A stretch of 64,000 nt of DNA from an uncultured Bacillota bacterium (GTDB lineage Bacteria; Sysuimicrobiota; Sysuimicrobiia; Sysuimicrobiales; Segetimicrobiaceae), in assembly GCA_963804645.1 (NCBI GenBank), contig CAWDRG010000022.1:64001-128000 (forward strand), given 5' to 3'. Shown here piece after piece: positions 1-64,000 of this stretch. The notes below the pieces were generated by a model. That model had not been told where the DNA came from. It made no database searches and saw only the letters and a list, made by a program, of their open reading frames with translations. Each line of letters opens with the position of its first letter. The stretch's first letter is position 1. The translations under genes were made by a program, and so were the position numbers.

Positions 1-1258
1 AGCTCTTCACCCGCTGGTCAGACCGTGCTTGCGGGACGGCCGGGTCCGGCGAGGACGGATTCGGCGCCAAAGCTCCGCGCGCAAGCGCAGTTGCCCCCGC
101 TTGAAGAGCCATGTGGCCGCGCTGGATCCCTTCTGTAGTGAGCGCGCGCAACGCGGCTAAGTTTGAGGCCAGCCCCACGCATCCGATGATCATGCTGAGT
201 GTTTTGGCCGATGTCACTCCAAGAATCCGCTGCGCTAAGAGCGCCCCCTCGTGCGCTTGCAGCGTGCCGCCCACGGTGCCCACTGCCATCGGCATCTCGA
301 GCCGCCCCAACAGCGCACCATCGTCGACCGCCCAAGTGGCCAGCGGGCGGTAACTCCCCTTGATCGCGGCGAACGCGTGGGCGCCGGCCTCAACGCCCCG
401 CCAGTCGTTCCCCGTCGCGAGTACCACCGCATCCACGCCATTCATAATACCTTTGTTATGTGTGGCAGCACGATAGGGATCGTCCTCCGCAAAATGTGAG
501 GCGGCAGCGATGCGATCGCACACCTCAAGCCCGCCGAGTCCATCTGTCGCTAACGAAGCTGCGGGGATGCGAGCGAACGCACGGACGCACCGATGATCTG
601 CCAAGTTGGTCAAGATGCGAAGTCCGCTCCGCCCGCCGGCGAGACGAGCCACATGATCCGCCAACGCCTCGGCCACCGTATTCGCCATATTCGCGCCCAT
701 GGCATCTCTGCAATCGATATCGATATGGACCACAAGACGCTCAGACGTACCATCGTCGCGCTTTATCGCACGGACCGCAACGCTGCGGGCGCCACCGCCA
801 CGTTCCTTCAGCCGGGGAACGGCCGCGTTGGCCAGGTGAAGCAACTCGTCCGTTCGCTCTAGTATCCGGTCGCGGGCGGCCTGGACATTCATAACGCCGC
901 AGACCTCTAACTGAGCAGTCATGAGGGCGTCGTCGGCTTCAGCGTGGAATCCCCCGCCGTCGCGCACAATGCGCGCGCCATTCGAGGCTGCGGCAATCAC
1001 GGAAGGCTCTTCAACAACCATCGGGACCACGTAGTCTTGGCCGTTGATCAAGAAATTGAGCGCAAGCCCAAATGGGAGCGCGTACACTCCTACGACGTTC
1101 TCAACCAGTCGTTCTGCCCGCACCGCCGGGAGCCCGCCGCTGTCGAGGACCGCGATATCCTCGCGCTTCAGGGATCCGCGTCTCACCAGCTCTTCTCGGC
1201 GCGCGTCGATTGAAAGACGACGGAATGCCGGAATCCGTGAGCCGTGTTCAGCGCCCAT
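1..1258 (-). CDS. mvaA: Class II hydroxymethylglutaryl-CoA reductase (3' end runs off the window)
   Basis: Not in the ORF track; translated by hand from the ATG at 1258: MGAEHGSRIPAF...LVENVVGVYALPFGLA...VPMVVEEPSVIAAAS...CRDAMGANMANTVAE...VGLASNLAALRALTTEGIQRGHM. Shows the ENVxG, EEPSV, DAMGxN and GIQRGHM class II motifs; overlaps the mvaK2 stop. Confidence 0.95.
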   Translation of the reverse strand, partial: MGAEHGSRIPAFRRLSIDARREELVRRGSLKREDIAVLDSGGLPAVRAERLVENVVGVYALPFGLALNFLINGQDYVVPMVVEEPSVIAAASNGARIVRDGGGFHAEADDALMTAQLEVCGVMNVQAARDRILERTDELLHLANAAVPRLKERGGGARSVAVRAIKRDDGTSERLVVHIDIDCRDAMGANMANTVAEALADHVARLAGGRSGLRILTNLADHRCVRAFARIPAASLATDGLGGLEVCDRIAAASHFAEDDPYRAATHNKGIMNGVDAVVLATGNDWRGVEAGAHAFAAIKGSYRPLATWAVDDGALLGRLEMPMAVGTVGGTLQAHEGALLAQRILGVTSAKTLSMIIGCVGLASNLAALRALTTEGIQRGHMALQAGATALARGALAPNPSSPDPAVPQARSDQRVKS

Positions 1259-2246
1259 GTCCCGGCCTCGGCGGGGCAAGTTGCAATCGCGTCACTCCGG
1301 TCGTGTTGACATCGATGTTCAGCACCGTAACGCCTCCCAGGACCGCGAGACGTGAGCAGAATTCATCGACGGCTCCCTGCTCAGCAAAGAAAGCGATGCC
1401 GATGTCGCCCCCACCTGCCCCAGAAGGCTTCGCTGCCCCCCCGAGCGCTGCACCAATTTCGGCCGCAAGACGAAAACGCGAGGTGACGATGGGGGTTGAA
1501 GCCGCTGCACCCAACTCTGCCAGCGTGGCTCCGTAGTCGCGCGCCGCATCAATGACCTCCCCGACCCGTCCGATCGCATAGGCTTGGCGGAATTGATCTG
1601 CCAGTGCCTTGAGGCGCTCGATGACGGCGATATAGGCGTGAGGGGAACGCTGAGCCAAGGACACCACGCTGCGGATCATTGCCACCGTGGATTCCGATTG
1701 GCCGGTCCAGAACACTACTGTTCTCAGCTGGGCAAGTGGTGAGAGCTGGACAATCTCCGGCGATCTTCCTGGCGGACGAACGAATCCGATGATTCCCCCA
1801 TACACGGCTGCGGCCACATCGGCTCCAGACCCTCGGCCACCCTGCGCCGCGCTGTGGGCTGCCTCCGCCGCTGAAAAGGCAAGGTGTCGGTTCGCGTCCA
1901 CTGAAACCCCGACCGTTTCCATGAGCGCGGCCACACTGGCCACCGCCGTCGCCGCGCTGGAACCGAGGCCGAGCTTCATCCCCCCGTTGCTGAAGGTGGA
2001 TGTATCCACCTGGACCGCCCCACGCGGGAGCGCAGATGCCCTGGCGCCGAGCGCAGCCACGGCCGCGCGCATGGCCTCGGTGACAAGGGGTGACTGAGAG
2101 ACTGACCCCGGTACATATCGCGCGACAGCGTAACGGTTGATGCTTGCCAGTACGGCGACGCCTCCCTCCAGCACGGCATACTCGCCAATCAAGAAGATCT
2201 TGCCTGGCGCGGCGACCGCGGATGCGTCTCCGAGGGTGGCGTTCAC
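1248..2246 (-). CDS. mvaK2: Phosphomevalonate kinase (GHMP kinase)
   Basis: APGKIFLIGEYAVL, KLGLGSSAA, GSGADVAA and KPSGAGGGD motifs. GTG start at 2246 forms a GTGA overlap with the mvaD stop. Confidence 0.88.
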   Translation of the reverse strand: MNATLGDASAVAAPGKIFLIGEYAVLEGGVAVLASINRYAVARYVPGSVSQSPLVTEAMRAAVAALGARASALPRGAVQVDTSTFSNGGMKLGLGSSAATAVASVAALMETVGVSVDANRHLAFSAAEAAHSAAQGGRGSGADVAAAVYGGIIGFVRPPGRSPEIVQLSPLAQLRTVVFWTGQSESTVAMIRSVVSLAQRSPHAYIAVIERLKALADQFRQAYAIGRVGEVIDAARDYGATLAELGAAASTPIVTSRFRLAAEIGAALGGAAKPSGAGGGDIGIAFFAEQGAVDEFCSRLAVLGGVTVLNIDVNTTGVTRLQLAPPRPGHGR

Positions 2247-3241
2247 GGTTGAACGCTCTCGAGGAGGTGGGCGCCCGGTCCCGGAGAGGCGACGACGCAA
2301 CGGACGACACCCGGCACGATTCGCACCGCGTTGTGGACGTTTTCCGCATCCCGTGCGGCGCACAGCACTTTGACGTGAGGACCGGCATCGATGGTAAAGA
2401 ATGCAGGGATCCCTGCTGCTCGCAAGTCGCCAACGGTGCGCATGACGTCTAAGGTCGTGGCATTCCAATACACGATCGGAGGTTCCGAGCTCAGCGTGGT
2501 TGCGTGCATTCGAAGACAGTTCCGCTCGGTGATGGCGCCGAGTCGGCTCAGGTCGTGCGCCGCAATGGCGGCGCGGGCTTCCGTGAGATCCCGATCTATC
2601 GACGCGAGCCAGGCCACGAAATATGGGGACGTGAGCGCGGCCCGTTCCATCGCCTCGGTCGATCCGATGCTTTTTCTCTCTGTCGACGTCATCACGATCA
2701 CCATGCGAACGTCCCACCCCTCGCCCTCGCTCAGGGGACGTGCCACCGAGTCCGCTCCGTCGGTCCGGGTCCCTCTCTGCATTTCGACGAACCCGCCGAA
2801 AATCGAGCGAGCCGCCGAGCCCGATCCACGGCGAGCCAGTTCGGAGAGTTCCACGGGTGACAGCTCAAGCGATGCGGCACGCGATGCCGCGAGTGCCAAG
2901 GCGGCGAATCCGGACGCGGATGATGCGATCCCGGAGGCTGTGGGAACGGTGTTGACGGTCACGACCTCCGCGCGCAGGGTCAGCTTGGCCTGCACGCGTA
3001 CGAGGTCAAGGAACGCGCGTACCCGGGCAGTCGTCCTTGCGTCGGTCCCAACGCCGTTAAGGGTCACGTGATCCTGAGTAAGCGCAGGAGCAAATTGGAC
3101 GGTGGTTGTGGTGCCCATCTCTCTCAATGTCAGCGACAGACTTCCCGTGGCTGGCAAGTTGAGTTCGCTCTGTCGCTTTCCCCAGTACTTGACGAGGGCG
3201 ACATTCGCTCCGGCGATCGCGGTGCAGGGTGCAAAGGTCAC
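2243..3241 (-). CDS. mvaD: Diphosphomevalonate decarboxylase
   Basis: NVALVKYWGK, GIASSASGFAAL, ARRGSGSAARS and FTIDAGPHVKVL motifs. Start uncertain (GTG 3241 or ATG 3283). Confidence 0.95.
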   Translation of the reverse strand: MTFAPCTAIAGANVALVKYWGKRQSELNLPATGSLSLTLREMGTTTTVQFAPALTQDHVTLNGVGTDARTTARVRAFLDLVRVQAKLTLRAEVVTVNTVPTASGIASSASGFAALALAASRAASLELSPVELSELARRGSGSAARSIFGGFVEMQRGTRTDGADSVARPLSEGEGWDVRMVIVMTSTERKSIGSTEAMERAALTSPYFVAWLASIDRDLTEARAAIAAHDLSRLGAITERNCLRMHATTLSSEPPIVYWNATTLDVMRTVGDLRAAGIPAFFTIDAGPHVKVLCAARDAENVHNAVRIVPGVVRCVVASPGPGAHLLESVQP

Positions 3242-3375
3242 ACGTCCTCCCTCGGATCCGCCAACGCATTGAAGCCGATTCATCTCTTCGCGCTCTCGTC
3301 CCTTCCGCGACGGCGTTCTGGCTCGGCGTGGACTGATCAGGCACCCCGGACGCCTCGGGGCAGCGTATAAAAAAT

Positions 3376-4326
3376 TCAAGGCTCGCCCAGCGTGGAGAGA
3401 AACCCATCATAGCCATGTTTGCGCCAGGTCCCCAGGACACGTTCCTCGCTTCCCGGGGCTAACGCGATGACCGCACCTCCCCCGCCGGCGCCCGTCATCT
3501 TTGCGCCAATAGCACCGGCGGACCGCGCCAGGTGAACCATGGTGTCAAGTTCGAAGGCGGAAACTCCGATCGCCACTAATAAGCCGTGGGCCACGTCCAA
3601 TAGCCGTCCGAGCACGTCGATCTCACCCGCCACGAGTGCGATAGTGCCCTCATCACTGAGCTCTCCCATCGTCTTTAGGATGCTCGCCGCCGCCGCGGTT
3701 TGGTCTCTCAGCCGTCGCACCTTCTCAACCTGAGCCAGCGTATGTCGAGGTCTTCCCGACAGGCCCACGCACAGAGTGATCGGTTGCCGAGTGTGGATCG
3801 GTTGCCATCCCGCGCCGCGATCGAACCGGCCAACTCCGCCTTCAAAAGCGACAGCCGTGTCGATGCCGGAAGGAGATCCGTGAAAGACGGCCTCCGCGTC
3901 GAAAGCCGCCTGCCGTGCTTCGTGATCGCCGAGGCCGACTGCCTGTGCGGTTGCCCGTGCGATCGCCGCCGACACCGCAGCAGAACTCCCCAGCCCCGCG
4001 CGGGACGGGATATCCACAGCGAGATCAAAGTCTAGGCCTCCGGCATCGAGCCGCGTGAGAATGGCCTGCAGCGCCCGTCCGACCTGCGAACCATCAGCCA
4101 CCTGCACCTCAAGGCGCCAAGCCGGGATGGACAGCCGGCCGTTCCCCTGCTTCGCAATCGCGGTGGCACCTTTCGGCAGGCTGGCAGCGACGGCCGGGTG
4201 TCCGTAGACAACTGCGTGCTCCCCGAAAAGTATCACTTTCCCATGGCCGAAGGCCGTCCGAGGACGAACATGGGCCGTCCCCGGGATTGGAGCACCACCA
4301 GTCAACGGGGCCCTCGGGCGATCCAT
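3376..4326 (-). CDS. mvaK1: Mevalonate kinase
   Basis: GKVILFGEHAVVYG, PSRAGLGSSAA, HGSPSGID and GAKMTGAGGGG motifs. Confidence 0.93.
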   Translation of the reverse strand: MDRPRAPLTGGAPIPGTAHVRPRTAFGHGKVILFGEHAVVYGHPAVAASLPKGATAIAKQGNGRLSIPAWRLEVQVADGSQVGRALQAILTRLDAGGLDFDLAVDIPSRAGLGSSAAVSAAIARATAQAVGLGDHEARQAAFDAEAVFHGSPSGIDTAVAFEGGVGRFDRGAGWQPIHTRQPITLCVGLSGRPRHTLAQVEKVRRLRDQTAAAASILKTMGELSDEGTIALVAGEIDVLGRLLDVAHGLLVAIGVSAFELDTMVHLARSAGAIGAKMTGAGGGGAVIALAPGSEERVLGTWRKHGYDGFLSTLGEP

Positions 4327-4484
4327 CTATCTGGCGCCGCCGGAACACATCAGGGATGCCATCCCATACTCCGCGCCGTCTTGATTGTGAGTGACGCTCC
4401 TCGCGAGCGACATGGCGGACTCCCCTGAGGGTTCGGATTGCAACGGTCGCCTCCGCGATTGCGGTATGTCGCCGGCGCCTATCC

Positions 4485-5654
4485 TCATCGCGAGTTCTCT
4501 ACCAGCGCCGCGAAATGAACTTCTAAGACGCCCAATTCTGTCAAACGAGCCGTTGTGGCCTGCCGGACAGCCAACACGTGAGGAAGGACCAGTTCGCGCT
4601 TGAAGTTACCGACGGTGAGGAACAGTTCATCCCCCCGCTTGGTCATTTCCACCTTCTCGATTTCTACGTGAGGCAACGGCAGGCGCAGGATCCACTCTCC
4701 ACCGCGCTCTTCAATCTGTTGCCCTGGACCGGTCGAAAGCACGTCCATGGGATTTCTATCACCCCATAAATCGCGAGCGAGACGCTTCAGCGCTCGTTCG
4801 CCCACAACTTCATCCTCGTACCAGGGAACCTCAAACAACGGGAGGGGTGCAAACGTCTCATGAATCATCTCGATATAGTGCTGCTGGACTGTTTGAAGGC
4901 GACGAAAGTAAGGATCACGGGAAGGCGCGGCGGTAAGAATACGATTGATGACGCCGGCGTCAACGGAATACCCGAACAAATTGAGATACGTGACGGCGCG
5001 CTGAGTTTCCTTGATGACCATTTTTTCCGGGTTCAGCACTACCCGATACGAGCTGATCTCGGGATCGGTCAGGATCCCACGCAGCTCAGTCACCTCGCTC
5101 TGAAGTTTGGCGAGTGCGTCGAACAGGTCATGAGAACGCGCCAGGCCGAGAGTCCGCGCGACCTTCCCGAGTTGGCCGCCCCACTGCCCGAGACGACCGG
5201 CATACCACTGGAACGATTCCGGCAAGCTCAATAAGCGCACGGATTCGCCGGTCGGTGCGGCGTCCACGATGACGGCTTCAAATTTCCGTTCGTGCAGTTG
5301 CCGATGAATGTGAAGGAGGCTGACGATTTCCTCGAGGCCGGGAATCATGGCGAGTTCCTCGGCGATGATTTGGCTCGTGCCGCGCTGCTGAAGCATCGAC
5401 GACACGTAGTCCTGCAGTTGGTGCCAGTGGGTGCGGATCTCGCTCAGTGCGTTGATCTCCTGTCCCCAAAGCCTCTCGGCTAGGGGCGTCGGCTCCGCCG
5501 CCAACCGTTGGTCGACGACATCGGCCAGACTATGCGCAATGTCGGTGCTCACCACCAGAGTTTGGTATCCCAATTCCGCGCATCGCAGGGCAGTCGCCGC
5601 GGCGATTGTTGTTTTACCCACGCCGCCCTTTCCCAAGTAGAGAATGAAACGCAT
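4485..5654 (-). CDS. Get3/ArsA-family (TRC40) ATPase with C-terminal HSP20/alpha-crystallin-like domain (Get3d-like)
   Basis: Deviant Walker A GKGGVGKTT, STDIAHSL and DAAPTG; a single ATPase domain. The C-terminus LRLPLPHVEIEKVEMTKRGDELFLTVGNFKRELVLP is typical of the ArsA_HSP20 tail. Start placed at MRFILYLG. Confidence 0.9.
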   Translation of the reverse strand: MRFILYLGKGGVGKTTIAAATALRCAELGYQTLVVSTDIAHSLADVVDQRLAAEPTPLAERLWGQEINALSEIRTHWHQLQDYVSSMLQQRGTSQIIAEELAMIPGLEEIVSLLHIHRQLHERKFEAVIVDAAPTGESVRLLSLPESFQWYAGRLGQWGGQLGKVARTLGLARSHDLFDALAKLQSEVTELRGILTDPEISSYRVVLNPEKMVIKETQRAVTYLNLFGYSVDAGVINRILTAAPSRDPYFRRLQTVQQHYIEMIHETFAPLPLFEVPWYEDEVVGERALKRLARDLWGDRNPMDVLSTGPGQQIEERGGEWILRLPLPHVEIEKVEMTKRGDELFLTVGNFKRELVLPHVLAVRQATTARLTELGVLEVHFAALVENSR

Positions 5655-5721
5655 CGTTTGCCGCTCTGCGCGACCTGGGCGCACAACTGCCCCCGAAACG
5701 AAGGGACCCGTACCGACGGTC

Positions 5722-5994
5722 CTAGCCGTCCTTTTTGTCTTGCTCTTCCGCGAGTTTTTCAAGGCTCTCAGCCAATTTACGAGTCAACGAAGCCAGTCCC
5801 CAGGTCGCCTCGCGACCGGCGGCCTTGAGATGTTTTCTGGGCTCCGGGGGCAACATGTTCACCGGGATCATCGCGATGCTCACCCCCGCCTCCAACAGAC
5901 TCTGTGCAAAACGCTGAACGGATCGCTCTCGATCGTTGGGTCCCTGGGCAATGTTGCGAACCGGCACTTCACGCTTGTCCTTCTCGGGCACCAT
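5722..5994 (-). CDS. 90-aa amphipathic helical protein, possibly CsmM/CsmN (chlorosome envelope)-like; copy 1
   Basis: ATG at 5994 with GAGGT upstream; aligns without gaps to the paralog at 39203-39475. The Csm resemblance is from recall only. Confidence 0.75.
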   Translation of the reverse strand: MVPEKDKREVPVRNIAQGPNDRERSVQRFAQSLLEAGVSIAMIPVNMLPPEPRKHLKAAGREATWGLASLTRKLAESLEKLAEEQDKKDG

Positions 5995-6047
5995 TGACGC
6001 ACCTCGCAATTGGATTGTATGGTCACGTCCAACGTATGACCCACCGC

Positions 6048-7574
6048 TCACACTTTGTCGACCCGACCCCGACGCCCCGTGGTTCGCCGTCCTTCGACAA
6101 CCTCGTCGAACGTCAACGTTGCCGGCGTATCTTGGTATTTGCCTTTGAGACCAGCAAGCACTCCGAGCCCTCTTGTCAACACATCCACGCCCCACTCGAC
6201 CGTTTCAAACGGCTCACGTGCCATCTCGCTGATCGCGTCGAGCATCTTGCTGGCACCGGTCAGTGCCCAGTCCATCGTACCCGGCGCGCCCACGTCCGAC
6301 GAAAGCCCGAAAGCGCGCTGCCAGAAGGGGACGCCATGCAGCAAGGTTCTCGCGATGACAGTCGGCGAGAGACTGTAATGAGTCGGCACCACGCCCGCAA
6401 GAATTCCGCCGCACGTCGCGGCATAGTCGCGATCGGTGAGGGCTTTCTCTCCGATCATTTTCAAGATCAACAACCAGACTCCCGCGAGCGAGCGGTTTTT
6501 GATAATCGTGACAATGAGATCTGCCGTACGCATATCCAAATCGAACGCCGCGCGCCACCGCTGCTCGTACCGCGAGAGGAACCGTGCATCCAACTGATCG
6601 GCCCGTAAGGCTTCATCCGCCACGCCGGCCGCGATTCCCGCGCTTTCCAGCGCCTTCTGAATGCCCTCCCCATTGATCGGATCAACGAAGTTCGCCGCGT
6701 CCCCGATGAGCAGCACCCGGTCGGCATAGTTGCCGCCAGCCGTGTGGTAGGTGTTCAGGGGCCAGCCGACGATCGGCCCGTCCAGCGTGGCGCCGCCCAA
6801 CCGCGCTCGCGCGACGGGATCCTGCGCGATCCAGGTGGTCAAGCGTTCGCGCAGGTTGATCCGGTAGCGCTGGTAGACGTCCATCACCATGCCCAAGCCC
6901 ACGTTCGCTCGATCGGGTCCCACCGGAAAGATCCAGGCGTAACCTGGGAAGAAACTCTCGTCGAATGAGATCTCGGCCTGAGACGGATCACCTTCCACGC
7001 CGTTGTAGTAGGCTCGCAGGGCTAGCATCGTGCTCTTCGGATCCCGATTGTCCACGCCGAGCGCCTTGGCGACGACCGAGTGAGCCCCATCGGCCGCGAT
7101 GACGAGTCGCCCACGGAAGCTGCAGGGGGTCTTGCTGCGCTGCGCGGATAGGGTGACGCCGTCGGCGTCGATGGCAACGTTCTTGACCTCGCATCCCTCG
7201 ATGGTGTCCACGTGCACTGCTCGCGCTCGCCGGAAGATAAGTTCGTCAAGGATATAGCGCGGCAATGTGCAGCCGTAACCGGGAAGATCCTCAATTTGCG
7301 GGATCTCCCCCGCTGTGATGCGTTGGCTGCCGAGGTGGAGCGACGCGCCGGTGAGTCGATTCGGACCAGCCTGCTCCAGCAAGGATCCACATCCCAGCGT
7401 CTCAAGCATCCGCAGGGATCGCGGGCTGACGAAGTCACCGCAGACTTTGTCCCGGGGGAAGCGGGCCTTATCGAGCAGAAGGACCCGCCAGCCCCGGACC
7501 GCGAGTCGAGTCGCGACGCTGCTCCCACCCGGCCCGCCGCCCACAACCATCACATCGTAGAGGTCCTTGCCCAT
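6048..7574 (-). CDS. Geranylgeranyl reductase family FAD-dependent oxidoreductase with C-terminal extension
   Basis: VVGGGPGG, FPRDKVCGD, IAADGAHS, PGYAWIFP and LIGDAANFVDPINGEGI motifs; GGAGGT RBS. Confidence 0.92.
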   Translation of the reverse strand: MGKDLYDVMVVGGGPGGSSVATRLAVRGWRVLLLDKARFPRDKVCGDFVSPRSLRMLETLGCGSLLEQAGPNRLTGASLHLGSQRITAGEIPQIEDLPGYGCTLPRYILDELIFRRARAVHVDTIEGCEVKNVAIDADGVTLSAQRSKTPCSFRGRLVIAADGAHSVVAKALGVDNRDPKSTMLALRAYYNGVEGDPSQAEISFDESFFPGYAWIFPVGPDRANVGLGMVMDVYQRYRINLRERLTTWIAQDPVARARLGGATLDGPIVGWPLNTYHTAGGNYADRVLLIGDAANFVDPINGEGIQKALESAGIAAGVADEALRADQLDARFLSRYEQRWRAAFDLDMRTADLIVTIIKNRSLAGVWLLILKMIGEKALTDRDYAATCGGILAGVVPTHYSLSPTVIARTLLHGVPFWQRAFGLSSDVGAPGTMDWALTGASKMLDAISEMAREPFETVEWGVDVLTRGLGVLAGLKGKYQDTPATLTFDEVVEGRRTTGRRGRVDKV

Positions 7575-7619
7575 CTTACCTCCCTCCTCGTGGCGAACGA
7601 CTCCCGCGTCAAGGGTAGT

Positions 7620-9380
7620 TTACAGGCCGTTTGGGCTCACATCTCGCACCGCCGCCCGGCTCTCTTGTTTGGCCCGGGCATACAAGCTGGCACGACGTAC
7701 GAACACGTCCTCGCTGGACTTGAGTAAGTGTTCCAATGCGCGGCGGGCTTCCTCGTGTTGCGTCTGCCCCAACGCAATGGCACAAATCATTTGGACACAG
7801 ACATCAGTATTTTCATAAGCGAGTGCTGCTATCGAATGTATGGCCGGCTGGGTCCCTGCAGCCACGAGTCCCATCCCAGCGGACAAGCGGACAAAAGGAT
7901 TGTCGTCGGCCAGCGCCTCGACCAACAAATCGTCAGCAGAAGAGCAACGAGCATGGCGACCCAGGAGCAACGCGGCTTGGCAGCGCAACGTCTCGTTCGG
8001 ATCGCGAATTGCTGTCGCGGCGATATCCAGCCAGCCGGGCATCTCTAAGAAGGCAAGCGCGAGCATCGCGGCGAGACGAACTCTGTCGTCTGAATCATGT
8101 TTGAACGCGGTTTCCAACGCTCCCGCTTGGTCGCACGCCCCGAGGCGGCCGAGCGCTGTCACCGCAGCCAGCCGGACTTCTGGTGCAGGATCCTGCAGTC
8201 CGGACACCATCAAGGTGAGGGCGGCCGGACCACCCCTCCGGTCCAGGGCGTTGATCGCAACTAATCTGGCCGTACAACTGCGGGCGTTCGTGACGGCGCG
8301 TCGAGTGCTCAGTGAGACGTCCGCCACCGTTTCATCCGCTCGCTGCTGTGTGGCCATCGCTTCGGCGCGTGGCTCAGTCAACCCAACGGTGCGGGCGACC
8401 AGGTCACCTTCGATGTTCGCAGAAATCGTGCCATCGCCGATCGCCACCTCAATCTGCTGCCTTAATGACAGACCGAGCGCCGCCCCAAGCGCGGCATTCC
8501 CCTCCAACTTGAGCAGCAGCGGTGCCTCGAAAGGCTGCGGCGGAAACCCTTCGAACGCCAGTTGGGTTCGCAGGCGCACGGGAATGGCAGCCCGGATATG
8601 GTAGATCCCATCCCGCCAGAGGGCGAACTCTACGGGGACGGGCGCCACAGAACCATCGAGCGAGATCTGTATTTGCTCTGTAGCCAGGACCCCCGGGAAG
8701 CGCCACGGTGACGCCTGCAGTGCAAGCTCGTTAACACGAATGTCCAGGCCGTTCAAGCCAACGCTGAAGCGGCCGCCGACGGTCAGCGATGCGGTTCGTC
8801 CAGCGAACGCCAGCCGGATTGTGTTCGCGGAGTCCGTCGTGTCCAGCAGACAGTGGATGAGACTCGAAGCATTGAGCATCACGTAACACATACCAAGCTT
8901 GGTGGACATACGGTCGCCACTGTAGCTGTCCAAGTGAAAGGCGAATCGGCCGGTCAGATTCATCACACTACGACTGATCGTTCCGGCCAGGGTGAATGGG
9001 GTTCGGAACGTTATCCGTTCCGTCTCCCCTTCGATCTGGACCTGCATGCTCACTCGTATCGGTACGTCACTCTGCACTTCGATCTGGCCGTCACGGGCAG
9101 CGAGGGTCCCAGGCGGCGAAATGGCGGCCAGATCGCATTCGATGTGCAGGCTCGTGACCCAAACGGGAAAGTCCTCGGCAAAGCGCAGCTCGAAAGGCGC
9201 ACTTGAAATATCGATATCGGTGACTTGAAAGGTCGTGCCGCTCACGGCGATGGTGAACTCGCCGGTCAGATCGAGGGAGAAAAAACACATCGCCAACATG
9301 ACGTCAACGCGGTTTGGCCCGAGTTCGGTGTCCAGGTGAAAAGGCACGGAGAGATACGCCGGGCTCTCCGGGTCAACCAT
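7620..9380 (-). CDS. HEAT/PBS-lyase repeat protein with a duplicated beta-rich N-terminal domain
   Basis: Repeats LQDPAPEVRLAAVTALG, DSDDRVRLAAMLAL, RDPNETLRCQAALLLG, LADDNPFVRLSAGMGL; AGGAGGT RBS. Confidence 0.8.
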   Translation of the reverse strand: MVDPESPAYLSVPFHLDTELGPNRVDVMLAMCFFSLDLTGEFTIAVSGTTFQVTDIDISSAPFELRFAEDFPVWVTSLHIECDLAAISPPGTLAARDGQIEVQSDVPIRVSMQVQIEGETERITFRTPFTLAGTISRSVMNLTGRFAFHLDSYSGDRMSTKLGMCYVMLNASSLIHCLLDTTDSANTIRLAFAGRTASLTVGGRFSVGLNGLDIRVNELALQASPWRFPGVLATEQIQISLDGSVAPVPVEFALWRDGIYHIRAAIPVRLRTQLAFEGFPPQPFEAPLLLKLEGNAALGAALGLSLRQQIEVAIGDGTISANIEGDLVARTVGLTEPRAEAMATQQRADETVADVSLSTRRAVTNARSCTARLVAINALDRRGGPAALTLMVSGLQDPAPEVRLAAVTALGRLGACDQAGALETAFKHDSDDRVRLAAMLALAFLEMPGWLDIAATAIRDPNETLRCQAALLLGRHARCSSADDLLVEALADDNPFVRLSAGMGLVAAGTQPAIHSIAALAYENTDVCVQMICAIALGQTQHEEARRALEHLLKSSEDVFVRRASLYARAKQESRAAVRDVSPNGL

Positions 9381-9458
9381 CTCTTCACCTCCTACGAGGA
9401 CGCGTTCGCCCCTAGTGCCAAATCGTCTTCCGTCAGTGCGGAGCGAATTCAGTCACGA

Positions 9459-10037
9459 TCATCCGGTCGCAGCCGCCTGCGCGGGGATGCAGAGGTCCAA
9501 CAGCACGCCCTCGTTTTGCCCGCCGCCGATGGCGACGAAGGTGATATCCTCCCCCTCCACGGTCAGGGTGTGCAGCGCGTTGACCACTGCAGGAGCCGAC
9601 TTCTCGCCGATCAGATCGCTGTCGTGGTAGGCTCGGAGCCACACGGGTTCAGCCGTACTCTGGGCGACACGCGCGGTAACCCGGCCAACGGCATATGGCA
9701 GGCGAACCTGCACACCCTTCTCCGGCACGCGTAGCTTGGACTTACCCGTGGGCATTCCCCAACCGACCACGCCAAGAGATCCCGCCTGCGTGGCCGTGAA
9801 GGCAAATCCTTGTTTCTGGACAGTCGCATCGAGGTCTGTGCCAGGTGCAACATCCGTGAAGTCCACACAACTTGTGTCATCGGGGGGGCACCCCGCGAGG
9901 GCCGCCTTGGTCATTAGCTTCCGCGCGCCAGAGATGACTCCGAGAATGACGTAGAACAGGATGCTGCGCGGAACGCCGGCACGCGATAGGGACTTCGCGA
10001 GTTCTTCGAGCGAAGGCTGCGGTTGATCCTCCGGCAT
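9459..10037 (-). CDS. Hypothetical protein (helical N-terminus, beta-rich C-terminus)
   Basis: Co-oriented ORF inside the operon with GGGAG RBS and protein-like composition; no family recognised. Confidence 0.65.
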   Translation of the reverse strand: MPEDQPQPSLEELAKSLSRAGVPRSILFYVILGVISGARKLMTKAALAGCPPDDTSCVDFTDVAPGTDLDATVQKQGFAFTATQAGSLGVVGWGMPTGKSKLRVPEKGVQVRLPYAVGRVTARVAQSTAEPVWLRAYHDSDLIGEKSAPAVVNALHTLTVEGEDITFVAIGGGQNEGVLLDLCIPAQAAATG

Positions 10038-10089
10038 GGCTCTCACTCCCTTTGATGGTGATCTGAACCCCGAGATCGACGTTGCGTGC

Positions 10090-10398
10090 CTAGAACTTTA
10101 GGAAGTCATCCACGGTCATATCCGGATCGCGTCCACTGACGACAAAGCTGTCCATGTTGGAGATGGACCACAAGATCGTCGCGGCTTTGAACAGCTCGAG
10201 GTCGCGGAGCAAGAGCTGCCAGCAAACGCTCTCAGGCGTCTGCGCGAAGGACTTCCCTTCCTGGTAAAACATCTTCAGCAACGTCTTGATTAGTTCGATG
10301 CCTCCCTTAACGCAGCAATACAGCACTTCGTCTCTGCAGGCTTGACTCGGGGTATGCTCCGTACAGGCTCGGCGAAGGACGTCCTCAGTTGCACTCAC
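10090..10398 (-). CDS. Small Cys-containing hypothetical protein
   Basis: 102 aa, GTG start with AAAGGGGG upstream, co-oriented between operon genes. Confidence 0.6.
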   Translation of the reverse strand: MSATEDVLRRACTEHTPSQACRDEVLYCCVKGGIELIKTLLKMFYQEGKSFAQTPESVCWQLLLRDLELFKAATILWSISNMDSFVVSGRDPDMTVDDFLKF

Positions 10399-10517
10399 GA
10401 CTTTGTCCCCCTTTCGCAGAGTACATTTGCCTCATCTTGCGGTGGATCATGGCCTGCTCGCGGTTCACGGTGGCAGACGCGCCGCCTCTGAAAGCATCTC
10501 AGTGGAGAGACTCACCA

Positions 10518-11585
10518 TCACAGCTTGCGATGGACAACGTAGTCAACCAGAGCACGCAATAGCGCCTTTGCCCCGGACTCAGGAATGAAGCACAGCTCGG
10601 TGTGCATGATCTCCGTGGCTCGGCGAGCGAAGCGCCTCGCCACTTCCTCGGCATGGAGAATACTCCCGCGCTGGTCCATCTTGTCCAGTATCCACGCCAC
10701 CTCCGAAGCGCTCTTTTTCACACGTCGTTTGTTGAGGATCGAGACCAAATGCCGTCGTTCCTTCTGGTTGCAGTTGTTGAGCAAGTGGATGAGCATGACA
10801 GTTCGCTTGCCTTCCCACAGGTCCCCAGCGCGTTCCTTTCCATACAGGATCTGCTCACCCCTGAGATTCAGAACGTCGTCCTGGATTTGGAATGCAATGC
10901 CGAGATGATAGCCAAAGCTGTTGAACGGATTGATTTGGTGCGGGGCTGCCCCGCCGATGATGGCGCCAATGCGACAAGGACTGATACACGTGTACCATCC
11001 GGTCTTCTTGAGGGACATCATGAAGTAGTCTTTCTCGGTCAAGTCCCAAAACGCGTTCCGCACCCACCCGAGTTCAAGGGATTGTCCTTCCACAGCCTTC
11101 AGGACCATCCACTCGATCTCTTCAAAAATGCGTTGCGTCCGATCAACACCCACGACATTGAAGTTGTCCAGCAGCGCTCGCAGTGTAAGAACATTCATCG
11201 CATCGCCAGCGTTGATGGCAAGTGGGATGCCATACTGCGCGTGTAACGTAGGCAGACCACGACGCAGCAATGAGTCGTCCTCAATGTCGTCGTGGACGAG
11301 GAACGCGTTGTGGTATAGTTCGATGGCCGCGGCGGAGAACAGTGCGCTATCGCGTCGTCCGCCAAAAGCCTCGCACGTGCTCATGCAGAGCGCTGGGCGA
11401 AGTCCTTTTCCCGGACGCAGCGGGTACTCTAGAACGAGATCGCGTAGTGTCGTTCGTGGCAGAGACGTCGGAACTCGTCGGACCAATTCTTCAATCGCCA
11501 GCGCCTTGTACTCAGCTAATCTCTGTTCAAGCCAGTCCTCGTCGTATCCGTAAGAATCGACGGGCCGGAGTTCCGTGGTGCTCAT
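10518..11585 (-). CDS. Trans-polyprenyl diphosphate synthase (IspA/CrtE family), copy 1
   Basis: GKGLRP, first Asp-rich motif HDDIEDDSLLRRG, GQSLEL, KKT, second motif FQIQDDVLN, DLWEGKRT. Confidence 0.95.
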   Translation of the reverse strand: MSTTELRPVDSYGYDEDWLEQRLAEYKALAIEELVRRVPTSLPRTTLRDLVLEYPLRPGKGLRPALCMSTCEAFGGRRDSALFSAAAIELYHNAFLVHDDIEDDSLLRRGLPTLHAQYGIPLAINAGDAMNVLTLRALLDNFNVVGVDRTQRIFEEIEWMVLKAVEGQSLELGWVRNAFWDLTEKDYFMMSLKKTGWYTCISPCRIGAIIGGAAPHQINPFNSFGYHLGIAFQIQDDVLNLRGEQILYGKERAGDLWEGKRTVMLIHLLNNCNQKERRHLVSILNKRRVKKSASEVAWILDKMDQRGSILHAEEVARRFARRATEIMHTELCFIPESGAKALLRALVDYVVHRKL

Positions 11586-11849
11586 TTCGAGCCCTCATGC
11601 GTCGCGGAAACATAGGGTTGTGCTGGCGAGCGCGAGCCGGAAGGAACCCTGATAAGTAGCGGCGGCTTCGAGGAAAGAATGACGAATTCCTGCTCGAGTT
11701 TCACTTTCACCTAGATCCCCCCAGGATAGCGAACCGCTGACGTTCTTGGACGCTGACTTCTTTCCGAAGATGACGGATGGCGCGGTCACCGGCGCCGTTC
11801 TTGCGGTATTGTCGAAGGGTGGTGGCATGGACAGTTCCCAGCGGGGCTG

Positions 11850-12394
11850 AGCAGCTCCTCCCAGCGGGGCCGGCCCCAAGCTTGACGTCAGGGCGCAGGA
11901 CCCTTAGGCGTCGAGCACCTTTGAGCCCGTACACCCGCACCGACGGGTAAGACTCGGGTAGGGCCGCTCGCACCGTCACGCCGGGCTTCCTCTTGCCCAC
12001 CGCGAACGCGACGTCTGGCCTGTCGCCCTGCGTGACGGTCAGCTGCTCACGTGCAACCCGCGTGTCCCGCCTCGCCGGCTAGACCGTCTAAGGCCGCCTC
12101 GAGCTGTTCGATTACCTCTTGGGAGTCATCGTAGGGCTCACCCGAATCGGCGGGCCCACCCGGACCCTCAACCGCGGGCGCGCGGCCCGGGGGCAGTACC
12201 CGCAGGTCGTCATGGCCCTCGATCCATATCGGGACGATGGGAAGTGCCATTTGGATCGCCATCAGGGCCACCCACCCGCCGGCGCAGTCCCATCCATTCG
12301 GAAATGACACCGGGCAGTAACCGTGTTCGATCAGTTGAGCCAGTTCATACACCCCCACCCGCGTGACGCCAAAATCCGTCATGACGACCTGCAA
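11850..12394 (-). pseudogene. Diverged partial copy of the acyltransferase C-terminus plus the glycosyltransferase N-terminus
   Basis: GVYELAQLIEHG...GGWVALMA...LPIVPIWIEGHDDL...LDGLAGEAGHAGCT* matches about 13718-14090. The following GDRPDVAFAVGKRKPGVTVRAALPESY matches the start of the GT at 13727. Left boundary approximate. Confidence 0.8.
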
Positions 12395-12443
12395 CCCGCC
12401 CGCAGCGGAGCGGTGTCGGCGGTCGGCGCGTAGGCCGCGCGCC

Positions 12444-13727
12444 TCAGCACGGGCGGCCGGCGAGACCGGGCACGGCGCGCAGGCGGCCGACCGCGCACGC
12501 GACTCCCTGCTCGCCGCGGATCGCGGCGCCCAAGCGCTGCGCCCGGGTCCACATGCCCTGACCGCGGGTCATCTCCACGACGGCCGCCTCCAGCCGGGCG
12601 GCGGTGAGCCGCCGGCGGGGAATCGGAGCCGGCCCCACCCCGAGCGAGGCAACGCGCCGGCTCCAAAACGGCTGGTCGTAGAATCCGGGAATCCCCACCG
12701 ACGGCACGCCGGCCCGCAGGGCGCTCGCGGTCGTGCCGACGCCGCCGTGATGAATCACGGCCGCCACGCGGGGGAACAGCCAATCGTAGTGCACGTCAGA
12801 CACGCGCAGCATCGTCTCCGGGAGCGGAAGCGGCTCGGGCCCGCCGCCCGCGTACCCGAGGATGCCGCGGCAGCCCGCGCGCGTGAGCGCCTCCACCGTG
12901 ATGCCGAGCAGGTCGTCGCGGTCGGAGAATCCGATGCGGCCGAGCGCGACAAACACCGGAGGCGGACCGGCGCGCAGGAACGCGGCCAGGCTGTCCGGCG
13001 GCTGCCAGCCCGACGGAGCGTCGACGAACCAGTAGCCGCACACGACGATCCGCTCGCCCCAGTCCGGCGGCCGCGGGACGACGCGCGGGCTGAATCCGTA
13101 GAGGACCGTACCGGACCCCGCGCCGGGCACTCCGTCGAGATCCCGCCGGGACAGACGCCGCCCGGTCCGCCGCGCGACCCAGCGGGTCACGGCCGGCTTG
13201 AACAGGAGCCAGTACGCGTGCGCGGCGACGCGATACGTCCACGCGTTGAAGCCGGGCCCGCCGCGCAATCCCGGCGGCGTCAAGAAGTGGGGAAACACGC
13301 GCGTGCGGCTCATCGGCTGACACAGCGCCCAGCAGTGCGGCACGCCCAGCGCCTCGGCGAGTTGCGGGCCGCCGATCGCCGACGAGGAGCTGATGATGAC
13401 GTCGGTGCCCTGCGACGCGGCCCAATAGTCGTCGATCAGCGACTCGATCACGGCACCCGTGGCGCGCGCGACGCCGAGGGCGCCCCAGACGAACGCGGCG
13501 AGGTTGTCGCCCGATTCCTGCCAGCGCTGCCACGACGCCCCGGACGTCAGCGTGCCGAGCGCCCGCGCCGTCGGGGCAAACTCCAGGCCGTGCTCGCGTA
13601 CGAGCGTCTCGTACGGCACGGGCGCGGCGACCCGCACCGTGTGCCCCGCCTCCCGCAGGCCGATCCCCAGCGCGACGTACGGCTGCACGTCGCCGCGCGA
13701 TCCCGCGGTCAAGAGCGTTACGTGCAC
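12444..13727 (-). CDS. GT1/GT28-type glycosyltransferase (sterol/lipid glucosyltransferase-like)
   Basis: TAGSRGDVQPYVALG, WLFPRVAAVIHHGGVGTT and FYDQPFW motifs; GTG start overlaps the upstream stop. Confidence 0.92.
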   Translation of the reverse strand: MHVTLLTAGSRGDVQPYVALGIGLREAGHTVRVAAPVPYETLVREHGLEFAPTARALGTLTSGASWQRWQESGDNLAAFVWGALGVARATGAVIESLIDDYWAASQGTDVIISSSSAIGGPQLAEALGVPHCWALCQPMSRTRVFPHFLTPPGLRGGPGFNAWTYRVAAHAYWLLFKPAVTRWVARRTGRRLSRRDLDGVPGAGSGTVLYGFSPRVVPRPPDWGERIVVCGYWFVDAPSGWQPPDSLAAFLRAGPPPVFVALGRIGFSDRDDLLGITVEALTRAGCRGILGYAGGGPEPLPLPETMLRVSDVHYDWLFPRVAAVIHHGGVGTTASALRAGVPSVGIPGFYDQPFWSRRVASLGVGPAPIPRRRLTAARLEAAVVEMTRGQGMWTRAQRLGAAIRGEQGVACAVGRLRAVPGLAGRPC

Positions 13728-16317
13728 TCCGCGTTCCCCGCGTCGGCGGCCAGGCCGATCCAGCGCCTCCTCGAGCCGCACGATGACCTCGGGCCGGGGC
13801 GCGGCCGGGCTGATGCGCATCGGCGGCCCCACGCGGACCCGCACGCGGGTGCGCGGCCCGCACGGCCACAGCCTGGAGATCGTCGTTGCCCTCCATCCAC
13901 ACGGGCACGATCGGCAGGCCCGCCTCCCGCGCCATGACGGCGATCCATCCCCCGCCGCGATCCCATCCGCGCCGGGACGAGATCCGCAGATCCGGGGTCG
14001 CGATCGGGCTGTCCCCGGCCTCGATCAACTGGCTGAGATCGTGCAGCCCGGCCCGGGTGTCGCCGAACCCGGGGAGCACGACGAAGCTGAACGTCGAGCG
14101 GCCAGCACAGATAGTAGACCAGGCCGACGAGCAGCCGCGTGGGCGCGGGGACCCCCGGGCGCGGAGCGAAGAACTCGGAGAAGTCGACGTTCGCGACCGT
14201 GACGAGACGCCGCCGCGCGCGGCGCGGGAGCGCGGCATACACGACGAAACTGTCGAGCCAATGGTAGTGCGGCGCGGCGGCGACGATGCACGGGCCCTCG
14301 GGCGGCGCCGCGCCGGGCGCCCACTCCACCGTGAGCCTCATCGTCGTGATCGCCCACGCGCCGATCAACAGGGGCTGCGAGACCCGGCGGACGCAGCGGC
14401 CGAGGAGTCCACGGGACCACGCCGGCTGCCGGCTCGGCAGCCGGCGCGGCGCCCGCGCGGGGGCCGCCGCACGCGTCACGGCCCTGAGGTGCCCGACCGT
14501 CGTCTTCGACGTAATCGCGAGCCAGTCGAGCGGGCGGGACAGATCGCGCTCCAACAGGGTGAGCAGTTCCGCGGTGTCGAGCGAGCTCAGCCCCAACTCG
14601 TCGGTCACGGAACGGCGTCCTCGGCGGCCACCTCGCCGCGTGTGTCGCTCAGGTACCGGGCCAGGAGCCGCACGCGGCGGTGCGGGTCGCCGGTCGCGCG
14701 GATCTCGGCGAGCGACGGCCGCTCGGCGCTCCGCTCCTCGGCCGCCGCGCCGGCCTCCTGCAGTTCCTGCACCCGGCGCGCGACGTCGTCGCGGCGGACC
14801 TTGAGCAGGCCGGCTCGAGGAAAATCCCGGTCCGGCCACAGCGTCCAGCCGCGGACCTGCTGGTGCGCTTCCAGCGTCCGGTTGGCGTCGGCGATCACGC
14901 GCTCCGGCGCCGCTTCCGGGGTGAGCAGCAGCAGCGGCATGCACCTCGGTGATTCCGCGCCGCGCGAGCCCGACGACGACGGCCTCGCGCACCCCCGGCA
15001 CGCGCTCGAGCGCGGCCTCGACATCGCCGGGATGCACGTTGAGACCCTCGCCCGTCACGATCACGTCCTTCTTGCGGCCGACGAGATACAGCTGCCCGCG
15101 GGCATCCCGCGTCGCGAGGTCTCCGGTATGCAAGAAGCCGTCGGCCGGCGCGTCCCCCGCGGCGTGCCCGTCGCCGAAGACGCGGTGCGATACGCTCGGG
15201 CCCCGCACCAGCACCTCCCCGTCCTCGCCGATGCGCACCTCGTAATGCGGCAGCGGGCTGCCGATCGAGCCGGGGCGCGCGCCGAACGGATGGTTGATCT
15301 TGAGCGAGACGAGCGCGGTCGTCTCGGTCAGCCCGTATCCCTGGACGAGGACGTACCCGCACTCGTACCAGAACCGCTCGTCCTCCGACGGCAGGGGCGC
15401 GCCCCCCACCAGCAGCACCCAGAACGAGTACCCGAGCTGCGCGTGCGTCGCAAGAAACAGGAGATGCCGCCGCCACGGGAAGAAGCGGATCGTCCGCACG
15501 CGCTCGCCCAGCGAACGTCCTCCGCGCCCGTACGGCGTCTCCTGCAGCGCCCGGGCAAGCAGCCGCTGCACGCGGGGCACGGCCAGGAGCAGGGTGATCC
15601 GGTTCTGCCGGATCGTGCGGATCACGTGCGCCGGGTCCACCGACTCGCTGTAGAGCGCGCTGAGGCCGAGCGCCAGCGGGACGCAGAGGCCCATCAGCAG
15701 GCCCTGCACGTGGCTGAGCGGCGAGAGCACCAGCATCCGGCACCGCAGCCACCGCGTCACCCACCGCCAGCGGTCGAACGCGTGCAGCTGCGACACCAGG
15801 TTCCGGTGTGTGAGGATCACGCCGGTGGGCTCGCGGGTGGTGCCCGAGCTGTACAGGATCAGCACGGCGTCGTCCGGGTCCGCGGCCACCGCCGCGCGGG
15901 GGCGCCGCGGGCGGACCGTCCTCGGCGAACAACTCGCCCACCGGGCAGCAGGCGCACGCGATCCCGTCGACGTCCTGGTCCGGACCGTGCACCACCAGCG
16001 CCGGCCGGATCGCCTCGACCAGGTGGCGCACCCAGTGGGGCGAGGCCGTCTCGTCCACCGGCACCACCACCACGCCCGCCGCGACCGCGCCGAGCAGCAC
16101 GCCGGCCCACTCCGGACTGTTGCCCGCCCACAGCAGCACGCGCGCGCCCGGCGCGCCCCCCCGGGCGCCGAGGCGCGCGGCCGCGCGCCACGCTTCCTCG
16201 TGGAGGCGCCGATAGCTCCACCAGCGTGTCCCGTATCCTCGGCGGAGGCCGACCGCGGGGCGGTCGCCGTACCGCGGCAGCCGGTCCAGCAGCGCGCGGA
16301 GCGTCTCCGACTGTCAC
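13718..16317 (-). CDS. Acyl-AMP/CoA ligase - acyl carrier - PlsC-like acyltransferase fusion (multiple apparent frameshifts)
   Basis: Adenylation motifs YSSGTTREPTG, QGYGLTET, LHTGDL, VGRKKD; carrier motif ELGLSSLD; acyltransferase HYHWLD and LPIVPVW. The coherent protein hops frames about 7 times. Confidence 0.85.
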
Positions 16318-17374
16318 CGAAAGCACAGCTCCACAGCGAGCTGAGCGTGAAATGGGGCTGACAGTACGAGACGTAGACGCGCCGTCCGCCGTCCGCGGCA
16401 AACTGCGGATGCTCGAACCCGAGGTAGACGAGCTCGCTCGTCGACCGGTGTGGCACGCGGCCGAGCGACTGCGGGGGAGAGTACGGACCCGTGATCCGCG
16501 GAGCCAGGCGGACGATCAGCTCCTTCGTGTAGCTGTCGATGTACACCATCAGGTAGCCGCCGAGGTAGCGGTTGTGCGAGACCGAGTAGTTGCTGCCCGC
16601 GAGGCCCACGCCGCCGGCCTGCGTCAGGTCGGCGGTCCAGCCGTCGGACTCATCCTGCCGGAACACGTACGCGGACGGGTCCCCGAGGCGCGCCGCCGGG
16701 GCGCGCGCGACGATGCCCCGCACGACGTGCTCGCGGCGCACGCTGCCGAACACGTAGACGTCGTCCCCCTCACGGATCGTCTGCACGCCGAGATGGAAAT
16801 CGTCCGCGGCCATGCGCCACAGGCGCCACTCCCCGTCGCGCCGCACGCGCCGGCACGCGCCCGAGGCGGGATCGAGCGCGGCGATCCCCACCCCGAGGTT
16901 GCGGAACCCCCATGGGGTCGTGGGATCGATCGTCTGCACCCCCAGATAGTAGAGGTACACCGTGCCGTCGACCAGGATCCCGTGCTCGGGCCAGAAGCGG
17001 ATCCGCGCGGCCCGCTCCTCCGGCGTCGGGGTCAGGATCTCGACCGGGCACCCGTCGGCGTCGTGATAGAAGCGCATCTCCGCGAACGCCTCGCGCGCGC
17101 CGCGCCCGGTGGACGTCGCGGCGCAGTTCGCGAGGAAGACGCACGGCTCGTCGGTCGCCAGCTGAAACGGCGGGCGGGCCCCTTCGCGGGCGCCGGCGTC
17201 GTTCGGGACCGCGAGCAGCGTGTCGGAGAACACGAACAGGGTCCGGTCGCCGAGGTCGATCGACTGCCCCCCGTCCTGCCCGATCATCGCCCACGACGCC
17301 GCCCGCGCGCGGTGGCAGTACCCCAGCGGGCGCGTAAAGCGCACGGGCACGCGCGGATCAGCCGCGTCGATCAC
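16314..17374 (-). CDS. DUF4185-like beta-propeller protein (apparent frameshift near the C-terminus)
   Basis: GQDGGQSIDLGDRTLFVFSDT, YSVSHNRYLGGYLMVY, GPYSPP and YLGFEHPQF motifs; GTGA overlap with the upstream gene. Confidence 0.72.
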
Positions 17375-17995
17375 TGCCGCCTCAAGATCGCGAGGGTGTC
17401 CACGGTCCCGAGGTGGTCCCAGGCGCCCTCGGCGCGCGCGCGCTGCAGCACGTGATACGGCGCCTGCCCGCCGTCCGCGGGGTCCGGGTGGATGTCGTGG
17501 ATGCAGAGGTACCCGCCGGGCTTGATCGCTGGCGCCCACGTCTCGTAATCGCCGAACGCGTCCGCCTCCGAGTGGCCGCCGTCGATGAACACCAGGCTGA
17601 GAGTCGCGGGCGGCCAGTACCGTCCCAGCCTGACGGAGGCGGCCACGATCGGGATCACCCAGTCCTGCAGGCCCGCCAGCCGGATGTTGCGCCGCAGGGC
17701 CTGGAGCGTGGTCGTGACGCCTTCTGCGGCGTCGTACAGGTCGGGGTCAAAGTACGGCTGCCCCGGCTGCTGCTCGGCCGACCCCTCGTGATGATCCACG
17801 GTAAACAGCGGATAGCGACCGCGCTCCCGGCACCCCTCGCCGAGGAACAGCGCCGACTCGGCCGCAGTACGAGCCGATCTCCAGGCACGGACCGGACCCG
17901 GAGATCTCCACCGCCAGCCGGTAGAGCGACATCCCCTCCGCCTCCGCGAGGAATCCCTTCGCGCGCATCGCGATGCTGCGGACCTCTTCCCGCAC
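17371..17995 (-). CDS. Class I SAM-dependent methyltransferase (Methyltransf_24-like), one frameshift near 17865
   Basis: KGFLAEAEG...LEIGSYCG (frame of 17747..17995) continues as SALFLG...TVDHHEGS...VFIDGGHS...GGYLCIHD in another frame. Confidence 0.88.
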
Positions 17996-17999
17996 GCGC

Positions 18000-18834
18000 C
18001 TATCCCTCCTCCGGGCGTTCCCACGTCTCGGTCCGCCGGTTTGCGAGCTCCGTCCACGCCTGCCGGATGCGCAGGTCGTACTGCCAGTGGGCGCCGTGGT
18101 GCGGCCCGCGATAGAGGACCAGCCGGCGCGGCCCGCGCACCCGCGCGTACAGCGTCTTGGCCGCGTCGACCGGGATCGCCTCGTCGTCCTCCGAGTGGAG
18201 CACCAGCACCGGTCCCCCGCACCCGGCGATCCGCTCCAGCGAGTTCATCCGCGTGCGGCAGAAGGGGCGGACCGGGAGATACGGAAACGCGCGCGCCGCG
18301 AGGTCCGGCACCGAGGTGAACCCGCTGTGGACGACGAGCCCCCCGCACGCGTGGCGCGCGGCGAGGTAGATGGCCACGGCACTTCCGAGCGACTGTCCGA
18401 AGATGATGATCTGGTCCGGACGCACCCCGCGCGCGCCCGTGGCATACGCCCACGCGGCGTCGGCCGCCTCATACGTGCCCTGCTCGCTCGTGCGCCCGCC
18501 GTCGCCGTACCCGGGATATTCCACGAGCAGGACGCCGACCGACAGCGCGGACAGGAAGCACGCCACCGGCAGCTCGTGGGTGATGTTCCCGTCGCTGCCG
18601 TGGAAGAAGATGACCACCGGCCGGCCCTCGGCGGCCGGGATCCACCAGCCCCGCACGTCGCGGCCGCCGGCGCACGGCAGGCGCACGTCCTCGTACGGCG
18701 ATCCCGTAGTCGGCCGGGGAGCGGTTCAGCATCGGGCCGGGGCGAAAGATCAGGGCGTTCTGCCGAACGTACAGCCGGCCCAGGAACACGAGGGCGACGG
18801 CCACACCGAGGAGCAGCGGGATCGCGAGGTACAT
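18000..18834 (-). CDS. Membrane-anchored alpha/beta hydrolase (ABHD13/BEM46-like), one frameshift near 18700
   Basis: N-terminal TM helix and QNALIFRP, then FFHG, EYPGYG, nucleophile GQSLG, HSEDDEAIP and GPHH. Confidence 0.88.
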
Positions 18835-18843
18835 CCCGCCGCG

Positions 18844-20124
18844 CTACGACGAAGCCGCCCCGACGACCAGCGCCGCGTTCTTGACGCCGCGGTCGCTGGT
18901 CCAGACCACGCTGCGGCGGTACGACCGCCGCTCCGGTCGCTCGAGAAAGTACAGGGCGCAGTGGGGATCCGGATCCGCGCAGTTCGCGAGCGCCGGCACC
19001 ACCTGCTGCTCCATCCCCATGGCCGCGTGCACCAAGGAGAAGATGCCGCTCGCGGCGCCGGTGAACCCGGTGCCGCTGGTGGCCGCCGTGAACGGCGGCG
19101 CCGCATCCGGCCACAGCCCCCGAACGGCGTCCGCTTCGCGCAGGTCGTCGAGCTCGATCGCGAGGCCGTCCCCGAAGATCGCCCCGACCTCGGCCGGCGC
19201 GCACGCCGCGATGTCGAGCGCCCGCGCGGTCGCGTACCGCAGGGCGGTCGAGTCCCGGCCGCGGTCGCGCTGCAGGAGGGCCACGTCGGTCGTGGCGGCG
19301 TACGACAGCAGCTCGGCGTAGGCGCGGGCGCCGCGGGCCCGGGCGTGCGCGTCCGATTCCAGCATGACGAACGCGGCGCCCTCTCCGAGGACATACCCGC
19401 CGCGAGACCGGTCGAAGGGCCGGCACGCGTGCGCCGGATCCTCGTAGAGCGTCGAGAGCCGTCCGGCGATCAAGTGCTCGGCCAGGCTGTCCATGCCCAG
19501 CAGCGTGTCGTACCCGCCCGCCACGGCGCAGTCCGCCTCCCCGCGCTGAATTGCGGCCATCGCCAGCCCCACCGCCATCAGGCCGGAGGTGTACCCGTTG
19601 GTCAGGTTCGTATTGGGCCCCAGCACCTGGTGCTCGACGGAGATGCCACAGGTGCCGGCGTTCGGCAGCGCCCGCACGAGGAACAGGGGATCGAGCAGCT
19701 TCATGCCCCGCTTGGCGAACAGCGAGATGTCGAAGTCGTTCGTCGGCGTCAGCGACGCGCGCAGCGGCGGCACGAACACGTCGGGGTCGATTTCGAGCGA
19801 CAGCGAGCCCACGTAGAGCCCACAGCCCTCGAGCGCGGGCGCCCCTTTGAGCCCGGCGTCGGCGATCGCCTCCCCGGCCGCCCCGACGGCGTACCCCGCA
19901 CTCGGCGACAGCAGCTTGCGCAGCATGCGGTTCGCGATCAGCGCCGACCGCTCGAACCCGTCGACCCGCGCCTCCATCTGCGGGGTGGGGCTCTCGAAGT
20001 CCGGGGCGAGGGCGAGCCGCACGGCCGAGCGGCCGTCCATCCACGCCTCGAAGTGCGACCGGCTCCGCGTCCCGAGCGGCGAGACCGCGCCCACGCCGGT
20101 GATCAGCACCCGGGGCTGACTCAT
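18844..20124 (-). CDS. Non-catalytic ketosynthase homolog (chain-length-factor/KS-beta-like)
   Basis: KS fold motifs VLITGVGAVSPLG, CRPFDRSRGGYVLGEGAA. The active-site Cys position reads NGYTSG and the His motif reads IFGDG. Confidence 0.85.
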   Translation of the reverse strand: MSQPRVLITGVGAVSPLGTRSRSHFEAWMDGRSAVRLALAPDFESPTPQMEARVDGFERSALIANRMLRKLLSPSAGYAVGAAGEAIADAGLKGAPALEGCGLYVGSLSLEIDPDVFVPPLRASLTPTNDFDISLFAKRGMKLLDPLFLVRALPNAGTCGISVEHQVLGPNTNLTNGYTSGLMAVGLAMAAIQRGEADCAVAGGYDTLLGMDSLAEHLIAGRLSTLYEDPAHACRPFDRSRGGYVLGEGAAFVMLESDAHARARGARAYAELLSYAATTDVALLQRDRGRDSTALRYATARALDIAACAPAEVGAIFGDGLAIELDDLREADAVRGLWPDAAPPFTAATSGTGFTGAASGIFSLVHAAMGMEQQVVPALANCADPDPHCALYFLERPERRSYRRSVVWTSDRGVKNAALVVGAASS

Positions 20125-20591
20125 CCCGCCGCGTCCGCGGGCGGCGTCCACCCGCCGCTTTGGTAGTCGAAGCGGTCCCGGTTGTTCTTGATCTTCGCGG
20201 GGTCCGCGGTGGCTTCGTGCGCGTACACCATGCGCTCGACCGTCGCGACGCGCACGTCCTCGACCCACGCCTCGGCCCGCATCGTCGCCCCGTACGGATG
20301 GTCGTACAGCATCTGCACCTCGAGCGTGAGCGCCTCGCCCTGCCGCACCTGACGGTGCAGCCGGACGCCGTCCACCAGCATCAACACCATCTCCACCTCA
20401 AAGTTGTGGTTCAGCAGATTCAGCATGCCGCCCACCTGCGCCAGCGCCTCGAGCAGCAGCGAGGCGGGCATCACGGCCAGCCGCGGGTAGTGCGCGACGA
20501 AGTAGCCGTCCATCAGATTGACGAGCTTCGTCGCCCGCATGCGCTTCCCGCGCTCGGCGTCGATGATCCGGTCGAACAACAGGAAGCGCAC
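20121..20591 (-). CDS. fabZ: FabZ-like beta-hydroxyacyl-ACP dehydratase
   Basis: RFLLFDRI and FVAHYPRLAVMPASLLLEALAQ. Confidence 0.85.
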   Translation of the reverse strand: MRFLLFDRIIDAERGKRMRATKLVNLMDGYFVAHYPRLAVMPASLLLEALAQVGGMLNLLNHNFEVEMVLMLVDGVRLHRQVRQGEALTLEVQMLYDHPYGATMRAEAWVEDVRVATVERMVYAHEATADPAKIKNNRDRFDYQSGGWTPPADAAG

Positions 20592-20611
20592 GGGATCTCC
20601 TCGCGGCCGCG

Positions 20612-21898
20612 TCAGTCCGGCCAGCGTGTGACGATCAGCGTACCGTTCTGCCCGCCGAACCCGAAGGAGTTGGACAGCGCCGTGTGCGGCTCCACGCGCC
20701 GTGCTTCATTGGGCACGTAGTCCAGGTCGCAGTCCGGGTCCGGATGCTCCAGATTGATCGTCGGCGGCACGATGCCGGTCGACAGCGCCAGCACCGTGAC
20801 CACCAACTCGATCCCGCCCGAGGCGCACAGGAGATGCCCGATCTGCGACTTGGTCGAGCTCATCGGCACCCGGTACGCGTGGTCGCCGAGCGTCTGCTTC
20901 ACCGCGAGGGTCTCCACCCGGTCATTCTGGAGCGTCGCCGTGCCGTGCGCGTTGATGTAGTCAACCTCCTCGGGCGCGATCCCGGCGTCCGCGAGCGCCG
21001 CGCGCATGCACTGGATCGCGCCCCGCCCGTCCGGGTGGCTGTCGGTGAACCGATACCCGTCGCACGACGAGCCGTACCCGACGAGCTCCGCGTGGATCCG
21101 CGCGCCGCGGCGCTGCGCGTGCGACAGCTCCTCCAAGATCACCAACCCGGCCCCTTCGCCGAGCACGAGCCCATCGCGCTTCCGGTCGAACGGACGGCAC
21201 GCCTTCGCCGGATCCCCCTGGAAGGGGGACGCGACGCTCAGCAGGGTGAACCCCGTCACGCACACCGCCGACAGCATGCTGTCGGCGCCCCCGGCGACCA
21301 TCAGGTCGGTGTCGCCGCGGCGGATCATGTGCAGCGCCTCGCCGATCGCCTGCGTGGCCGACGCGCACGCCGACTGGACGGTCATGCACGGGCCGTGCAG
21401 CAGATGCCGCCCCGCCAGCAGCGTCGACACCATGCCGATGTCGCGCTGGGCCAGGAGCTCGGGCATCTTGCGGCAGATCGCCAGGTACTGCTCCTTGTAC
21501 GACCCCTCGTGCAGCGCCTCGGTGGGCCACGAATACGCGCCCTCGTCGATCACCGGAAAGTTCGACGCGCCGACAATCAGGCCCGCGCGCCAGGGGTCAT
21601 ACTCCGTCTCGCCGAGCCCGGCGTCGCGCCACGCTTCGTCGAGCGCCCACACCCCGAGCTTCACGGAGCGGGTCGCGAACGGTCGCAGCACGTCCCCAAC
21701 GTCGGGAATCGTGAGCTGCTCCAGGTCGACCTCGCTCCCGATGTGCACGGGAAAATCGTCGCTCTTGAACTGCCGGATCTGCCCCACCCCGGACTTGCCC
21801 GCCAGGATGGCGTCCCAGTTCCGCTCGACCCCGGCGCCGAGCGAGGTCACGGCGCCCATGCCGGTAATCACCACGCGGCGCGCCGCCGCCTCCGTCAT
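20612..21898 (-). CDS. fabF: Beta-ketoacyl-ACP synthase II
   Basis: Intact Cys-His-His triad: QSACASAT, INAHGTAT, KSQIGHL; SNSFGFGGQN. Confidence 0.95.
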   Translation of the reverse strand: MTEAAARRVVITGMGAVTSLGAGVERNWDAILAGKSGVGQIRQFKSDDFPVHIGSEVDLEQLTIPDVGDVLRPFATRSVKLGVWALDEAWRDAGLGETEYDPWRAGLIVGASNFPVIDEGAYSWPTEALHEGSYKEQYLAICRKMPELLAQRDIGMVSTLLAGRHLLHGPCMTVQSACASATQAIGEALHMIRRGDTDLMVAGGADSMLSAVCVTGFTLLSVASPFQGDPAKACRPFDRKRDGLVLGEGAGLVILEELSHAQRRGARIHAELVGYGSSCDGYRFTDSHPDGRGAIQCMRAALADAGIAPEEVDYINAHGTATLQNDRVETLAVKQTLGDHAYRVPMSSTKSQIGHLLCASGGIELVVTVLALSTGIVPPTINLEHPDPDCDLDYVPNEARRVEPHTALSNSFGFGGQNGTLIVTRWPD

Positions 21899-22353
21899 GG
21901 CGCCTCCTCCGTCCGGTCGGGATACAGCAGGAGAAACATCCGGCGCGCCTCGGCGGGATCGAGGTACCGCTCGATCGGTTCAAGCGACAGGGTAAAGGTG
22001 GCCGACGCCACCAGCGTGTCCAGATGGTAGGCCTTCCCCTGCACCTTGACCTCGGCCTCGCCGCGCTCCACGACCTTCACCTCCACCCGGAGCTGGCTCC
22101 CGGGGCCGAGCACGCGCCGGAACTTGAGGTTGTCGAACGAGGTCGCCAGCCCAAGCTGGCGAAACTCACTGGCCTGCCGCACGACCCAGTCGGCGAGCTG
22201 CACCATCGACTCGACGATCATCGACCCGGGCATGATCGGCCGGTGGGGAAAATGATCGGCGAAAAAATCCTCGCTCATCGTGATGTTCTTGACCCCCGTC
22301 GCGCGCACGCCCGGCTCCAGCTCGAGGATCGAGTCGACGAGCAGGAACCTCAT
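21895..22353 (-). CDS. fabZ: FabZ-like dehydratase
   Basis: MRFLLVDSI, KNITMSEDFFADHFPHRPIMPGSMIVESMVQ; ATGA overlaps. Confidence 0.9.
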   Translation of the reverse strand: MRFLLVDSILELEPGVRATGVKNITMSEDFFADHFPHRPIMPGSMIVESMVQLADWVVRQASEFRQLGLATSFDNLKFRRVLGPGSQLRVEVKVVERGEAEVKVQGKAYHLDTLVASATFTLSLEPIERYLDPAEARRMFLLLYPDRTEEAP

Positions 22354-22940
22354 GACTCCGCCTGTGACTGCTTGAACAGCTCGGTCAAGTCGCGGAGCAG
22401 GATATCGTCCCCGCTCTCGAGCGGCACGATCTCCCCGCAGCTCGGACATTCCAGCTCCGGCATCACGGTCGACTCGACGAGCGCGGCGCCGCACTTCGGG
22501 CAGTCGCGCGGGGCCTCCGCCTTCGCCTCCAAGAGCCGCACGGTGATCCGTGCGAAGCTGCCCACGCTGATCATCTTGACGACGTCGATCGCCTTCAGCC
22601 CGGGCCGGAACTTGGTGGGATCCAACTCGGGCATGCCCCGGCGCAGCATCTCCAGCCCGAGCGGCGTGACCACGCCCGAGACCACGAGGTCCTCCTCGCG
22701 GAAATGCTGGGCGGCGCGCTCGAGGATGTCGGCGCGCGGGAACTGAATCCGGTACTCCTTCTCCAGCAGAAACGCCATGTCGAGCAGGTCGAGCGACTCG
22801 GCCCCGAGATCGAACAGCGACGACTCAAGCGTCACGTCGTCGAGCTTGAGCTCGAGCGACTTCGCCACGACCTCGCGGACCTTCTGGTGCACCTCCGCAA
22901 CCGGCACTGCCGGGTGCGCGCGCTGCTCATCCGGACCCAT
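22350..22940 (-). CDS. Acyl carrier protein with internal insertion and C-terminal Zn-ribbon-like CxxC...CxxC
   Basis: DLGAESLDLLD phosphopantetheine Ser motif; CPKCG...LECPSCG at the C-terminus. Confidence 0.85.
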   Translation of the reverse strand: MGPDEQRAHPAVPVAEVHQKVREVVAKSLELKLDDVTLESSLFDLGAESLDLLDMAFLLEKEYRIQFPRADILERAAQHFREEDLVVSGVVTPLGLEMLRRGMPELDPTKFRPGLKAIDVVKMISVGSFARITVRLLEAKAEAPRDCPKCGAALVESTVMPELECPSCGEIVPLESGDDILLRDLTELFKQSQAES

Positions 22941-22988
22941 CGTTCCTCCTCGCCTGCTGAACTGACCGCACTGCTGACCGCACTGGGG

Positions 22989-23747
22989 TCACAACCCGTA
23001 CCCGCCGGTCACGTGCAGAATCTGTCCGGTGATGTAGCTCGCCTCGTCCGAGGCGAGAAAACACACGGCGCGGGCCACGTCCGCCGGCTCGCCGAATCGC
23101 TTGAGCGGGATCTGGCCGAGGATCTCGTCCCCGGCGAGCGTGCGGACCCGCTCCGACATCTCCGTGAGGATCACCCCCGGCGAGACGGCGTTGACGCGCA
23201 CCGCCTTCGGGGCCAGCTCCACCGCGAGCGAGCGCACCATCGCGTTCAGCCCGCCCTTGGCGGCCACGTAGTTCCCGTGACCGCGCCCCGCGCGGTCGGC
23301 CGCGATGGACGACAGGCACACGATGCTCCCGCCCTGCTGGCGCATCATGAACGGCAGCACCTCCCGAATGCACAGAAACGGCCCCCGGAGATTCGTCTGG
23401 ATCACGGCGTCCCACTGGTCGAGCGTCATCGCCCCGATCAGCTGGTCGCGGACGACCCCCGCGTTGGCCACCAGCACGTCGATGCGGCCGAACCGCTTGG
23501 CCGCGGCGCGCACGAGTCCCCGCACGCCCGCCTCGTCGGCGACGTCGGCCTGGACCGCGCACGCCTCGCCCCCGCCCGCCTGGATCGCGGCGACAACCGC
23601 GTCGGCGTCGGCCGCCGCCTGGCGGTAGTTCACCACGACGCGGGCGCCCTCGGCGGCCAGCTGGGTGGCGACGGCGCGGCCGATGCCGCGCGACGCGCCG
23701 GTGACGATCGCCACCCGCTCGCGGAACCGCGCCCCCGGGTCAGCCAC
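22989..23747 (-). CDS. fabG: 3-oxoacyl-ACP reductase
   Basis: TGASRGIG, NAGVVRD, YVAAK and YITGQILHVTGG motifs. Confidence 0.92.
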   Translation of the reverse strand: MADPGARFRERVAIVTGASRGIGRAVATQLAAEGARVVVNYRQAAADADAVVAAIQAGGGEACAVQADVADEAGVRGLVRAAAKRFGRIDVLVANAGVVRDQLIGAMTLDQWDAVIQTNLRGPFLCIREVLPFMMRQQGGSIVCLSSIAADRAGRGHGNYVAAKGGLNAMVRSLAVELAPKAVRVNAVSPGVILTEMSERVRTLAGDEILGQIPLKRFGEPADVARAVCFLASDEASYITGQILHVTGGYGL

Positions 23748-24507
23748 GGTGCGAGAGGGCCAGTGAATAGCCCCCGTCGGCGATCAGCGTTTGTCCCCGG
23801 ATCCAGTCCGACTCCGGGGAACACAGGAACGCGACGACGCCGGCCACGTCCGCCGGGGTGGCGAGGCGCCCGGCGGGCGTGCCCGCGACGACGTGCCGCA
23901 CCAGCTCGTCGTAGTCCGGCGCGAGGCGCATGCTCTCGGTGTCGACAAACCCGGCGGACACGACGTTGACGTTGATCTTCCGCGGCGCGAGCTCCACCGC
24001 GAGGTACCGGGCCAGCGTCTCGATGACGGCCTTGGCGGCCCCCAAGCCCGCATAGTCGGGCACGCAGAACCTCGACCCGAGGCTGCTGAGCCCGATGATC
24101 CGGCCGCCGTTCGGGCCCATCAGCTCGGCCGCCATCTGCGAGCCGAGCAGAAAGGCGCGCGCGTTCATGTCCATCACCTTCTGCCAGTTCCGGCTGTTCA
24201 GCTCCATCGCCGGCCGGAAGGTCGTCCGGGCCGCGTTGCTGATGAAGATGTCGAGGCGTTCGAACCGCTCCCGGACGTGGTCGAACAACCCGCGCAGCAG
24301 CGTCTCCTGTCCGACGTCCAAGGACTGCATCGAGGCCGGCACGCCCATCGCTTCGATGTCGGCGACGGTCTGCCGCGCCGAGGTGTAATCCATGCAGTAG
24401 CCGACGAGGATGTGGGCCGGCTGCTCCCGCGCCAGCCGGAGGGCGATCGCCCGGCCGATCCCGCGCGTGCCCCCGGTGATGAGCACGATCTGTCCCCCGA
24501 GCGCCAT
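23740..24507 (-). CDS. fabL: FabL-like SDR enoyl-ACP reductase
   Basis: TGGTRGIG, ISNAA, SSLGS, YxxxxxxK spacing (YAGLGAAK), LARYLAVEL and WIRGQTLIADGG. Confidence 0.75.
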   Translation of the reverse strand: MALGGQIVLITGGTRGIGRAIALRLAREQPAHILVGYCMDYTSARQTVADIEAMGVPASMQSLDVGQETLLRGLFDHVRERFERLDIFISNAARTTFRPAMELNSRNWQKVMDMNARAFLLGSQMAAELMGPNGGRIIGLSSLGSRFCVPDYAGLGAAKAVIETLARYLAVELAPRKINVNVVSAGFVDTESMRLAPDYDELVRHVVAGTPAGRLATPADVAGVVAFLCSPESDWIRGQTLIADGGYSLALSHRG

Positions 24508-24508
24508 C

Positions 24509-25576
24509 TCACGCCACCTCGCGAACAGGGCGGTAGACCTCGTCGACGAGCCGGCGGGCCAGCCGAACCGGGTCGTGCCGGAGGGCCACGTACGCCGGAC
24601 CGCGCCGGCGCAGCTCCCGGCGGAGCGCCGGCGCGCCCAGGATCTCGTGGATCGCCTCGCACCACACCCGGGGATCGCGCGAACGGACGAGGCGGCCGCC
24701 CGACCCCGGCCCCACGGCCTCCACGAGGCCGCCCACGGCCGCGGCCAGCACCGGCGCGCCGACCCGCATCGCTTCGAGGGCCACGATCCCGAACGGCTCA
24801 TACTCGCTCGGGATCAGCACGAGCCCCGCGCCCGAGAACAGCCGGTCCAGCGTCTCCCGGTCCACCCACCCGACGACGCGGCAGGCCTCCGGATGCGCCG
24901 CGGCCAGACCGTCCGCGATGCGGTGCCCGAGCGCGTCGCCGTGTCCGCCCGCCACGACGAATCGGTACCGGCCCGCGAGGCGGCGCACGATCACGTCCAA
25001 GAGCGCCATCCCCTTGCTGCGCGCGAAGCGGCCGGCAAACACGACCGGGCCCGGCTCCTCCGGCGCGGGCCCCGCGGGCGGCAGGGCGGCCACCCCGTTT
25101 GGCAGCACGCTGCTGCGCCCCGCGAGCGACGGGAGGCGGTCGAGCGCGGCCGTGCGCTCGTCCGCGCTGAGGAAGACGACGTGGTCGCTCCGCGTCATGA
25201 GCGCGACCTGCAGCCGCCGCCAGCCCTCCGCCTCGGGGACGCCCGGCAGCTCCCGCTCGAGCAGGGAATGCGCGGTGTAGACGAGCGGCACGCGAAAGCG
25301 GCGCCGCATCTCCAGCGCGAGCTCGCCCAGGCTGAGCGAGTGCAGATGGATCACGTCGAACTCGGCCGGCCGCACCGGACAGCGGTCCCCGGACAGCCCG
25401 TGGACCACCGGACCGCGCCCCGCCGGCGCCGCGGCGGGGCCGTCCGCCCGCGCGGGGGCCAGCACGTGCACGTCCACGCCGACCGCGGTCAGCGCGGCCG
25501 CCTGCGCCGCCACGGCCGTCCCGATGCCGGACCAGACGGGCTCGGGATAGTCGGCGGTCAGCATCAAGGCGCGCAC
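24509..25576 (-). CDS. GT4 family glycosyltransferase
   Basis: FAGRFARSKG and PSEYEPFGIVALEAM (E-x7-E). Confidence 0.92.
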   Translation of the reverse strand: MRALMLTADYPEPVWSGIGTAVAAQAAALTAVGVDVHVLAPARADGPAAAPAGRGPVVHGLSGDRCPVRPAEFDVIHLHSLSLGELALEMRRRFRVPLVYTAHSLLERELPGVPEAEGWRRLQVALMTRSDHVVFLSADERTAALDRLPSLAGRSSVLPNGVAALPPAGPAPEEPGPVVFAGRFARSKGMALLDVIVRRLAGRYRFVVAGGHGDALGHRIADGLAAAHPEACRVVGWVDRETLDRLFSGAGLVLIPSEYEPFGIVALEAMRVGAPVLAAAVGGLVEAVGPGSGGRLVRSRDPRVWCEAIHEILGAPALRRELRRRGPAYVALRHDPVRLARRLVDEVYRPVREVA

Positions 25577-25580
25577 GCGG

Positions 25581-27503
25581 TCACCTCGGCCCCGCGTCCG
25601 GTGTCCGGGCGAGGACCGTCAGTTGGTCGGAGTCTCCTCCGCCGAGCTGCCGCATCAGCCGCATCCAGCGCGGCGACATCTCGTCCGGAAGCGCCGGGAC
25701 CCGCAGCCGCTCGGGCGCGTCGAAGCCCGCGCTCGTCAGGAGCGTCGAGAGCGACGTCTCGGTGAAGTACTGTAAATGCACCAACGGATTGATCGCCTCC
25801 CAATGCTTGCCGAGAACCTTGAAGTGCATCGACCCCAGATCCGGAACCGCCACGTACAGCAGGCCGCCCGGGTTCAGCACGTCGGCGACCTGCTCGAGCG
25901 CCGCCCGCGGGTCCGGCAGGTGCTCCAGGACGTGGCTCATGACCACCACGTCGAACGCCTGCCATGGGATCGGATCGCGCCCCACGACGGCGCGCGCGAC
26001 GCGGTCGCCGAACTCGAGCGTGAGGCGGTCCACCTGGGCCTGCGAGCTGTCGACGCCGTACACCTCAAAGCCGTACGCCGGCGCGACGCGCATCAGGTAG
26101 CCGCGGCCGAAGCCGAGATCCAGGAGACGCGCGCCGGACGTCCGCAGCGACAGCCAGTGGCAGATGAACTCGGCGTACATGCGCTGCGCTTCCAGGTACC
26201 GGTCGTCGGCCGCGCTGGGATCGTCCTCGAGCAGCCGGGCCTGCACCTCACCGCTGATACGCGGGCTGACGTACACGTGGCTGCACGCCGCGCACCGGTG
26301 GTAGGCGAAGCCTTGCTTCTGGAACAGCGGCCGCCGTTCCCGCGACCCGCAGGCGCCGCACGCCACGGACACGAGGGCCGCGGGCCCCGCCTCTTCGACC
26401 ACCTGCTGCAGCTCGGAGAACCAGAAGAGGCGCGCCGGCGGCGCCGGCGGAGGCGCCGCGTCGACCGCGGGCTCGACGAACAGGCCGAGGCGGTACGCGA
26501 TCTCGCAGGACTCGGAGAGTTTGGACAGCGCGACCCCGCGCTCCAGCGCGGGCAGCGCCTCGGCCATCGCCCCGAGGTCCAGGAACGTCTCCGCGATGCG
26601 GCGCTCGACCCCGACGGGCACGCGCCGCAGCGGGGCCAGCTCGGTCGCCGCGCGGTCGTCCCCCCGCGCGCGGTCCCCGTTGAGCCGGCTGAGCGACACC
26701 AGGTTCGGCTGTCCCTCCCGCAGATCTTCTTCCTGATCCTGCACGTCGTTCAGGTACTGGGCCAGCTCGAAGTACCGCTCCAAGAACGGCAGCAGCGCCG
26801 ACGTGCGACCCGGATCGAGCGCCGAGTACAGCGCCCGCAGGGACTCGACGTTCTTGAGGCGCACGAGCCGGTCGTACTCTTCCAGCGACCACTCGTGGAG
26901 ATCGGTGTACTCGATGATCGCCCCGATCACCGTGCGGCGCAGCGACCCGACCAGGGCGCGCAGGGTCGCGCCCCCGTCCGCGCCGGCCGGGTCGGCGAGC
27001 CGGTCGAGGCCCTCGAAACACAGCAGCAGTCCCGCCAGAATGCTCAGGCCCACCGCCTGCTGGGTCGTGGGCCGCGCCTCGCTCACCGCCGCCAGCAGCG
27101 TGTCGTGCCGTCCCTTGTACGACACGTGCTGGTCGATGATGTCGTCGAACACCCGCGTAATCGCGATGTGGACGAGCCCGCACGCCGCGACCGCGCGGCG
27201 AAACGCGTCCGGCGCGGGCCGCACGGCGACCGCGAACACCGGCAGATCCCAAAGGGACCACTGCATCCAGCTCACGTACTCCGACGCCTGCGCCGCCAGC
27301 TGCACCGCGACCGCGTTCTGCTCGGAGATGCGGGCCACGTCGTCGCGCATGCGCGCCAGCGCCTCGTCGATCCCGAGGCTGATCTCGGCGCGGTACGCCT
27401 CGATCTCGGCGCGATACTCGGCGAGGAACGCCTCCGCGGCGGCCCGGCTCGCCTCGCGGAGGGTCGAGACGCGCACGAGCAGCTCCTGATGGGTCGCGGT
27501 CAC
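25581..27503 (-). CDS. Class I terpene/prenyl-synthase-like domain fused to a Zn-binding class I SAM methyltransferase
   Basis: FDDIID and YLNDVQDQEED in a helical N-half; CGAC...CAAC, LLDLGFGRG, SHVLEHL and HLQYF in the C-half. GTG start at 27503. Confidence 0.72.
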   Translation of the reverse strand: MTATHQELLVRVSTLREASRAAAEAFLAEYRAEIEAYRAEISLGIDEALARMRDDVARISEQNAVAVQLAAQASEYVSWMQWSLWDLPVFAVAVRPAPDAFRRAVAACGLVHIAITRVFDDIIDQHVSYKGRHDTLLAAVSEARPTTQQAVGLSILAGLLLCFEGLDRLADPAGADGGATLRALVGSLRRTVIGAIIEYTDLHEWSLEEYDRLVRLKNVESLRALYSALDPGRTSALLPFLERYFELAQYLNDVQDQEEDLREGQPNLVSLSRLNGDRARGDDRAATELAPLRRVPVGVERRIAETFLDLGAMAEALPALERGVALSKLSESCEIAYRLGLFVEPAVDAAPPPAPPARLFWFSELQQVVEEAGPAALVSVACGACGSRERRPLFQKQGFAYHRCAACSHVYVSPRISGEVQARLLEDDPSAADDRYLEAQRMYAEFICHWLSLRTSGARLLDLGFGRGYLMRVAPAYGFEVYGVDSSQAQVDRLTLEFGDRVARAVVGRDPIPWQAFDVVVMSHVLEHLPDPRAALEQVADVLNPGGLLYVAVPDLGSMHFKVLGKHWEAINPLVHLQYFTETSLSTLLTSAGFDAPERLRVPALPDEMSPRWMRLMRQLGGGDSDQLTVLARTPDAGPR

Positions 27504-28606
27504 GCGCCGCCCCCGCGCGCCCGGCACTCGTCCCGGGCCAGAAACGCGACGGAGAGGGCCGCGGCCCAGGCGGGCGACCCGACTCCTTTGACCGCGAAGT
27601 CCTCGTACGGCCGCTCGGCCCCCGGTTCCAAGCCGCGCAGCACCGCGAGCCGCGCCTGACGCAGCGCCGGACCGACCTCGCCGAGATACTGCAGCGCCGT
27701 CGCGCCGAGCGCGGTGCTGAGCGGGCCCCCAAACTCGCCGGTCGGGCGCTGCAGGCCGCCCAGCAGCGGGAGCAGCCGCTCCGCCACCTCGCGCCGGTGC
27801 GGCAGATCGCCTTGGGCCCACGTGCGGCCGACCGCGTAGAAAAAATACAGCGGGTCGGGAAACAGCGATGTGCCGTGCTGCAGGGTCCCGTCGGCCGTGT
27901 GCTCCCACAGCCACGCCGCCAGCCACGCGGTCTGCGGCTGGTCCCGCAGCCCCGCGCGGCACAGGTAGCGCAGCACCTCCACGTTGACGACCCGGTCAAA
28001 CCCGACGATCGGCCGCCCGACTTCGTCGGTCCACCCGTACAGGCCGCGGCCGCGCCGCACGAACGTATAGTACGCGCCGGAGGCGGACCGGAAGCTTTGA
28101 ACGACCGCGAGCTGCCGCTCCCAGCGCTCCAGCTGCTGCGCCCCGTAACTCTCGAGCAGCGCCGCGGCCGCAGACGCCGTGGTGGCGACGTCGGGATCGA
28201 TCCCCGCTCCGCGCCCGAAAAAGCGCCAGTCGCCGGCGGCCTCCTGCTGCCACGCCAGAAACTGGCGGATGCGGCGGCGCGCGTCGACCACGGCGCGCAT
28301 CGCCCCCTCGCGCGCCCGCGGCGGAAACACATCGAGGCTGCCGTCGACCCATCCCGGCGACCACGGGTCGAACGGCGAGAGCGCGTCGTGGACGAACGCG
28401 GACACGAACGGACTGCGGCACTGCACGTAGCGTCCGTCCGGATCCCGGCGGTACGACAGGATTTCCCCGGACGGGTGCTGGCTCCACAGAATCATCCGGA
28501 GGGTGCGCAGCACGCGCTCGCCGAGCACCCGCCGCGCCGGAGACTCCTCGGCCGCCGCGCCGCCGGCGCCCCAGGGCATCAGGGCCTGCGGGGTCAACGC
28601 CGTCAT
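27500..28606 (-). CDS. Single-domain class II terpene cyclase / prenyltransferase-squalene cyclase-repeat protein
   Basis: QW-like motifs FLAWQQEAAGDW and LQRPTGEF; DPDVATT at the DxDD position; FDRVVNVEVLRYL. ATGA overlap at the start. Confidence 0.68.
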   Translation of the reverse strand: MTALTPQALMPWGAGGAAAEESPARRVLGERVLRTLRMILWSQHPSGEILSYRRDPDGRYVQCRSPFVSAFVHDALSPFDPWSPGWVDGSLDVFPPRAREGAMRAVVDARRRIRQFLAWQQEAAGDWRFFGRGAGIDPDVATTASAAAALLESYGAQQLERWERQLAVVQSFRSASGAYYTFVRRGRGLYGWTDEVGRPIVGFDRVVNVEVLRYLCRAGLRDQPQTAWLAAWLWEHTADGTLQHGTSLFPDPLYFFYAVGRTWAQGDLPHRREVAERLLPLLGGLQRPTGEFGGPLSTALGATALQYLGEVGPALRQARLAVLRGLEPGAERPYEDFAVKGVGSPAWAAALSVAFLARDECRARGGGA

Positions 28607-30324
28607 GCGTCGGTCCGCTCGACCATGAGGGCGAGAAACTTGCTGAGGTTCGTGGTGCGCCACTCCCGCCACGCATCCTCGACGTGGCGCGCGACGTCGC
28701 CGCGCAGTTCGGCGGGGACCGGACGCTCCCCGTTGAGCTCCCGGGGGGCGGCGTCGTAGACCGTGTCGGCGAGCACCCCGCGGGCGCCGCGGGGCCAGGC
28801 GGGCAGCCGTTCGACCACGGCGCGGTAAGCGCCGACGAAGCGGTCGTACGAGTCGCACAGCGCCGGGAACCCTCCGTCGGAGGTCCCGTCTACCACACGC
28901 TCGAGCGCGCGTTCGGCCGCGACCAAGCCGACCTCGACATCCGAGATCGGCGGCGTGGCGAGATCCGCCAGCGGGACGATCCCCCGTCGGGCCAACACCT
29001 GCCGCATGCCCGCCGCGACGTCGTCGAGCGGCGCCTCATCGCTGAAGTAGTAGCTGGCCGCGCTCGGCACGCGCCAGTCTTCGAGGCCCGGGGCCGCCAG
29101 CACAAGCGTCGTGCAGCCGAGCGTCGGCGCCGCGTGGGCGGTGAACGAGTCGGCGCAGATCACGGCGTGCGCCTCTTCCAGCTCCGCGAAGACGCCATCG
29201 AGCGGGAGTCCCCGCGCCTCGCCGGCGGCGGCGACCTCGAAGCGCGCGGCGAGTCCCGGGTGCCGGCCCGCGGCGGCGCGCGCCACGTCCGACGCAAACC
29301 GCCGGGTCGTCAGGTTGGGGCCCGGGTCCAGCACGACCCGGACCGGTCGGCCCGCGTCCGCCGGCACCACGGCGGCGACGAGCTGGCTCCAGTAGCGGGG
29401 CGACGGGTCGTACTTCGACGTAAAGGGGGACACGTAAATCCGCAGGATCGCCGGATCCGGGACCGCCCGCCGCGCGACAGCGGTCAACAGGTCCGCGGTC
29501 GCGGGTGACACGCCGAGCCCGCGCGCGAGCCGGGCGAACCCATGGTAGTAGTTCCCGAACGCCGGGGCCGTCTCGGCGACCCGGTGGATCCACCGGCGGC
29601 GGTTGTCCACGGCGACCATCACGTGAGCGCCGATCGACAGTTCCACGTAGCGCGGGATCCGCTCCTCGCGCGCGACGGCCTGGTGCAGCTCGGGATTCTC
29701 AAAATCGATCAGCGCCACCAGGTCGAACGCGCCGAGGGCGCTCTCGCCGCGCATCGCGTGCAGCAGGCTCAGATACTCGTGATACCGCTCGACGCGGTCG
29801 ACCCCCGCGACCCGGTTCCACAGCCCCTCGTACGCCGAGAGCACCGTGATCTCCGCGCCGGGCACGGCCGCCTTGATCCAGCGCGGAAGCGGGAACGTCA
29901 TGATCTCGTCGCCGATCCCGATCGCCGGCCCGAGCACCAGGAGCATCCGGCGGGCGTCCCGCAGAAAGTCGGGCGGCGGCGCGGCGTCCCCCGCGATGTA
30001 GCCGCGCGGGAATGTGGTCTGCACCAGCGGCGCCAGCGTCTGCTGCAGCCGTTCGGCGGTCTCGGGCAGGTTCCCGGGGTTCATGCTCCGCAGCAGCCGC
30101 GCGGTCATCGCCGCGCGCGGATGCGCCGCGGCCTCGAACACCCCCGCGAGCGACTGCAGCCCGTCGATCCGCCGCAGGACATAGTGGGTGTTGCTGCGGC
30201 TGATCGGGCGCCGCGTGAGAAAGAACAGGTACCGCGACACCACGAGCGCCGGCAGCAGCAGCGCCGGATCCCACGGAGCCTCGGCGCGCGCGCGAAGCGC
30301 GCTGGCGGGGATCACCACCCTCAC
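28603..30324 (-). CDS. GT9 (heptosyltransferase-like) glycosyltransferase with N- and C-terminal extensions
   Basis: GIGDEIMTFP and VICADSFTAHAAPTLG motifs. Confidence 0.7.
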   Translation of the reverse strand: MRVVIPASALRARAEAPWDPALLLPALVVSRYLFFLTRRPISRSNTHYVLRRIDGLQSLAGVFEAAAHPRAAMTARLLRSMNPGNLPETAERLQQTLAPLVQTTFPRGYIAGDAAPPPDFLRDARRMLLVLGPAIGIGDEIMTFPLPRWIKAAVPGAEITVLSAYEGLWNRVAGVDRVERYHEYLSLLHAMRGESALGAFDLVALIDFENPELHQAVAREERIPRYVELSIGAHVMVAVDNRRRWIHRVAETAPAFGNYYHGFARLARGLGVSPATADLLTAVARRAVPDPAILRIYVSPFTSKYDPSPRYWSQLVAAVVPADAGRPVRVVLDPGPNLTTRRFASDVARAAAGRHPGLAARFEVAAAGEARGLPLDGVFAELEEAHAVICADSFTAHAAPTLGCTTLVLAAPGLEDWRVPSAASYYFSDEAPLDDVAAGMRQVLARRGIVPLADLATPPISDVEVGLVAAERALERVVDGTSDGGFPALCDSYDRFVGAYRAVVERLPAWPRGARGVLADTVYDAAPRELNGERPVPAELRGDVARHVEDAWREWRTTNLSKFLALMVERTDA

Positions 30325-31103
30325 ACCGGGCTCAGCGAGGTCACGAGCCAGCGCTTGTCCCGCTGCGGCTTGAAGACGGCGATGCGGCGCTCCATGATCG
30401 TCCGCCGCGCTCCGTCGGCGGGATGTTCGGCGTCGATCATCAGCTCCGTGTAGACCAGGATAGCGTCGGGGTAGAGAATCGGCTGCGGCATCTCCACAAG
30501 CGACGCCTCGAACCGCCAGCCCCGCAGCGACTCCAGCAGGCGCTTGAACTGCCAGGCGAGGCCGTCACGATCGATCTCGCGGTCGTCCTCCAAGGCGTGG
30601 TAGTCGGGCGCCACGCACGCCATCGCCGACTCCACGTCGCCGCGGCCGATCGCGTGCACCAGATCGTACAGACACCCGACCACCGCCTCGGCGTCGGTGT
30701 CCAGCATCTCCTCCTCGGGTTCCGCCAGCAGCACGCGCAGACTGATGCGCCGGCCGGGCGCCTCGGGCGCGACCGCCGTCGGCGCCGCGTGCCCGACGGA
30801 GGACGGTGAGAGGTACGCGGGCTCGCCGATCGGCGCCGGCGCCAGGCGCTCGATCCCGGCCGCGGGGTCGCCGGGCGCCTCGAAGAAACTGTCCCACGGG
30901 TTCGCCCCGCGGGGCGCCGGCCGGAACCACATGCTGAGGCGGTCGGTGGCGCTGAGCCGCCCGCCGAGCGGCGCCGGGGACAGGTACGACTCCTGCCAGG
31001 GCGACAGGGTGTCGCCCCCGCGGCCCAGTTCGGCGAGCACGCGGTGCAGCAAGACGATCGCCTCGTCCAGCCGAGCGTCCACGGACCGTCCCACCGCCAT
31101 CAC
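30321..31103 (-). CDS. Protein with C-terminal NTF2/SnoaL-like domain
   Basis: LVHAIGRGDVESAMACVAPDYH...DKRWLVTSL pattern. Confidence 0.65.
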   Translation of the reverse strand: MMAVGRSVDARLDEAIVLLHRVLAELGRGGDTLSPWQESYLSPAPLGGRLSATDRLSMWFRPAPRGANPWDSFFEAPGDPAAGIERLAPAPIGEPAYLSPSSVGHAAPTAVAPEAPGRRISLRVLLAEPEEEMLDTDAEAVVGCLYDLVHAIGRGDVESAMACVAPDYHALEDDREIDRDGLAWQFKRLLESLRGWRFEASLVEMPQPILYPDAILVYTELMIDAEHPADGARRTIMERRIAVFKPQRDKRWLVTSLSPV

Positions 31104-31142
31104 CCGCCTCCCCTGGGGATTTCGTGCCGCCGCACCTCGGGC

Positions 31143-32201
31143 CTAGCGACTCCGCTGCATCAGATACTTGGACAACCGTACAAATCGGTATTTCGCCGCC
31201 GTCTCAGGAAGCTCCGCGAGGTACTGCACCGCCTCGTCGATCAGGCTGTTCGCCGTCTGCTCGGCCCGTTCCCGGGCGCGCGTCCGCCGAAACAGTTCGT
31301 GGACCCAGGCAACCTCATCCGGAGTCGTCTCCTGCCGCGCCCGGTTGAGGATCGCGAACATGCGTCCCCGCTCCGCCGCGGCGGAGCGCTCCGACGCGTA
31401 CGCAACCATCAAGGTGCGCTTCCCCTCCAGCACGTCCGAGCCGAGCGGCCGGCCCTTCCCGCCGACGACATCCAGGGCGTCGTCCTTGATCTGAAACGCC
31501 ACCCCGGCCTGCAGCGCGAAAGCTCGGAGACGCTGGAGGTCTCGCGCGTCGGCGCCGCCGATGATGCCCCCGCCCACGGCCGCCATCGCGAAGAACGCCC
31601 CCGTCTTCTTGCGCGCGCACTCGACGTAATCCTCCGGCGTCGGCGCGTCGTTGCGGCGCAGATTGATGTCCAGCCCCTGCCCCTCGGTCACCAGGAGGCC
31701 GAGCTCCGACAGCACCTGGAACAGCGCCACTTTGGTCTGCGCGGAGTACGCGCCCTCGAGAATCGCGAGCGAGCTGAGCGGAATGAACGCGTCGCCGATG
31801 TTGATGGCGTGGGCCACGCCGAACCGCTGCCACGCCGAGGGGCGTCCCCGGCGCTCGCCGTCGCCGTCGGCGATGTCGTCGTGAATCAGGCTGAAGTTCT
31901 GCAGATGCTCGATCGCCGCGGCAAAGTGCAGCGCCGGGCGGTACGACCCGCAAAACATCTCGCACGTAGTCGCGCACAGCGCCGCCCGGACGCGCTTCCC
32001 GCCGCCCAACACCTGGTACGACACGCCCTCTTTGAGGCCGTCCACCTCAGGGGTGCGTTCCACCGCCTGGTCGAGGTACGGCTGGAGCTCGCGGTCGACC
32101 TCGACCAAGTACCGGTCGATGTCGCCGTCCAGGCCGGCGGCCGGATGCGGCCGCACCGGCCCGCCCGTCTCGGCGGGATCCGTCGGCGGGACGGGCCCCA
32201 C
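31143..32201 (-). CDS. Polyprenyl (probably GGPP) synthase, copy 2
   Basis: GGKRVR, NFSLIHDDIADGDGERRG, EGQGLD, KKTG, FQIKDDALD and DVLEGKRT motifs. Confidence 0.93.
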   Translation of the reverse strand: MGPVPPTDPAETGGPVRPHPAAGLDGDIDRYLVEVDRELQPYLDQAVERTPEVDGLKEGVSYQVLGGGKRVRAALCATTCEMFCGSYRPALHFAAAIEHLQNFSLIHDDIADGDGERRGRPSAWQRFGVAHAINIGDAFIPLSSLAILEGAYSAQTKVALFQVLSELGLLVTEGQGLDINLRRNDAPTPEDYVECARKKTGAFFAMAAVGGGIIGGADARDLQRLRAFALQAGVAFQIKDDALDVVGGKGRPLGSDVLEGKRTLMVAYASERSAAAERGRMFAILNRARQETTPDEVAWVHELFRRTRARERAEQTANSLIDEAVQYLAELPETAAKYRFVRLSKYLMQRSR

Positions 32202-32202
32202 C

Positions 32203-32548
32203 CTATGGCTCCTGGTCGGTGCCGTCTGCCGCGGCCGACGCTGCGCCCTCGTCCCACCCGTGCTCGGTCGTCCGATACAACTCCACCGCCATCTGCACGC
32301 CGAAGTAGGTCCCGGCGGCGATCCGCCCGGCGATCCTGGGCATCGGGCGCCGCGAGCCGGCGCAGGGTGGTCATCGCGCGGCGCAGCTCGGAGACGGCCG
32401 TGCTCCGGGGCGACGCGTCCGCGACCCGTTCCATCACGAGGAGGGAGAGGTCCTCGATGCAGTCGACGATCCGGGCCGCCAGGTGCTCCACCTCGTCTCC
32501 CACGGTCACGGCGGTCCGTCGCGCGCGATCCTCGGGGCGCTCGGTCAC
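32203..32548 (-). CDS. Small helical hypothetical protein (probable frameshift near 32345)
   Basis: GTG start after GGAGGGG overlapping the upstream region. The protein-like frame continues as PRIAGRIAAGTYFGVQMAVELY...QEP* and ends just before the next start. Confidence 0.45.
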
Positions 32549-32567
32549 TGCGGGTCCCCTCCTTCGG

Positions 32568-34124
32568 CTACCACCAAAACGATGTCACACCCCCGGCCGG
32601 CGGAACGGTCACGTTCACGCCCAAGATCCGCAGCACCTGCGCCTGAATCGTGGGGTGCCACAGCGCTTCGGCGTGGTTGATCGGATTGGTCTGGTGCATC
32701 GCGAACGGCAGCCGGTCCCGGAGGTCGGCCGTCAGCAGGTCCCCGCGCCCTTCCGTGAGCTCGTCGATGGTCGGCGGCAGCGTGATCGCCACGGGCGAGA
32801 TCCCGGGCACCTCCGCCACCATCCTCCGGTGCAGGAACGGCGGCCAGTGCAGCTGCGGCAGGGCGCTGTCGAGCGTGTACACCCAGCTCAAGATCCGCGT
32901 GAGGCGCACGCTCACCCCGCCGAAGGTAAAATACTCGATCCCCGGAAGCGGCTGCTCCCCCGCGGCCAGCGCGGTGAGGAACGGGCTTCCGACCGCCATC
33001 TCCTGATACGCGTCGCTCTGGGCGATCGGCAGGAGCCAGCCCAACGCGTCGGTGGCGAGGGTCCCGATCTGCCCCTCGAGCCACGTGACCGCGGAGGTCA
33101 CGTCGTCGGCGGCGTTCGCGAGGTCGCTGCCGGTGTGGGGCGAGTGCAGCGTGATCACCGCCTGGATCCGCCTCGCGAACCCCGCGTGGTCCCGCAGGAA
33201 CTTGCGCACGAGCAGCCCGCCGCGGCTGTGCGCCAGCAGCACGAACCGCGTCTCCTCACCAAAGTACCCCATCAGGGCCCGCAGCACCGACACGAGCTCA
33301 TCCGCCGGCCCGAGCGGCGGCGGAGACCCGGCCGGAGCGAGAAAGCCGTCCCCACCGTCGAACTGCGAGTAGGCTGCGGTGGCGAACCCGTTCGCGCTCA
33401 GGACCTCACGCCAGCTTGTCACCGGCTTCTTCGCGTCAAGGGAACAGCACGACCACACGCCGACCCCGGGATAGGTGGCCCACCCGACGGTCACGGGCGG
33501 GGGAAACGGCCCGGAGTAATCATAGTTCACGTCCGCGACGGGCGCGTTCGCGGGATCGGTCATGTCGCGGACGTCGCCGCCGGTCCCGTGGATCAACACG
33601 ATCACGGGCATCTCGTCGCTGCCGTCGCTGACCTCGACCCCCGGCTGGCCGGTGTCGGGATTCGGGATCTGCCCGGCAAACGTGTACGGGATCGTCTGGA
33701 AGTTCACCGACATCACGGCCTCCCGCGGGTCGACGTCGTCCTTTCGAGCCACGAACAGGTCCGTGACCACCCGTACCGAATCCCAGTCGGCGAGGGTCAC
33801 GGTCTGGCTGAGGACGAGCAGCTGCGCCTCGCCGGGCAGGTTGGCGCCGTCGTCGACGATGCGCTCCGCCCGGCCGTCGACCGTGCGCCGGTGCTTGAGG
33901 AAGGTGATCGTGCGGTGCGGGTGGGCGCTCGAGTAGGCGCGCAGCTCCGCGCGCAGCGGAGCCGGCAGGCACCCGTCGTCGACCGGCTCGTCGCGCGGGG
34001 TGCGGACCGTCACACGATCCGGGACCAGCTCGCTCGCGGGCCAGCGCGCGTGGGAGTGCGTGTGCGTCTCGCGGAATCGGCGCACGATCTCACGAGGGTC
34101 GAGCGCCAGCTCTTGTGCGTGCAT
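32568..34124 (-). CDS. Lipase/esterase-like alpha/beta hydrolase (PGAP1-like) with N-terminal extension
   Basis: VLIHGTGG, nucleophile elbow AHSRGG, TLHSPHTGS and NHAEAL motifs. Confidence 0.8.
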   Translation of the reverse strand: MHAQELALDPREIVRRFRETHTHSHARWPASELVPDRVTVRTPRDEPVDDGCLPAPLRAELRAYSSAHPHRTITFLKHRRTVDGRAERIVDDGANLPGEAQLLVLSQTVTLADWDSVRVVTDLFVARKDDVDPREAVMSVNFQTIPYTFAGQIPNPDTGQPGVEVSDGSDEMPVIVLIHGTGGDVRDMTDPANAPVADVNYDYSGPFPPPVTVGWATYPGVGVWSCCSLDAKKPVTSWREVLSANGFATAAYSQFDGGDGFLAPAGSPPPLGPADELVSVLRALMGYFGEETRFVLLAHSRGGLLVRKFLRDHAGFARRIQAVITLHSPHTGSDLANAADDVTSAVTWLEGQIGTLATDALGWLLPIAQSDAYQEMAVGSPFLTALAAGEQPLPGIEYFTFGGVSVRLTRILSWVYTLDSALPQLHWPPFLHRRMVAEVPGISPVAITLPPTIDELTEGRGDLLTADLRDRLPFAMHQTNPINHAEALWHPTIQAQVLRILGVNVTVPPAGGVTSFWW

Positions 34125-34267
34125 CGGCTCTCACTCCCGGACTCGGGGCTCGGACGCGCCCGCGCCGCCGCGCGGCGCACGGTGTGGCTCAAGTGTACCA
34201 GCGGCGTTGCGGGATTGTCGAGGGCCGCCGCGCGGCGGACGTCGGGACACGAGAGGAGGCCTCCCCG

Positions 34268-34858
34268 GTGACCGAACCGCGCGTGCGTGATCTGCCGTCC
34301 GGCCGGGCGATGAGCGAGCTGCTGCGCGCGGTCGTCGGCCGCTGGCACGAGCTCGATCCGCCGCTCGATTGGGACGCGGTGGAGCGGGCGCACCCCGCCG
34401 ACGGCCGGCTGCTCGCCGGCCTCATCGCGCGCGTGGGCCTGATCAACTGCTTCCAATGGCATCTGGAGGACGAATGCCGCGCGCACTACGAGCACCCGCC
34501 CGTCCTCGCTCGACTGAAGCACGCGATCGACGCGTCGAACCGTCGGCGGGTGTCGGCCATCGATGAGATCGACCGCCGGATCGCGGATGGGCTCGAGCCG
34601 CGCGGTCCCGCGTCCGCCCGGCTCGCGGTCGTCACCCCCGGCGCCCTGATCGACCAGCTGTCGATCCTGGAGCTCAAACGGTACCACGCCGACGTGCGCC
34701 GACGCGTGGATTCCGCGGCGGACGCCGGGGTGGTGTCCCTGCTCGGTGAACAGATCGACGATTTCTGCGAGGCGATCGACGACCTCTCCCGGGAGCTGGC
34801 CGCCGGGGGGCGGCGGCTGAAATTCTACCGGACCGTGAAACTGTATGGGTCGACGTAG
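34268..34858 (+). CDS. DUF4254 domain protein
   Basis: NCFQWHLEDECR, KHAIDASNRRR, TPGALIDQLSILELK and KFYRTVKLY; GAGGAGG RBS before GTG 34268. Confidence 0.85.
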   Translation: MTEPRVRDLPSGRAMSELLRAVVGRWHELDPPLDWDAVERAHPADGRLLAGLIARVGLINCFQWHLEDECRAHYEHPPVLARLKHAIDASNRRRVSAIDEIDRRIADGLEPRGPASARLAVVTPGALIDQLSILELKRYHADVRRRVDSAADAGVVSLLGEQIDDFCEAIDDLSRELAAGGRRLKFYRTVKLYGST

Positions 34859-35699
34859 CTCGGGGACCGCCGCGCCGCGCGCCGCGCCCGTCGTGTGGCG
34901 GACTGCCGTCTACCCGCGCGGCCCCGGGGCTCCCCGCCTCGGCCCGGACGAGCTGCATCTGTGGTCCGCGCGGCTCTGCCCGCCCGCGTCGGTTGAGCTG
35001 CGCCTGCGGCAGAGCCTGGACGACGACGAGCGGGCGCGCGCCGCACGCTTCATGATGGCGCGCGACCGGACGCGCTTCGTCGTGGCCCACGGGCTGCTGC
35101 GGCACGTGCTGGGACGGTATCTTCGGGTCGCTCCCGAGCTTATCCAATACCGCTATACGAACCGGGGCAAACCGTCGCTGGTGCTCCGGCGCGGCGCGCC
35201 GCGGCTCCAGTTCAATCTCTCACACTCCGAGGACCTCGCGCTACTCGCGGTCGTGCTGCGGCGCCGCATCGGCGTCGATGTCGAACACGTCCAGCCCGGA
35301 CGTGATACGGCGGGGATCAGCGCGCGCTTCTTTTCGCCCAGCGAAGCCGCCACGATGCGGGCGCTGGGGCCGGACGCCCAGGTGGAGGCGTTCTACAATG
35401 GCTGGACGCGCAAGGAAGCGTACATCAAGGCGCGGGGCGAGGGGTTGTCGCTGCCGCTCGACTCCTTCGACGTGTCCCTGACTCCCGGCGAGCCGGCCGC
35501 GCTCCTGCGTGCCGCGGGCGGATCCAGGGAAGTGCGGCGCTGGGAGCTCGTGGGGCTGACCCCGGCGCCGGGCTACGCCGCCGCCGTCGCCGTCGAAGCC
35601 GGCATCCGGCGCATCGTCGGCTGGACGCTTGCGCTCGCCCCGCACGAAACGTCCCGGAGCGGACGCGGAGACTCCGACGACGATCCCGCAGGAGCTTGA
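34845..35699 (+). CDS. Sfp-type 4'-phosphopantetheinyl transferase
   Basis: GKP, FNLSHS, IGVDVE and WTRKEAYIKARGEGL motifs. Confidence 0.95.
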   Translation: MGRRSSGTAAPRAAPVVWRTAVYPRGPGAPRLGPDELHLWSARLCPPASVELRLRQSLDDDERARAARFMMARDRTRFVVAHGLLRHVLGRYLRVAPELIQYRYTNRGKPSLVLRRGAPRLQFNLSHSEDLALLAVVLRRRIGVDVEHVQPGRDTAGISARFFSPSEAATMRALGPDAQVEAFYNGWTRKEAYIKARGEGLSLPLDSFDVSLTPGEPAALLRAAGGSREVRRWELVGLTPAPGYAAAVAVEAGIRRIVGWTLALAPHETSRSGRGDSDDDPAGA

Positions 35700-35748
35700 C
35701 CGGGCCGGATCACGGTGAGGCCGTCCCGGGGCGTCCCCGGACGCGGGT

Positions 35749-37596
35749 CTAAGCGACGGACGACGTGGTCAGGTACTCCGTGAGTGGTCGCTTGGAGACG
35801 ATGTAAGGGCCGATCGCGAGGACGTCGATCTCGGTCGCGGTGAAGCACGCGACGGCGTCCTCCGGCGTCTCCACGATGGGCTTGCCCGCCAAATTGAACG
35901 ACGTGTTCAAGATGAGCGGTACGCCGGTCATCTCGTGGAACGCCGTGACCACGCGCCAGTACCCGGGATTTTCGTCCCGGGCGAGCGTCTGCACCCGGGC
36001 CGACCCATCGACGTGTGCGATAGCCGGCACCAGCGGCAGCTTCTCCGGGTGAATGGGGGCGATCCGCAGCATATACGCGCTGCGCTCCGTCATCTCGAAC
36101 CACGCTGCGGCGTACTCCTCCAGTACGGTCGGCGCGAACGGCCGGAACGGCTCCCGGTGCTTGACCCGGAGGTTGAGGTAGTCCTTCATCCCCGGGCGCC
36201 GCGGGTCGCACAGAATGCTCCGGTTGCCGAGCGCCCGAGGGCCGAACTCCGCGTGATCGCTGAACCGGGCCACGATGTGTCCATTCGCAATGCACCGCGC
36301 GATCGGGACAGCCGGGTCGTCGGGACGCTGCACGTCGAACCCCCGGCCCGACACTGCCGCTTCGATCGCGTCGTCGGGGTACGGGGGGCCCAGAAACTCC
36401 GGCACCTCGCGGGCCGGCGGCGCCCACTTGGCCAGCTCGTAGGCGCCGAACAGCGCGCACCCCAGGCCGTGGCCGGGATCGCCGGGGTTGGGCGCGATGT
36501 AGACGCGGTCGGGGCGCACCTCGCGATACGCGATCCCGTTGGCCACGCTGTTCAGCGCCACCCCGCCGGCGTAGACCAGGTCGCGGCGTCCGGTGAGCGC
36601 CAGCGTGGCCCGCCACGCGTTCGTGACGATCGCGTCGACGAGCGCCTGCCCCGCGTACGCCACGTCCTCGTGCCGCTGGGTCATTTCCGCGCCGGGATCG
36701 CGCGCCGGCACGTACGCATCCAGCGCCACCTGAAACGCGTCGTTGCGCAGAAACTCGAACCCGCCGTCCTCCAGCAGCCGCAGGTGCGGCCGCAGCGTCG
36801 TCCACAGCTCCGGCTCGCCGAACGCGGCCAGCCCCATCGTCTTGCCCTCGTCCCCCTGGCGAAAGCCGACGTGGTGCGTGGTGGTGTCGAACAGCAGGCC
36901 CGAACTCATCTCCGGAAATAGAAACTCGCGCAGCACGCGGCTGCGCCCGTCCTGGTCCATCACGGAGATCGTGCCGCACAGCTGGCGGCCCCGCAGCCTC
37001 GGCAGCTTCTCGCCGCATGTGTCCAGCGTCAGCACCGCGGCCTCCTCAAACCCGGACGACCAAAACGCCTGGCGCTGATGGATCTCATGGTGTTCGAGGT
37101 TGCGCACCACCCGCGCGTTGGGAAACCACCGGCGGAGCACCGGCCCGAGGCGCATCCAGCCCGTGGCGAAATGGCTGTCGCTCGTCACCACCAGGTCGAT
37201 GTCGTTCGGCCCCACGCCCAAGCCGCGAAGCAGCCACTCCGTCCAGGGGACGATCTTCTCTTCGAAGATGCAGCTGTCGGGCAGCCGGCCGAACCCAAGG
37301 CGGAAGATGAAGTTGATGGACTCGTCGATGTCGGTCTTGGGGTGGCGGATCGCGTCGTCCTCGTCCGCCGAGAACATCATCATGTGCTTCACGTTCGTCC
37401 ACCGCTCGAGTTGGGACGCGCGGATGTTCCCGGCGGTGTCGATGTAGCCGAGGCTGGCGCCGTGCCCGGTGCAAGCGATCCCGAGGACGCGGGCCGCCTT
37501 CACCCGCGGGAACCGGCGGAACACCCGGTTGCGCCACGGTGAACTGGTGTACACCAGGAACTCCTTGAGGGTCCCGAGCGTCTGGAGGCTACCCAT
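35749..37596 (-). CDS. Carbamoyltransferase (NodU/CmcH/TobZ family)
   Basis: EHHEIH, EGKTMGLA, AGGVALN, EFGPRALGNRSIL, KHREPFRPFAP, HVDGSARVQT and LNTSFN motifs. Confidence 0.95.
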   Translation of the reverse strand: MGSLQTLGTLKEFLVYTSSPWRNRVFRRFPRVKAARVLGIACTGHGASLGYIDTAGNIRASQLERWTNVKHMMMFSADEDDAIRHPKTDIDESINFIFRLGFGRLPDSCIFEEKIVPWTEWLLRGLGVGPNDIDLVVTSDSHFATGWMRLGPVLRRWFPNARVVRNLEHHEIHQRQAFWSSGFEEAAVLTLDTCGEKLPRLRGRQLCGTISVMDQDGRSRVLREFLFPEMSSGLLFDTTTHHVGFRQGDEGKTMGLAAFGEPELWTTLRPHLRLLEDGGFEFLRNDAFQVALDAYVPARDPGAEMTQRHEDVAYAGQALVDAIVTNAWRATLALTGRRDLVYAGGVALNSVANGIAYREVRPDRVYIAPNPGDPGHGLGCALFGAYELAKWAPPAREVPEFLGPPYPDDAIEAAVSGRGFDVQRPDDPAVPIARCIANGHIVARFSDHAEFGPRALGNRSILCDPRRPGMKDYLNLRVKHREPFRPFAPTVLEEYAAAWFEMTERSAYMLRIAPIHPEKLPLVPAIAHVDGSARVQTLARDENPGYWRVVTAFHEMTGVPLILNTSFNLAGKPIVETPEDAVACFTATEIDVLAIGPYIVSKRPLTEYLTTSSVA

Positions 37597-39058
37597 TGGC
37601 CGTGCGGCTCGCGCGCTCGATCAAGTCGACGATGCTGGGCAGCACCTCTTCCCCCAGATCGAGCTCGAGCATCATCCGCTCGCGCCCCGAGACGTACAAG
37701 ATGCGCCGCCCCGGGGCCGCCCGCCGACTCTCGGCAATCAGCGCCCGCGCCGACGTGAACAGGCGGCCCCACAGCCGCACGAACCGCGTCTCGTCCCCGA
37801 CCGAGTACCGGCAGGCGACCAGCCAGATCCGGTGGTCCGGAAAATCCCGCAGCGAGGTCGCCCGCACCTCACGCACGACCGGCGCGCTCCGCGGGGCGAG
37901 CTCCCGCAGGGCCGCCTGAATCCGCTTCGGGGTGAAGCCGACCGCGGCGGAGTCCTCCGTCGCGTCCCCGCGGGGTATCCGCGGCAGCCGCTCCAAGAAC
38001 TCCGCGGCTTGCGCCGCGGCGCCGAGGCCGCCCTCGTGGACGCTCCGGAGCGCGGCGGGGTCGGTCGTGAGAAATCGGCGGGCCGCGGCGACCGCGGCCG
38101 CATCCGCGTCCGGGCTCGTCGTCGCGTGCGCAAACCGCTGCATCACCTCCGGCAGCGCGGTGAGGGAGAAGAACCCCGGGTAGTACAGGGTGACGACCGG
38201 CGTCCCCACGCTGAGGCTCTCCGCGACCTGCATGTAGCCGCATTTCGTGACGGCGCATCGGGCGAGCTGCAGCAGGCCGAACAGCACTCGATCGGACGTC
38301 GGGGCGATCGCGCGAATCCGGCGCCCCGTCCCGCCGACCAGCGCGTCGGCGCGGCGCTGGGCCGCCTCGGGGTCTGGGCTGACGACCACCGTCGCGACGT
38401 CCGGGTCGTCGAGTTGCTGCGCGAGCGACAGGCCCAACCGCTCGACGTTAGGGTCGTAGCCCAGCACCAGCAGGAGCCGCTCGGCGGTCACGCCGATCTC
38501 CCCGAGCAGCGCGCGCGCCTCCGGGATGGACGCGTCGATATAGGGCGGGACGTGAACCACGTAGCGGTACTTCGTCACGCCGTGGACCGCGCTCGGACCG
38601 CTCAGCACGATCCCGTCCACCATCGCCCCGTGCTTCTCACAGAACGTCTCGAGGTAGGCCGGATGATAGGCGTTGTCCAGGACCACGACCGGGATCTTCG
38701 TCTCCACGGCGCACAGGGTCATCTCCAGCATCGGGCCCGCCATCGGCGCTTCGCCGATCACCACGACGTCCGGCTGCAGCGCCCGCAGCTGCTCGAGAAA
38801 ACTGACCCGGTTCGCCTCCGCCCCCTCGTAGGCGGCCTGGCGGAACGTCAGCTCGATGAACCGCATCTCGCTCTTGGCCCGAGCCGTCTGCTCGTCGTGA
38901 AAGTTTTGGTGCCCGGTGCAGTAGAAGACGATCTCGTGCCCGCGCGCGCTCAACTCCAGCGCCACCCGGAGGCCGCGCTTGTAGACGCCGATCTGCAGCT
39001 GACCTTTGGACAGCTCTATGCAGTAGGTGCAGAACAGAAACCGCACGGTCGCCCCCAT
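37589..39058 (-). CDS. Divergent GT-B fold protein (glycosyltransferase-like) with C-terminal extension
   Basis: IGVYKRGLRVALELSARGHEIVF, PDVVVI and AVTKCGYMQVAESLSVGTPVV resemble GT-B N- and C-terminal motifs. Confidence 0.55.
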   Translation of the reverse strand: MGATVRFLFCTYCIELSKGQLQIGVYKRGLRVALELSARGHEIVFYCTGHQNFHDEQTARAKSEMRFIELTFRQAAYEGAEANRVSFLEQLRALQPDVVVIGEAPMAGPMLEMTLCAVETKIPVVVLDNAYHPAYLETFCEKHGAMVDGIVLSGPSAVHGVTKYRYVVHVPPYIDASIPEARALLGEIGVTAERLLLVLGYDPNVERLGLSLAQQLDDPDVATVVVSPDPEAAQRRADALVGGTGRRIRAIAPTSDRVLFGLLQLARCAVTKCGYMQVAESLSVGTPVVTLYYPGFFSLTALPEVMQRFAHATTSPDADAAAVAAARRFLTTDPAALRSVHEGGLGAAAQAAEFLERLPRIPRGDATEDSAAVGFTPKRIQAALRELAPRSAPVVREVRATSLRDFPDHRIWLVACRYSVGDETRFVRLWGRLFTSARALIAESRRAAPGRRILYVSGRERMMLELDLGEEVLPSIVDLIERASRTANG

Positions 39059-39202
39059 CGGGTGCCGCTCGGGCGCGTCGGACGCGCGCACGGCATCCCG
39101 CGACGTCTCACTGCGAGGGGTGCATCGCGTCGTCACCGCCCGCCGCCGTCCAGCGGGGGCGGGTCGCACGCGACACGAGGATGCGTCGGCGGAACGGCCC
39201 CG

Positions 39203-39475
39203 CTAGCCGGGCTTCTCCTCCGATTCACGCGACAGCGTTTCGAGCGCGTCCGCCACCGTCCGGGACAGTGAGGCCAGCGCAAGCGCCAGTTCTCGGACGG
39301 CGGTCTTGACGTGCGCACGGGGTTCGGCCGGCAGCATGTTCACCGGCATCATCGCGAGACTAAACCCCGCGGCGAGGACGTCGCGCGCGAGGCATCCGGT
39401 GCCGTCGCCCAGCCTCGGCCGCGCGGCACCCGCATGTGGTGGTGACGTCTCGAGTCTCCCTTTCGCGGTCGTCAC
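39203..39475 (-). CDS. 90-aa amphipathic helical protein, possibly CsmM/CsmN-like; copy 2
   Basis: GTG at 39475 with GGAGG RBS; ungapped paralog of 5722-5994. Confidence 0.75.
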   Translation of the reverse strand: MTTAKGRLETSPPHAGAARPRLGDGTGCLARDVLAAGFSLAMMPVNMLPAEPRAHVKTAVRELALALASLSRTVADALETLSRESEEKPG

Positions 39476-39567
39476 CGAGTCGCCTCCCGGTTGGATCACG
39501 AGTCACCGCGCGTCGCGGCACAAGGCTAGCATAACATAAACGGTCCGGAGGAGCGCGGGCACCCGGA

Positions 39568-40410
39568 TCACGGCCCCTCCGGACAGGCCCACGGAAGGTG
39601 TCTGAGCTCGCGCTCCCACACCTTCCGCTGCTCCCGATAGAACGGCCCCTCCATCGAGCGGCACGCCTCACCGACGGCCAGCTCCTCGTACGCCGCCGGC
39701 AGCATCGCGCGAAGCACCAGAAACGCGTTCGGAGGCTCGGCGTACAACAGCGAGTACCCGAGCCGTTCCCCGAGCCGCTGCACGGCGAGCAGGCTTTGCC
39801 CGTCGTTGCCGAGTCCCGTCGCTTCACACAGGGGGTCATACGGCATCGTGACGCTGACCTCGAGCGGAATCGCGCAGCTGAATTCGACCACGACGACCCG
39901 CGGGGTGTAGGCGGCCCCGATGGCCTTCCAGATCCAGTGGTCCTGCCCGTCGATGTCGATCGAGAGGAGATCAAACGACCGCGGCACCCGGTACTTCGCG
40001 AACAACTCGGTGGCGTTCTCGGCCGTCACGAACTCGCGGTAGAGCGGCAGCGATGGATTCTCGTGATCGCAGTCGAGCATCACCCCCGCCCACCCCTGCT
40101 CGCGCAGCCACCGCGTATTGCACTCGTCGCCCGACTCGGTGCCGATCTCCACGTAGAATCGATTGGTGGTCCCGAAAAGGCCAAACAGACATTCGAGGAC
40201 GCCGTCCTCGCCGTTCTGCGAATAGTGCTTCGCCGCATGCCGGTTCAGCGTTTCCACGAAGTCCAGATCGTACCCGTTGAAACAGCGACCGTCTGCCTGG
40301 GCCTGCTGATCGTCCGCGCGGGGGGACCGAGGCCCGCCGAGGCGGTGTCCCGCCCAGGCCGAGACCGTGAGCGCGGTCCGGGCAAAGATTCGTTCCAGTG
40401 AGATCGGCAT
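39568..40410 (-). CDS. FkbM-related methyltransferase-like protein
   Basis: YSQNGEDG, FYVEIG, LLSIDIDGQDHWIW, PRVVVVE and LGYSL motifs. Confidence 0.75.
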   Translation of the reverse strand: MPISLERIFARTALTVSAWAGHRLGGPRSPRADDQQAQADGRCFNGYDLDFVETLNRHAAKHYSQNGEDGVLECLFGLFGTTNRFYVEIGTESGDECNTRWLREQGWAGVMLDCDHENPSLPLYREFVTAENATELFAKYRVPRSFDLLSIDIDGQDHWIWKAIGAAYTPRVVVVEFSCAIPLEVSVTMPYDPLCEATGLGNDGQSLLAVQRLGERLGYSLLYAEPPNAFLVLRAMLPAAYEELAVGEACRSMEGPFYREQRKVWERELRHLPWACPEGP

Positions 40411-40632
40411 CGGTCTCGTGTCTCCTTCCCGGCCGTAGCCCCCCTATTATATAGATAGTCTCTGCGTCGTCACACGACCTCCGATGTCGTGCCTGCAGCC
40501 GACCGCCCGGTCACCGAGGCGCACCCTGCGGCAGGCCCCGCCTTCGGCGTCGACGAAGACGTGGTGCGCCGATCGAGGACGCTGCGTGCGCCACTGCTGT
40601 ACATCGACGGAGCGGGACACCGAGGGAACCGG

Positions 40633-41988
40633 GTGATCCACGGATATCCTGAAAAGCCGAGCGTGCGGCCGGGAGACACGCTGATCCTGCATGTCTCGAC
40701 CACCGCGCGGTGGTTTCGCGCGGACTTCTACCGACAAGGCGCGCGGCTGACCCTGATCGGCAGTTCAGGCTGGTGGCGGGGCAGCGCGGCACCGGACGGC
40801 CCTCCCCATGAGGATTGGCGCTGGCCGGCGTATCGCTTCCGCATCCCGAGAGACTGGCGGTCCGGCGCCTACGTCGCCATGCTCACCGAAGGCGACCGCC
40901 GCAAGACGCCCGTCGAGTCGCCGGACACCGGCTCGGCCGACGCCCGCTCCATGAAAGCGCTGTTTGTCGTCGTCTCGAAAACCCCAGGCGTTACCGCGCC
41001 GATCCTCTACAAACTCCCGTTCACCACGTATCATGCGTACAACTACGCCGGGGGCGGCAGCCTCTATCAAAACCACCGCGTCTCGCTCATTCCGTTTGGC
41101 AGCAAGGTCACCGTGCGCCGGCCGGGCGGCGGCACCGGCGGTCCGCTGCCGCCGAGCCACCACGACTTCCTCGACGTCTACGACTCCAGCTCCCCCCGCC
41201 AATCGTTCGCGCACTGGGACGCCCCGTTCATCGGGTGGCTCGAGTCGAACGGATACGCGGTGGACTACTGCACCGACCTCGAGCTTCATGAGCACGCCGA
41301 CCACGTGCGCCCCTACCGCCTCCTGTTGAGCGCGGGACACGATGAGTACTGGAGCGAGGGCATGCGCGCCCACGCCAAAGCGTTCATCCGCTCCGGCGGC
41401 AACGCGGCCTTCTTCGGAGGCAACACGTGTTGGTGGCGCATCCACTTCGTCGACGGCAACACCGCATTTGTCTGCGACAAATTCAGGAACACCGACCTCT
41501 GGTGGGCGCCCAGCGGCGCCAACACCCCCGAAGACACGTTGACCGGCGTCAGCTACCGGCACGGCGGGGGCTGGTGGAACGGACCGCGCGATGCCGTCGG
41601 CTATACGGTCCATCAGCCGGCCCATTGGGTCTTCGAGGGCACCGGGCTCGAGCACGGCAGCACGTTCGGCGCCCCGGAGCACCTCATCGGGTACGAGTGC
41701 GACGGGGCCGCGCTGACCTTCGACGATCGCGGGGCGCCCGCGCTCGCCGGCGGCGGAAGCACGCCCAACACGTTCGCGGTCCTGGGCACGGGCACGCTCA
41801 GCACGTCGTGGCAGGACCGTCCGCCTCGAGAATGTTCGGGGCCACACGCCGCGACCATGGGCGTGCACGAAGACCGCGGCACGGTCTTCGCCGCGTCGAC
41901 GACGGACTGGACCCGCGTGCTGGCCCTCAGCCAGGAGGCGCACGTTGACCGCATTACCAAAAACGTGCTGGACCGCCTGTCTCGATGA
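40633..41988 (+). CDS. N,N-dimethylformamidase beta-subunit family protein
   Basis: IPRDWRSGAY, TYHAYNYAGGGSLY, GHDEYWS, GGNTCWW and IGYECD motifs. Start could be further upstream (40489). Confidence 0.82.
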   Translation: MIHGYPEKPSVRPGDTLILHVSTTARWFRADFYRQGARLTLIGSSGWWRGSAAPDGPPHEDWRWPAYRFRIPRDWRSGAYVAMLTEGDRRKTPVESPDTGSADARSMKALFVVVSKTPGVTAPILYKLPFTTYHAYNYAGGGSLYQNHRVSLIPFGSKVTVRRPGGGTGGPLPPSHHDFLDVYDSSSPRQSFAHWDAPFIGWLESNGYAVDYCTDLELHEHADHVRPYRLLLSAGHDEYWSEGMRAHAKAFIRSGGNAAFFGGNTCWWRIHFVDGNTAFVCDKFRNTDLWWAPSGANTPEDTLTGVSYRHGGGWWNGPRDAVGYTVHQPAHWVFEGTGLEHGSTFGAPEHLIGYECDGAALTFDDRGAPALAGGGSTPNTFAVLGTGTLSTSWQDRPPRECSGPHAATMGVHEDRGTVFAASTTDWTRVLALSQEAHVDRITKNVLDRLSR

Positions 41989-42051
41989 GCACGGTCCGCG
42001 ACGGCGCACACGTATGATCGACGCAGCGGACGGCTGCCGGAGGGGGACGGT

Positions 42052-43038
42052 GTGCGCGTCCTGATCACCGGCGGAGCCGGCTTCATCGGATCCCACCTGA
42101 CCGATGCGCTGCTGGAACGCGAGCACGAGGTCGTCGCCCTCGACGATCTCTCGACCGGCCGCCTGGCGAACCTCGAGCACCTGACCGCGCACCCGAGATT
42201 CCGCTGCGTGCAGGGCTCCGTCCTCGACGCGTCCGCGGTGTCGGCCCTCGTGGAGACCTGCGATGAGGTGTACCATCTCGCCGCCGCCGTCGGGGTCAAG
42301 TTCATACTCGCCCACCCCCTGCAGACGCTCGAGACGAACGTCAGGGGGACCGAAGTCGTGCTCGAGGCGGCGAGCCGAGCGGGCCGCAAGACGTTTCTCG
42401 CCTCCACCTCCGAAGTCTACGGCACGGGGGCCGCGCAGGGCACACAGCGGTTTCGGGAAACCGACCCCATCTGCCTCGGCCTCTCCCCGCGGTGGTGCTA
42501 CGCCACCTCCAAAGTCCTCGACGAGGCGCTCGCCCGCGCCTACGCCCACGAGACGCGCATGCCGGTCGTGATCGGGCGTCTGTTCAACACGGTCGGACCG
42601 CGGCAGCGGGGCGCGTACGGCATGGTCCTCCCACGGTTCGTCCAGCAAGCGCTCGCGGGAGACGCCATCACGGTCTATGGGGATGGGACGCACGTGCGGA
42701 GCTTCACCTGGGTCCACGACGTGGTGCGGGCGATGATGGCGCTCATGGCCCACCCGGACGCCGCCGGCGACGTCTACAACATCGGCAGTGAACAGGCGGT
42801 GACGATCGGGGCGCTGGCGGAGCGCGTACGCGCCCTCGCCGACAGCCGGTCCGAGATCACGCACACCGCGTACGCCGAGGCCTACGGGCCGGAGTTCGAA
42901 GAGCCCCGCTACCGCGTTCCCGACATCACCAAACTCTCCGAGCGCACCGGCTACCGTCCGACGAAGGGGCTCGATGACATTATCCGGGACGTCATCGCGT
43001 ATTTCCGGCGCGCGGGGACGCGGGAGGATGCCCGATGA
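42052..43038 (+). CDS. NAD-dependent nucleotide-sugar epimerase/dehydratase
   Basis: TGGAGFIGSH, ASTSEVYG, YATSK and RLFNTVGPRQ motifs. Confidence 0.93.
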   Translation: MRVLITGGAGFIGSHLTDALLEREHEVVALDDLSTGRLANLEHLTAHPRFRCVQGSVLDASAVSALVETCDEVYHLAAAVGVKFILAHPLQTLETNVRGTEVVLEAASRAGRKTFLASTSEVYGTGAAQGTQRFRETDPICLGLSPRWCYATSKVLDEALARAYAHETRMPVVIGRLFNTVGPRQRGAYGMVLPRFVQQALAGDAITVYGDGTHVRSFTWVHDVVRAMMALMAHPDAAGDVYNIGSEQAVTIGALAERVRALADSRSEITHTAYAEAYGPEFEEPRYRVPDITKLSERTGYRPTKGLDDIIRDVIAYFRRAGTREDAR

Positions 43039-44372
43039 CGGCACGGGAGCTCACGGGGTCGACGGCGCGGGCGCTGGAACGCCGCATCACGGAACGGCGG
43101 GCGACCGTGGGCGTCATCGGACTCGGGTACGTCGGGTTGCCGCTGGCGGTCGGGTTCGCCCAGGCCGGCTTCCCGGTCGTGGGCTTCGAGACCGACCGGA
43201 CGCGCGCCGCGAGTCTCGCGCGCGGAGTCTCGTACGTGGAGGATGTGCCGGACGGCGCGTTGGGGCCGCTGGTCCTGCGCGGCCGCCTCACGAGCACACG
43301 CGAGTTCGGAGCGCTCGCCGCGACGGATGTCGCCGTCATTTGCGTGCAGACGCCGGTCACCGTAGCGCATGAGCCGGATCTGGCCTTTGTCGCCTCCGCC
43401 CTGCGAGCAGTCGCCCGCGGCCTGCACGCGGGACAGCTCGTCGTGCTGCAGAGCACCACCTATCCGGGAACCACCGAGGAAATCGCGCTCCCAGCGCTGA
43501 CACAGTCCGGGCTCCGCGTCGGCGAGGATTTCTTTCTGGCGTTCTCGCCCGAGCGGATCGACCCGGGTAACCGGCGCCACACGACGCGCACGATTCCGAG
43601 AGTGGTGGGCGGCATCACCCCGGTGTGCACGGCGCTGACGCAGCGGCTGTTCGAACAGCTCGAGACGCCGGTCTACCGGGTGTCGTCGGCACGCGCCGCG
43701 GAGATGACCAAGCTGCTCGAGAATGTGTTTCGCAGCGTGAACATCGCGCTCGTGAACGAATTCGCGCGCCTGTGCGAACCCCTGAGCATCGACATCTGGG
43801 AGGTGGTCGGCGCCGCCGCGACCAAGCCGTTCGGGTTCATGCCGTTCGATCCCGGCCCGGGCGTCGGGGGGCACTGCATCGCCGTGGACCCCTACCACCT
43901 CGCGTGGAAGGCCGCGGCGTGCGGGGTCCCCGCGCGGCTGACCGCGCTCGCGGCGGAGATCAACGAGGCCATGCCGTCCTACGTGGCCGACCGTGTGACC
44001 CAGGCGGTCGCGACCCACCGCCGCGCCCCCATCGCGGGCGCGCGCATTCTCGGGCTCGGCGCGAGCTACAAAGGCGACGTCGGAGACACGCGGGAATCTC
44101 CCGCGGTGAAGGTGCTGAGCCTGTTGAAGCAGCGCGGCGCGTTGATCGCCTACCACGATGCGCACGTCCCCCGCGTGTGGATCGACGGCACCGAGTACAC
44201 GTCCGTCGCCCTCACCCCGAGCGAGATTGGCGGCGCCGATTGTGTCGTCGTGTTGACGGCGCACGGAGACATCGACTACCGGCAGGTGGCCGAACACGCC
44301 CAGTTGGTGTTCGATACCCGGCATGCCGTGCCGCCCGGCGCGCCGTCGCACGGCACGATTCTGCGTCTGTAG
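43035..44372 (+). CDS. Nucleotide-sugar dehydrogenase (UDP-GlcNAc/ManNAc dehydrogenase family)
   Basis: GLGYVGLP, STTYPGTT, FSPERIDPGN, KLLENVFR, GVGGHCI and DTRESP motifs. Confidence 0.93.
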   Translation: MTARELTGSTARALERRITERRATVGVIGLGYVGLPLAVGFAQAGFPVVGFETDRTRAASLARGVSYVEDVPDGALGPLVLRGRLTSTREFGALAATDVAVICVQTPVTVAHEPDLAFVASALRAVARGLHAGQLVVLQSTTYPGTTEEIALPALTQSGLRVGEDFFLAFSPERIDPGNRRHTTRTIPRVVGGITPVCTALTQRLFEQLETPVYRVSSARAAEMTKLLENVFRSVNIALVNEFARLCEPLSIDIWEVVGAAATKPFGFMPFDPGPGVGGHCIAVDPYHLAWKAAACGVPARLTALAAEINEAMPSYVADRVTQAVATHRRAPIAGARILGLGASYKGDVGDTRESPAVKVLSLLKQRGALIAYHDAHVPRVWIDGTEYTSVALTPSEIGGADCVVVLTAHGDIDYRQVAEHAQLVFDTRHAVPPGAPSHGTILRL

Positions 44373-44524
44373 CGAGACCACGGGCATCCGCAGGGCGGCC
44401 GCCGAACGGGAATCGCCGGGACCGGGCGAGAAGGGCGCTGGTGCCGCACCGGCCGACGGCGACGCGCGCGGCGCACCCGCACGACGGAGCCGCCAACGAT
44501 CGTCCACACGGGGGGATCAGGACT

Positions 44525-45220
44525 GTGACGACAACCGCCGCCGCGCCCGGAGCCGAACTGCTCGCGGCGCGCGGGGTCACGAAGATCTACGACCGCGGGG
44601 CCGTCGAGGCGCTGCGGGGCGTCGATCTCGCACTGTACCGCGGCGAGATCGTCGCGATCATCGGGCCGAGCGGCAGCGGAAAGTCCACCCTGCTCCAACT
44701 GCTCGGCGGGCTTGATCGCCCGACCTCGGGGGAGATCCTGTACGAGGGGGTCCCGCTGGCCCATGGCCTCGACCCGGACCGGTTTCGCGCGACACGGGTG
44801 GGGTTCGTGTTCCAGACGTTCCATCTGCTGCCGACGCTGACCGCATCGCAGAACGTCCAGATCCCGATGTTCGAAGTCGAGCGGGCCGCGAGTCGGCGCC
44901 GCAGCAAAGCGGACGCACTCCTCCAGAGCGTCGGCCTGGCGCACCGGGCCAGCCATCTGCCATCGCAGCTCTCGGTGGGGGAGCGGCAGCGAGTCGCGAT
45001 CGCCCGCGCCCTGGCGAACGACCCGGTCGTCATTCTCGCGGACGAGCCGACCGGCAGCCTGGATTCGCGCGCCGCCGCGGACATCATGGGGCTGCTCGGG
45101 ACGATCAATCGCGACCGCGGGACCACCATCATGCTCATCACGCACGCCGCGGACGTCGCCGCCGCGGCGCACCGCGTGGTCCACATGCGGGACGGCCGCG
45201 TGGTGCCCGAGACACCATGA
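44525..45220 (+). CDS. ABC transporter ATP-binding protein (LolD/MacB-like)
   Basis: GPSGSGKST, LSVGERQR, ILADEPTG and ITH motifs. Confidence 0.93.
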   Translation: MTTTAAAPGAELLAARGVTKIYDRGAVEALRGVDLALYRGEIVAIIGPSGSGKSTLLQLLGGLDRPTSGEILYEGVPLAHGLDPDRFRATRVGFVFQTFHLLPTLTASQNVQIPMFEVERAASRRRSKADALLQSVGLAHRASHLPSQLSVGERQRVAIARALANDPVVILADEPTGSLDSRAAADIMGLLGTINRDRGTTIMLITHAADVAAAAHRVVHMRDGRVVPETP

Positions 45221-45260
45221 CAACGGCAGCGACCGCGCCCCGGCGCCGGCGAGATCCACG

Positions 45261-46379
45261 ATGACGCAGTTCGCGTTGGTGCTCAGCGCGATCCGGGGGC
45301 GACCGCTCCGATCGCTGCTCACCGTCCTCGGCGTCGGGGTCGCCCTCGGCACCTTCCTGTGCTTCCAGAGCCTGGCGTGGGGCCTCGAAAAGAACTGGAT
45401 GGGCCTGTACCGCGATCGGGGCACCGATCTCATCGTCACCCAGGACACGTTTTTCGCAGGCGCGATCGCGCAGAGCGTCGGCGACGACATCCGGCGGCTG
45501 CCGGGCGTACGCAGCGTCACGCCGCTGATGTGGGGACTCTCGACCGTGGACGGACAACCGAGCATTCCGCTGACGGGCTGGGATCCAGACGCCTCCACCC
45601 TCGCGCACCTGACCGTGCGCGGGCGCCGCCCGGCCCCGAACGCGACGGAGGCGATTCTCGGGGCCTACGTCGCCCGCCGCTTGGGCAAGGACATCGGCGG
45701 AAGCGTGGAGATCGGCGGCACGCGCGTCGCGGTCGTCGGCGTCTTCACGGGCGAGAATGTCCTCGAGCTCGAAAGCGTCTACATTCCCCTCGGGTTGTTT
45801 CAGCAGCTGCGCGGCGCACCGGGAGTCGTCGGCGGGTTCTACGTCGACGTGGTGCGAGGAAACGACACGGCCGCCACCGAGGCGTCGATCGCCCAGGTCA
45901 CGCGGGCGATCGACGCGCGGTTTCCCCGACTGGTCACCTACCGCACCGACGATTTCGCGCGAAATAACGATATCGTGGGCCTGACACGCGCCACCGCGTG
46001 GGGCACGTCGGTGATCGCGTTCTGCGTGGCCGTCTTGGGCGTCCTCAACACCATGAGCATGGCCGTGCTCGAACGCACGCGCGAGATCGGCCTGTTGCGC
46101 GCCGTCGGGTGGCGCCGCCGCCGCGTGCTCGGGCTGCTCCTCTCGGAGTCGGTTCTGCTCACCACGGCGGGCGGTGGACTCGGGATCGCCCTGGCGGCGG
46201 TGGGGCTCCGTGTGCTCGCTCAGGTTCCGAGGATGCGCGTCCTCGCGATCACCGGGAGCCCGCCGGAACTGTACGTGGAGACACTCCTCATCGGTTTGGT
46301 GCTCGGCCTCCTCGGCGGGCTCCTCCCCGCCCACCGCGCGGCCCAGATTTCGCCCGCGGACGCGCTGCGTCACGAGTAG
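45261..46379 (+). CDS. ABC transporter permease (FtsX/MacB family)
   Basis: RSLLTVLGVGV, NTMSMAVLERTREIGLLRAVG and PAHRAAQISPADALRHE. Confidence 0.93.
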   Translation: MTQFALVLSAIRGRPLRSLLTVLGVGVALGTFLCFQSLAWGLEKNWMGLYRDRGTDLIVTQDTFFAGAIAQSVGDDIRRLPGVRSVTPLMWGLSTVDGQPSIPLTGWDPDASTLAHLTVRGRRPAPNATEAILGAYVARRLGKDIGGSVEIGGTRVAVVGVFTGENVLELESVYIPLGLFQQLRGAPGVVGGFYVDVVRGNDTAATEASIAQVTRAIDARFPRLVTYRTDDFARNNDIVGLTRATAWGTSVIAFCVAVLGVLNTMSMAVLERTREIGLLRAVGWRRRRVLGLLLSESVLLTTAGGGLGIALAAVGLRVLAQVPRMRVLAITGSPPELYVETLLIGLVLGLLGGLLPAHRAAQISPADALRHE

Positions 46380-46450
46380 CCGCACGGCATCGTCCGCGCC
46401 GCCCTCGGCACGACGGCGGCGCGGACGACGACCGATGTCGGGGAGCTCCT

Positions 46451-47071
46451 CTAGTGCGTTTGCGGCGACGGCCCTGGCTGCGGGGTCTGCAGCGCCGGCT
46501 GGGCCTGCGGCTGAATGCGAATCGAGTTGATGATCGGCGTCAACGCCGCCGCATGCGCCGCCAGTGTCGCGGGATCATTCGCCGTCGTCCCCGTCAGCAC
46601 GTACACCTGGCCGAGATCGACGATGCAGACCTGCTTGCTCCATCGATTTTGGCCCGTCGGCGCCTTCCAGCTGTAGACGTGTGAATACGCCGGGAACCCT
46701 CCCACGCTCGTGGGCCCCTGGCTGACGGTGGTGTAGGTGATGTGGGCGAAATGCTGCGTCACCCACTCCGCCTCGTTCTCGCACGACTGCGGCGACATCC
46801 CCGAGAGCGCGGCGTGCACAACGACGTCGACGCTATCGGGCAGCCCACCGGTCGCCGTCGGCGCGGTCGCCGCGAGCGTGACGTTGCCGTCCGGCGACTT
46901 GACCGTCCACGCCGCAGGCACGCTGAGCGCGACCTGATTCTTCGTATCGTGCACCGTTCGGAGCGGCGGGGTCGCCGCCGCGGCGATCGCCGCGGACGCG
47001 AGCACCGTGCCCGCACCGACGAGGATCGCCACACGTATTCTCCGCATCATTTGCCGCATCATCACGATCAC
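46451..47071 (-). CDS. Secreted PsbP/DcrB-like protein
   Basis: Signal peptide ending in AIAAA; LSVPAAW and GQVYVLT...IINSIRI pattern. Exact start Met uncertain. Confidence 0.6.
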   Translation of the reverse strand: MIVMMRQMMRRIRVAILVGAGTVLASAAIAAAATPPLRTVHDTKNQVALSVPAAWTVKSPDGNVTLAATAPTATGGLPDSVDVVVHAALSGMSPQSCENEAEWVTQHFAHITYTTVSQGPTSVGGFPAYSHVYSWKAPTGQNRWSKQVCIVDLGQVYVLTGTTANDPATLAAHAAALTPIINSIRIQPQAQPALQTPQPGPSPQTH

Positions 47072-47339
47072 CTCGCCGAGAGTTTACCCAGAAGTCCGCA
47101 CGCGCCAATCCCTTCTTCGCCAGGGGCGAACGGAATTGAGTTCCCGGCTCAGTCGAGCCACTCAGGTGACTCGCGGGCGAGACCGTGTGGCTCCATGTGC
47201 GCCTGCGCGACATGCGGCGCATACCGCGGTGGTGCGGGTCACGACGCGTCGCCCCGCCGAGGGCGCGGACAAGAATCCCGATGCGTCGCCGCTGACACCG
47301 TCGTCCACGCGACCAACGGCGACAGCTTGGCCTACAGCG

Positions 47340-47597
47340 TTATGCCTCCGGATTCCTGATGGTTCGCAGCACCCGGTCCATGTCGATGAGAAAGTCGCCG
47401 AGGTCTCCCGAGACCTTCCCGTCCAGCGAATCGATGAGCTGGCGCACGGATTCCGGCCATGATTTGATCTTGAGGTAGAGATCCGTCGCCGCCTTCACAG
47501 CCCGCGCGTCGGGAGAGAGGTGGCTCTGTCCGCCATTCATCACTCGGTTCAGATCTGCGACCTGTCGCATGAGTGCACGCGCTCCCGACATATCCAT
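47340..47597 (-). CDS. Small hypothetical protein
   Basis: 85-aa helical ORF with G-rich RBS and GC-rich third codon positions. Confidence 0.55.
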   Translation of the reverse strand: MDMSGARALMRQVADLNRVMNGGQSHLSPDARAVKAATDLYLKIKSWPESVRQLIDSLDGKVSGDLGDFLIDMDRVLRTIRNPEA

Positions 47598-48288
47598 CGT
47601 CGACACCCCCCCGTGATAGACACTCGCGGTGTCACCGGTGACCCGGCCAAGCGGTATGCGCCCACCCGTCATTCAGCCGTTCCGCGCACGTTCCCCCCCC
47701 AGATTTCCGGCAAACATTGACCGTCGAGTGCGCAATTCCTTCTCGGCCCGCGCCTCAGGGGAATGAGTGCCAACACCGCCGACCGTCCGCGGCAGACGGG
47801 TGCCGCCCCTGGCGGAGGCGCGGGGGCACACCGGTCCGGCATCCCCCACCTTCCAGACCCGGGGGGTCGGCCGAGACCAAATATCAGAATCCGTCACGAC
47901 GCAAGGGGTTTCGCTGGTGGAGTGTATGGGAAGGAAGAGTACCGCGGCACGATACGTCACGCGGTGCTGCCGGCGCTCGCGGCGCAGTTCGTGGGTGACC
48001 GATCCCATGCGGCGGGGGCCGTACTTACGGCCGATCCTGAGCGCGTGCTTCACGTACCGCGCGCTGCTGCTCGCGGCCCTCAACTGGAGCCATCTCGTGC
48101 TGGCGACCCTCGCCCGCGGGCGCTAGCCGCGCTCGCGCTCCGGCTCGCGATTACCCTGATGAATCGGAAGAGCGTCGGCTTCCGGTTCTACGTGAACGCC
48201 GGCGGCCGCCCGCCTGAGACGCTGACCGCGATCCCCGGACGAGGACGCCGCAACGACAGCGCGTCCTCGTCCGGCGTCGATCGCACGC

Positions 48289-48645
48289 CTAGCGGCGGAG
48301 GTACGTGTCAGTCTTGTCGATCCAATCCTGCCGCGGCGGGCTGAAAAAGTCCATTTCCACGGTATCCTCGACCATCTCGGCGCCGTGCGGGACGCCGCCC
48401 GGGATCAGCAGCACCTCGCCGGGGGACAGCATCAGCTCACCGTCCGGAAACGTAAACCGCATGAGGCCGGACAGGCAGTGGGTCAGCTGCTCGTTCTCGT
48501 GGTCGTGGACCGGCACCACGGTGCCGCGCTTGAATTCGAGCAAGCTGACCATGATCCGGTCCCCCCACAACAGCCGCCGTACCATGCCGGGATTCACCGC
48601 TTCCGGTTCGAGATCCGAGAGTCGACGGTGCACGGGACGTCGCAT
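48289..48645 (-). CDS. Cupin domain protein
   Basis: PVHDHENEQ, IPGGVPH and FSPPRQDW motifs. Confidence 0.9.
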   Translation of the reverse strand: MRRPVHRRLSDLEPEAVNPGMVRRLLWGDRIMVSLLEFKRGTVVPVHDHENEQLTHCLSGLMRFTFPDGELMLSPGEVLLIPGGVPHGAEMVEDTVEMDFFSPPRQDWIDKTDTYLRR

Positions 48646-48804
48646 GCGAGCCCTCCTTCGAACGTTGCGCGGTCGCCTGTCCGTGTGGAACGCGCCATCC
48701 GATCGCGTCGTCGATGTTCACTTCCGCGCGGGCGTCGGCGTTCCTCGCCCGCGCAGCACGGCGGGAGGGCTCGTCAGACGCCGACGCGTCTCGCCGGCCC
48801 CGGT

Positions 48805-49971
48805 CTAGCGCCGCAGGCGCTCATCGAACGGAAAATCCGTCAGCAGCCGGGACCCGGACTCGGTAATGACGACCGTGTCTTCCAGCTCGACGCCGCCCAC
48901 TGTGAGATCGTCAAAGGTATAGAGGGACGGTTCCAGGTTGATCACCATGCCGGGCTGCAGCGGCACGTCGACCCCGGGACCCAGAAGCGGCTCGCCGTGC
49001 AACCCAAACCCCAGTTGATGCCCGCTCGCCCATCCCTGCGCATACCTGCCGAGCCCGGCGTCGTGGACGACCCGGCGCACGGCGGCGTCGACCGCCGAGC
49101 AGAGGACGCCCGGTTTCGCGGTCTTCACCGCCTCCTGCAGGGCATCGTAGGCGGTGCGATAGAGCCTCCGCTGGGGAGCGGTCGGCTCGCCGACCACGAT
49201 GGTCCTGGCGAAATCACCCGTGTAGCCTCGGTGCACGCACCCGAAGTCGAGAATCACCATCTCGCCCGACTCAATCCGCCGGGTCGTCGCGACGCGCTCC
49301 CAGATGGCTGCGTTCGGGCCGGACGCGACGACGGGGATGAAGGGGTTCATTTCGGATCCGAGGGTCCGCATGCGATACTCCGCTGCCGCCGACACCTCGA
49401 TCTCCGTCCGGCCGGGCGCCGCCGCCTCGATCGCCGCGGCCGTTCCCTCCTGCGCGATCTTCAACGCGCGTTCGATCAAGACGACTTCCAGGGGGTGCTT
49501 GATCGCGGCGATGTCGACCCAGACGTCGCCGGCGTCGATCAGCTCCAACCCGGGCAGGCGATCGCGCAGACCCTGATACATGAACTGCGGCAGCAGATCG
49601 AACCCAACGCGTCCATGCGCCAGCGAATAGTCCGCGAGCATCACGGCAAGCGCCGCGGGCCACTCCGCGAGTCGCGGCAGGCGCCGCGTCTCGCGCACCC
49701 GGCTCCGGATCGCCGCGCGCCGCTCCTCGCCCGCGGTTGTAAACCCCAGCACCGCGTCGCGGCCGCGCGGGACCAACGCGGCGTACTCGATGTCGAGAAA
49801 CGGACGATAGCCCTTCGCGTAAAACTCGGTGACGTACCGCACCGCGTCGTGCTTCAGGAGCAGCAGCGCGTCGAGATCTCGGCGGATCAGCGCGTCCTGG
49901 ACCTTCTGAATCTTGGCGCGGTGGACGTCATCTCCACAGTAGAACAGCGGTTCCAGGTCTAAGGTCGTCAC
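48805..49971 (-). CDS. Xaa-Pro peptidase / M24 family protein
   Basis: LDFG...GDFART, GHQLG, NLEPS and ELEDTV metal ligands; creatinase-like N-terminal domain. Confidence 0.9.
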   Translation of the reverse strand: MTTLDLEPLFYCGDDVHRAKIQKVQDALIRRDLDALLLLKHDAVRYVTEFYAKGYRPFLDIEYAALVPRGRDAVLGFTTAGEERRAAIRSRVRETRRLPRLAEWPAALAVMLADYSLAHGRVGFDLLPQFMYQGLRDRLPGLELIDAGDVWVDIAAIKHPLEVVLIERALKIAQEGTAAAIEAAAPGRTEIEVSAAAEYRMRTLGSEMNPFIPVVASGPNAAIWERVATTRRIESGEMVILDFGCVHRGYTGDFARTIVVGEPTAPQRRLYRTAYDALQEAVKTAKPGVLCSAVDAAVRRVVHDAGLGRYAQGWASGHQLGFGLHGEPLLGPGVDVPLQPGMVINLEPSLYTFDDLTVGGVELEDTVVITESGSRLLTDFPFDERLRR

Positions 49972-50050
49972 CGCGCCCCCCCGTCGGCGCCGCTGGCGCG
50001 CCGTCCTCCAACGCTCCCACCGCGCCGCCGCGGCGGCGGCGCCGGTGACG

Positions 50051-50908
50051 CTACACGAATAAGGGGCGCATCGCCAGCCGCGCGATCTGGTCCTGCATCA
50101 GCGCCGGATCCGGCGGGGCCGTGAATCGACTCGCAGCATCCAACACCTTCGGCAGCAGCGCGATGTCGCCCACCGTATTCAGAAACACGCCGGGCCGACC
50201 AAGGACCCAGTGCACCGCGAGGTCGATGTCGTGCTGGTCCTCGAACGGTTGGTACCAGGTGGCACGCGTGCGCGGGTTCCCCCACCACGGGCTCCGCGCG
50301 ATCGCCTTGATCGTCTGCACCGCGACGTTCCGCTCGCGGCACGTCGCGACGACGCGGTCGAACATCGCGGCGTAGTGGGCGTCCTGCATCGCGATATAGC
50401 TGCACGGCAGCAACACCGAGTCGAACTCGAATCGTTCGAGGCTCCGCAGGTGCGTCGCCGCGATCTGTGTTCCGTGCCCCGTCACGCCGATGTACCGGAC
50501 CAGGCCCGCCGCGCGCGCCTCGACACACGCGTCCAGCGCGCCCCCGGGGCTGAGCGCGGTATCCCACTCGATCGGGTCGGCGAGGTTATGCAGCTGGATC
50601 AGGTCGACGTACGGGACGCCCATCCGTTCGAGCGAGAGGTGGATCTGGCGCTTGGCCGCGTCGTAGGTCCGCCCACCCGTCTTGGTGGCGAGGAAGACCC
50701 GGTCACGGTGCGTCTTCAGCCATGGAGCCAGCCGCAGTTCAGCGTCCCCATAGCTCGCGGCGACATCGATGTGATTCACCCCGTAGCGCAGGAGCAGATC
50801 GAGCGTGCGGTCCGCGTCGTCCTGACTGACACGGCCGAGCGCCGCAGCACCGAAGATCGTCCGGGTGCTCGCGTGTCCGGTACGGCCGAACGGGTGCGTC
50901 GCGATCAT
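50051..50908 (-). CDS. Aldo/keto reductase
   Basis: [19 protein letters not shown] and YIGVTGH motifs. Confidence 0.92.
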
Positions 50909-51109
50909 GACCGGTCCTCCCCTACTCCGCGGTCTGGAGATGAGAGCCCGCGTGCCGCTCGAGCGTCACGAAACCACCCGTGCTAAGCACAGTCTACCGC
51001 ACGCGCAGGGACGCGCGCAAATACCGCGCACGTGGGCATCGGACGGATTCCGTCCGGTCCGCACGCCGCCGCGCGCGTCCACTACCACGGCAGCGGCGGC
51101 ACGGGGGGC

Positions 51110-51487
51110 AGGCGCGTAGTGCGTGCCTCCCGTGAAGACATGACGCACGTGCTTCGTCGCGGAGATGTCCTCGAGGGGGTGTCCCGCGAGCCGCACGATA
51201 TCCGCTGACGAACACCGTGAAGCCGGTGCGGAGCACGATCGAGCCCATCTCCTCGGCGACCGCCTGCAGCCGGTTGTGAAGACTCTCGAGGAAGACGCGG
51301 TCCTCCGACGATGCGTGCGTCATGAGGGCTCCGGCGCCGGGCAGTCCTGCCAGGCCGCGCCCGCGTCGATCTCGCGCATCGTTCGCCGCTCGACGCAATC
51401 GCGCAGCGACGGCGGATACGTCATGAGACTGCGTTTCAGGGTAAATGTGCCCCCGATATCCACGCCCAGCCGATCACGTCCCACCAT
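51110..51487 (-). pseudogene. Collapsed hydantoinase A / hydantoinase B / amidohydrolase remnants
   Basis: MVGRDRLGVDIGGTFT (HyuA start, 55-aa ORF 51320-51487), MTHASSEDRVFLESLHNRLQAVAEEMG (HyuB start at 51323) and ADIVRLAGHPLEDISATKHVRHVFTGG (amidohydrolase end). Confidence 0.8.
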
Positions 51488-51499
51488 CCGGCCTGCCCC

Positions 51500-52381
51500 C
51501 TAGCGCGCCGACCCACCATGCGGCTTCGATTCTTTTCGTCCAACTGACTGGGTCTGGCCGACTGGCGCCGCAAGGGTACGCTCCAGCAGGCGAGCGTCTC
51601 CCAGACGCTCCGACCACCTCGCGAATGCGGCAGTGGGCCCGCGCCACCGAAGCTCGTCCGCGTCGTCGAACAGGTGCGCATCGGTTCTGAGCGTGGCCAG
51701 ACCTTTGAACAGCAGCGCCAGGTCGCGCCGATCTCCATCCAAAGCGGCAGGTGGAAAATTTTCAATGGTTCCGTACCGGTTGAGCAGCCGCGCCGCTCCG
51801 ACCGGACCGATTCTTGGTATCCCTGGATATCCGTCCGCGGTGTCACCGACAAGGGCGAGGAAGTCGGGGATCAGCGCGGGTACTACGCCGAACTTGGCGC
51901 GCACTCCTTCCGCGTCGAGGGTCTTCTGCCCCCTGCGGTCGACCTGCACGATCCTGTCGCCGCGCACGCACTGCGCCAGATCTTTGTCAGGAGACCAGAT
52001 GCAGATCTTCTCCACGCCACGGTTCCGGCACGCGATGTGCGCGGCGGAAGCGAGGCCGTCGTCGGCCTCGAGCTCGGTCATCGGCCACACGGCGACACCC
52101 ATGGCCGCGAGCGCTTCTTCGAGCGGATGAAACTGCGAGAGGAGAGCGGGTTCGACGCCTTCCCCGGTCTTGTAACCAGGCCACAGGTCATTGCGGAAGG
52201 ACTCAATGACGTGGTCGGTCGCAACACCGAGGTGGGTCGCTCCGGTCTCGATCATCTGCAACACCGTATGGAGTACGCCGTTCACGGCGCCGAGGGGTGG
52301 ATCACCGCTCTGGTGGAATCGGCGAAGACCGTAAAAGTGGCGAAACAACTCGTAGGTGCCGTCTACGAGGTGAACAATCAT
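51500..52381 (-). CDS. Stand-alone 5'-3' exonuclease / flap endonuclease (Pol I N-terminal-like)
   Basis: LVDGT, SFRND...YK, EADD, SPDKDL and LVGDTADGYPGIPRIG (H3TH) motifs. Confidence 0.92.
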   Translation of the reverse strand: MIVHLVDGTYELFRHFYGLRRFHQSGDPPLGAVNGVLHTVLQMIETGATHLGVATDHVIESFRNDLWPGYKTGEGVEPALLSQFHPLEEALAAMGVAVWPMTELEADDGLASAAHIACRNRGVEKICIWSPDKDLAQCVRGDRIVQVDRRGQKTLDAEGVRAKFGVVPALIPDFLALVGDTADGYPGIPRIGPVGAARLLNRYGTIENFPPAALDGDRRDLALLFKGLATLRTDAHLFDDADELRWRGPTAAFARWSERLGDARLLERTLAAPVGQTQSVGRKESKPHGGSAR

Positions 52382-52427
52382 GGCGCGGTGAAGTGGCGAG
52401 GCGCCTTGCGCGACACAGCGATTGCCC

Positions 52428-52715
52428 TTACCGCCGAACCGCAGGCGCAGCGCCGAATCTCTCGGCGGTGCGAGCCTTCGCCCTCGCGGCCTCCACTTGT
52501 CGATTCTTTGCCGGTGCGGTGGTGTCGAGCGAACGGAGAAACCGAGTCGAGGCGGCGGCGATGTCATCCACCGCAGCCAGGAACGCGCCTTCGTTGATCC
52601 GTGACGGTTTGGTAAATCCGCTGAATTTTCTCACGAACTGAAGTGACGCGTCTCGGATCTCCTCGACAGTGGCAGGGGGATCGTAATTGAAGAGGGTTCT
52701 GATGTTCCGGCACAT
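52428..52715 (-). CDS. DUF2277 family protein
   Basis: MCRNIRTLFNYDPPAT...LQFVRKFSG signature. Confidence 0.9.
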   Translation of the reverse strand: MCRNIRTLFNYDPPATVEEIRDASLQFVRKFSGFTKPSRINEGAFLAAVDDIAAASTRFLRSLDTTAPAKNRQVEAARAKARTAERFGAAPAVRR

Positions 52716-52910
52716 TCGACAAGCCCTCAACGGTGAGACATGCTCACATGGCGTGAGCGGCGCTGTGTTGCTTCGGGCAATTCTCGTCTGCATTCCTACT
52801 TTCCTCGGCAGGTGCCGAGCACGCCAACGCACGTGAAACTCCGGAAGGATTCGCGTCTTGGCTTATGCCTCTAGGTCCCTCATCCACGCTCATCGTCACG
52901 GGTTCCGTTC

Positions 52911-53261
52911 GTGGCTGAGTTTCCTCAAGGCGATCCTATCGCTGTGCGTACACTCGCTCAGGTTCACGACCAAGAGCTCCGTGAACGCGCCCGCGAGCAT
53001 CACGACCGCATCCCGCACTTGCGCTGGAAAATCGGGGCGTTGCTGGGATTCGGCGTCCGCGCCGATTACTTCGACTATGTGAACATGTTTGTCGCCGCCC
53101 CGCAGCTCCAGCAGCTCTTCCACCTCGGTCCGGCCCAGATCGGCCTGTTCGGGCCGAGCGCCGCTCCGCGCCTACGAGCGGCGGCCGGCAGACACCTTCG
53201 CGGCGCGCCGAAGCGTCAGCGTCGTGTCGTTCGAGAACGCGGCAATGCACGCAGGGCGTAA
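52911..53261 (+). pseudogene. N-terminal fragment of an MFS transporter
   Basis: LLGFG...DYFDYVNMFVAAPQLQQLFHLGPAQIGL resembles MFS TM1 and loop, then the sequence degenerates. Confidence 0.55.
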
Positions 53262-53351
53262 TGACTTGATGACGAACACCCCATTCGACTTGACACCGAT
53301 CACAGGCGGACAGCCCACATTCGGAGTGCCCGCCGGGCACAGGAGGCTACC

Positions 53352-53828
53352 GTGGCTTTACAAATTTTCTTGCAGATCCCCGGCATAAAAGGAGAGAGTA
53401 CCGTAGCAGGGCATGAACAGTGGATTGAGCTGAACAGCGTCTCGTTCGGCGTCAGCACCGCGGTTGCAGCACCCACAGGACAGCTCGGCAAGCCACAGTT
53501 CGATGCAGTGACTGCAACGAAACCCTTGGACAGCACGTCGTTTCCCCTGTACAACTATGCTCTCACGGCCAAGGGCATCGACGGGGCACTGATTGAGATC
53601 GTAGGGCAGGCAGGCGACGTCCAAACGGTGTTGTACCGGGTCGACCTAACCAAAGGCAATATCGTCGCGGTGTCGTCTCAGATTCAGAACGCGCAAGCCC
53701 AGGGACAGGAGACGCTTCAGTTCTGGTGCAGCCAGATGCAGTGGTCGACGAACCGCGTCAGCGCAAGTGGAGCACCCGTCGTGGCTTTTCAAACCGGATG
53801 GGACGTGGTCAACAATAAAACGATCTGA
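53352..53828 (+). CDS. hcp: Hcp family type VI secretion tube protein (orphan in this window)
   Basis: FLQIPGIKGES...HEQWIEL.S.SFG, TKPLDSTSFPL, ETLQF and GWDV motifs; AGGAGG RBS. Confidence 0.9.
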   Translation: MALQIFLQIPGIKGESTVAGHEQWIELNSVSFGVSTAVAAPTGQLGKPQFDAVTATKPLDSTSFPLYNYALTAKGIDGALIEIVGQAGDVQTVLYRVDLTKGNIVAVSSQIQNAQAQGQETLQFWCSQMQWSTNRVSASGAPVVAFQTGWDVVNNKTI

Positions 53829-53954
53829 GCGAACGGCTACGCTGGCGTGTGTGCGCGCCCCGTAGGGTGCGGCCGGACGCGATCGGCTCCCGTTTTCCGA
53901 AACCCTGGCGCCCTTGAAGGTTTTCTCACGCGCGCGACAGGTTTAGGCCGACAA

Positions 53955-54800
53955 TTACACTCCGAAATCGCCACGCCTCCCCCGTCCTAAAGCGGTATCT
54001 GCCCGGACCAGCGGACCGTAGAGTCCGGGCCGCCGGCTGGCGAAATAGTCAAACAGTCCCCGGCTTTGCGCGATCAGGGACAGGTCCAAATCGCCGACAA
54101 GCAGCGTTTCGTCTGCCCCGGCTCGACACACCACACGGCCGAGGGGGTCGCAGATCCCGCTTCCGCCGAAGAACTGGACATTCTCTTCCGTTCCCACCCG
54201 GTTGGTAAGCACCACGAACGCGTGATTCTCCAGTGCTCGCGCTTTGAGATACGCCTCCTGGTAGGATTCGAACGGCGACATGTTCGCCGACGACACGAGT
54301 AGGATCTGGGCACCTTGCAGCGCAGTGATGCGAGCCGACTCGGGAAATTCGATGTCGAAGCAAATCATCAGCCCGACCCGGCAACCAGCGATAGTAACCA
54401 CCACATGCTCGCTGCCGGCGGAGAAATACCGATGTTCCGCACCGTAGAGATGGATCTTGCGGTAGCAAGCCTCGAACTCCCCAGTGGCCGAAATCAGGCA
54501 GACCGCGTTGTAGACGGTATCGCGCGCCCGATCGGCCTCGGGGAATCCTATGACGACGGCGATCCGATGGGCGCGCGCGTGCGCGGCCAAGATCTTCAGT
54601 GTGGACCCGTCGACGTGCTCGGCAATCTCGCGGGTGTGTTCGCGCGTAAAATACCCGGTCAAAAAGAGTTCAGGAAACACCAGCAGATCCGCCCGCGCCG
54701 CGGAAGCGTCTGCGATGACGCGCGCCGCGGTCGCCAAGTTCGCGGGCTTGTCCCCCAGGACCGGGCGAAGTTGTGCGAGTGCGACTCTCATCTGCGTCAT
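53955..54800 (-). CDS. Carbon-nitrogen hydrolase (nitrilase superfamily amidase)
   Basis: Glu-Lys-Cys triad: FPELF, YRKIHL, ICFDIEFPE. Confidence 0.93.
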   Translation of the reverse strand: MTQMRVALAQLRPVLGDKPANLATAARVIADASAARADLLVFPELFLTGYFTREHTREIAEHVDGSTLKILAAHARAHRIAVVIGFPEADRARDTVYNAVCLISATGEFEACYRKIHLYGAEHRYFSAGSEHVVVTIAGCRVGLMICFDIEFPESARITALQGAQILLVSSANMSPFESYQEAYLKARALENHAFVVLTNRVGTEENVQFFGGSGICDPLGRVVCRAGADETLLVGDLDLSLIAQSRGLFDYFASRRPGLYGPLVRADTALGRGRRGDFGV

Positions 54801-55178
54801 GTCCTCCCGTTGGCGGCGATGTCGCAGTTGCGCGATTCAACGCGAGATCGCTTCCGTCCCGGTCTCCGAGCCCCGTCGTGCAACTTACCGTCGTAGCACG
54901 TTTCGTCCACCCTGCGTTGCCACTCCTCCCGGTCGTGAGGCGAACGTCACCCGCTGGACCGGCATGACTGCGCGGGCCTCGCCATTGCGAACCAGGCAGG
55001 CAATGAATGGGTCCATGGAAGCGGTCTGGGACAGCGACGCCGGCGAGGGGCGAGGCGTGTTGCCCATCGGGTCGGTGGCGTGACCGATGTCATCGTACGG
55101 CAACACCATCACAGGGCGATCACCAGCGTACCAGCGGGTGGCGCGGGCGCGGAGACCCAGACGCCACCCGCTGCACGG

Positions 55179-56189
55179 CTATGGCCAATTGACGACTGGC
55201 ACACCGGTCGGCACGACGCTCCCGCCCGCCGGCTCAATCGTGACTTCGATCGCATTCGGCAGTGTTTCAAACGCCGACCCTTCCGCGATGACACGTCCCT
55301 CGCCCTGCGCATCGATTCGGACCACCCCGAGTGATGTCCACACAGCGCCGTGTCGGACCCAGGCTTGATAGCTCCGCCCCTGCGGGGCGGGTGACAGGTA
55401 GGAAACGGTCAGGATTGCCATCGGCACCCCGGCCCGGCCGCGATAATATCCATGTGCCGCCCGCGGCGCGTTGGGCGTCGGCGCGAGCCGGATCACTTTG
55501 GTTTCGCTGGTCGTGGCGAGCGTCAGCGCCCGTTCGTCGAGGTTGCGCGTCGCGACCTCGTCGTGGTAAAGCACTCCGGCGGCGCCGAGGATGGCGACGA
55601 GCGCGCCCCCAATCGCGAGGGGCGCCAGTTTGTCTCGCAACCGCTGTAACCCGCCGCGGATTCGCGTCTTGGCCGTCCCGAGCGGAAGGCGCAGTTCCTC
55701 GGCGACCTGTTCGTGGGTTTGGTCTTCAAAGAATGCGAGTTTGAGGGCCTCGCGTTGCGCCGCGGGCAGCTCGTCGAAGGCCGACCGGACCGTCGACCGA
55801 ACGCTGTCCCGCCACGCGATCTCATCCGGCTCCGGACCCGCGTCCGGGACGCTCGCGAGCGTGAATCCATCGGGATCGTTGACCGCCTGAGGTCGCCGGC
55901 TGCGTCCGCGAAGCTCGTTCAGGACCCGATAGTGCGCGATCTGAAGCAGCCACGGGCGAAACGCACCCCGCCTGGGATCGAAGACCGAGGCCTTGCGCCA
56001 GACTGTCAGAAACACGTCTTGCACGACTTCCTCGGCGGCTGCCCGGTCGAGCGAGTGACTCGCGACCGCAAAGACCACGCGCGCGTAACGGCTGTAGAGC
56101 GGCCCGAGCGCCTCCTGGCGTCCCGCGGCCAACTCGCTCATCAACCGCTCGTCGGTGTGTTCCTGACGGGGTGATAGCTTTCTGAACAT
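55179..56189 (-). CDS. ECF sigma factor (SigK-like) fused through a TM helix to an RskA-like anti-sigma C-terminal domain
   Basis: Sigma2 AEEVVQDVFLTVW, sigma4 LPLGTAKTRIR, TM LAIGGALVAILGAAGVLY, RskA motifs RSYQAW, SLGV and VTIEPAGGS..PTG. Confidence 0.88.
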   Translation of the reverse strand: MFRKLSPRQEHTDERLMSELAAGRQEALGPLYSRYARVVFAVASHSLDRAAAEEVVQDVFLTVWRKASVFDPRRGAFRPWLLQIAHYRVLNELRGRSRRPQAVNDPDGFTLASVPDAGPEPDEIAWRDSVRSTVRSAFDELPAAQREALKLAFFEDQTHEQVAEELRLPLGTAKTRIRGGLQRLRDKLAPLAIGGALVAILGAAGVLYHDEVATRNLDERALTLATTSETKVIRLAPTPNAPRAAHGYYRGRAGVPMAILTVSYLSPAPQGRSYQAWVRHGAVWTSLGVVRIDAQGEGRVIAEGSAFETLPNAIEVTIEPAGGSVVPTGVPVVNWP

Positions 56190-56242
56190 GCTGCCCTCCA
56201 CGCTACAGTTGTCGGCCATCATTCATCTTCCTTCACCGCGCG

Positions 56243-56788
56243 TCAGCGGACGATGACCGTCGCCTGCATAAACGGATGCACCGTGCAATTGTAGAGGTAG
56301 GTCCCGGCCTTCGTGAACGTGACGCTGACGCTGGTCCCCGGCTGCAGCTGCCCCGTATCCCAGGCTTTCGCCGCATCCGTGGCGGTATGTGGGACCGGGT
56401 CATCGTTCACCCACGTCACCGGCTGGCCGGCATCGACGGTCACGGTCGCCGGGCCGAACGTGAAGCTCTTAATGTGGATACGGACCCCTTGAATCGCGGC
56501 CGCCTGCGGTGACTGGGCGAGCGCGCCGGCTGGTCCTGTGGCGGTTGCCGTCCCTCCGTGACCTGAACCGGTCTCCCCGATGCCGATCACGTGGCGGCGA
56601 GGGACACCGCTGTCGAAGCCGGGTGCCGCCGTCGCCGTCAGAAGAGGATGCAGCTGCGAGAGCCCGACGAACGCCACCGTCACCAGGCTCGCCAGCGTCG
56701 GCAGGACCGGCCGCGTACCCCGCCGTCCCGCGCCCGTCGCCGGTTCACGTATGAATCTGCGAAGAACGCCACCCACGAGTGTCGTCAT
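56243..56788 (-). CDS. Type-1 copper cupredoxin (amicyanin/plastocyanin-like)
   Basis: His-Cys-His-Met ligands: PHTAT...YNCTVHPFM; hydrophobic N-terminal segment. Confidence 0.9.
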   Translation of the reverse strand: MTTLVGGVLRRFIREPATGAGRRGTRPVLPTLASLVTVAFVGLSQLHPLLTATAAPGFDSGVPRRHVIGIGETGSGHGGTATATGPAGALAQSPQAAAIQGVRIHIKSFTFGPATVTVDAGQPVTWVNDDPVPHTATDAAKAWDTGQLQPGTSVSVTFTKAGTYLYNCTVHPFMQATVIVR

Positions 56789-56893
56789 GATCGATCGTCC
56801 CCTCATCGTGTTGATTGCAACGGCTTGGCGCGGCGCCGGACGGACACCAGACAGAGGGCGCGTCCTCGCGCGGACCATACCGCAGCGGCACGT

Positions 56894-57592
56894 CTACGGC
56901 ATCGCCAGCGCTCGGATATCGGCGGTAAGATCGTCGGGGTCCAGGTTGCCCGGGAGGAACAGCACGAGCTTGCCGGTCCGGTCGATCATGTACACGATCG
57001 CGGTATGGCCCACTTCCGAGGTCGTGGGCGTCGCCGCGGCCACCGCCTCGGGATTGACAGCCTTGGCGTCACTCCCGACGTAGTAATGCGCCCAGACCGG
57101 GCGAAGCTGCGCGAACGTCCCGCGCAGGTACGTCAGCTCGTTCCGCACGTGGTGGACCGCGAGGAATCTCCGCACGGCTTCCCGGCTGTCGCCGGTTGGG
57201 TCCACGCTGACCGCCACGAACGCTACGCGGCTTGCCGCCGGCCCCAACCGGCCGTGCACCGTATGCATCGCGTCGGCAATCAGCGGACACACGTCTGGAC
57301 AGTGCGTATAGAGGAACGTCAACACCACGACCTTGCCGCGGAGATCGGCGAGCGACACGACGCGATCGTCCTGGTCCGGCAACCGGAACTCGTAGGCATT
57401 CACGGGCGGATTCAAGAGGGCGCCCGCGAGCGCCGGTGCCTCATGGGCCCGGATTGTGGCCGCAGTCGCGGCGACTGCCGCGGCAACAACCAGCGCGAGC
57501 GCGAGGCTCCGCCACCGCGCACGGGCGCCGGTCGGCGGCTCGTCGAATCGGGGCCCTGCAGCGTCGTCTGCACGATGAGACGTCATCGACAT
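56894..57592 (-). CDS. SCO1/SenC family copper chaperone
   Basis: YTHCPDVCP, VSVDP and VGHT motifs; N-terminal TM helix. Confidence 0.93.
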   Translation of the reverse strand: MSMTSHRADDAAGPRFDEPPTGARARWRSLALALVVAAAVAATAATIRAHEAPALAGALLNPPVNAYEFRLPDQDDRVVSLADLRGKVVVLTFLYTHCPDVCPLIADAMHTVHGRLGPAASRVAFVAVSVDPTGDSREAVRRFLAVHHVRNELTYLRGTFAQLRPVWAHYYVGSDAKAVNPEAVAAATPTTSEVGHTAIVYMIDRTGKLVLFLPGNLDPDDLTADIRALAMP

Positions 57593-57707
57593 TCTCCTCT
57601 CGGTTCGAGCCGTGCCCGCCGACACACGCACATCCCGGTGGGGGCGCGGCGCAGGTCGGACGCGGGTGAGCCCCAACACCACAGGGCCCACCGGCGCCCG
57701 CGGACCG

Positions 57708-59090
57708 TCACGGCGTCACGATCACCTTCGCTTGCATGAACGGGTGGTCGTTGCAGCTGTACGCATAGGTCCCCGGCTTCGTCATGGTGACGGTGAAGCT
57801 GCCGCCGGGCACGACTTGATTGGTGTTCCACTGCGCACCCTGAGCCGTCGCGCTGTGAGGCACGGCATCGTCGTCGATCCACGTGACCGTATGCCCCGCC
57901 GCGACGGTCACGGTCGCCGGGCCGAACGCGAAGTTTCGCATGCGGATCTGCACATCTCCGGCCATCGGCGCGGGCGCGGGGCGAGGCGCCTCCGCGGCGA
58001 ACCCGGCCGCTGCCCCGGCGGCGGTGGGCGGCACGTAGTCGCCCAGCGCACCGTCACCCCGCTGCAGTGAGATCTTGCGGGGCTCGTTGCCGGTGGGGAG
58101 CACCGCCACGACCTGCGCCTTGGCCATGTCGACGACCGAGACGGTGTCGTCGCCTTCGTTCGTCACGAAAGCGAGCGCACCGTCCGAGGTGACGCTGACC
58201 CAGTGGGGAAAGTGACCGACCGCCACGTCCTTCACGACTTGCTGCGACGCGGCATCGACGATGGCGAGCTGCCCGGTCCCCTGCACCGTGACCAGCGCGT
58301 ACTTGTGATCTGGGGTAAACGCGATCTGGTGTGGGATCGGGCCTACGGGAATCTGGGCAATGATGGCGTGGCTCGCCGTGTCGAGGATTTGAACCATTGC
58401 ACTGTTCGCCGTGGTGAAGTAGAGCAGGCTGCCGTCGGGACTGACGGTCAGCCCGCGTGGCGCCTGATCGACCGGCACGCGCGCCGCAACACGTCCCGCT
58501 GGAACGTCCAGAACGATGATCGCGTCATCGTTCGGCTGGTCCTGCTGCCCCACGTACGCCGTGTGTCCGTCCGGCGAATACGCGACGCCGTGCGGCTTGG
58601 CGACCCGAAACTGTGCCATGACCCGGAACGTCGAGGTATCGAGGGCGTCGACTTTGTTCTCGTCGAAGATCGCAACGAGCAGCGTCTTGGTATCGGGGGA
58701 CAGGGCGATTCCTTCCGGCCCGCGCCCGAGCGTCAGCGTCTTGATCACCGTGTCGGTCGCGGTGTCGATCACGCTGAGCTGGGCCGCGTCTTCGCTCGTC
58801 ACATACACGCGCTGCCCGTTGGGCGTCACGAGCACGGCTTCCGGTCCGGCCGGAACCCTGATCCGCCGGAGCATTTGTCCCGTCGAGGTATCGACCACAC
58901 CGACTGCGTTCTCGGCATACAGGCCGACGTACGCCTTGGGGGCCCTCGTCTGAGCCGCCGTCGTCCGCGGCTGGGCCGCGAGACCCCACACGCCCGCCAG
59001 GGCCAACACCATTCCGGCCGCGAGCAGCCGCAGACCGTGTGGACGCGTGCGAAGGACGATGCGCTTGCAACACACCAACCCGTCGGTCAT
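57708..59090 (-). CDS. Secreted YVTN beta-propeller protein with C-terminal type-1 cupredoxin
   Basis: Signal peptide, about 7 YVTN-type blades (RVYVTS, LAFVTN), C-terminal PHSAT...YSCNDHPFM; GAGGAG RBS. Confidence 0.88.
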   Translation of the reverse strand: MTDGLVCCKRIVLRTRPHGLRLLAAGMVLALAGVWGLAAQPRTTAAQTRAPKAYVGLYAENAVGVVDTSTGQMLRRIRVPAGPEAVLVTPNGQRVYVTSEDAAQLSVIDTATDTVIKTLTLGRGPEGIALSPDTKTLLVAIFDENKVDALDTSTFRVMAQFRVAKPHGVAYSPDGHTAYVGQQDQPNDDAIIVLDVPAGRVAARVPVDQAPRGLTVSPDGSLLYFTTANSAMVQILDTASHAIIAQIPVGPIPHQIAFTPDHKYALVTVQGTGQLAIVDAASQQVVKDVAVGHFPHWVSVTSDGALAFVTNEGDDTVSVVDMAKAQVVAVLPTGNEPRKISLQRGDGALGDYVPPTAAGAAAGFAAEAPRPAPAPMAGDVQIRMRNFAFGPATVTVAAGHTVTWIDDDAVPHSATAQGAQWNTNQVVPGGSFTVTMTKPGTYAYSCNDHPFMQAKVIVTP

Positions 59091-59296
59091 GAGTAGTTCT
59101 CCTCTCGTCAGAGACTGGAGCGGGCGCACGGACGCGGTCCCGGGCCCACGTTCCATCCACCCTTCCCCGCTGATACACCACGTGTAGCGTTTTGGATTGA
59201 CCCGACGGCGACGGGCCGTCCCGTCCGTGACCTTGGTCGTGTGCCGTCCAAGGATCCGTGGACGCCTGCGGCACCCGAAGATCCGGCCCCGGCATG

Positions 59297-59328
59297 GGGC
59301 TGCCCGGACCCCGGGGTCCGGGCAGCCC
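59297..59328. repeat. Perfect 32-bp palindrome downstream of a small secreted-protein gene
   Basis: GGGCTGCCCGGACCCC followed directly by GGGGTCCGGGCAGCCC. Confidence 0.85.
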
Positions 59329-59342
59329 GTCTCGGGCACCGG

Positions 59343-59531
59343 CTACTGCGCCTGCGTATTGGACGCAAACGGCGTCGCCTGCTGGTCGACCGTGTACGGC
59401 GAGGTCTGGTCGCTCTGGCCCACAGCCGGCTGATCGGTGCCCATATTGTCCTGAGCGAAGGCCGCGGACGCGCTCACGATGAGCGCGCCGCCCATCAGCA
59501 TGATCGCGAGAAACTTTCGCACGGGGATCAC
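59343..59531 (-). CDS. Small secreted acidic/Gln-rich peptide
   Basis: AAAGGAGGT RBS; signal peptide RKFLAIMLMGGALIVSASAAFA. True start may be GTG 59522. Confidence 0.7.
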   Translation of the reverse strand: MIPVRKFLAIMLMGGALIVSASAAFAQDNMGTDQPAVGQSDQTSPYTVDQQATPFASNTQAQ

Positions 59532-59933
59532 CTCCTTTCATCGCAGATCAGAGGCACGAGGTCTCTGTCTCTTACGTGCTGAGATAAACTGATCCAGCGG
59601 AGACGGATTTCGGATAGGGCGAAGCGTGACCGTGTCGTTACCGCGCGCGCGATGCCGCACGGCGTCGACGGCTGGCCGTTGCTTGAGGTTCTAGCGATGC
59701 GCCCGGTGGCTCAAAGGCCAGGCGATGCTGTTCAAATCTCTACGTTACTTCAGTCGCTGCAACCCGTGAGGTGACCGCGTCCGCCGCATCTCAATGCCCC
59801 AGGACACGCGCCGACCGTAACAACATGGTGAACAATCCGTGGTGACGGGATCTCCGCGACGCGGCGCGGCCTACCCATGATGCAGGCCCGACGGTTCGTC
59901 CCGTACCGGGCGCACGGGCAGAAGGAGAAATCA

Positions 59934-60131
59934 ATGATGCGACAGCTATTCGCGGCAATGCTGCTGGGCGGCGCACTGCTGGGAGTCACCACGGCCCGCG
60001 CCGCGGCCGCGGACGGTGAACCGTGGGAACCTCCGCAGGTGATCGTGCCGCCGCCCATCGGGCAGATCCAGATCGCACCGCTGGTCCCATTCGATAGCCG
60101 CAGCGACACATTGCGAAAATCGAAAGTCTAG
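59934..60131 (+). CDS. Small secreted Pro-rich peptide
   Basis: AAGGAG RBS; signal peptide MRQLFAAMLLGGALLGVTTARAAAA. Confidence 0.65.
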   Translation: MMRQLFAAMLLGGALLGVTTARAAAADGEPWEPPQVIVPPPIGQIQIAPLVPFDSRSDTLRKSKV

Positions 60132-60324
60132 CACGGCTCGGCATCGCTCGCGGCCTGACTGCACGCATTCTACCCGTGCAGAGCCCCGGCAGGATGGCGG
60201 CCGGACGCCGCCATCCCGCGGCGTTTCTTCGGCTCACATCCCCAGGGACCCAGAAGGCAAGTACGGCCGGACGGGCCTCACCGAACCGAAATGAACGTGC
60301 GCGCTACGACCCCGCCCAACATCG

Positions 60325-62709
60325 TTAGGCGAACGTCACCGTTTGAGCCTGCGTGGCTGTGCGGGCCGCGCCGTTGCGATCCAGGCTGGCAATGAGGGTG
60401 ATCACGTAAGCGCCAGCCTGGGTCGCGACGATGGTCCGGCTGCCGCTCAATGGAAGGCCCGAAGCCGCCGGCACGCTGCCCGTTGGCGGGCGAACCTCAA
60501 GGCTGACCGCAGTCCCCGGCGGGTTGCCGGCGCAGTTCCACGCCACGGTGCAGGAATGAGTCGATGACGACGGCGGGCTCGTGACAGCAAAGGAGGAAAT
60601 CACCGGCTGAACGATCTCGAGCCCGGTGCGGCGCGTGAAGTCGCTGCTAAATCCGTCCAATCGGCCGTTGTCGGTCAGCCGCGCGAGGACGGATCGCCAT
60701 TGCCGCAGCGGGCCGGTCGGGTTGCCCGGCGTGTCACCAAACCGAGACTCGAGGTCGGCCTGGGTGCTTTCATTCTGCTGCCCCCAGTGCAGGATACCTT
60801 TGATCGTAGGGTCGAGCGCGAGCTTGATCGCATAGTCGACGAACTGGCTGCTGCCCAGCTCATCCGCGAGACCTGCGCACTCGATCGCACAGGTCCGCGG
60901 GAAGGCTTCCTGCGCGATGGTGGCGCGTGACTGCCCGCAGAAACGCAGCGAAATGTATCCGGCAACCGAGAGGCCGGAGTCGACCTCCTGCTCGGTCTCG
61001 AACTGCAGCAGGCGGTTGACGAAGGCGAGCAAGTTGGGATCCGCGGCATCGAAGAACACTTCCATCGATCGCACATTCACGTCGCAACTAATGTCGGCGT
61101 AGTCGTGGCCGTCCATGACCGCGTAGCTGATGGCGGAGAAGGTTTGCGGCGACTGCTGGAATTGGAAGACCTGGGCGGCGATCGTCCTCCACAAGATGAG
61201 TCCGGCGGCCCGCTCCAACCGATTCGAGGATCCCAGAAGCATGGCGCGCAAGGTGTTCAGCGCCTGACCGACGGTGGATCCGTCGCGTCTCAAGGAATTG
61301 AGGAACGCGGTCAGGAGTCCCCGGATCCCATGCAAGAACGCCGAGAGCAACCCGAGGCCGAGGCGTTCGGAGATCGCACCCAGAGACCCGCTGGTTGGAA
61401 CATTCTTGTGGCTCAGGAAGTCGTCAATCTCCGTATAGATGCCGTTGACGATCCCGTCCATGAAGTTGGCATCGGCGCACGCGGCGTCAAAGACGTTGAA
61501 CGAGGTAATGCCAGCGTCATTTGGCGAGAAGGCGACACCATTGCCGGCGGCCGAAAACCGCGGGGCGTTCAGCAGGGGGTCGTTCGCCATAAGGATGTTG
61601 CCGACCCGCTCGGGCCGCCCCGCGGGATTCCCCGGACCGGGCCAGGTGACGGGGGGCATGGGCGACGACGGCACCGCCGACAGCGGCACCGTCCAATGCC
61701 GCGTGATGCCACAGACGTGCGTGGTGCCGTTCGTGCTCGGAATCGGATTCACCGCGATCTGCAGAAACCGTTGAGGAATCGATCCTCCAAACGGCTTCAC
61801 AAACAGCGCGGAATTCGGGTCGGCGATCAGGTGCTGCACGTTCTCCCACTCGTCGAGCAGGAGTTCCTGACGCAACCCGTACTGCGGCGTGACCTGGAGG
61901 ACGGCGGAATAGATGATGCCGAAGCGCCCGACCTGGACCATGGCCGCGCGCAAGACGTCATCATCATAGATGACGCCGAAGTTGCCTGGGCCACCGTACC
62001 TGGCGGCGCCGTAGAACGCGCGCAGTTTCCCCTCATCGGTCAAGGGCGCCCGATTGATATGGCCCCGTTCGATCCAATAGTGCTGGCCGCCGTCGACGAC
62101 CAGGTGCAGGGCGACGAGGGCATCCGCGAGCGGAGGGCGATCGAAATCGCCGCCGTGGGTTCCGGTGGAGAGCGCGCCTACGACGGTCTGGCCCCCGGCA
62201 CCACCGAGGGTGGAAAATCCCCACGATCCTTCAAAGGAGCTGTTGCTGAATCGCGATTTCATGAGGGCGCATAGGCTGTCGCTGTTCGCACCGTCGCCGA
62301 CGTCCAACTCCGCGTAGAGCTGATAGATCCGTTTTCCCGCCTCAACGTGGACATAGTACGCAGGTGCTGCCGTGGCCGCGGCGGATGTCGATGACGCCTG
62401 CAGCTCATCCAAGAACGTCTCCGACAAACACGCAGGCACGACGCAGTACAGGGTCCGTCCCATGGCTGAAATCCGGTTGTTCACATCATGGGTTTCAATG
62501 AAGGTATGATCGCTGATGGCGGCCTGGGAAAGAGCCCAGTGACTGCCCGCGGCATGGAGACGCTGCCCGGCCGGTCTTGTCGAACAGATGACGATCAGGT
62601 CTTCCAGCCCCTGTGGAAACAGGATCTCAGGCGCGTGCGGAATGAGCGGTGTCCCTGGCTTGTCGTGCTTGCGCGTCCAGGGCGCGAGCCGTAACTCAGG
62701 GATACCCAT
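60325..62709 (-). CDS. FAD-binding (PCMH-type) oxidase, aldonolactone/cholesterol oxidase-like, with C-terminal Ig-like domain
   Basis: RLHAAGSHWALS, VEAGKRI, QTVVGALSTGTHG, VGRFGII and HWGQ motifs; GGAGG RBS before ATG 62709. Confidence 0.75.
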   Translation of the reverse strand: MGIPELRLAPWTRKHDKPGTPLIPHAPEILFPQGLEDLIVICSTRPAGQRLHAAGSHWALSQAAISDHTFIETHDVNNRISAMGRTLYCVVPACLSETFLDELQASSTSAAATAAPAYYVHVEAGKRIYQLYAELDVGDGANSDSLCALMKSRFSNSSFEGSWGFSTLGGAGGQTVVGALSTGTHGGDFDRPPLADALVALHLVVDGGQHYWIERGHINRAPLTDEGKLRAFYGAARYGGPGNFGVIYDDDVLRAAMVQVGRFGIIYSAVLQVTPQYGLRQELLLDEWENVQHLIADPNSALFVKPFGGSIPQRFLQIAVNPIPSTNGTTHVCGITRHWTVPLSAVPSSPMPPVTWPGPGNPAGRPERVGNILMANDPLLNAPRFSAAGNGVAFSPNDAGITSFNVFDAACADANFMDGIVNGIYTEIDDFLSHKNVPTSGSLGAISERLGLGLLSAFLHGIRGLLTAFLNSLRRDGSTVGQALNTLRAMLLGSSNRLERAAGLILWRTIAAQVFQFQQSPQTFSAISYAVMDGHDYADISCDVNVRSMEVFFDAADPNLLAFVNRLLQFETEQEVDSGLSVAGYISLRFCGQSRATIAQEAFPRTCAIECAGLADELGSSQFVDYAIKLALDPTIKGILHWGQQNESTQADLESRFGDTPGNPTGPLRQWRSVLARLTDNGRLDGFSSDFTRRTGLEIVQPVISSFAVTSPPSSSTHSCTVAWNCAGNPPGTAVSLEVRPPTGSVPAASGLPLSGSRTIVATQAGAYVITLIASLDRNGAARTATQAQTVTFA

Positions 62710-62913
62710 CGTGGCCTCCAACGGCATGGCACTAAAGGAACACCGTATCGTGCTGAGGGTACACCGATCACGACGGGACCGCCAACCACGCAGGTTCCGT
62801 CGCAAGTCCGCCCGATAGGCTCATTCTAGCGTTCGAGGAGGCTTGTGCGATTTCCGCTGACGGCAAGACTTCGGCAAGGCCATTGAGTAGGAACCGGAGT
62901 ATGGTGGATGGAA

Positions 62914-63813
62914 CTACTCCGCGTTCTCTGGCTCAGCACAACCGCAGAGATGGAGCGCCCGACCGACTGCGCCAGATAGGAGCGGGTCCTCGCCTACCAT
63001 CTCGCGCTGGCCCGGGGCCGCGACCCGGACCGCACCCGCTTTCCGGAGCGGTTGGTCGCCGAAAATCCAGAGTACGTCCGTCTCATCGAAGTCGCACACT
63101 GGCATCAGCTCGACCGCGGTCACGCCCAGTTGCCGCAGATACGGGATCTTGTCGGTGATGGCGGAGAACGTCCCGGGGTGCGCAACCCCGGATGACGGGG
63201 ACTTGGAAAACCCGCGCATGTGCAGTTCGTAGATGATCGTGTCCTCCATCGGGCGACCGAGGGGCAGATCACCTTCCCAGTCGTACCCGGCCGGAGCGAT
63301 CACGGCAGACCGCATCGATGTGGCGAGGTTATCGCCTGCGACGCACGCACTGGCACGCTGCCACAGGCTGTTCGTATTGCCTTCGGCATAGGGGTCGATG
63401 AACACCTTCTCCCGGTCGAAGCGCTGCGCGTCTTTCGGTTTCTGGGGGCCGTCAACACGGTAGGCGTAGTGGGTCTCCGGAGGCAGACCGCGGATAAAGA
63501 CATGCCAGAAATGAAACGTCTTGTTGACCTGCGGATCGAAGGCAACCGTCTGAAACGGCCCGGCATCGTCGTGCCGCTCAAACAACAAGAGTTTGACGCC
63601 CGTGGCATTCTCCGAAAATAGAGAGAAATTGACGCCCTCCCTGTCCGGCGTCGCGCCCTGAGGAAGCGCCGTTCCGGGCTCGACATCATAGATCGCACGC
63701 GTTGACGCAGGCCCCGTGCTACTCCTACGCGGATCCGGGCGTCCGCACTCCTCCACGTCTCTTATTGCAACGGTCGGCGTGCGGTTCAACGTGGGCGCGC
63801 GCACCATCGGCAA
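62914..63813 (-). pseudogene. glgX: Truncated glycogen debranching enzyme / isoamylase
   Basis: GVNFSLFSENA, WHVFI, IDPYA, IIYELHMRGF and LGVTAVELMPV, then similarity ends before the GH13 catalytic core. Start uncertain. Confidence 0.85.
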
Positions 63814-63838
63814 GCCGACACGGCCTAAATTCTGTCGA

Positions 63839-63911
63839 TGGCGGAGGTGGCGCGAATCTAACCTGGGGTCGGCGGCCCCTTCTTCCCGAGCTGCCGGTTT
63901 CGAGGACCGTC
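63839..63911 (-). pseudogene. selC: Degenerate tRNA-Sec-like 3' fragment (possible attachment-site remnant)
   Basis: Minus strand reads CGGTCCTCGAAACCGG...long arm...GGTTAGATTC...CCTCCGCCA, resembling the selC anticodon arm (CTTCAAA decayed), T loop and GCCA end. Confidence 0.55.
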
Positions 63912-64000
63912 TGTCCCTACGATGGTACGCCGATTCGTCGCCCGCCCGTCGCAGCCGAGGCCTGTTCAGGGAAGAGCCCGTTTGACATCCGTATGGACAA

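Follow-up and report, generated by a model that had tools for sequence, protein, structure and literature searches.

CsmM and CsmN are regarded as chlorosome-specific proteins, and we know of no described route by which chlorosome envelope proteins reach the lipid monolayer. The open-access literature contained no paper joining the chlorosome with Get3, and the chlorosome papers that name ArsA discuss no such link. In the parts of Tang 2011 (PMC3150298) and of PMC3175400 that treat them, CsmM and CsmN are described as structural proteins that are abundant in the chlorosome envelope. According to the relevant parts of Barlow 2023 (PMC10248533) and Farkas 2019 (PMC6593721), Get3 homologues with an alpha-crystallin domain occur widely among bacteria and are conserved as far as the chloroplasts of plants; in the same parts, no physiological clients of these homologues and no role of the crystallin domain are given as known.

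In this work, we analyse a window, that is, the whole stretch of 64,000 nucleotides presented above, in which a gene for a CsmM/CsmN-family protein (sm1) lies directly upstream of a gene for such an ATPase, on the same strand and with a gap of 67 nt. The features are as follows.

2-1279, minus strand: HMG-CoA reductase (Pfam)
1248 to about 2303, minus strand: GHMP kinase at the phosphomevalonate-kinase position (Pfam)
2243-3379, minus strand: diphosphomevalonate decarboxylase (Pfam)
3376-4326, minus strand: mevalonate kinase (Pfam)
4485-5654, minus strand: single-domain Get3/ArsA ATPase with a C-terminal alpha-crystallin (ArsA_HSP20) domain, 389 aa (Pfam, NCBIfam)
5722-5994, minus strand: sm1, CsmM/CsmN-family protein, 90 aa (open reading frame and ribosome-binding site)
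6048-7574, minus strand: geranylgeranyl-reductase family flavoprotein, 508 aa, with a C-terminal extension of about 150 aa (TIGR02032; Pfam FAD_binding_3 and GGR_cat)
7620-9380, minus strand: 586-aa protein, an all-beta N-terminal domain followed by HEAT repeats (Pfam HEAT_2; AF2)
9459-10046, minus strand: 195-aa protein with no Pfam or NCBIfam match (open reading frame)
10090-10398, minus strand: 102-aa protein with no Pfam or NCBIfam match (open reading frame)
10518-11585, minus strand: IdsA/GGPP-synthase-like polyprenyl diphosphate synthase, first gene of the operon (Pfam polyprenyl_synt, 199.8 bits)
39203-39499, minus strand: sm2, second CsmM/CsmN-family copy, 53% identical to sm1 over 62 aa

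The positions of the open reading frames, all on the minus strand, agree with the preliminary description: the small gene and the ATPase are flanked by a geranylgeranyl-reductase homologue on one side and by the mevalonate genes on the other.

The sm1 frame starts with ATG, with GAGGT 6 nt 5' of it, and its translation contains the core LLEAGVSIAMIPVNMLPPEPRKHLKAAGRE...LASLTR quoted in the preliminary description. The protein has a disordered N-terminus with EVPVRNI, a moderately hydrophobic helix (highest 19-residue Kyte-Doolittle mean 1.26), an LPP kink and a long amphipathic helix; the AF2 model (pLDDT 75.9) is a predicted helical hairpin with helices at residues 21-46 and 50-89. Among 1.84 billion cluster representatives, 52 (sm1 included) belong to the family at E<=1e-3 and 20 at E<=1e-10. 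Note that the family alignment (A1) leaves out six of the 52 matches, namely the short fragments P0023, P0037, P0043 and P0044 and the very long P0045 and P0047. Pfam and NCBIfam gave nothing above cut-off for sm1, 45 family members, sm2, the csmM- and csmN-position genes and 10 partner genes (see below), and the best sub-threshold matches of sm1 and its relatives are scattered (E 0.001-0.1). Sequence searches of the PDB with the sm-family profile and with that of the partner genes produced no meaningful match. Judged by its conservation, the small open reading frame at 5722-5994 is a genuine conserved gene.

The likeness of sm1 to Chloroflexus CsmM/CsmN, named in the preliminary description, turns out to be real. 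In BLASTP, sm1 matches a 96-aa csmM-position gene (36% over 67 aa, E 5e-13) and, more weakly, the csmN-position gene (E 7e-4), the identity of these two genes being inferred from the order bchU, BChl synthase, 96 aa, 147 aa, from size, from locus tags and from csmA 12 kb off, with no named reference sequence. In particular, the 96-aa gene comes after a BchU equivalog (596 bits) and a (bacterio)chlorophyll synthase (425 bits), and is located about 12 kb from a CsmA match. Order and spacing agree with csmM = Caur_0139 and csmA = Caur_0126, as assigned in the part of Tang 2011 (PMC3150298) that concerns these genes. The hydrophobic segment has the same position in sm1, CsmM and CsmN, and a family-profile search finds tandem pairs of family members in 28 of 401 Chloroflexota genomes. 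It had also been claimed that ArsA homologues lie next to csm genes; two ArsA_HSP20 ATPases are indeed found between csmM/csmN and csmA in all three loci examined. By this homology, sm1 is genuinely related to a protein of the chlorosome coat.

The open frame of the ATPase extends over 4485-5762 on the minus strand, with a likely start at the ATG at 5654, so that the protein begins MRFILYLGKGGVGKTT. It matches ArsA_ATPase (PF02374, 279.4 bits), ArsA_HSP20 (PF17886, 60.2 bits) and TIGR00345 GET3/ArsA/TRC40 (255.7 bits against a cut-off of 135), and is the genome's sole match spanning the whole ArsA_ATPase model. The P-loop GKGGVGKT and the motif DAAPTG are invariant among 30 aligned homologues. 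A quick tree places the protein within a Caldilineaceae/Ktedonobacterales clade, with the Nostoc clade separate, and it is 50-58% identical to Chloroflexota proteins and at most 46% to proteins of its own phylum. The statement that this ATPase type occurs mainly in phototrophs is not upheld: many non-phototrophs carry it, according to a part of Farkas 2019 (PMC6593721), and the nearest relatives here belong to Caldilineaceae and Ktedonobacterales.

Conservation of the neighbourhood, a point raised in the preliminary description, holds for the pairing of the small gene with the ATPase but, around related ATPase loci, not for other window genes. Five of the 22 family members with known contig size lie on contigs exactly as long as that of an ATPase homologue, against 0.14 matches expected at any other fixed length offset; the pairing on these other contigs is read from lengths of contigs, not from DNA. 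The length-matched pairs are P0002/P0099 (81% identity), P0006/P0100, P0010/P0110, P0015/P0112 and P0003/P0156, and within each pair the source is also identical, except for P0003 (ENA against Logan). Two family members are similarly matched in length to contigs of HEAT-protein homologues. The matched metagenome contigs have lengths of 5252, 15446, 3927, 18638, 7543, 10087 and 44865. The N-terminal motif V/I-x-V/I-x-N is present in all six ATPase-paired copies, and is lacking in copies found beside FGGY kinase genes whose N-terminus is visible, with one doubtful match (locus L133). For 14 other window proteins (10 from the operon and four from the second-copy locus), no homologue at E<=1e-10 was found within 10 kb of 80 related ATPase loci. 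Likewise, the nearest ATPase relatives (reference Caldilineaceae/Ktedonobacterales, 50-58%) have no sm gene or other operon gene within 10 kb, and the closest sm homologues in the 401 sampled Chloroflexota genomes (G387, G182 and G491) have no ATPase nearby. The family gene lies between glucokinase and an FGGY kinase in 17 of 20 low-GC metagenome loci, and is also found in ketosynthase contexts. Since the sugar-kinase contexts contain no ATPase, the family must function in many lineages with no such gene next to it.

In addition to sm1, another small gene accompanies this class of ATPase. A gene of about 75 codons lies directly downstream of the ATPase in 10 of the 80 related loci and in all three loci of the phylum to which the window belongs. 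The profile of these partners matches the CsmM-like family at its second helix (hhalign probability 95%, E 3.6e-8), recovers csmM-position genes on its own, and picks out exactly sm1 and sm2 among the 60,772 open reading frames of the genome. The partners probably correspond to Pfam PF27253 (AF_1253), as assigned in the Atlas.

Among the remaining operon genes, the geranylgeranyl-reductase homologue exceeds the TIGR02032 cut-off (202.9 against 158.8 bits) and falls under the cut-offs of the BchP/ChlP, MenJ and archaeal lipid reductase equivalog models. The 586-aa protein has seven full-length homologues (43-70% identity), found on contigs as long (5252, 44865 and 10087) as those of sm or ATPase homologues, a match by length with the DNA unread. 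For this protein, the only PDB matches obtained with Foldseek are to HEAT/alpha-Rep structures and concern the C-terminal half, an Atlas search with residues 1-340 gave no named cluster, and the AF2 model has low confidence over residues 173-362. The sm-ATPase pair and the beta-domain/HEAT protein appear to make up a mobile module, to which the geranylgeranyl reductase probably also belongs. The best NCBIfam models for the polyprenyl diphosphate synthase are IdsA and GGPP_syn, both below their cut-offs. With IspH encoded elsewhere in the genome, the mevalonate genes provide an additional route to IPP. HMG-CoA synthase, type-2 IPP isomerase and phytoene/squalene synthase were not found with the models used, and a carotenoid body is unlikely because there is no SQS_PSY match. 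Scans for promoters and terminators showed no excess over shuffled sequence.

The island has a GC content of 0.57-0.64, against 0.70-0.73 on either flank, and the sm family is present in one of 94 genomes of the window's phylum. Since this isoprenoid operon of about 12 kb is GC-poor and its ATPase is nested among Chloroflexota proteins, it was probably acquired laterally. As for the host, the window was said to contain no bacteriochlorophyll or reaction-centre genes, and none were found there. The search was extended to the rest of the 96.8%-complete genome, as had been suggested; the searches for CsmA, a reaction centre and BchH (PF02043, PF00124 and TIGR02025) gave zero matches, while PF02043 matched in the positive controls G313 and G361. 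As the genome yielded no genes for a chlorosome or a photosystem, an ordinary phototroph locus is ruled out; the host, a soil bacterium, is by its gene content incapable of photosynthesis.

The second copy, sm2, is without the N-terminal V-x-V motif. The DNA around it is high in GC; genes for a 526-aa protein of no assigned family and for a carbamoyltransferase follow, and a second polyprenyl synthase is 7 kb off. Metagenome locus L139 keeps this order of sm2, 526-aa gene, carbamoyltransferase and polyprenyl synthase. Both sm1 and sm2 are located less than 8 kb from a polyprenyl synthase.

To explain the locus, we propose that sm1 and the ATPase may be a client/partner pair by which an amphipathic hairpin protein is brought onto a lipid surface rich in isoprenoids; sm1 would then be a non-photosynthetic member of the CsmM/CsmN superfamily, a predicted helical hairpin on that surface. 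We give this explanation as a whole about an even chance. The island would bring a second (mevalonate) IPP route and a C20-type prenyl diphosphate synthase. After translation, the ATPase dimer would cover the moderately hydrophobic first helix of sm1, which it may recognise via the conserved helix LPxExRxH..AGRE, the N-terminal strand V-x-V-x-N-I, or both, and ATP-dependent release would then deliver sm1 onto a membrane region or lipid deposit rich in the operon's reduced isoprenoid. The two ATPases of the chlorosome loci might play a parallel role on CsmM/CsmN. The hydrophobic segment of sm1 (1.26) is below that of a typical Get3 tail-anchor client, which counts against this proposal, as do the family members with no ATPase nearby and the nearest ATPase relatives with no sm gene. 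Complex prediction for the ATPase dimer plus sm1 gave scores of 0.16 and 0.12 (mark 0.32), which weigh in neither direction.

The element that sm1 shares with the soluble partners of about 75 aa is the second helix, not the hydrophobic one, which favours another reading: sm1 may be an adaptor or regulatory subunit of the ATPase, a membrane-leaning version of that partner, with the real clients elsewhere, for example the membrane-bound enzymes of the island. The recurrence of the partner beside such ATPases (10 of 80 related and 3 of 3 own-phylum loci) fits this, and so does its absence from the genome besides sm1 and sm2, so that sm1 may stand in for it. We consider the adaptor reading rather doubtful, however: many family members have no ATPase nearby, and CsmM and CsmN are, in the parts of PMC3150298 and PMC3175400 that characterise them, abundant structural proteins of the envelope rather than chaperone subunits.

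The preliminary description had favoured a pigment-free, chlorosome-like lipid-monolayer body, coated with sm1 and storing the reduced isoprenoid of the operon. The homology of sm1 to chlorosome lipid-monolayer proteins (described as such in a part of bioRxiv 10.1101/2020.07.07.190934), the genes for an additional IPP route, for a prenyl synthase and for a geranylgeranyl reductase that share its locus, and the position of both sm1 and sm2 near polyprenyl synthases speak for such a body, but no neutral-storage-lipid enzyme was identified, SQS_PSY is absent, and other family members stand in sugar-kinase or ketosynthase contexts; we regard such a body as unlikely. Finally, the adjacency might be accidental, sm1 being a general membrane-surface or stress protein that hitch-hikes in a transferred island. 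The lack of conservation of the remaining operon genes around ATPase relatives and the several unrelated contexts of the family are in line with an accident. The five exact length matches against 0.14 expected, the N-terminal motif that follows the pairing, and the same helix in an independent partner family make it very improbable.

Under the client/partner explanation, the locus points to a natural client for a little-understood ATPase class. It links a CsmM-type protein with a Get3/alpha-crystallin ATPase outside photosynthesis, by the pairing, by the motif that tracks the pairing and by a second partner family with the same helix, and the protein pairs and motifs it provides are concrete enough for in vitro testing. 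The chlorosome-like body is a conjecture. In its widest form, a non-phototroph would have a pigment-free isoprenoid lipid body of this kind, with a CsmM-type coat loaded by the Get3/alpha-crystallin ATPase; the LPxExRxH helix and V-x-V strand would be the recognition signal of the class, and the chlorosome envelope would be derived from, or be the source of, a general bacterial lipid-body coating system. We hold these statements, taken jointly, to be improbable.

Compared with known systems, the ATPase has the P-loop fold and Pfam family of ArsA from ars operons. However, that ArsA consists of two fused domains, whereas the present protein has one (389 aa) and scores 103 bits against the cut-off of 650 in TIGR04291, which rules out arsenic resistance; no ars gene occurs among the scanned neighbours on both sides, as the remark on the lack of arsB/C/R had anticipated. 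The label Get3d-like holds for the architecture, a Get3/ArsA domain with an alpha-crystallin tail, which is that of "Group 6" in Farkas 2019 (PMC6593721) and of Get3d in Barlow 2023 (PMC10248533; Nostoc All4481, PDB 3IGF/8EGK), as far as the relevant parts of these papers describe it. It does not hold in the strict sense (plant/cyanobacterial, NosAFP equivalog): the score for NF050088 is 114.4 bits against a cut-off of 325, and the match to All4481 is weak (E 2.7e-16), far weaker than that to archaeal Get3 3ZQ6 (E 6e-42). Moreover, the P-loop and switch motifs are intact here, whereas the site of the Nostoc protein is described as incomplete, and the host, unlike that of Nostoc Get3d, is non-phototrophic.

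The partners of about 75 aa (alignment A4) share with sm1 the helix LPxExRxH..A(R/K)E, an ATPase of the same class alongside, and a short V/I-x-V/I strand motif. Unlike sm1, they are without the hydrophobic first helix, lie downstream rather than upstream of the ATPase, and have the motif at the C-terminal end (10 of 10) instead of the N-terminal one. CsmM and CsmN differ from sm1 in setting: sm1 is not beside bchU/bchK, as CsmM is, but within a mevalonate/prenyl operon, it directly adjoins an ATPase that in the CsmM/CsmN loci is 6-7 kb away, and its host gave no match for CsmA, a reaction centre or BchH. The proteins themselves are of similar length and share a layout in which a P...LP turn lies between a hydrophobic helix and an amphipathic one; CsmM, like sm1, has an N-terminal V-x-V motif, and the neighbourhoods of CsmM/CsmN, like that of sm1, contain Get3-type ATPases with an alpha-crystallin domain.

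The gene of the 90-aa protein, sm1, lies in a single co-directional row on the minus strand (window 2-11585), which reads from its first gene as follows.

10518-11585, minus strand: IdsA/GGPP-synthase-like prenyl synthase
between this gene and the next, minus strand: two proteins of unknown family, 102 and 195 aa
7620-9380, minus strand: 586-aa protein, all-beta N-terminal domain followed by HEAT repeats
6048-7574, minus strand: geranylgeranyl-reductase family flavoprotein
5722-5994, minus strand: sm1, 90 aa
4485-5654, minus strand: Get3/ArsA ATPase with a C-terminal ArsA_HSP20 domain
after the ATPase to the row end, minus strand: mevalonate kinase, diphosphomevalonate decarboxylase, GHMP kinase (phosphomevalonate-kinase position) and HMG-CoA reductase

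GAGGT stands 6 nt upstream of the sm1 ATG, and sm1 is separated by 53 nt from the end of the reductase gene and by 67 nt from the start of the ATPase gene. ORF and family scans confirmed the coordinates and gene content that the preliminary description had assigned to sm1 and the ATPase, and the domains detected identify the latter as a member of the Get3/ArsA class with ArsA_HSP20. Residues 1-340 of the 586-aa protein form an all-beta domain with very long predicted strands, for which relatives of known fold were not detected; this domain is kept in seven metagenome homologues.

An exhaustive HMMER search (E<=1e-3) collected 52 cluster representatives of the sm1 family including the query, of which 46 were aligned after omitting four fragments and two very long proteins. 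Scans of Pfam, NCBIfam and PDB found no entry covering the family. Its profile matches 28 of 401 sampled Chloroflexota genomes. In most of these, three or four copies are present, two of them in tandem in frames of about 100 and 150 aa. At a Chloroflexus-type chlorosome locus (L125), the pair measures 96 and 147 aa; it is preceded by genes that match the BchU equivalog model (596 bits) and (bacterio)chlorophyll synthase (425 bits), and a match to CsmA is found about 12 kb away. The exact proteins are annotated in the source as hypothetical proteins of Chloroflexus species; the pair fits the published Chloroflexus aurantiacus csmM/csmN layout, and sizes of 11 and 18 kDa are reported for CsmM and CsmN in an excerpt of PMC3175400.

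The likeness of sm1 to CsmM/CsmN given in the preliminary description was borne out by BLASTP against the csmM-position protein (E 5e-13, 36% identity over 67 aa) and the csmN-position protein (E 7e-4). The position of the most hydrophobic 19-residue stretch is shared by all three proteins (mean 1.26 in sm1, 1.44 in the csmM-position protein and 1.61 in the csmN-position protein). In the AlphaFold model of sm1 (pLDDT 75.9), a disordered N-terminus is followed by a helix (21-46), an LPP kink and a second helix (50-89). At the level of sequence, sm1 is a homologue of CsmM/CsmN. The chlorosome-bearing genomes have a third, sometimes a fourth, CsmM-like match (e.g. G361:C1:3190618-3190860 and G425:C45:28166-28405), in longer frames (260-430 aa) that are distant from the csmM/csmN pair; such matches may represent additional envelope proteins.

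As the preliminary description held, ArsA homologues occur near chlorosome csm genes: in all three loci read, the interval from csmM/csmN to csmA holds two ATPase genes, and both carry ArsA_HSP20 at L125, the sole locus scanned with Pfam. Between the two ATPases and csmM/csmN, L125 (13958-16615, minus strand) also encodes an alpha/beta hydrolase and 293- and 237-aa proteins without a family match.

In a large protein collection, the closest homologues of the ATPase and of the HEAT-repeat protein come from contigs equal in length to those of sm family members, with an identical source in all but one length-matched pair. A size of 5252 bases is common to the sm member P0002 (83% identity), the ATPase P0099 (81%) and the HEAT protein P0075 (70%). 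Further sm-ATPase pairs are P0006 and P0100 (15446 bases), P0010 and P0110 (3927 bases), P0015 and P0112 (18638 bases), and P0003 and P0156 (7543 bases), the last being weaker because the source labels differ. In addition, sm P0014 shares a size with HEAT protein P0078 (44865 bases), and HEAT protein P0080 with ATPase P0104 (10087 bases). The two genes co-occur recurrently, although we infer the gene order on these contigs. The evidence on conservation of the neighbourhood points both ways. Of the 22 sm members of known contig size, five have a length match with an ATPase contig, where 0.14 would be expected at any other fixed offset. Against this, none of 80 related reference-genome ATPase loci has a strong sm match nearby. 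Another 14 proteins of the window, 10 encoded in the operon and four at the locus of the second copy, sm2, likewise have no homologue within 10 kb of these 80 loci. Among the 401 sampled Chloroflexota genomes, the closest sm homologues are in G387, G182 and G491, which have no CsmA, no Photo_RC and no ATPase near the sm gene.

In 10 of these 80 loci (L008-L087), from bins labelled Chloroflexota, Methylomirabilota, Aminicenantes, Bacillota and, once, archaeon, the ATPase gene is immediately followed by a gene of about 75 aa. Such a gene is also present at all three ATPase loci of the host phylum (L152-L154). A C-terminal V/I-x-V/I motif is present in 10/10 of these partners; the proteins from both sets of loci end in V/I-x-V/I-E/Q. 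When a profile built solely from the partner genes was compared with that of the CsmM-like family, it aligned over 42 columns to the second helix of the latter (hhalign probability 95%, E 3.6e-8). The partner profile also finds csmM-position genes among 18,218 ORFs (E 4e-5 to 7e-4). In the host genome (60,772 ORFs), it picks out sm2 and sm1 and no other ORF; this genome has neither the partner-linked ATPase type nor the partner itself. In the ESM Atlas, sm1 is placed close to a cluster with PF27253 (AF_1253 family), which is probably the partner type. Profile comparison thus identifies a helix common to both families, a second, independent link of the sm family to the ATPase.

All six ATPase-paired copies (sm1, P0002, P0003, P0006, P0010 and P0015) have an N-terminal V/I-x-V/I-x-N-I/L/V segment, as does the csmM-position protein. 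The V-x-V segment is missing from sm2, its L139 orthologue and the csmN-position protein, and from copies in an FGGY-kinase context with a visible N-terminus, except for one doubtful match (L133) upstream of the likely start. Because the FGGY-context copies are mutually related, they are not independent cases for tracking the motif.

A further point against the pairing with the ATPase is that in 17 of 20 low-GC metagenome loci the sm gene adjoins a convergent FGGY kinase, usually after glucokinase, and ketosynthase genes are near it in five of them. This arrangement between glucokinase and the kinase is seen in L130-L150 (except L139) and L122, on low-GC soil contigs and in one Chloroflexota genome, often with alpha/beta hydrolase genes and ketosynthase gene pairs within a few kb. 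The second copy, sm2, belongs to an extensive cluster of lipid or glycolipid genes with high GC, mostly on the minus strand, with these contents.

12444-45000: GT28-type glycosyltransferase, DUF4185/AMP-binding protein, alpha/beta hydrolase, two ketosynthase-like genes, ACP, two SDRs, GT4, methyltransferase, second polyprenyl synthase, PGAP1-like hydrolase, PPTase, carbamoyltransferase, unknown 526-aa protein, sm2

The order sm2, 526-aa gene, carbamoyltransferase and prenyl synthase is repeated at the metagenome locus L139.

The sm1 gene row shows signs of being an acquired island. Its GC content is 0.57-0.64 versus 0.70-0.73 on both flanks, and the sm family is present in one of 94 genomes of the host phylum, namely this one. 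The ATPase, the one match in the host genome that covers the whole ArsA_ATPase model, is 50-58% identical to Caldilineaceae/Ktedonobacterales proteins and at most 46% to those of its own phylum; a quick maximum-likelihood search (87 rows) places it in a 30-row clade of these Chloroflexota (SH-aLRT 99). In this tree, L074 is an extreme branch, probably a faulty translation, and L086, an Acetobacteraceae-labelled bin with an ATPase near-identical to that of Nostoc, is probably mis-binned.

The host lacks phototrophy genes: the proposed search of its genome (5.3 Mb, 96.8% complete) gave zero matches to Photo_RC, CsmA and BchH, the CsmA model having matched in two Chloroflexota genomes as a positive control. 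Since IspH is encoded elsewhere, the mevalonate genes represent an additional route to IPP. With the models used, the genome gave no phytoene/squalene synthase, bacterial-type HMG-CoA synthase or type-2 IPP isomerase; HMG-CoA synthase is missing from the mevalonate row, with weak TIGR01835 matches (25-28 bits) elsewhere, and nothing exceeded the isomerase model cut-off.

The interpretation in the preliminary description is partly supported, its chlorosome-like lipid compartment being conjectural. Its statement that this ATPase type occurs mainly in phototrophs disagrees with an excerpt of Farkas 2019 (PMC6593721), where the class is found in many non-phototrophs. We infer that sm1 would be a client or partner handled by the ATPase, with either the V-x-V segment or the shared helix as the putative recognition element, and that sm1 would end on a candidate lipid surface linked to the isoprenoid of the operon. 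The locus is chiefly interesting for offering a testable lead towards the clients of the Get3/alpha-crystallin class, which, with the role of the crystallin domain, are stated to be unknown in an excerpt of Barlow 2023 (PMC10248533) that does not mention chlorosomes. The CsmM-family protein and the Get3/alpha-crystallin ATPase are each of a known kind; what is new here is their pairing outside photosynthesis.
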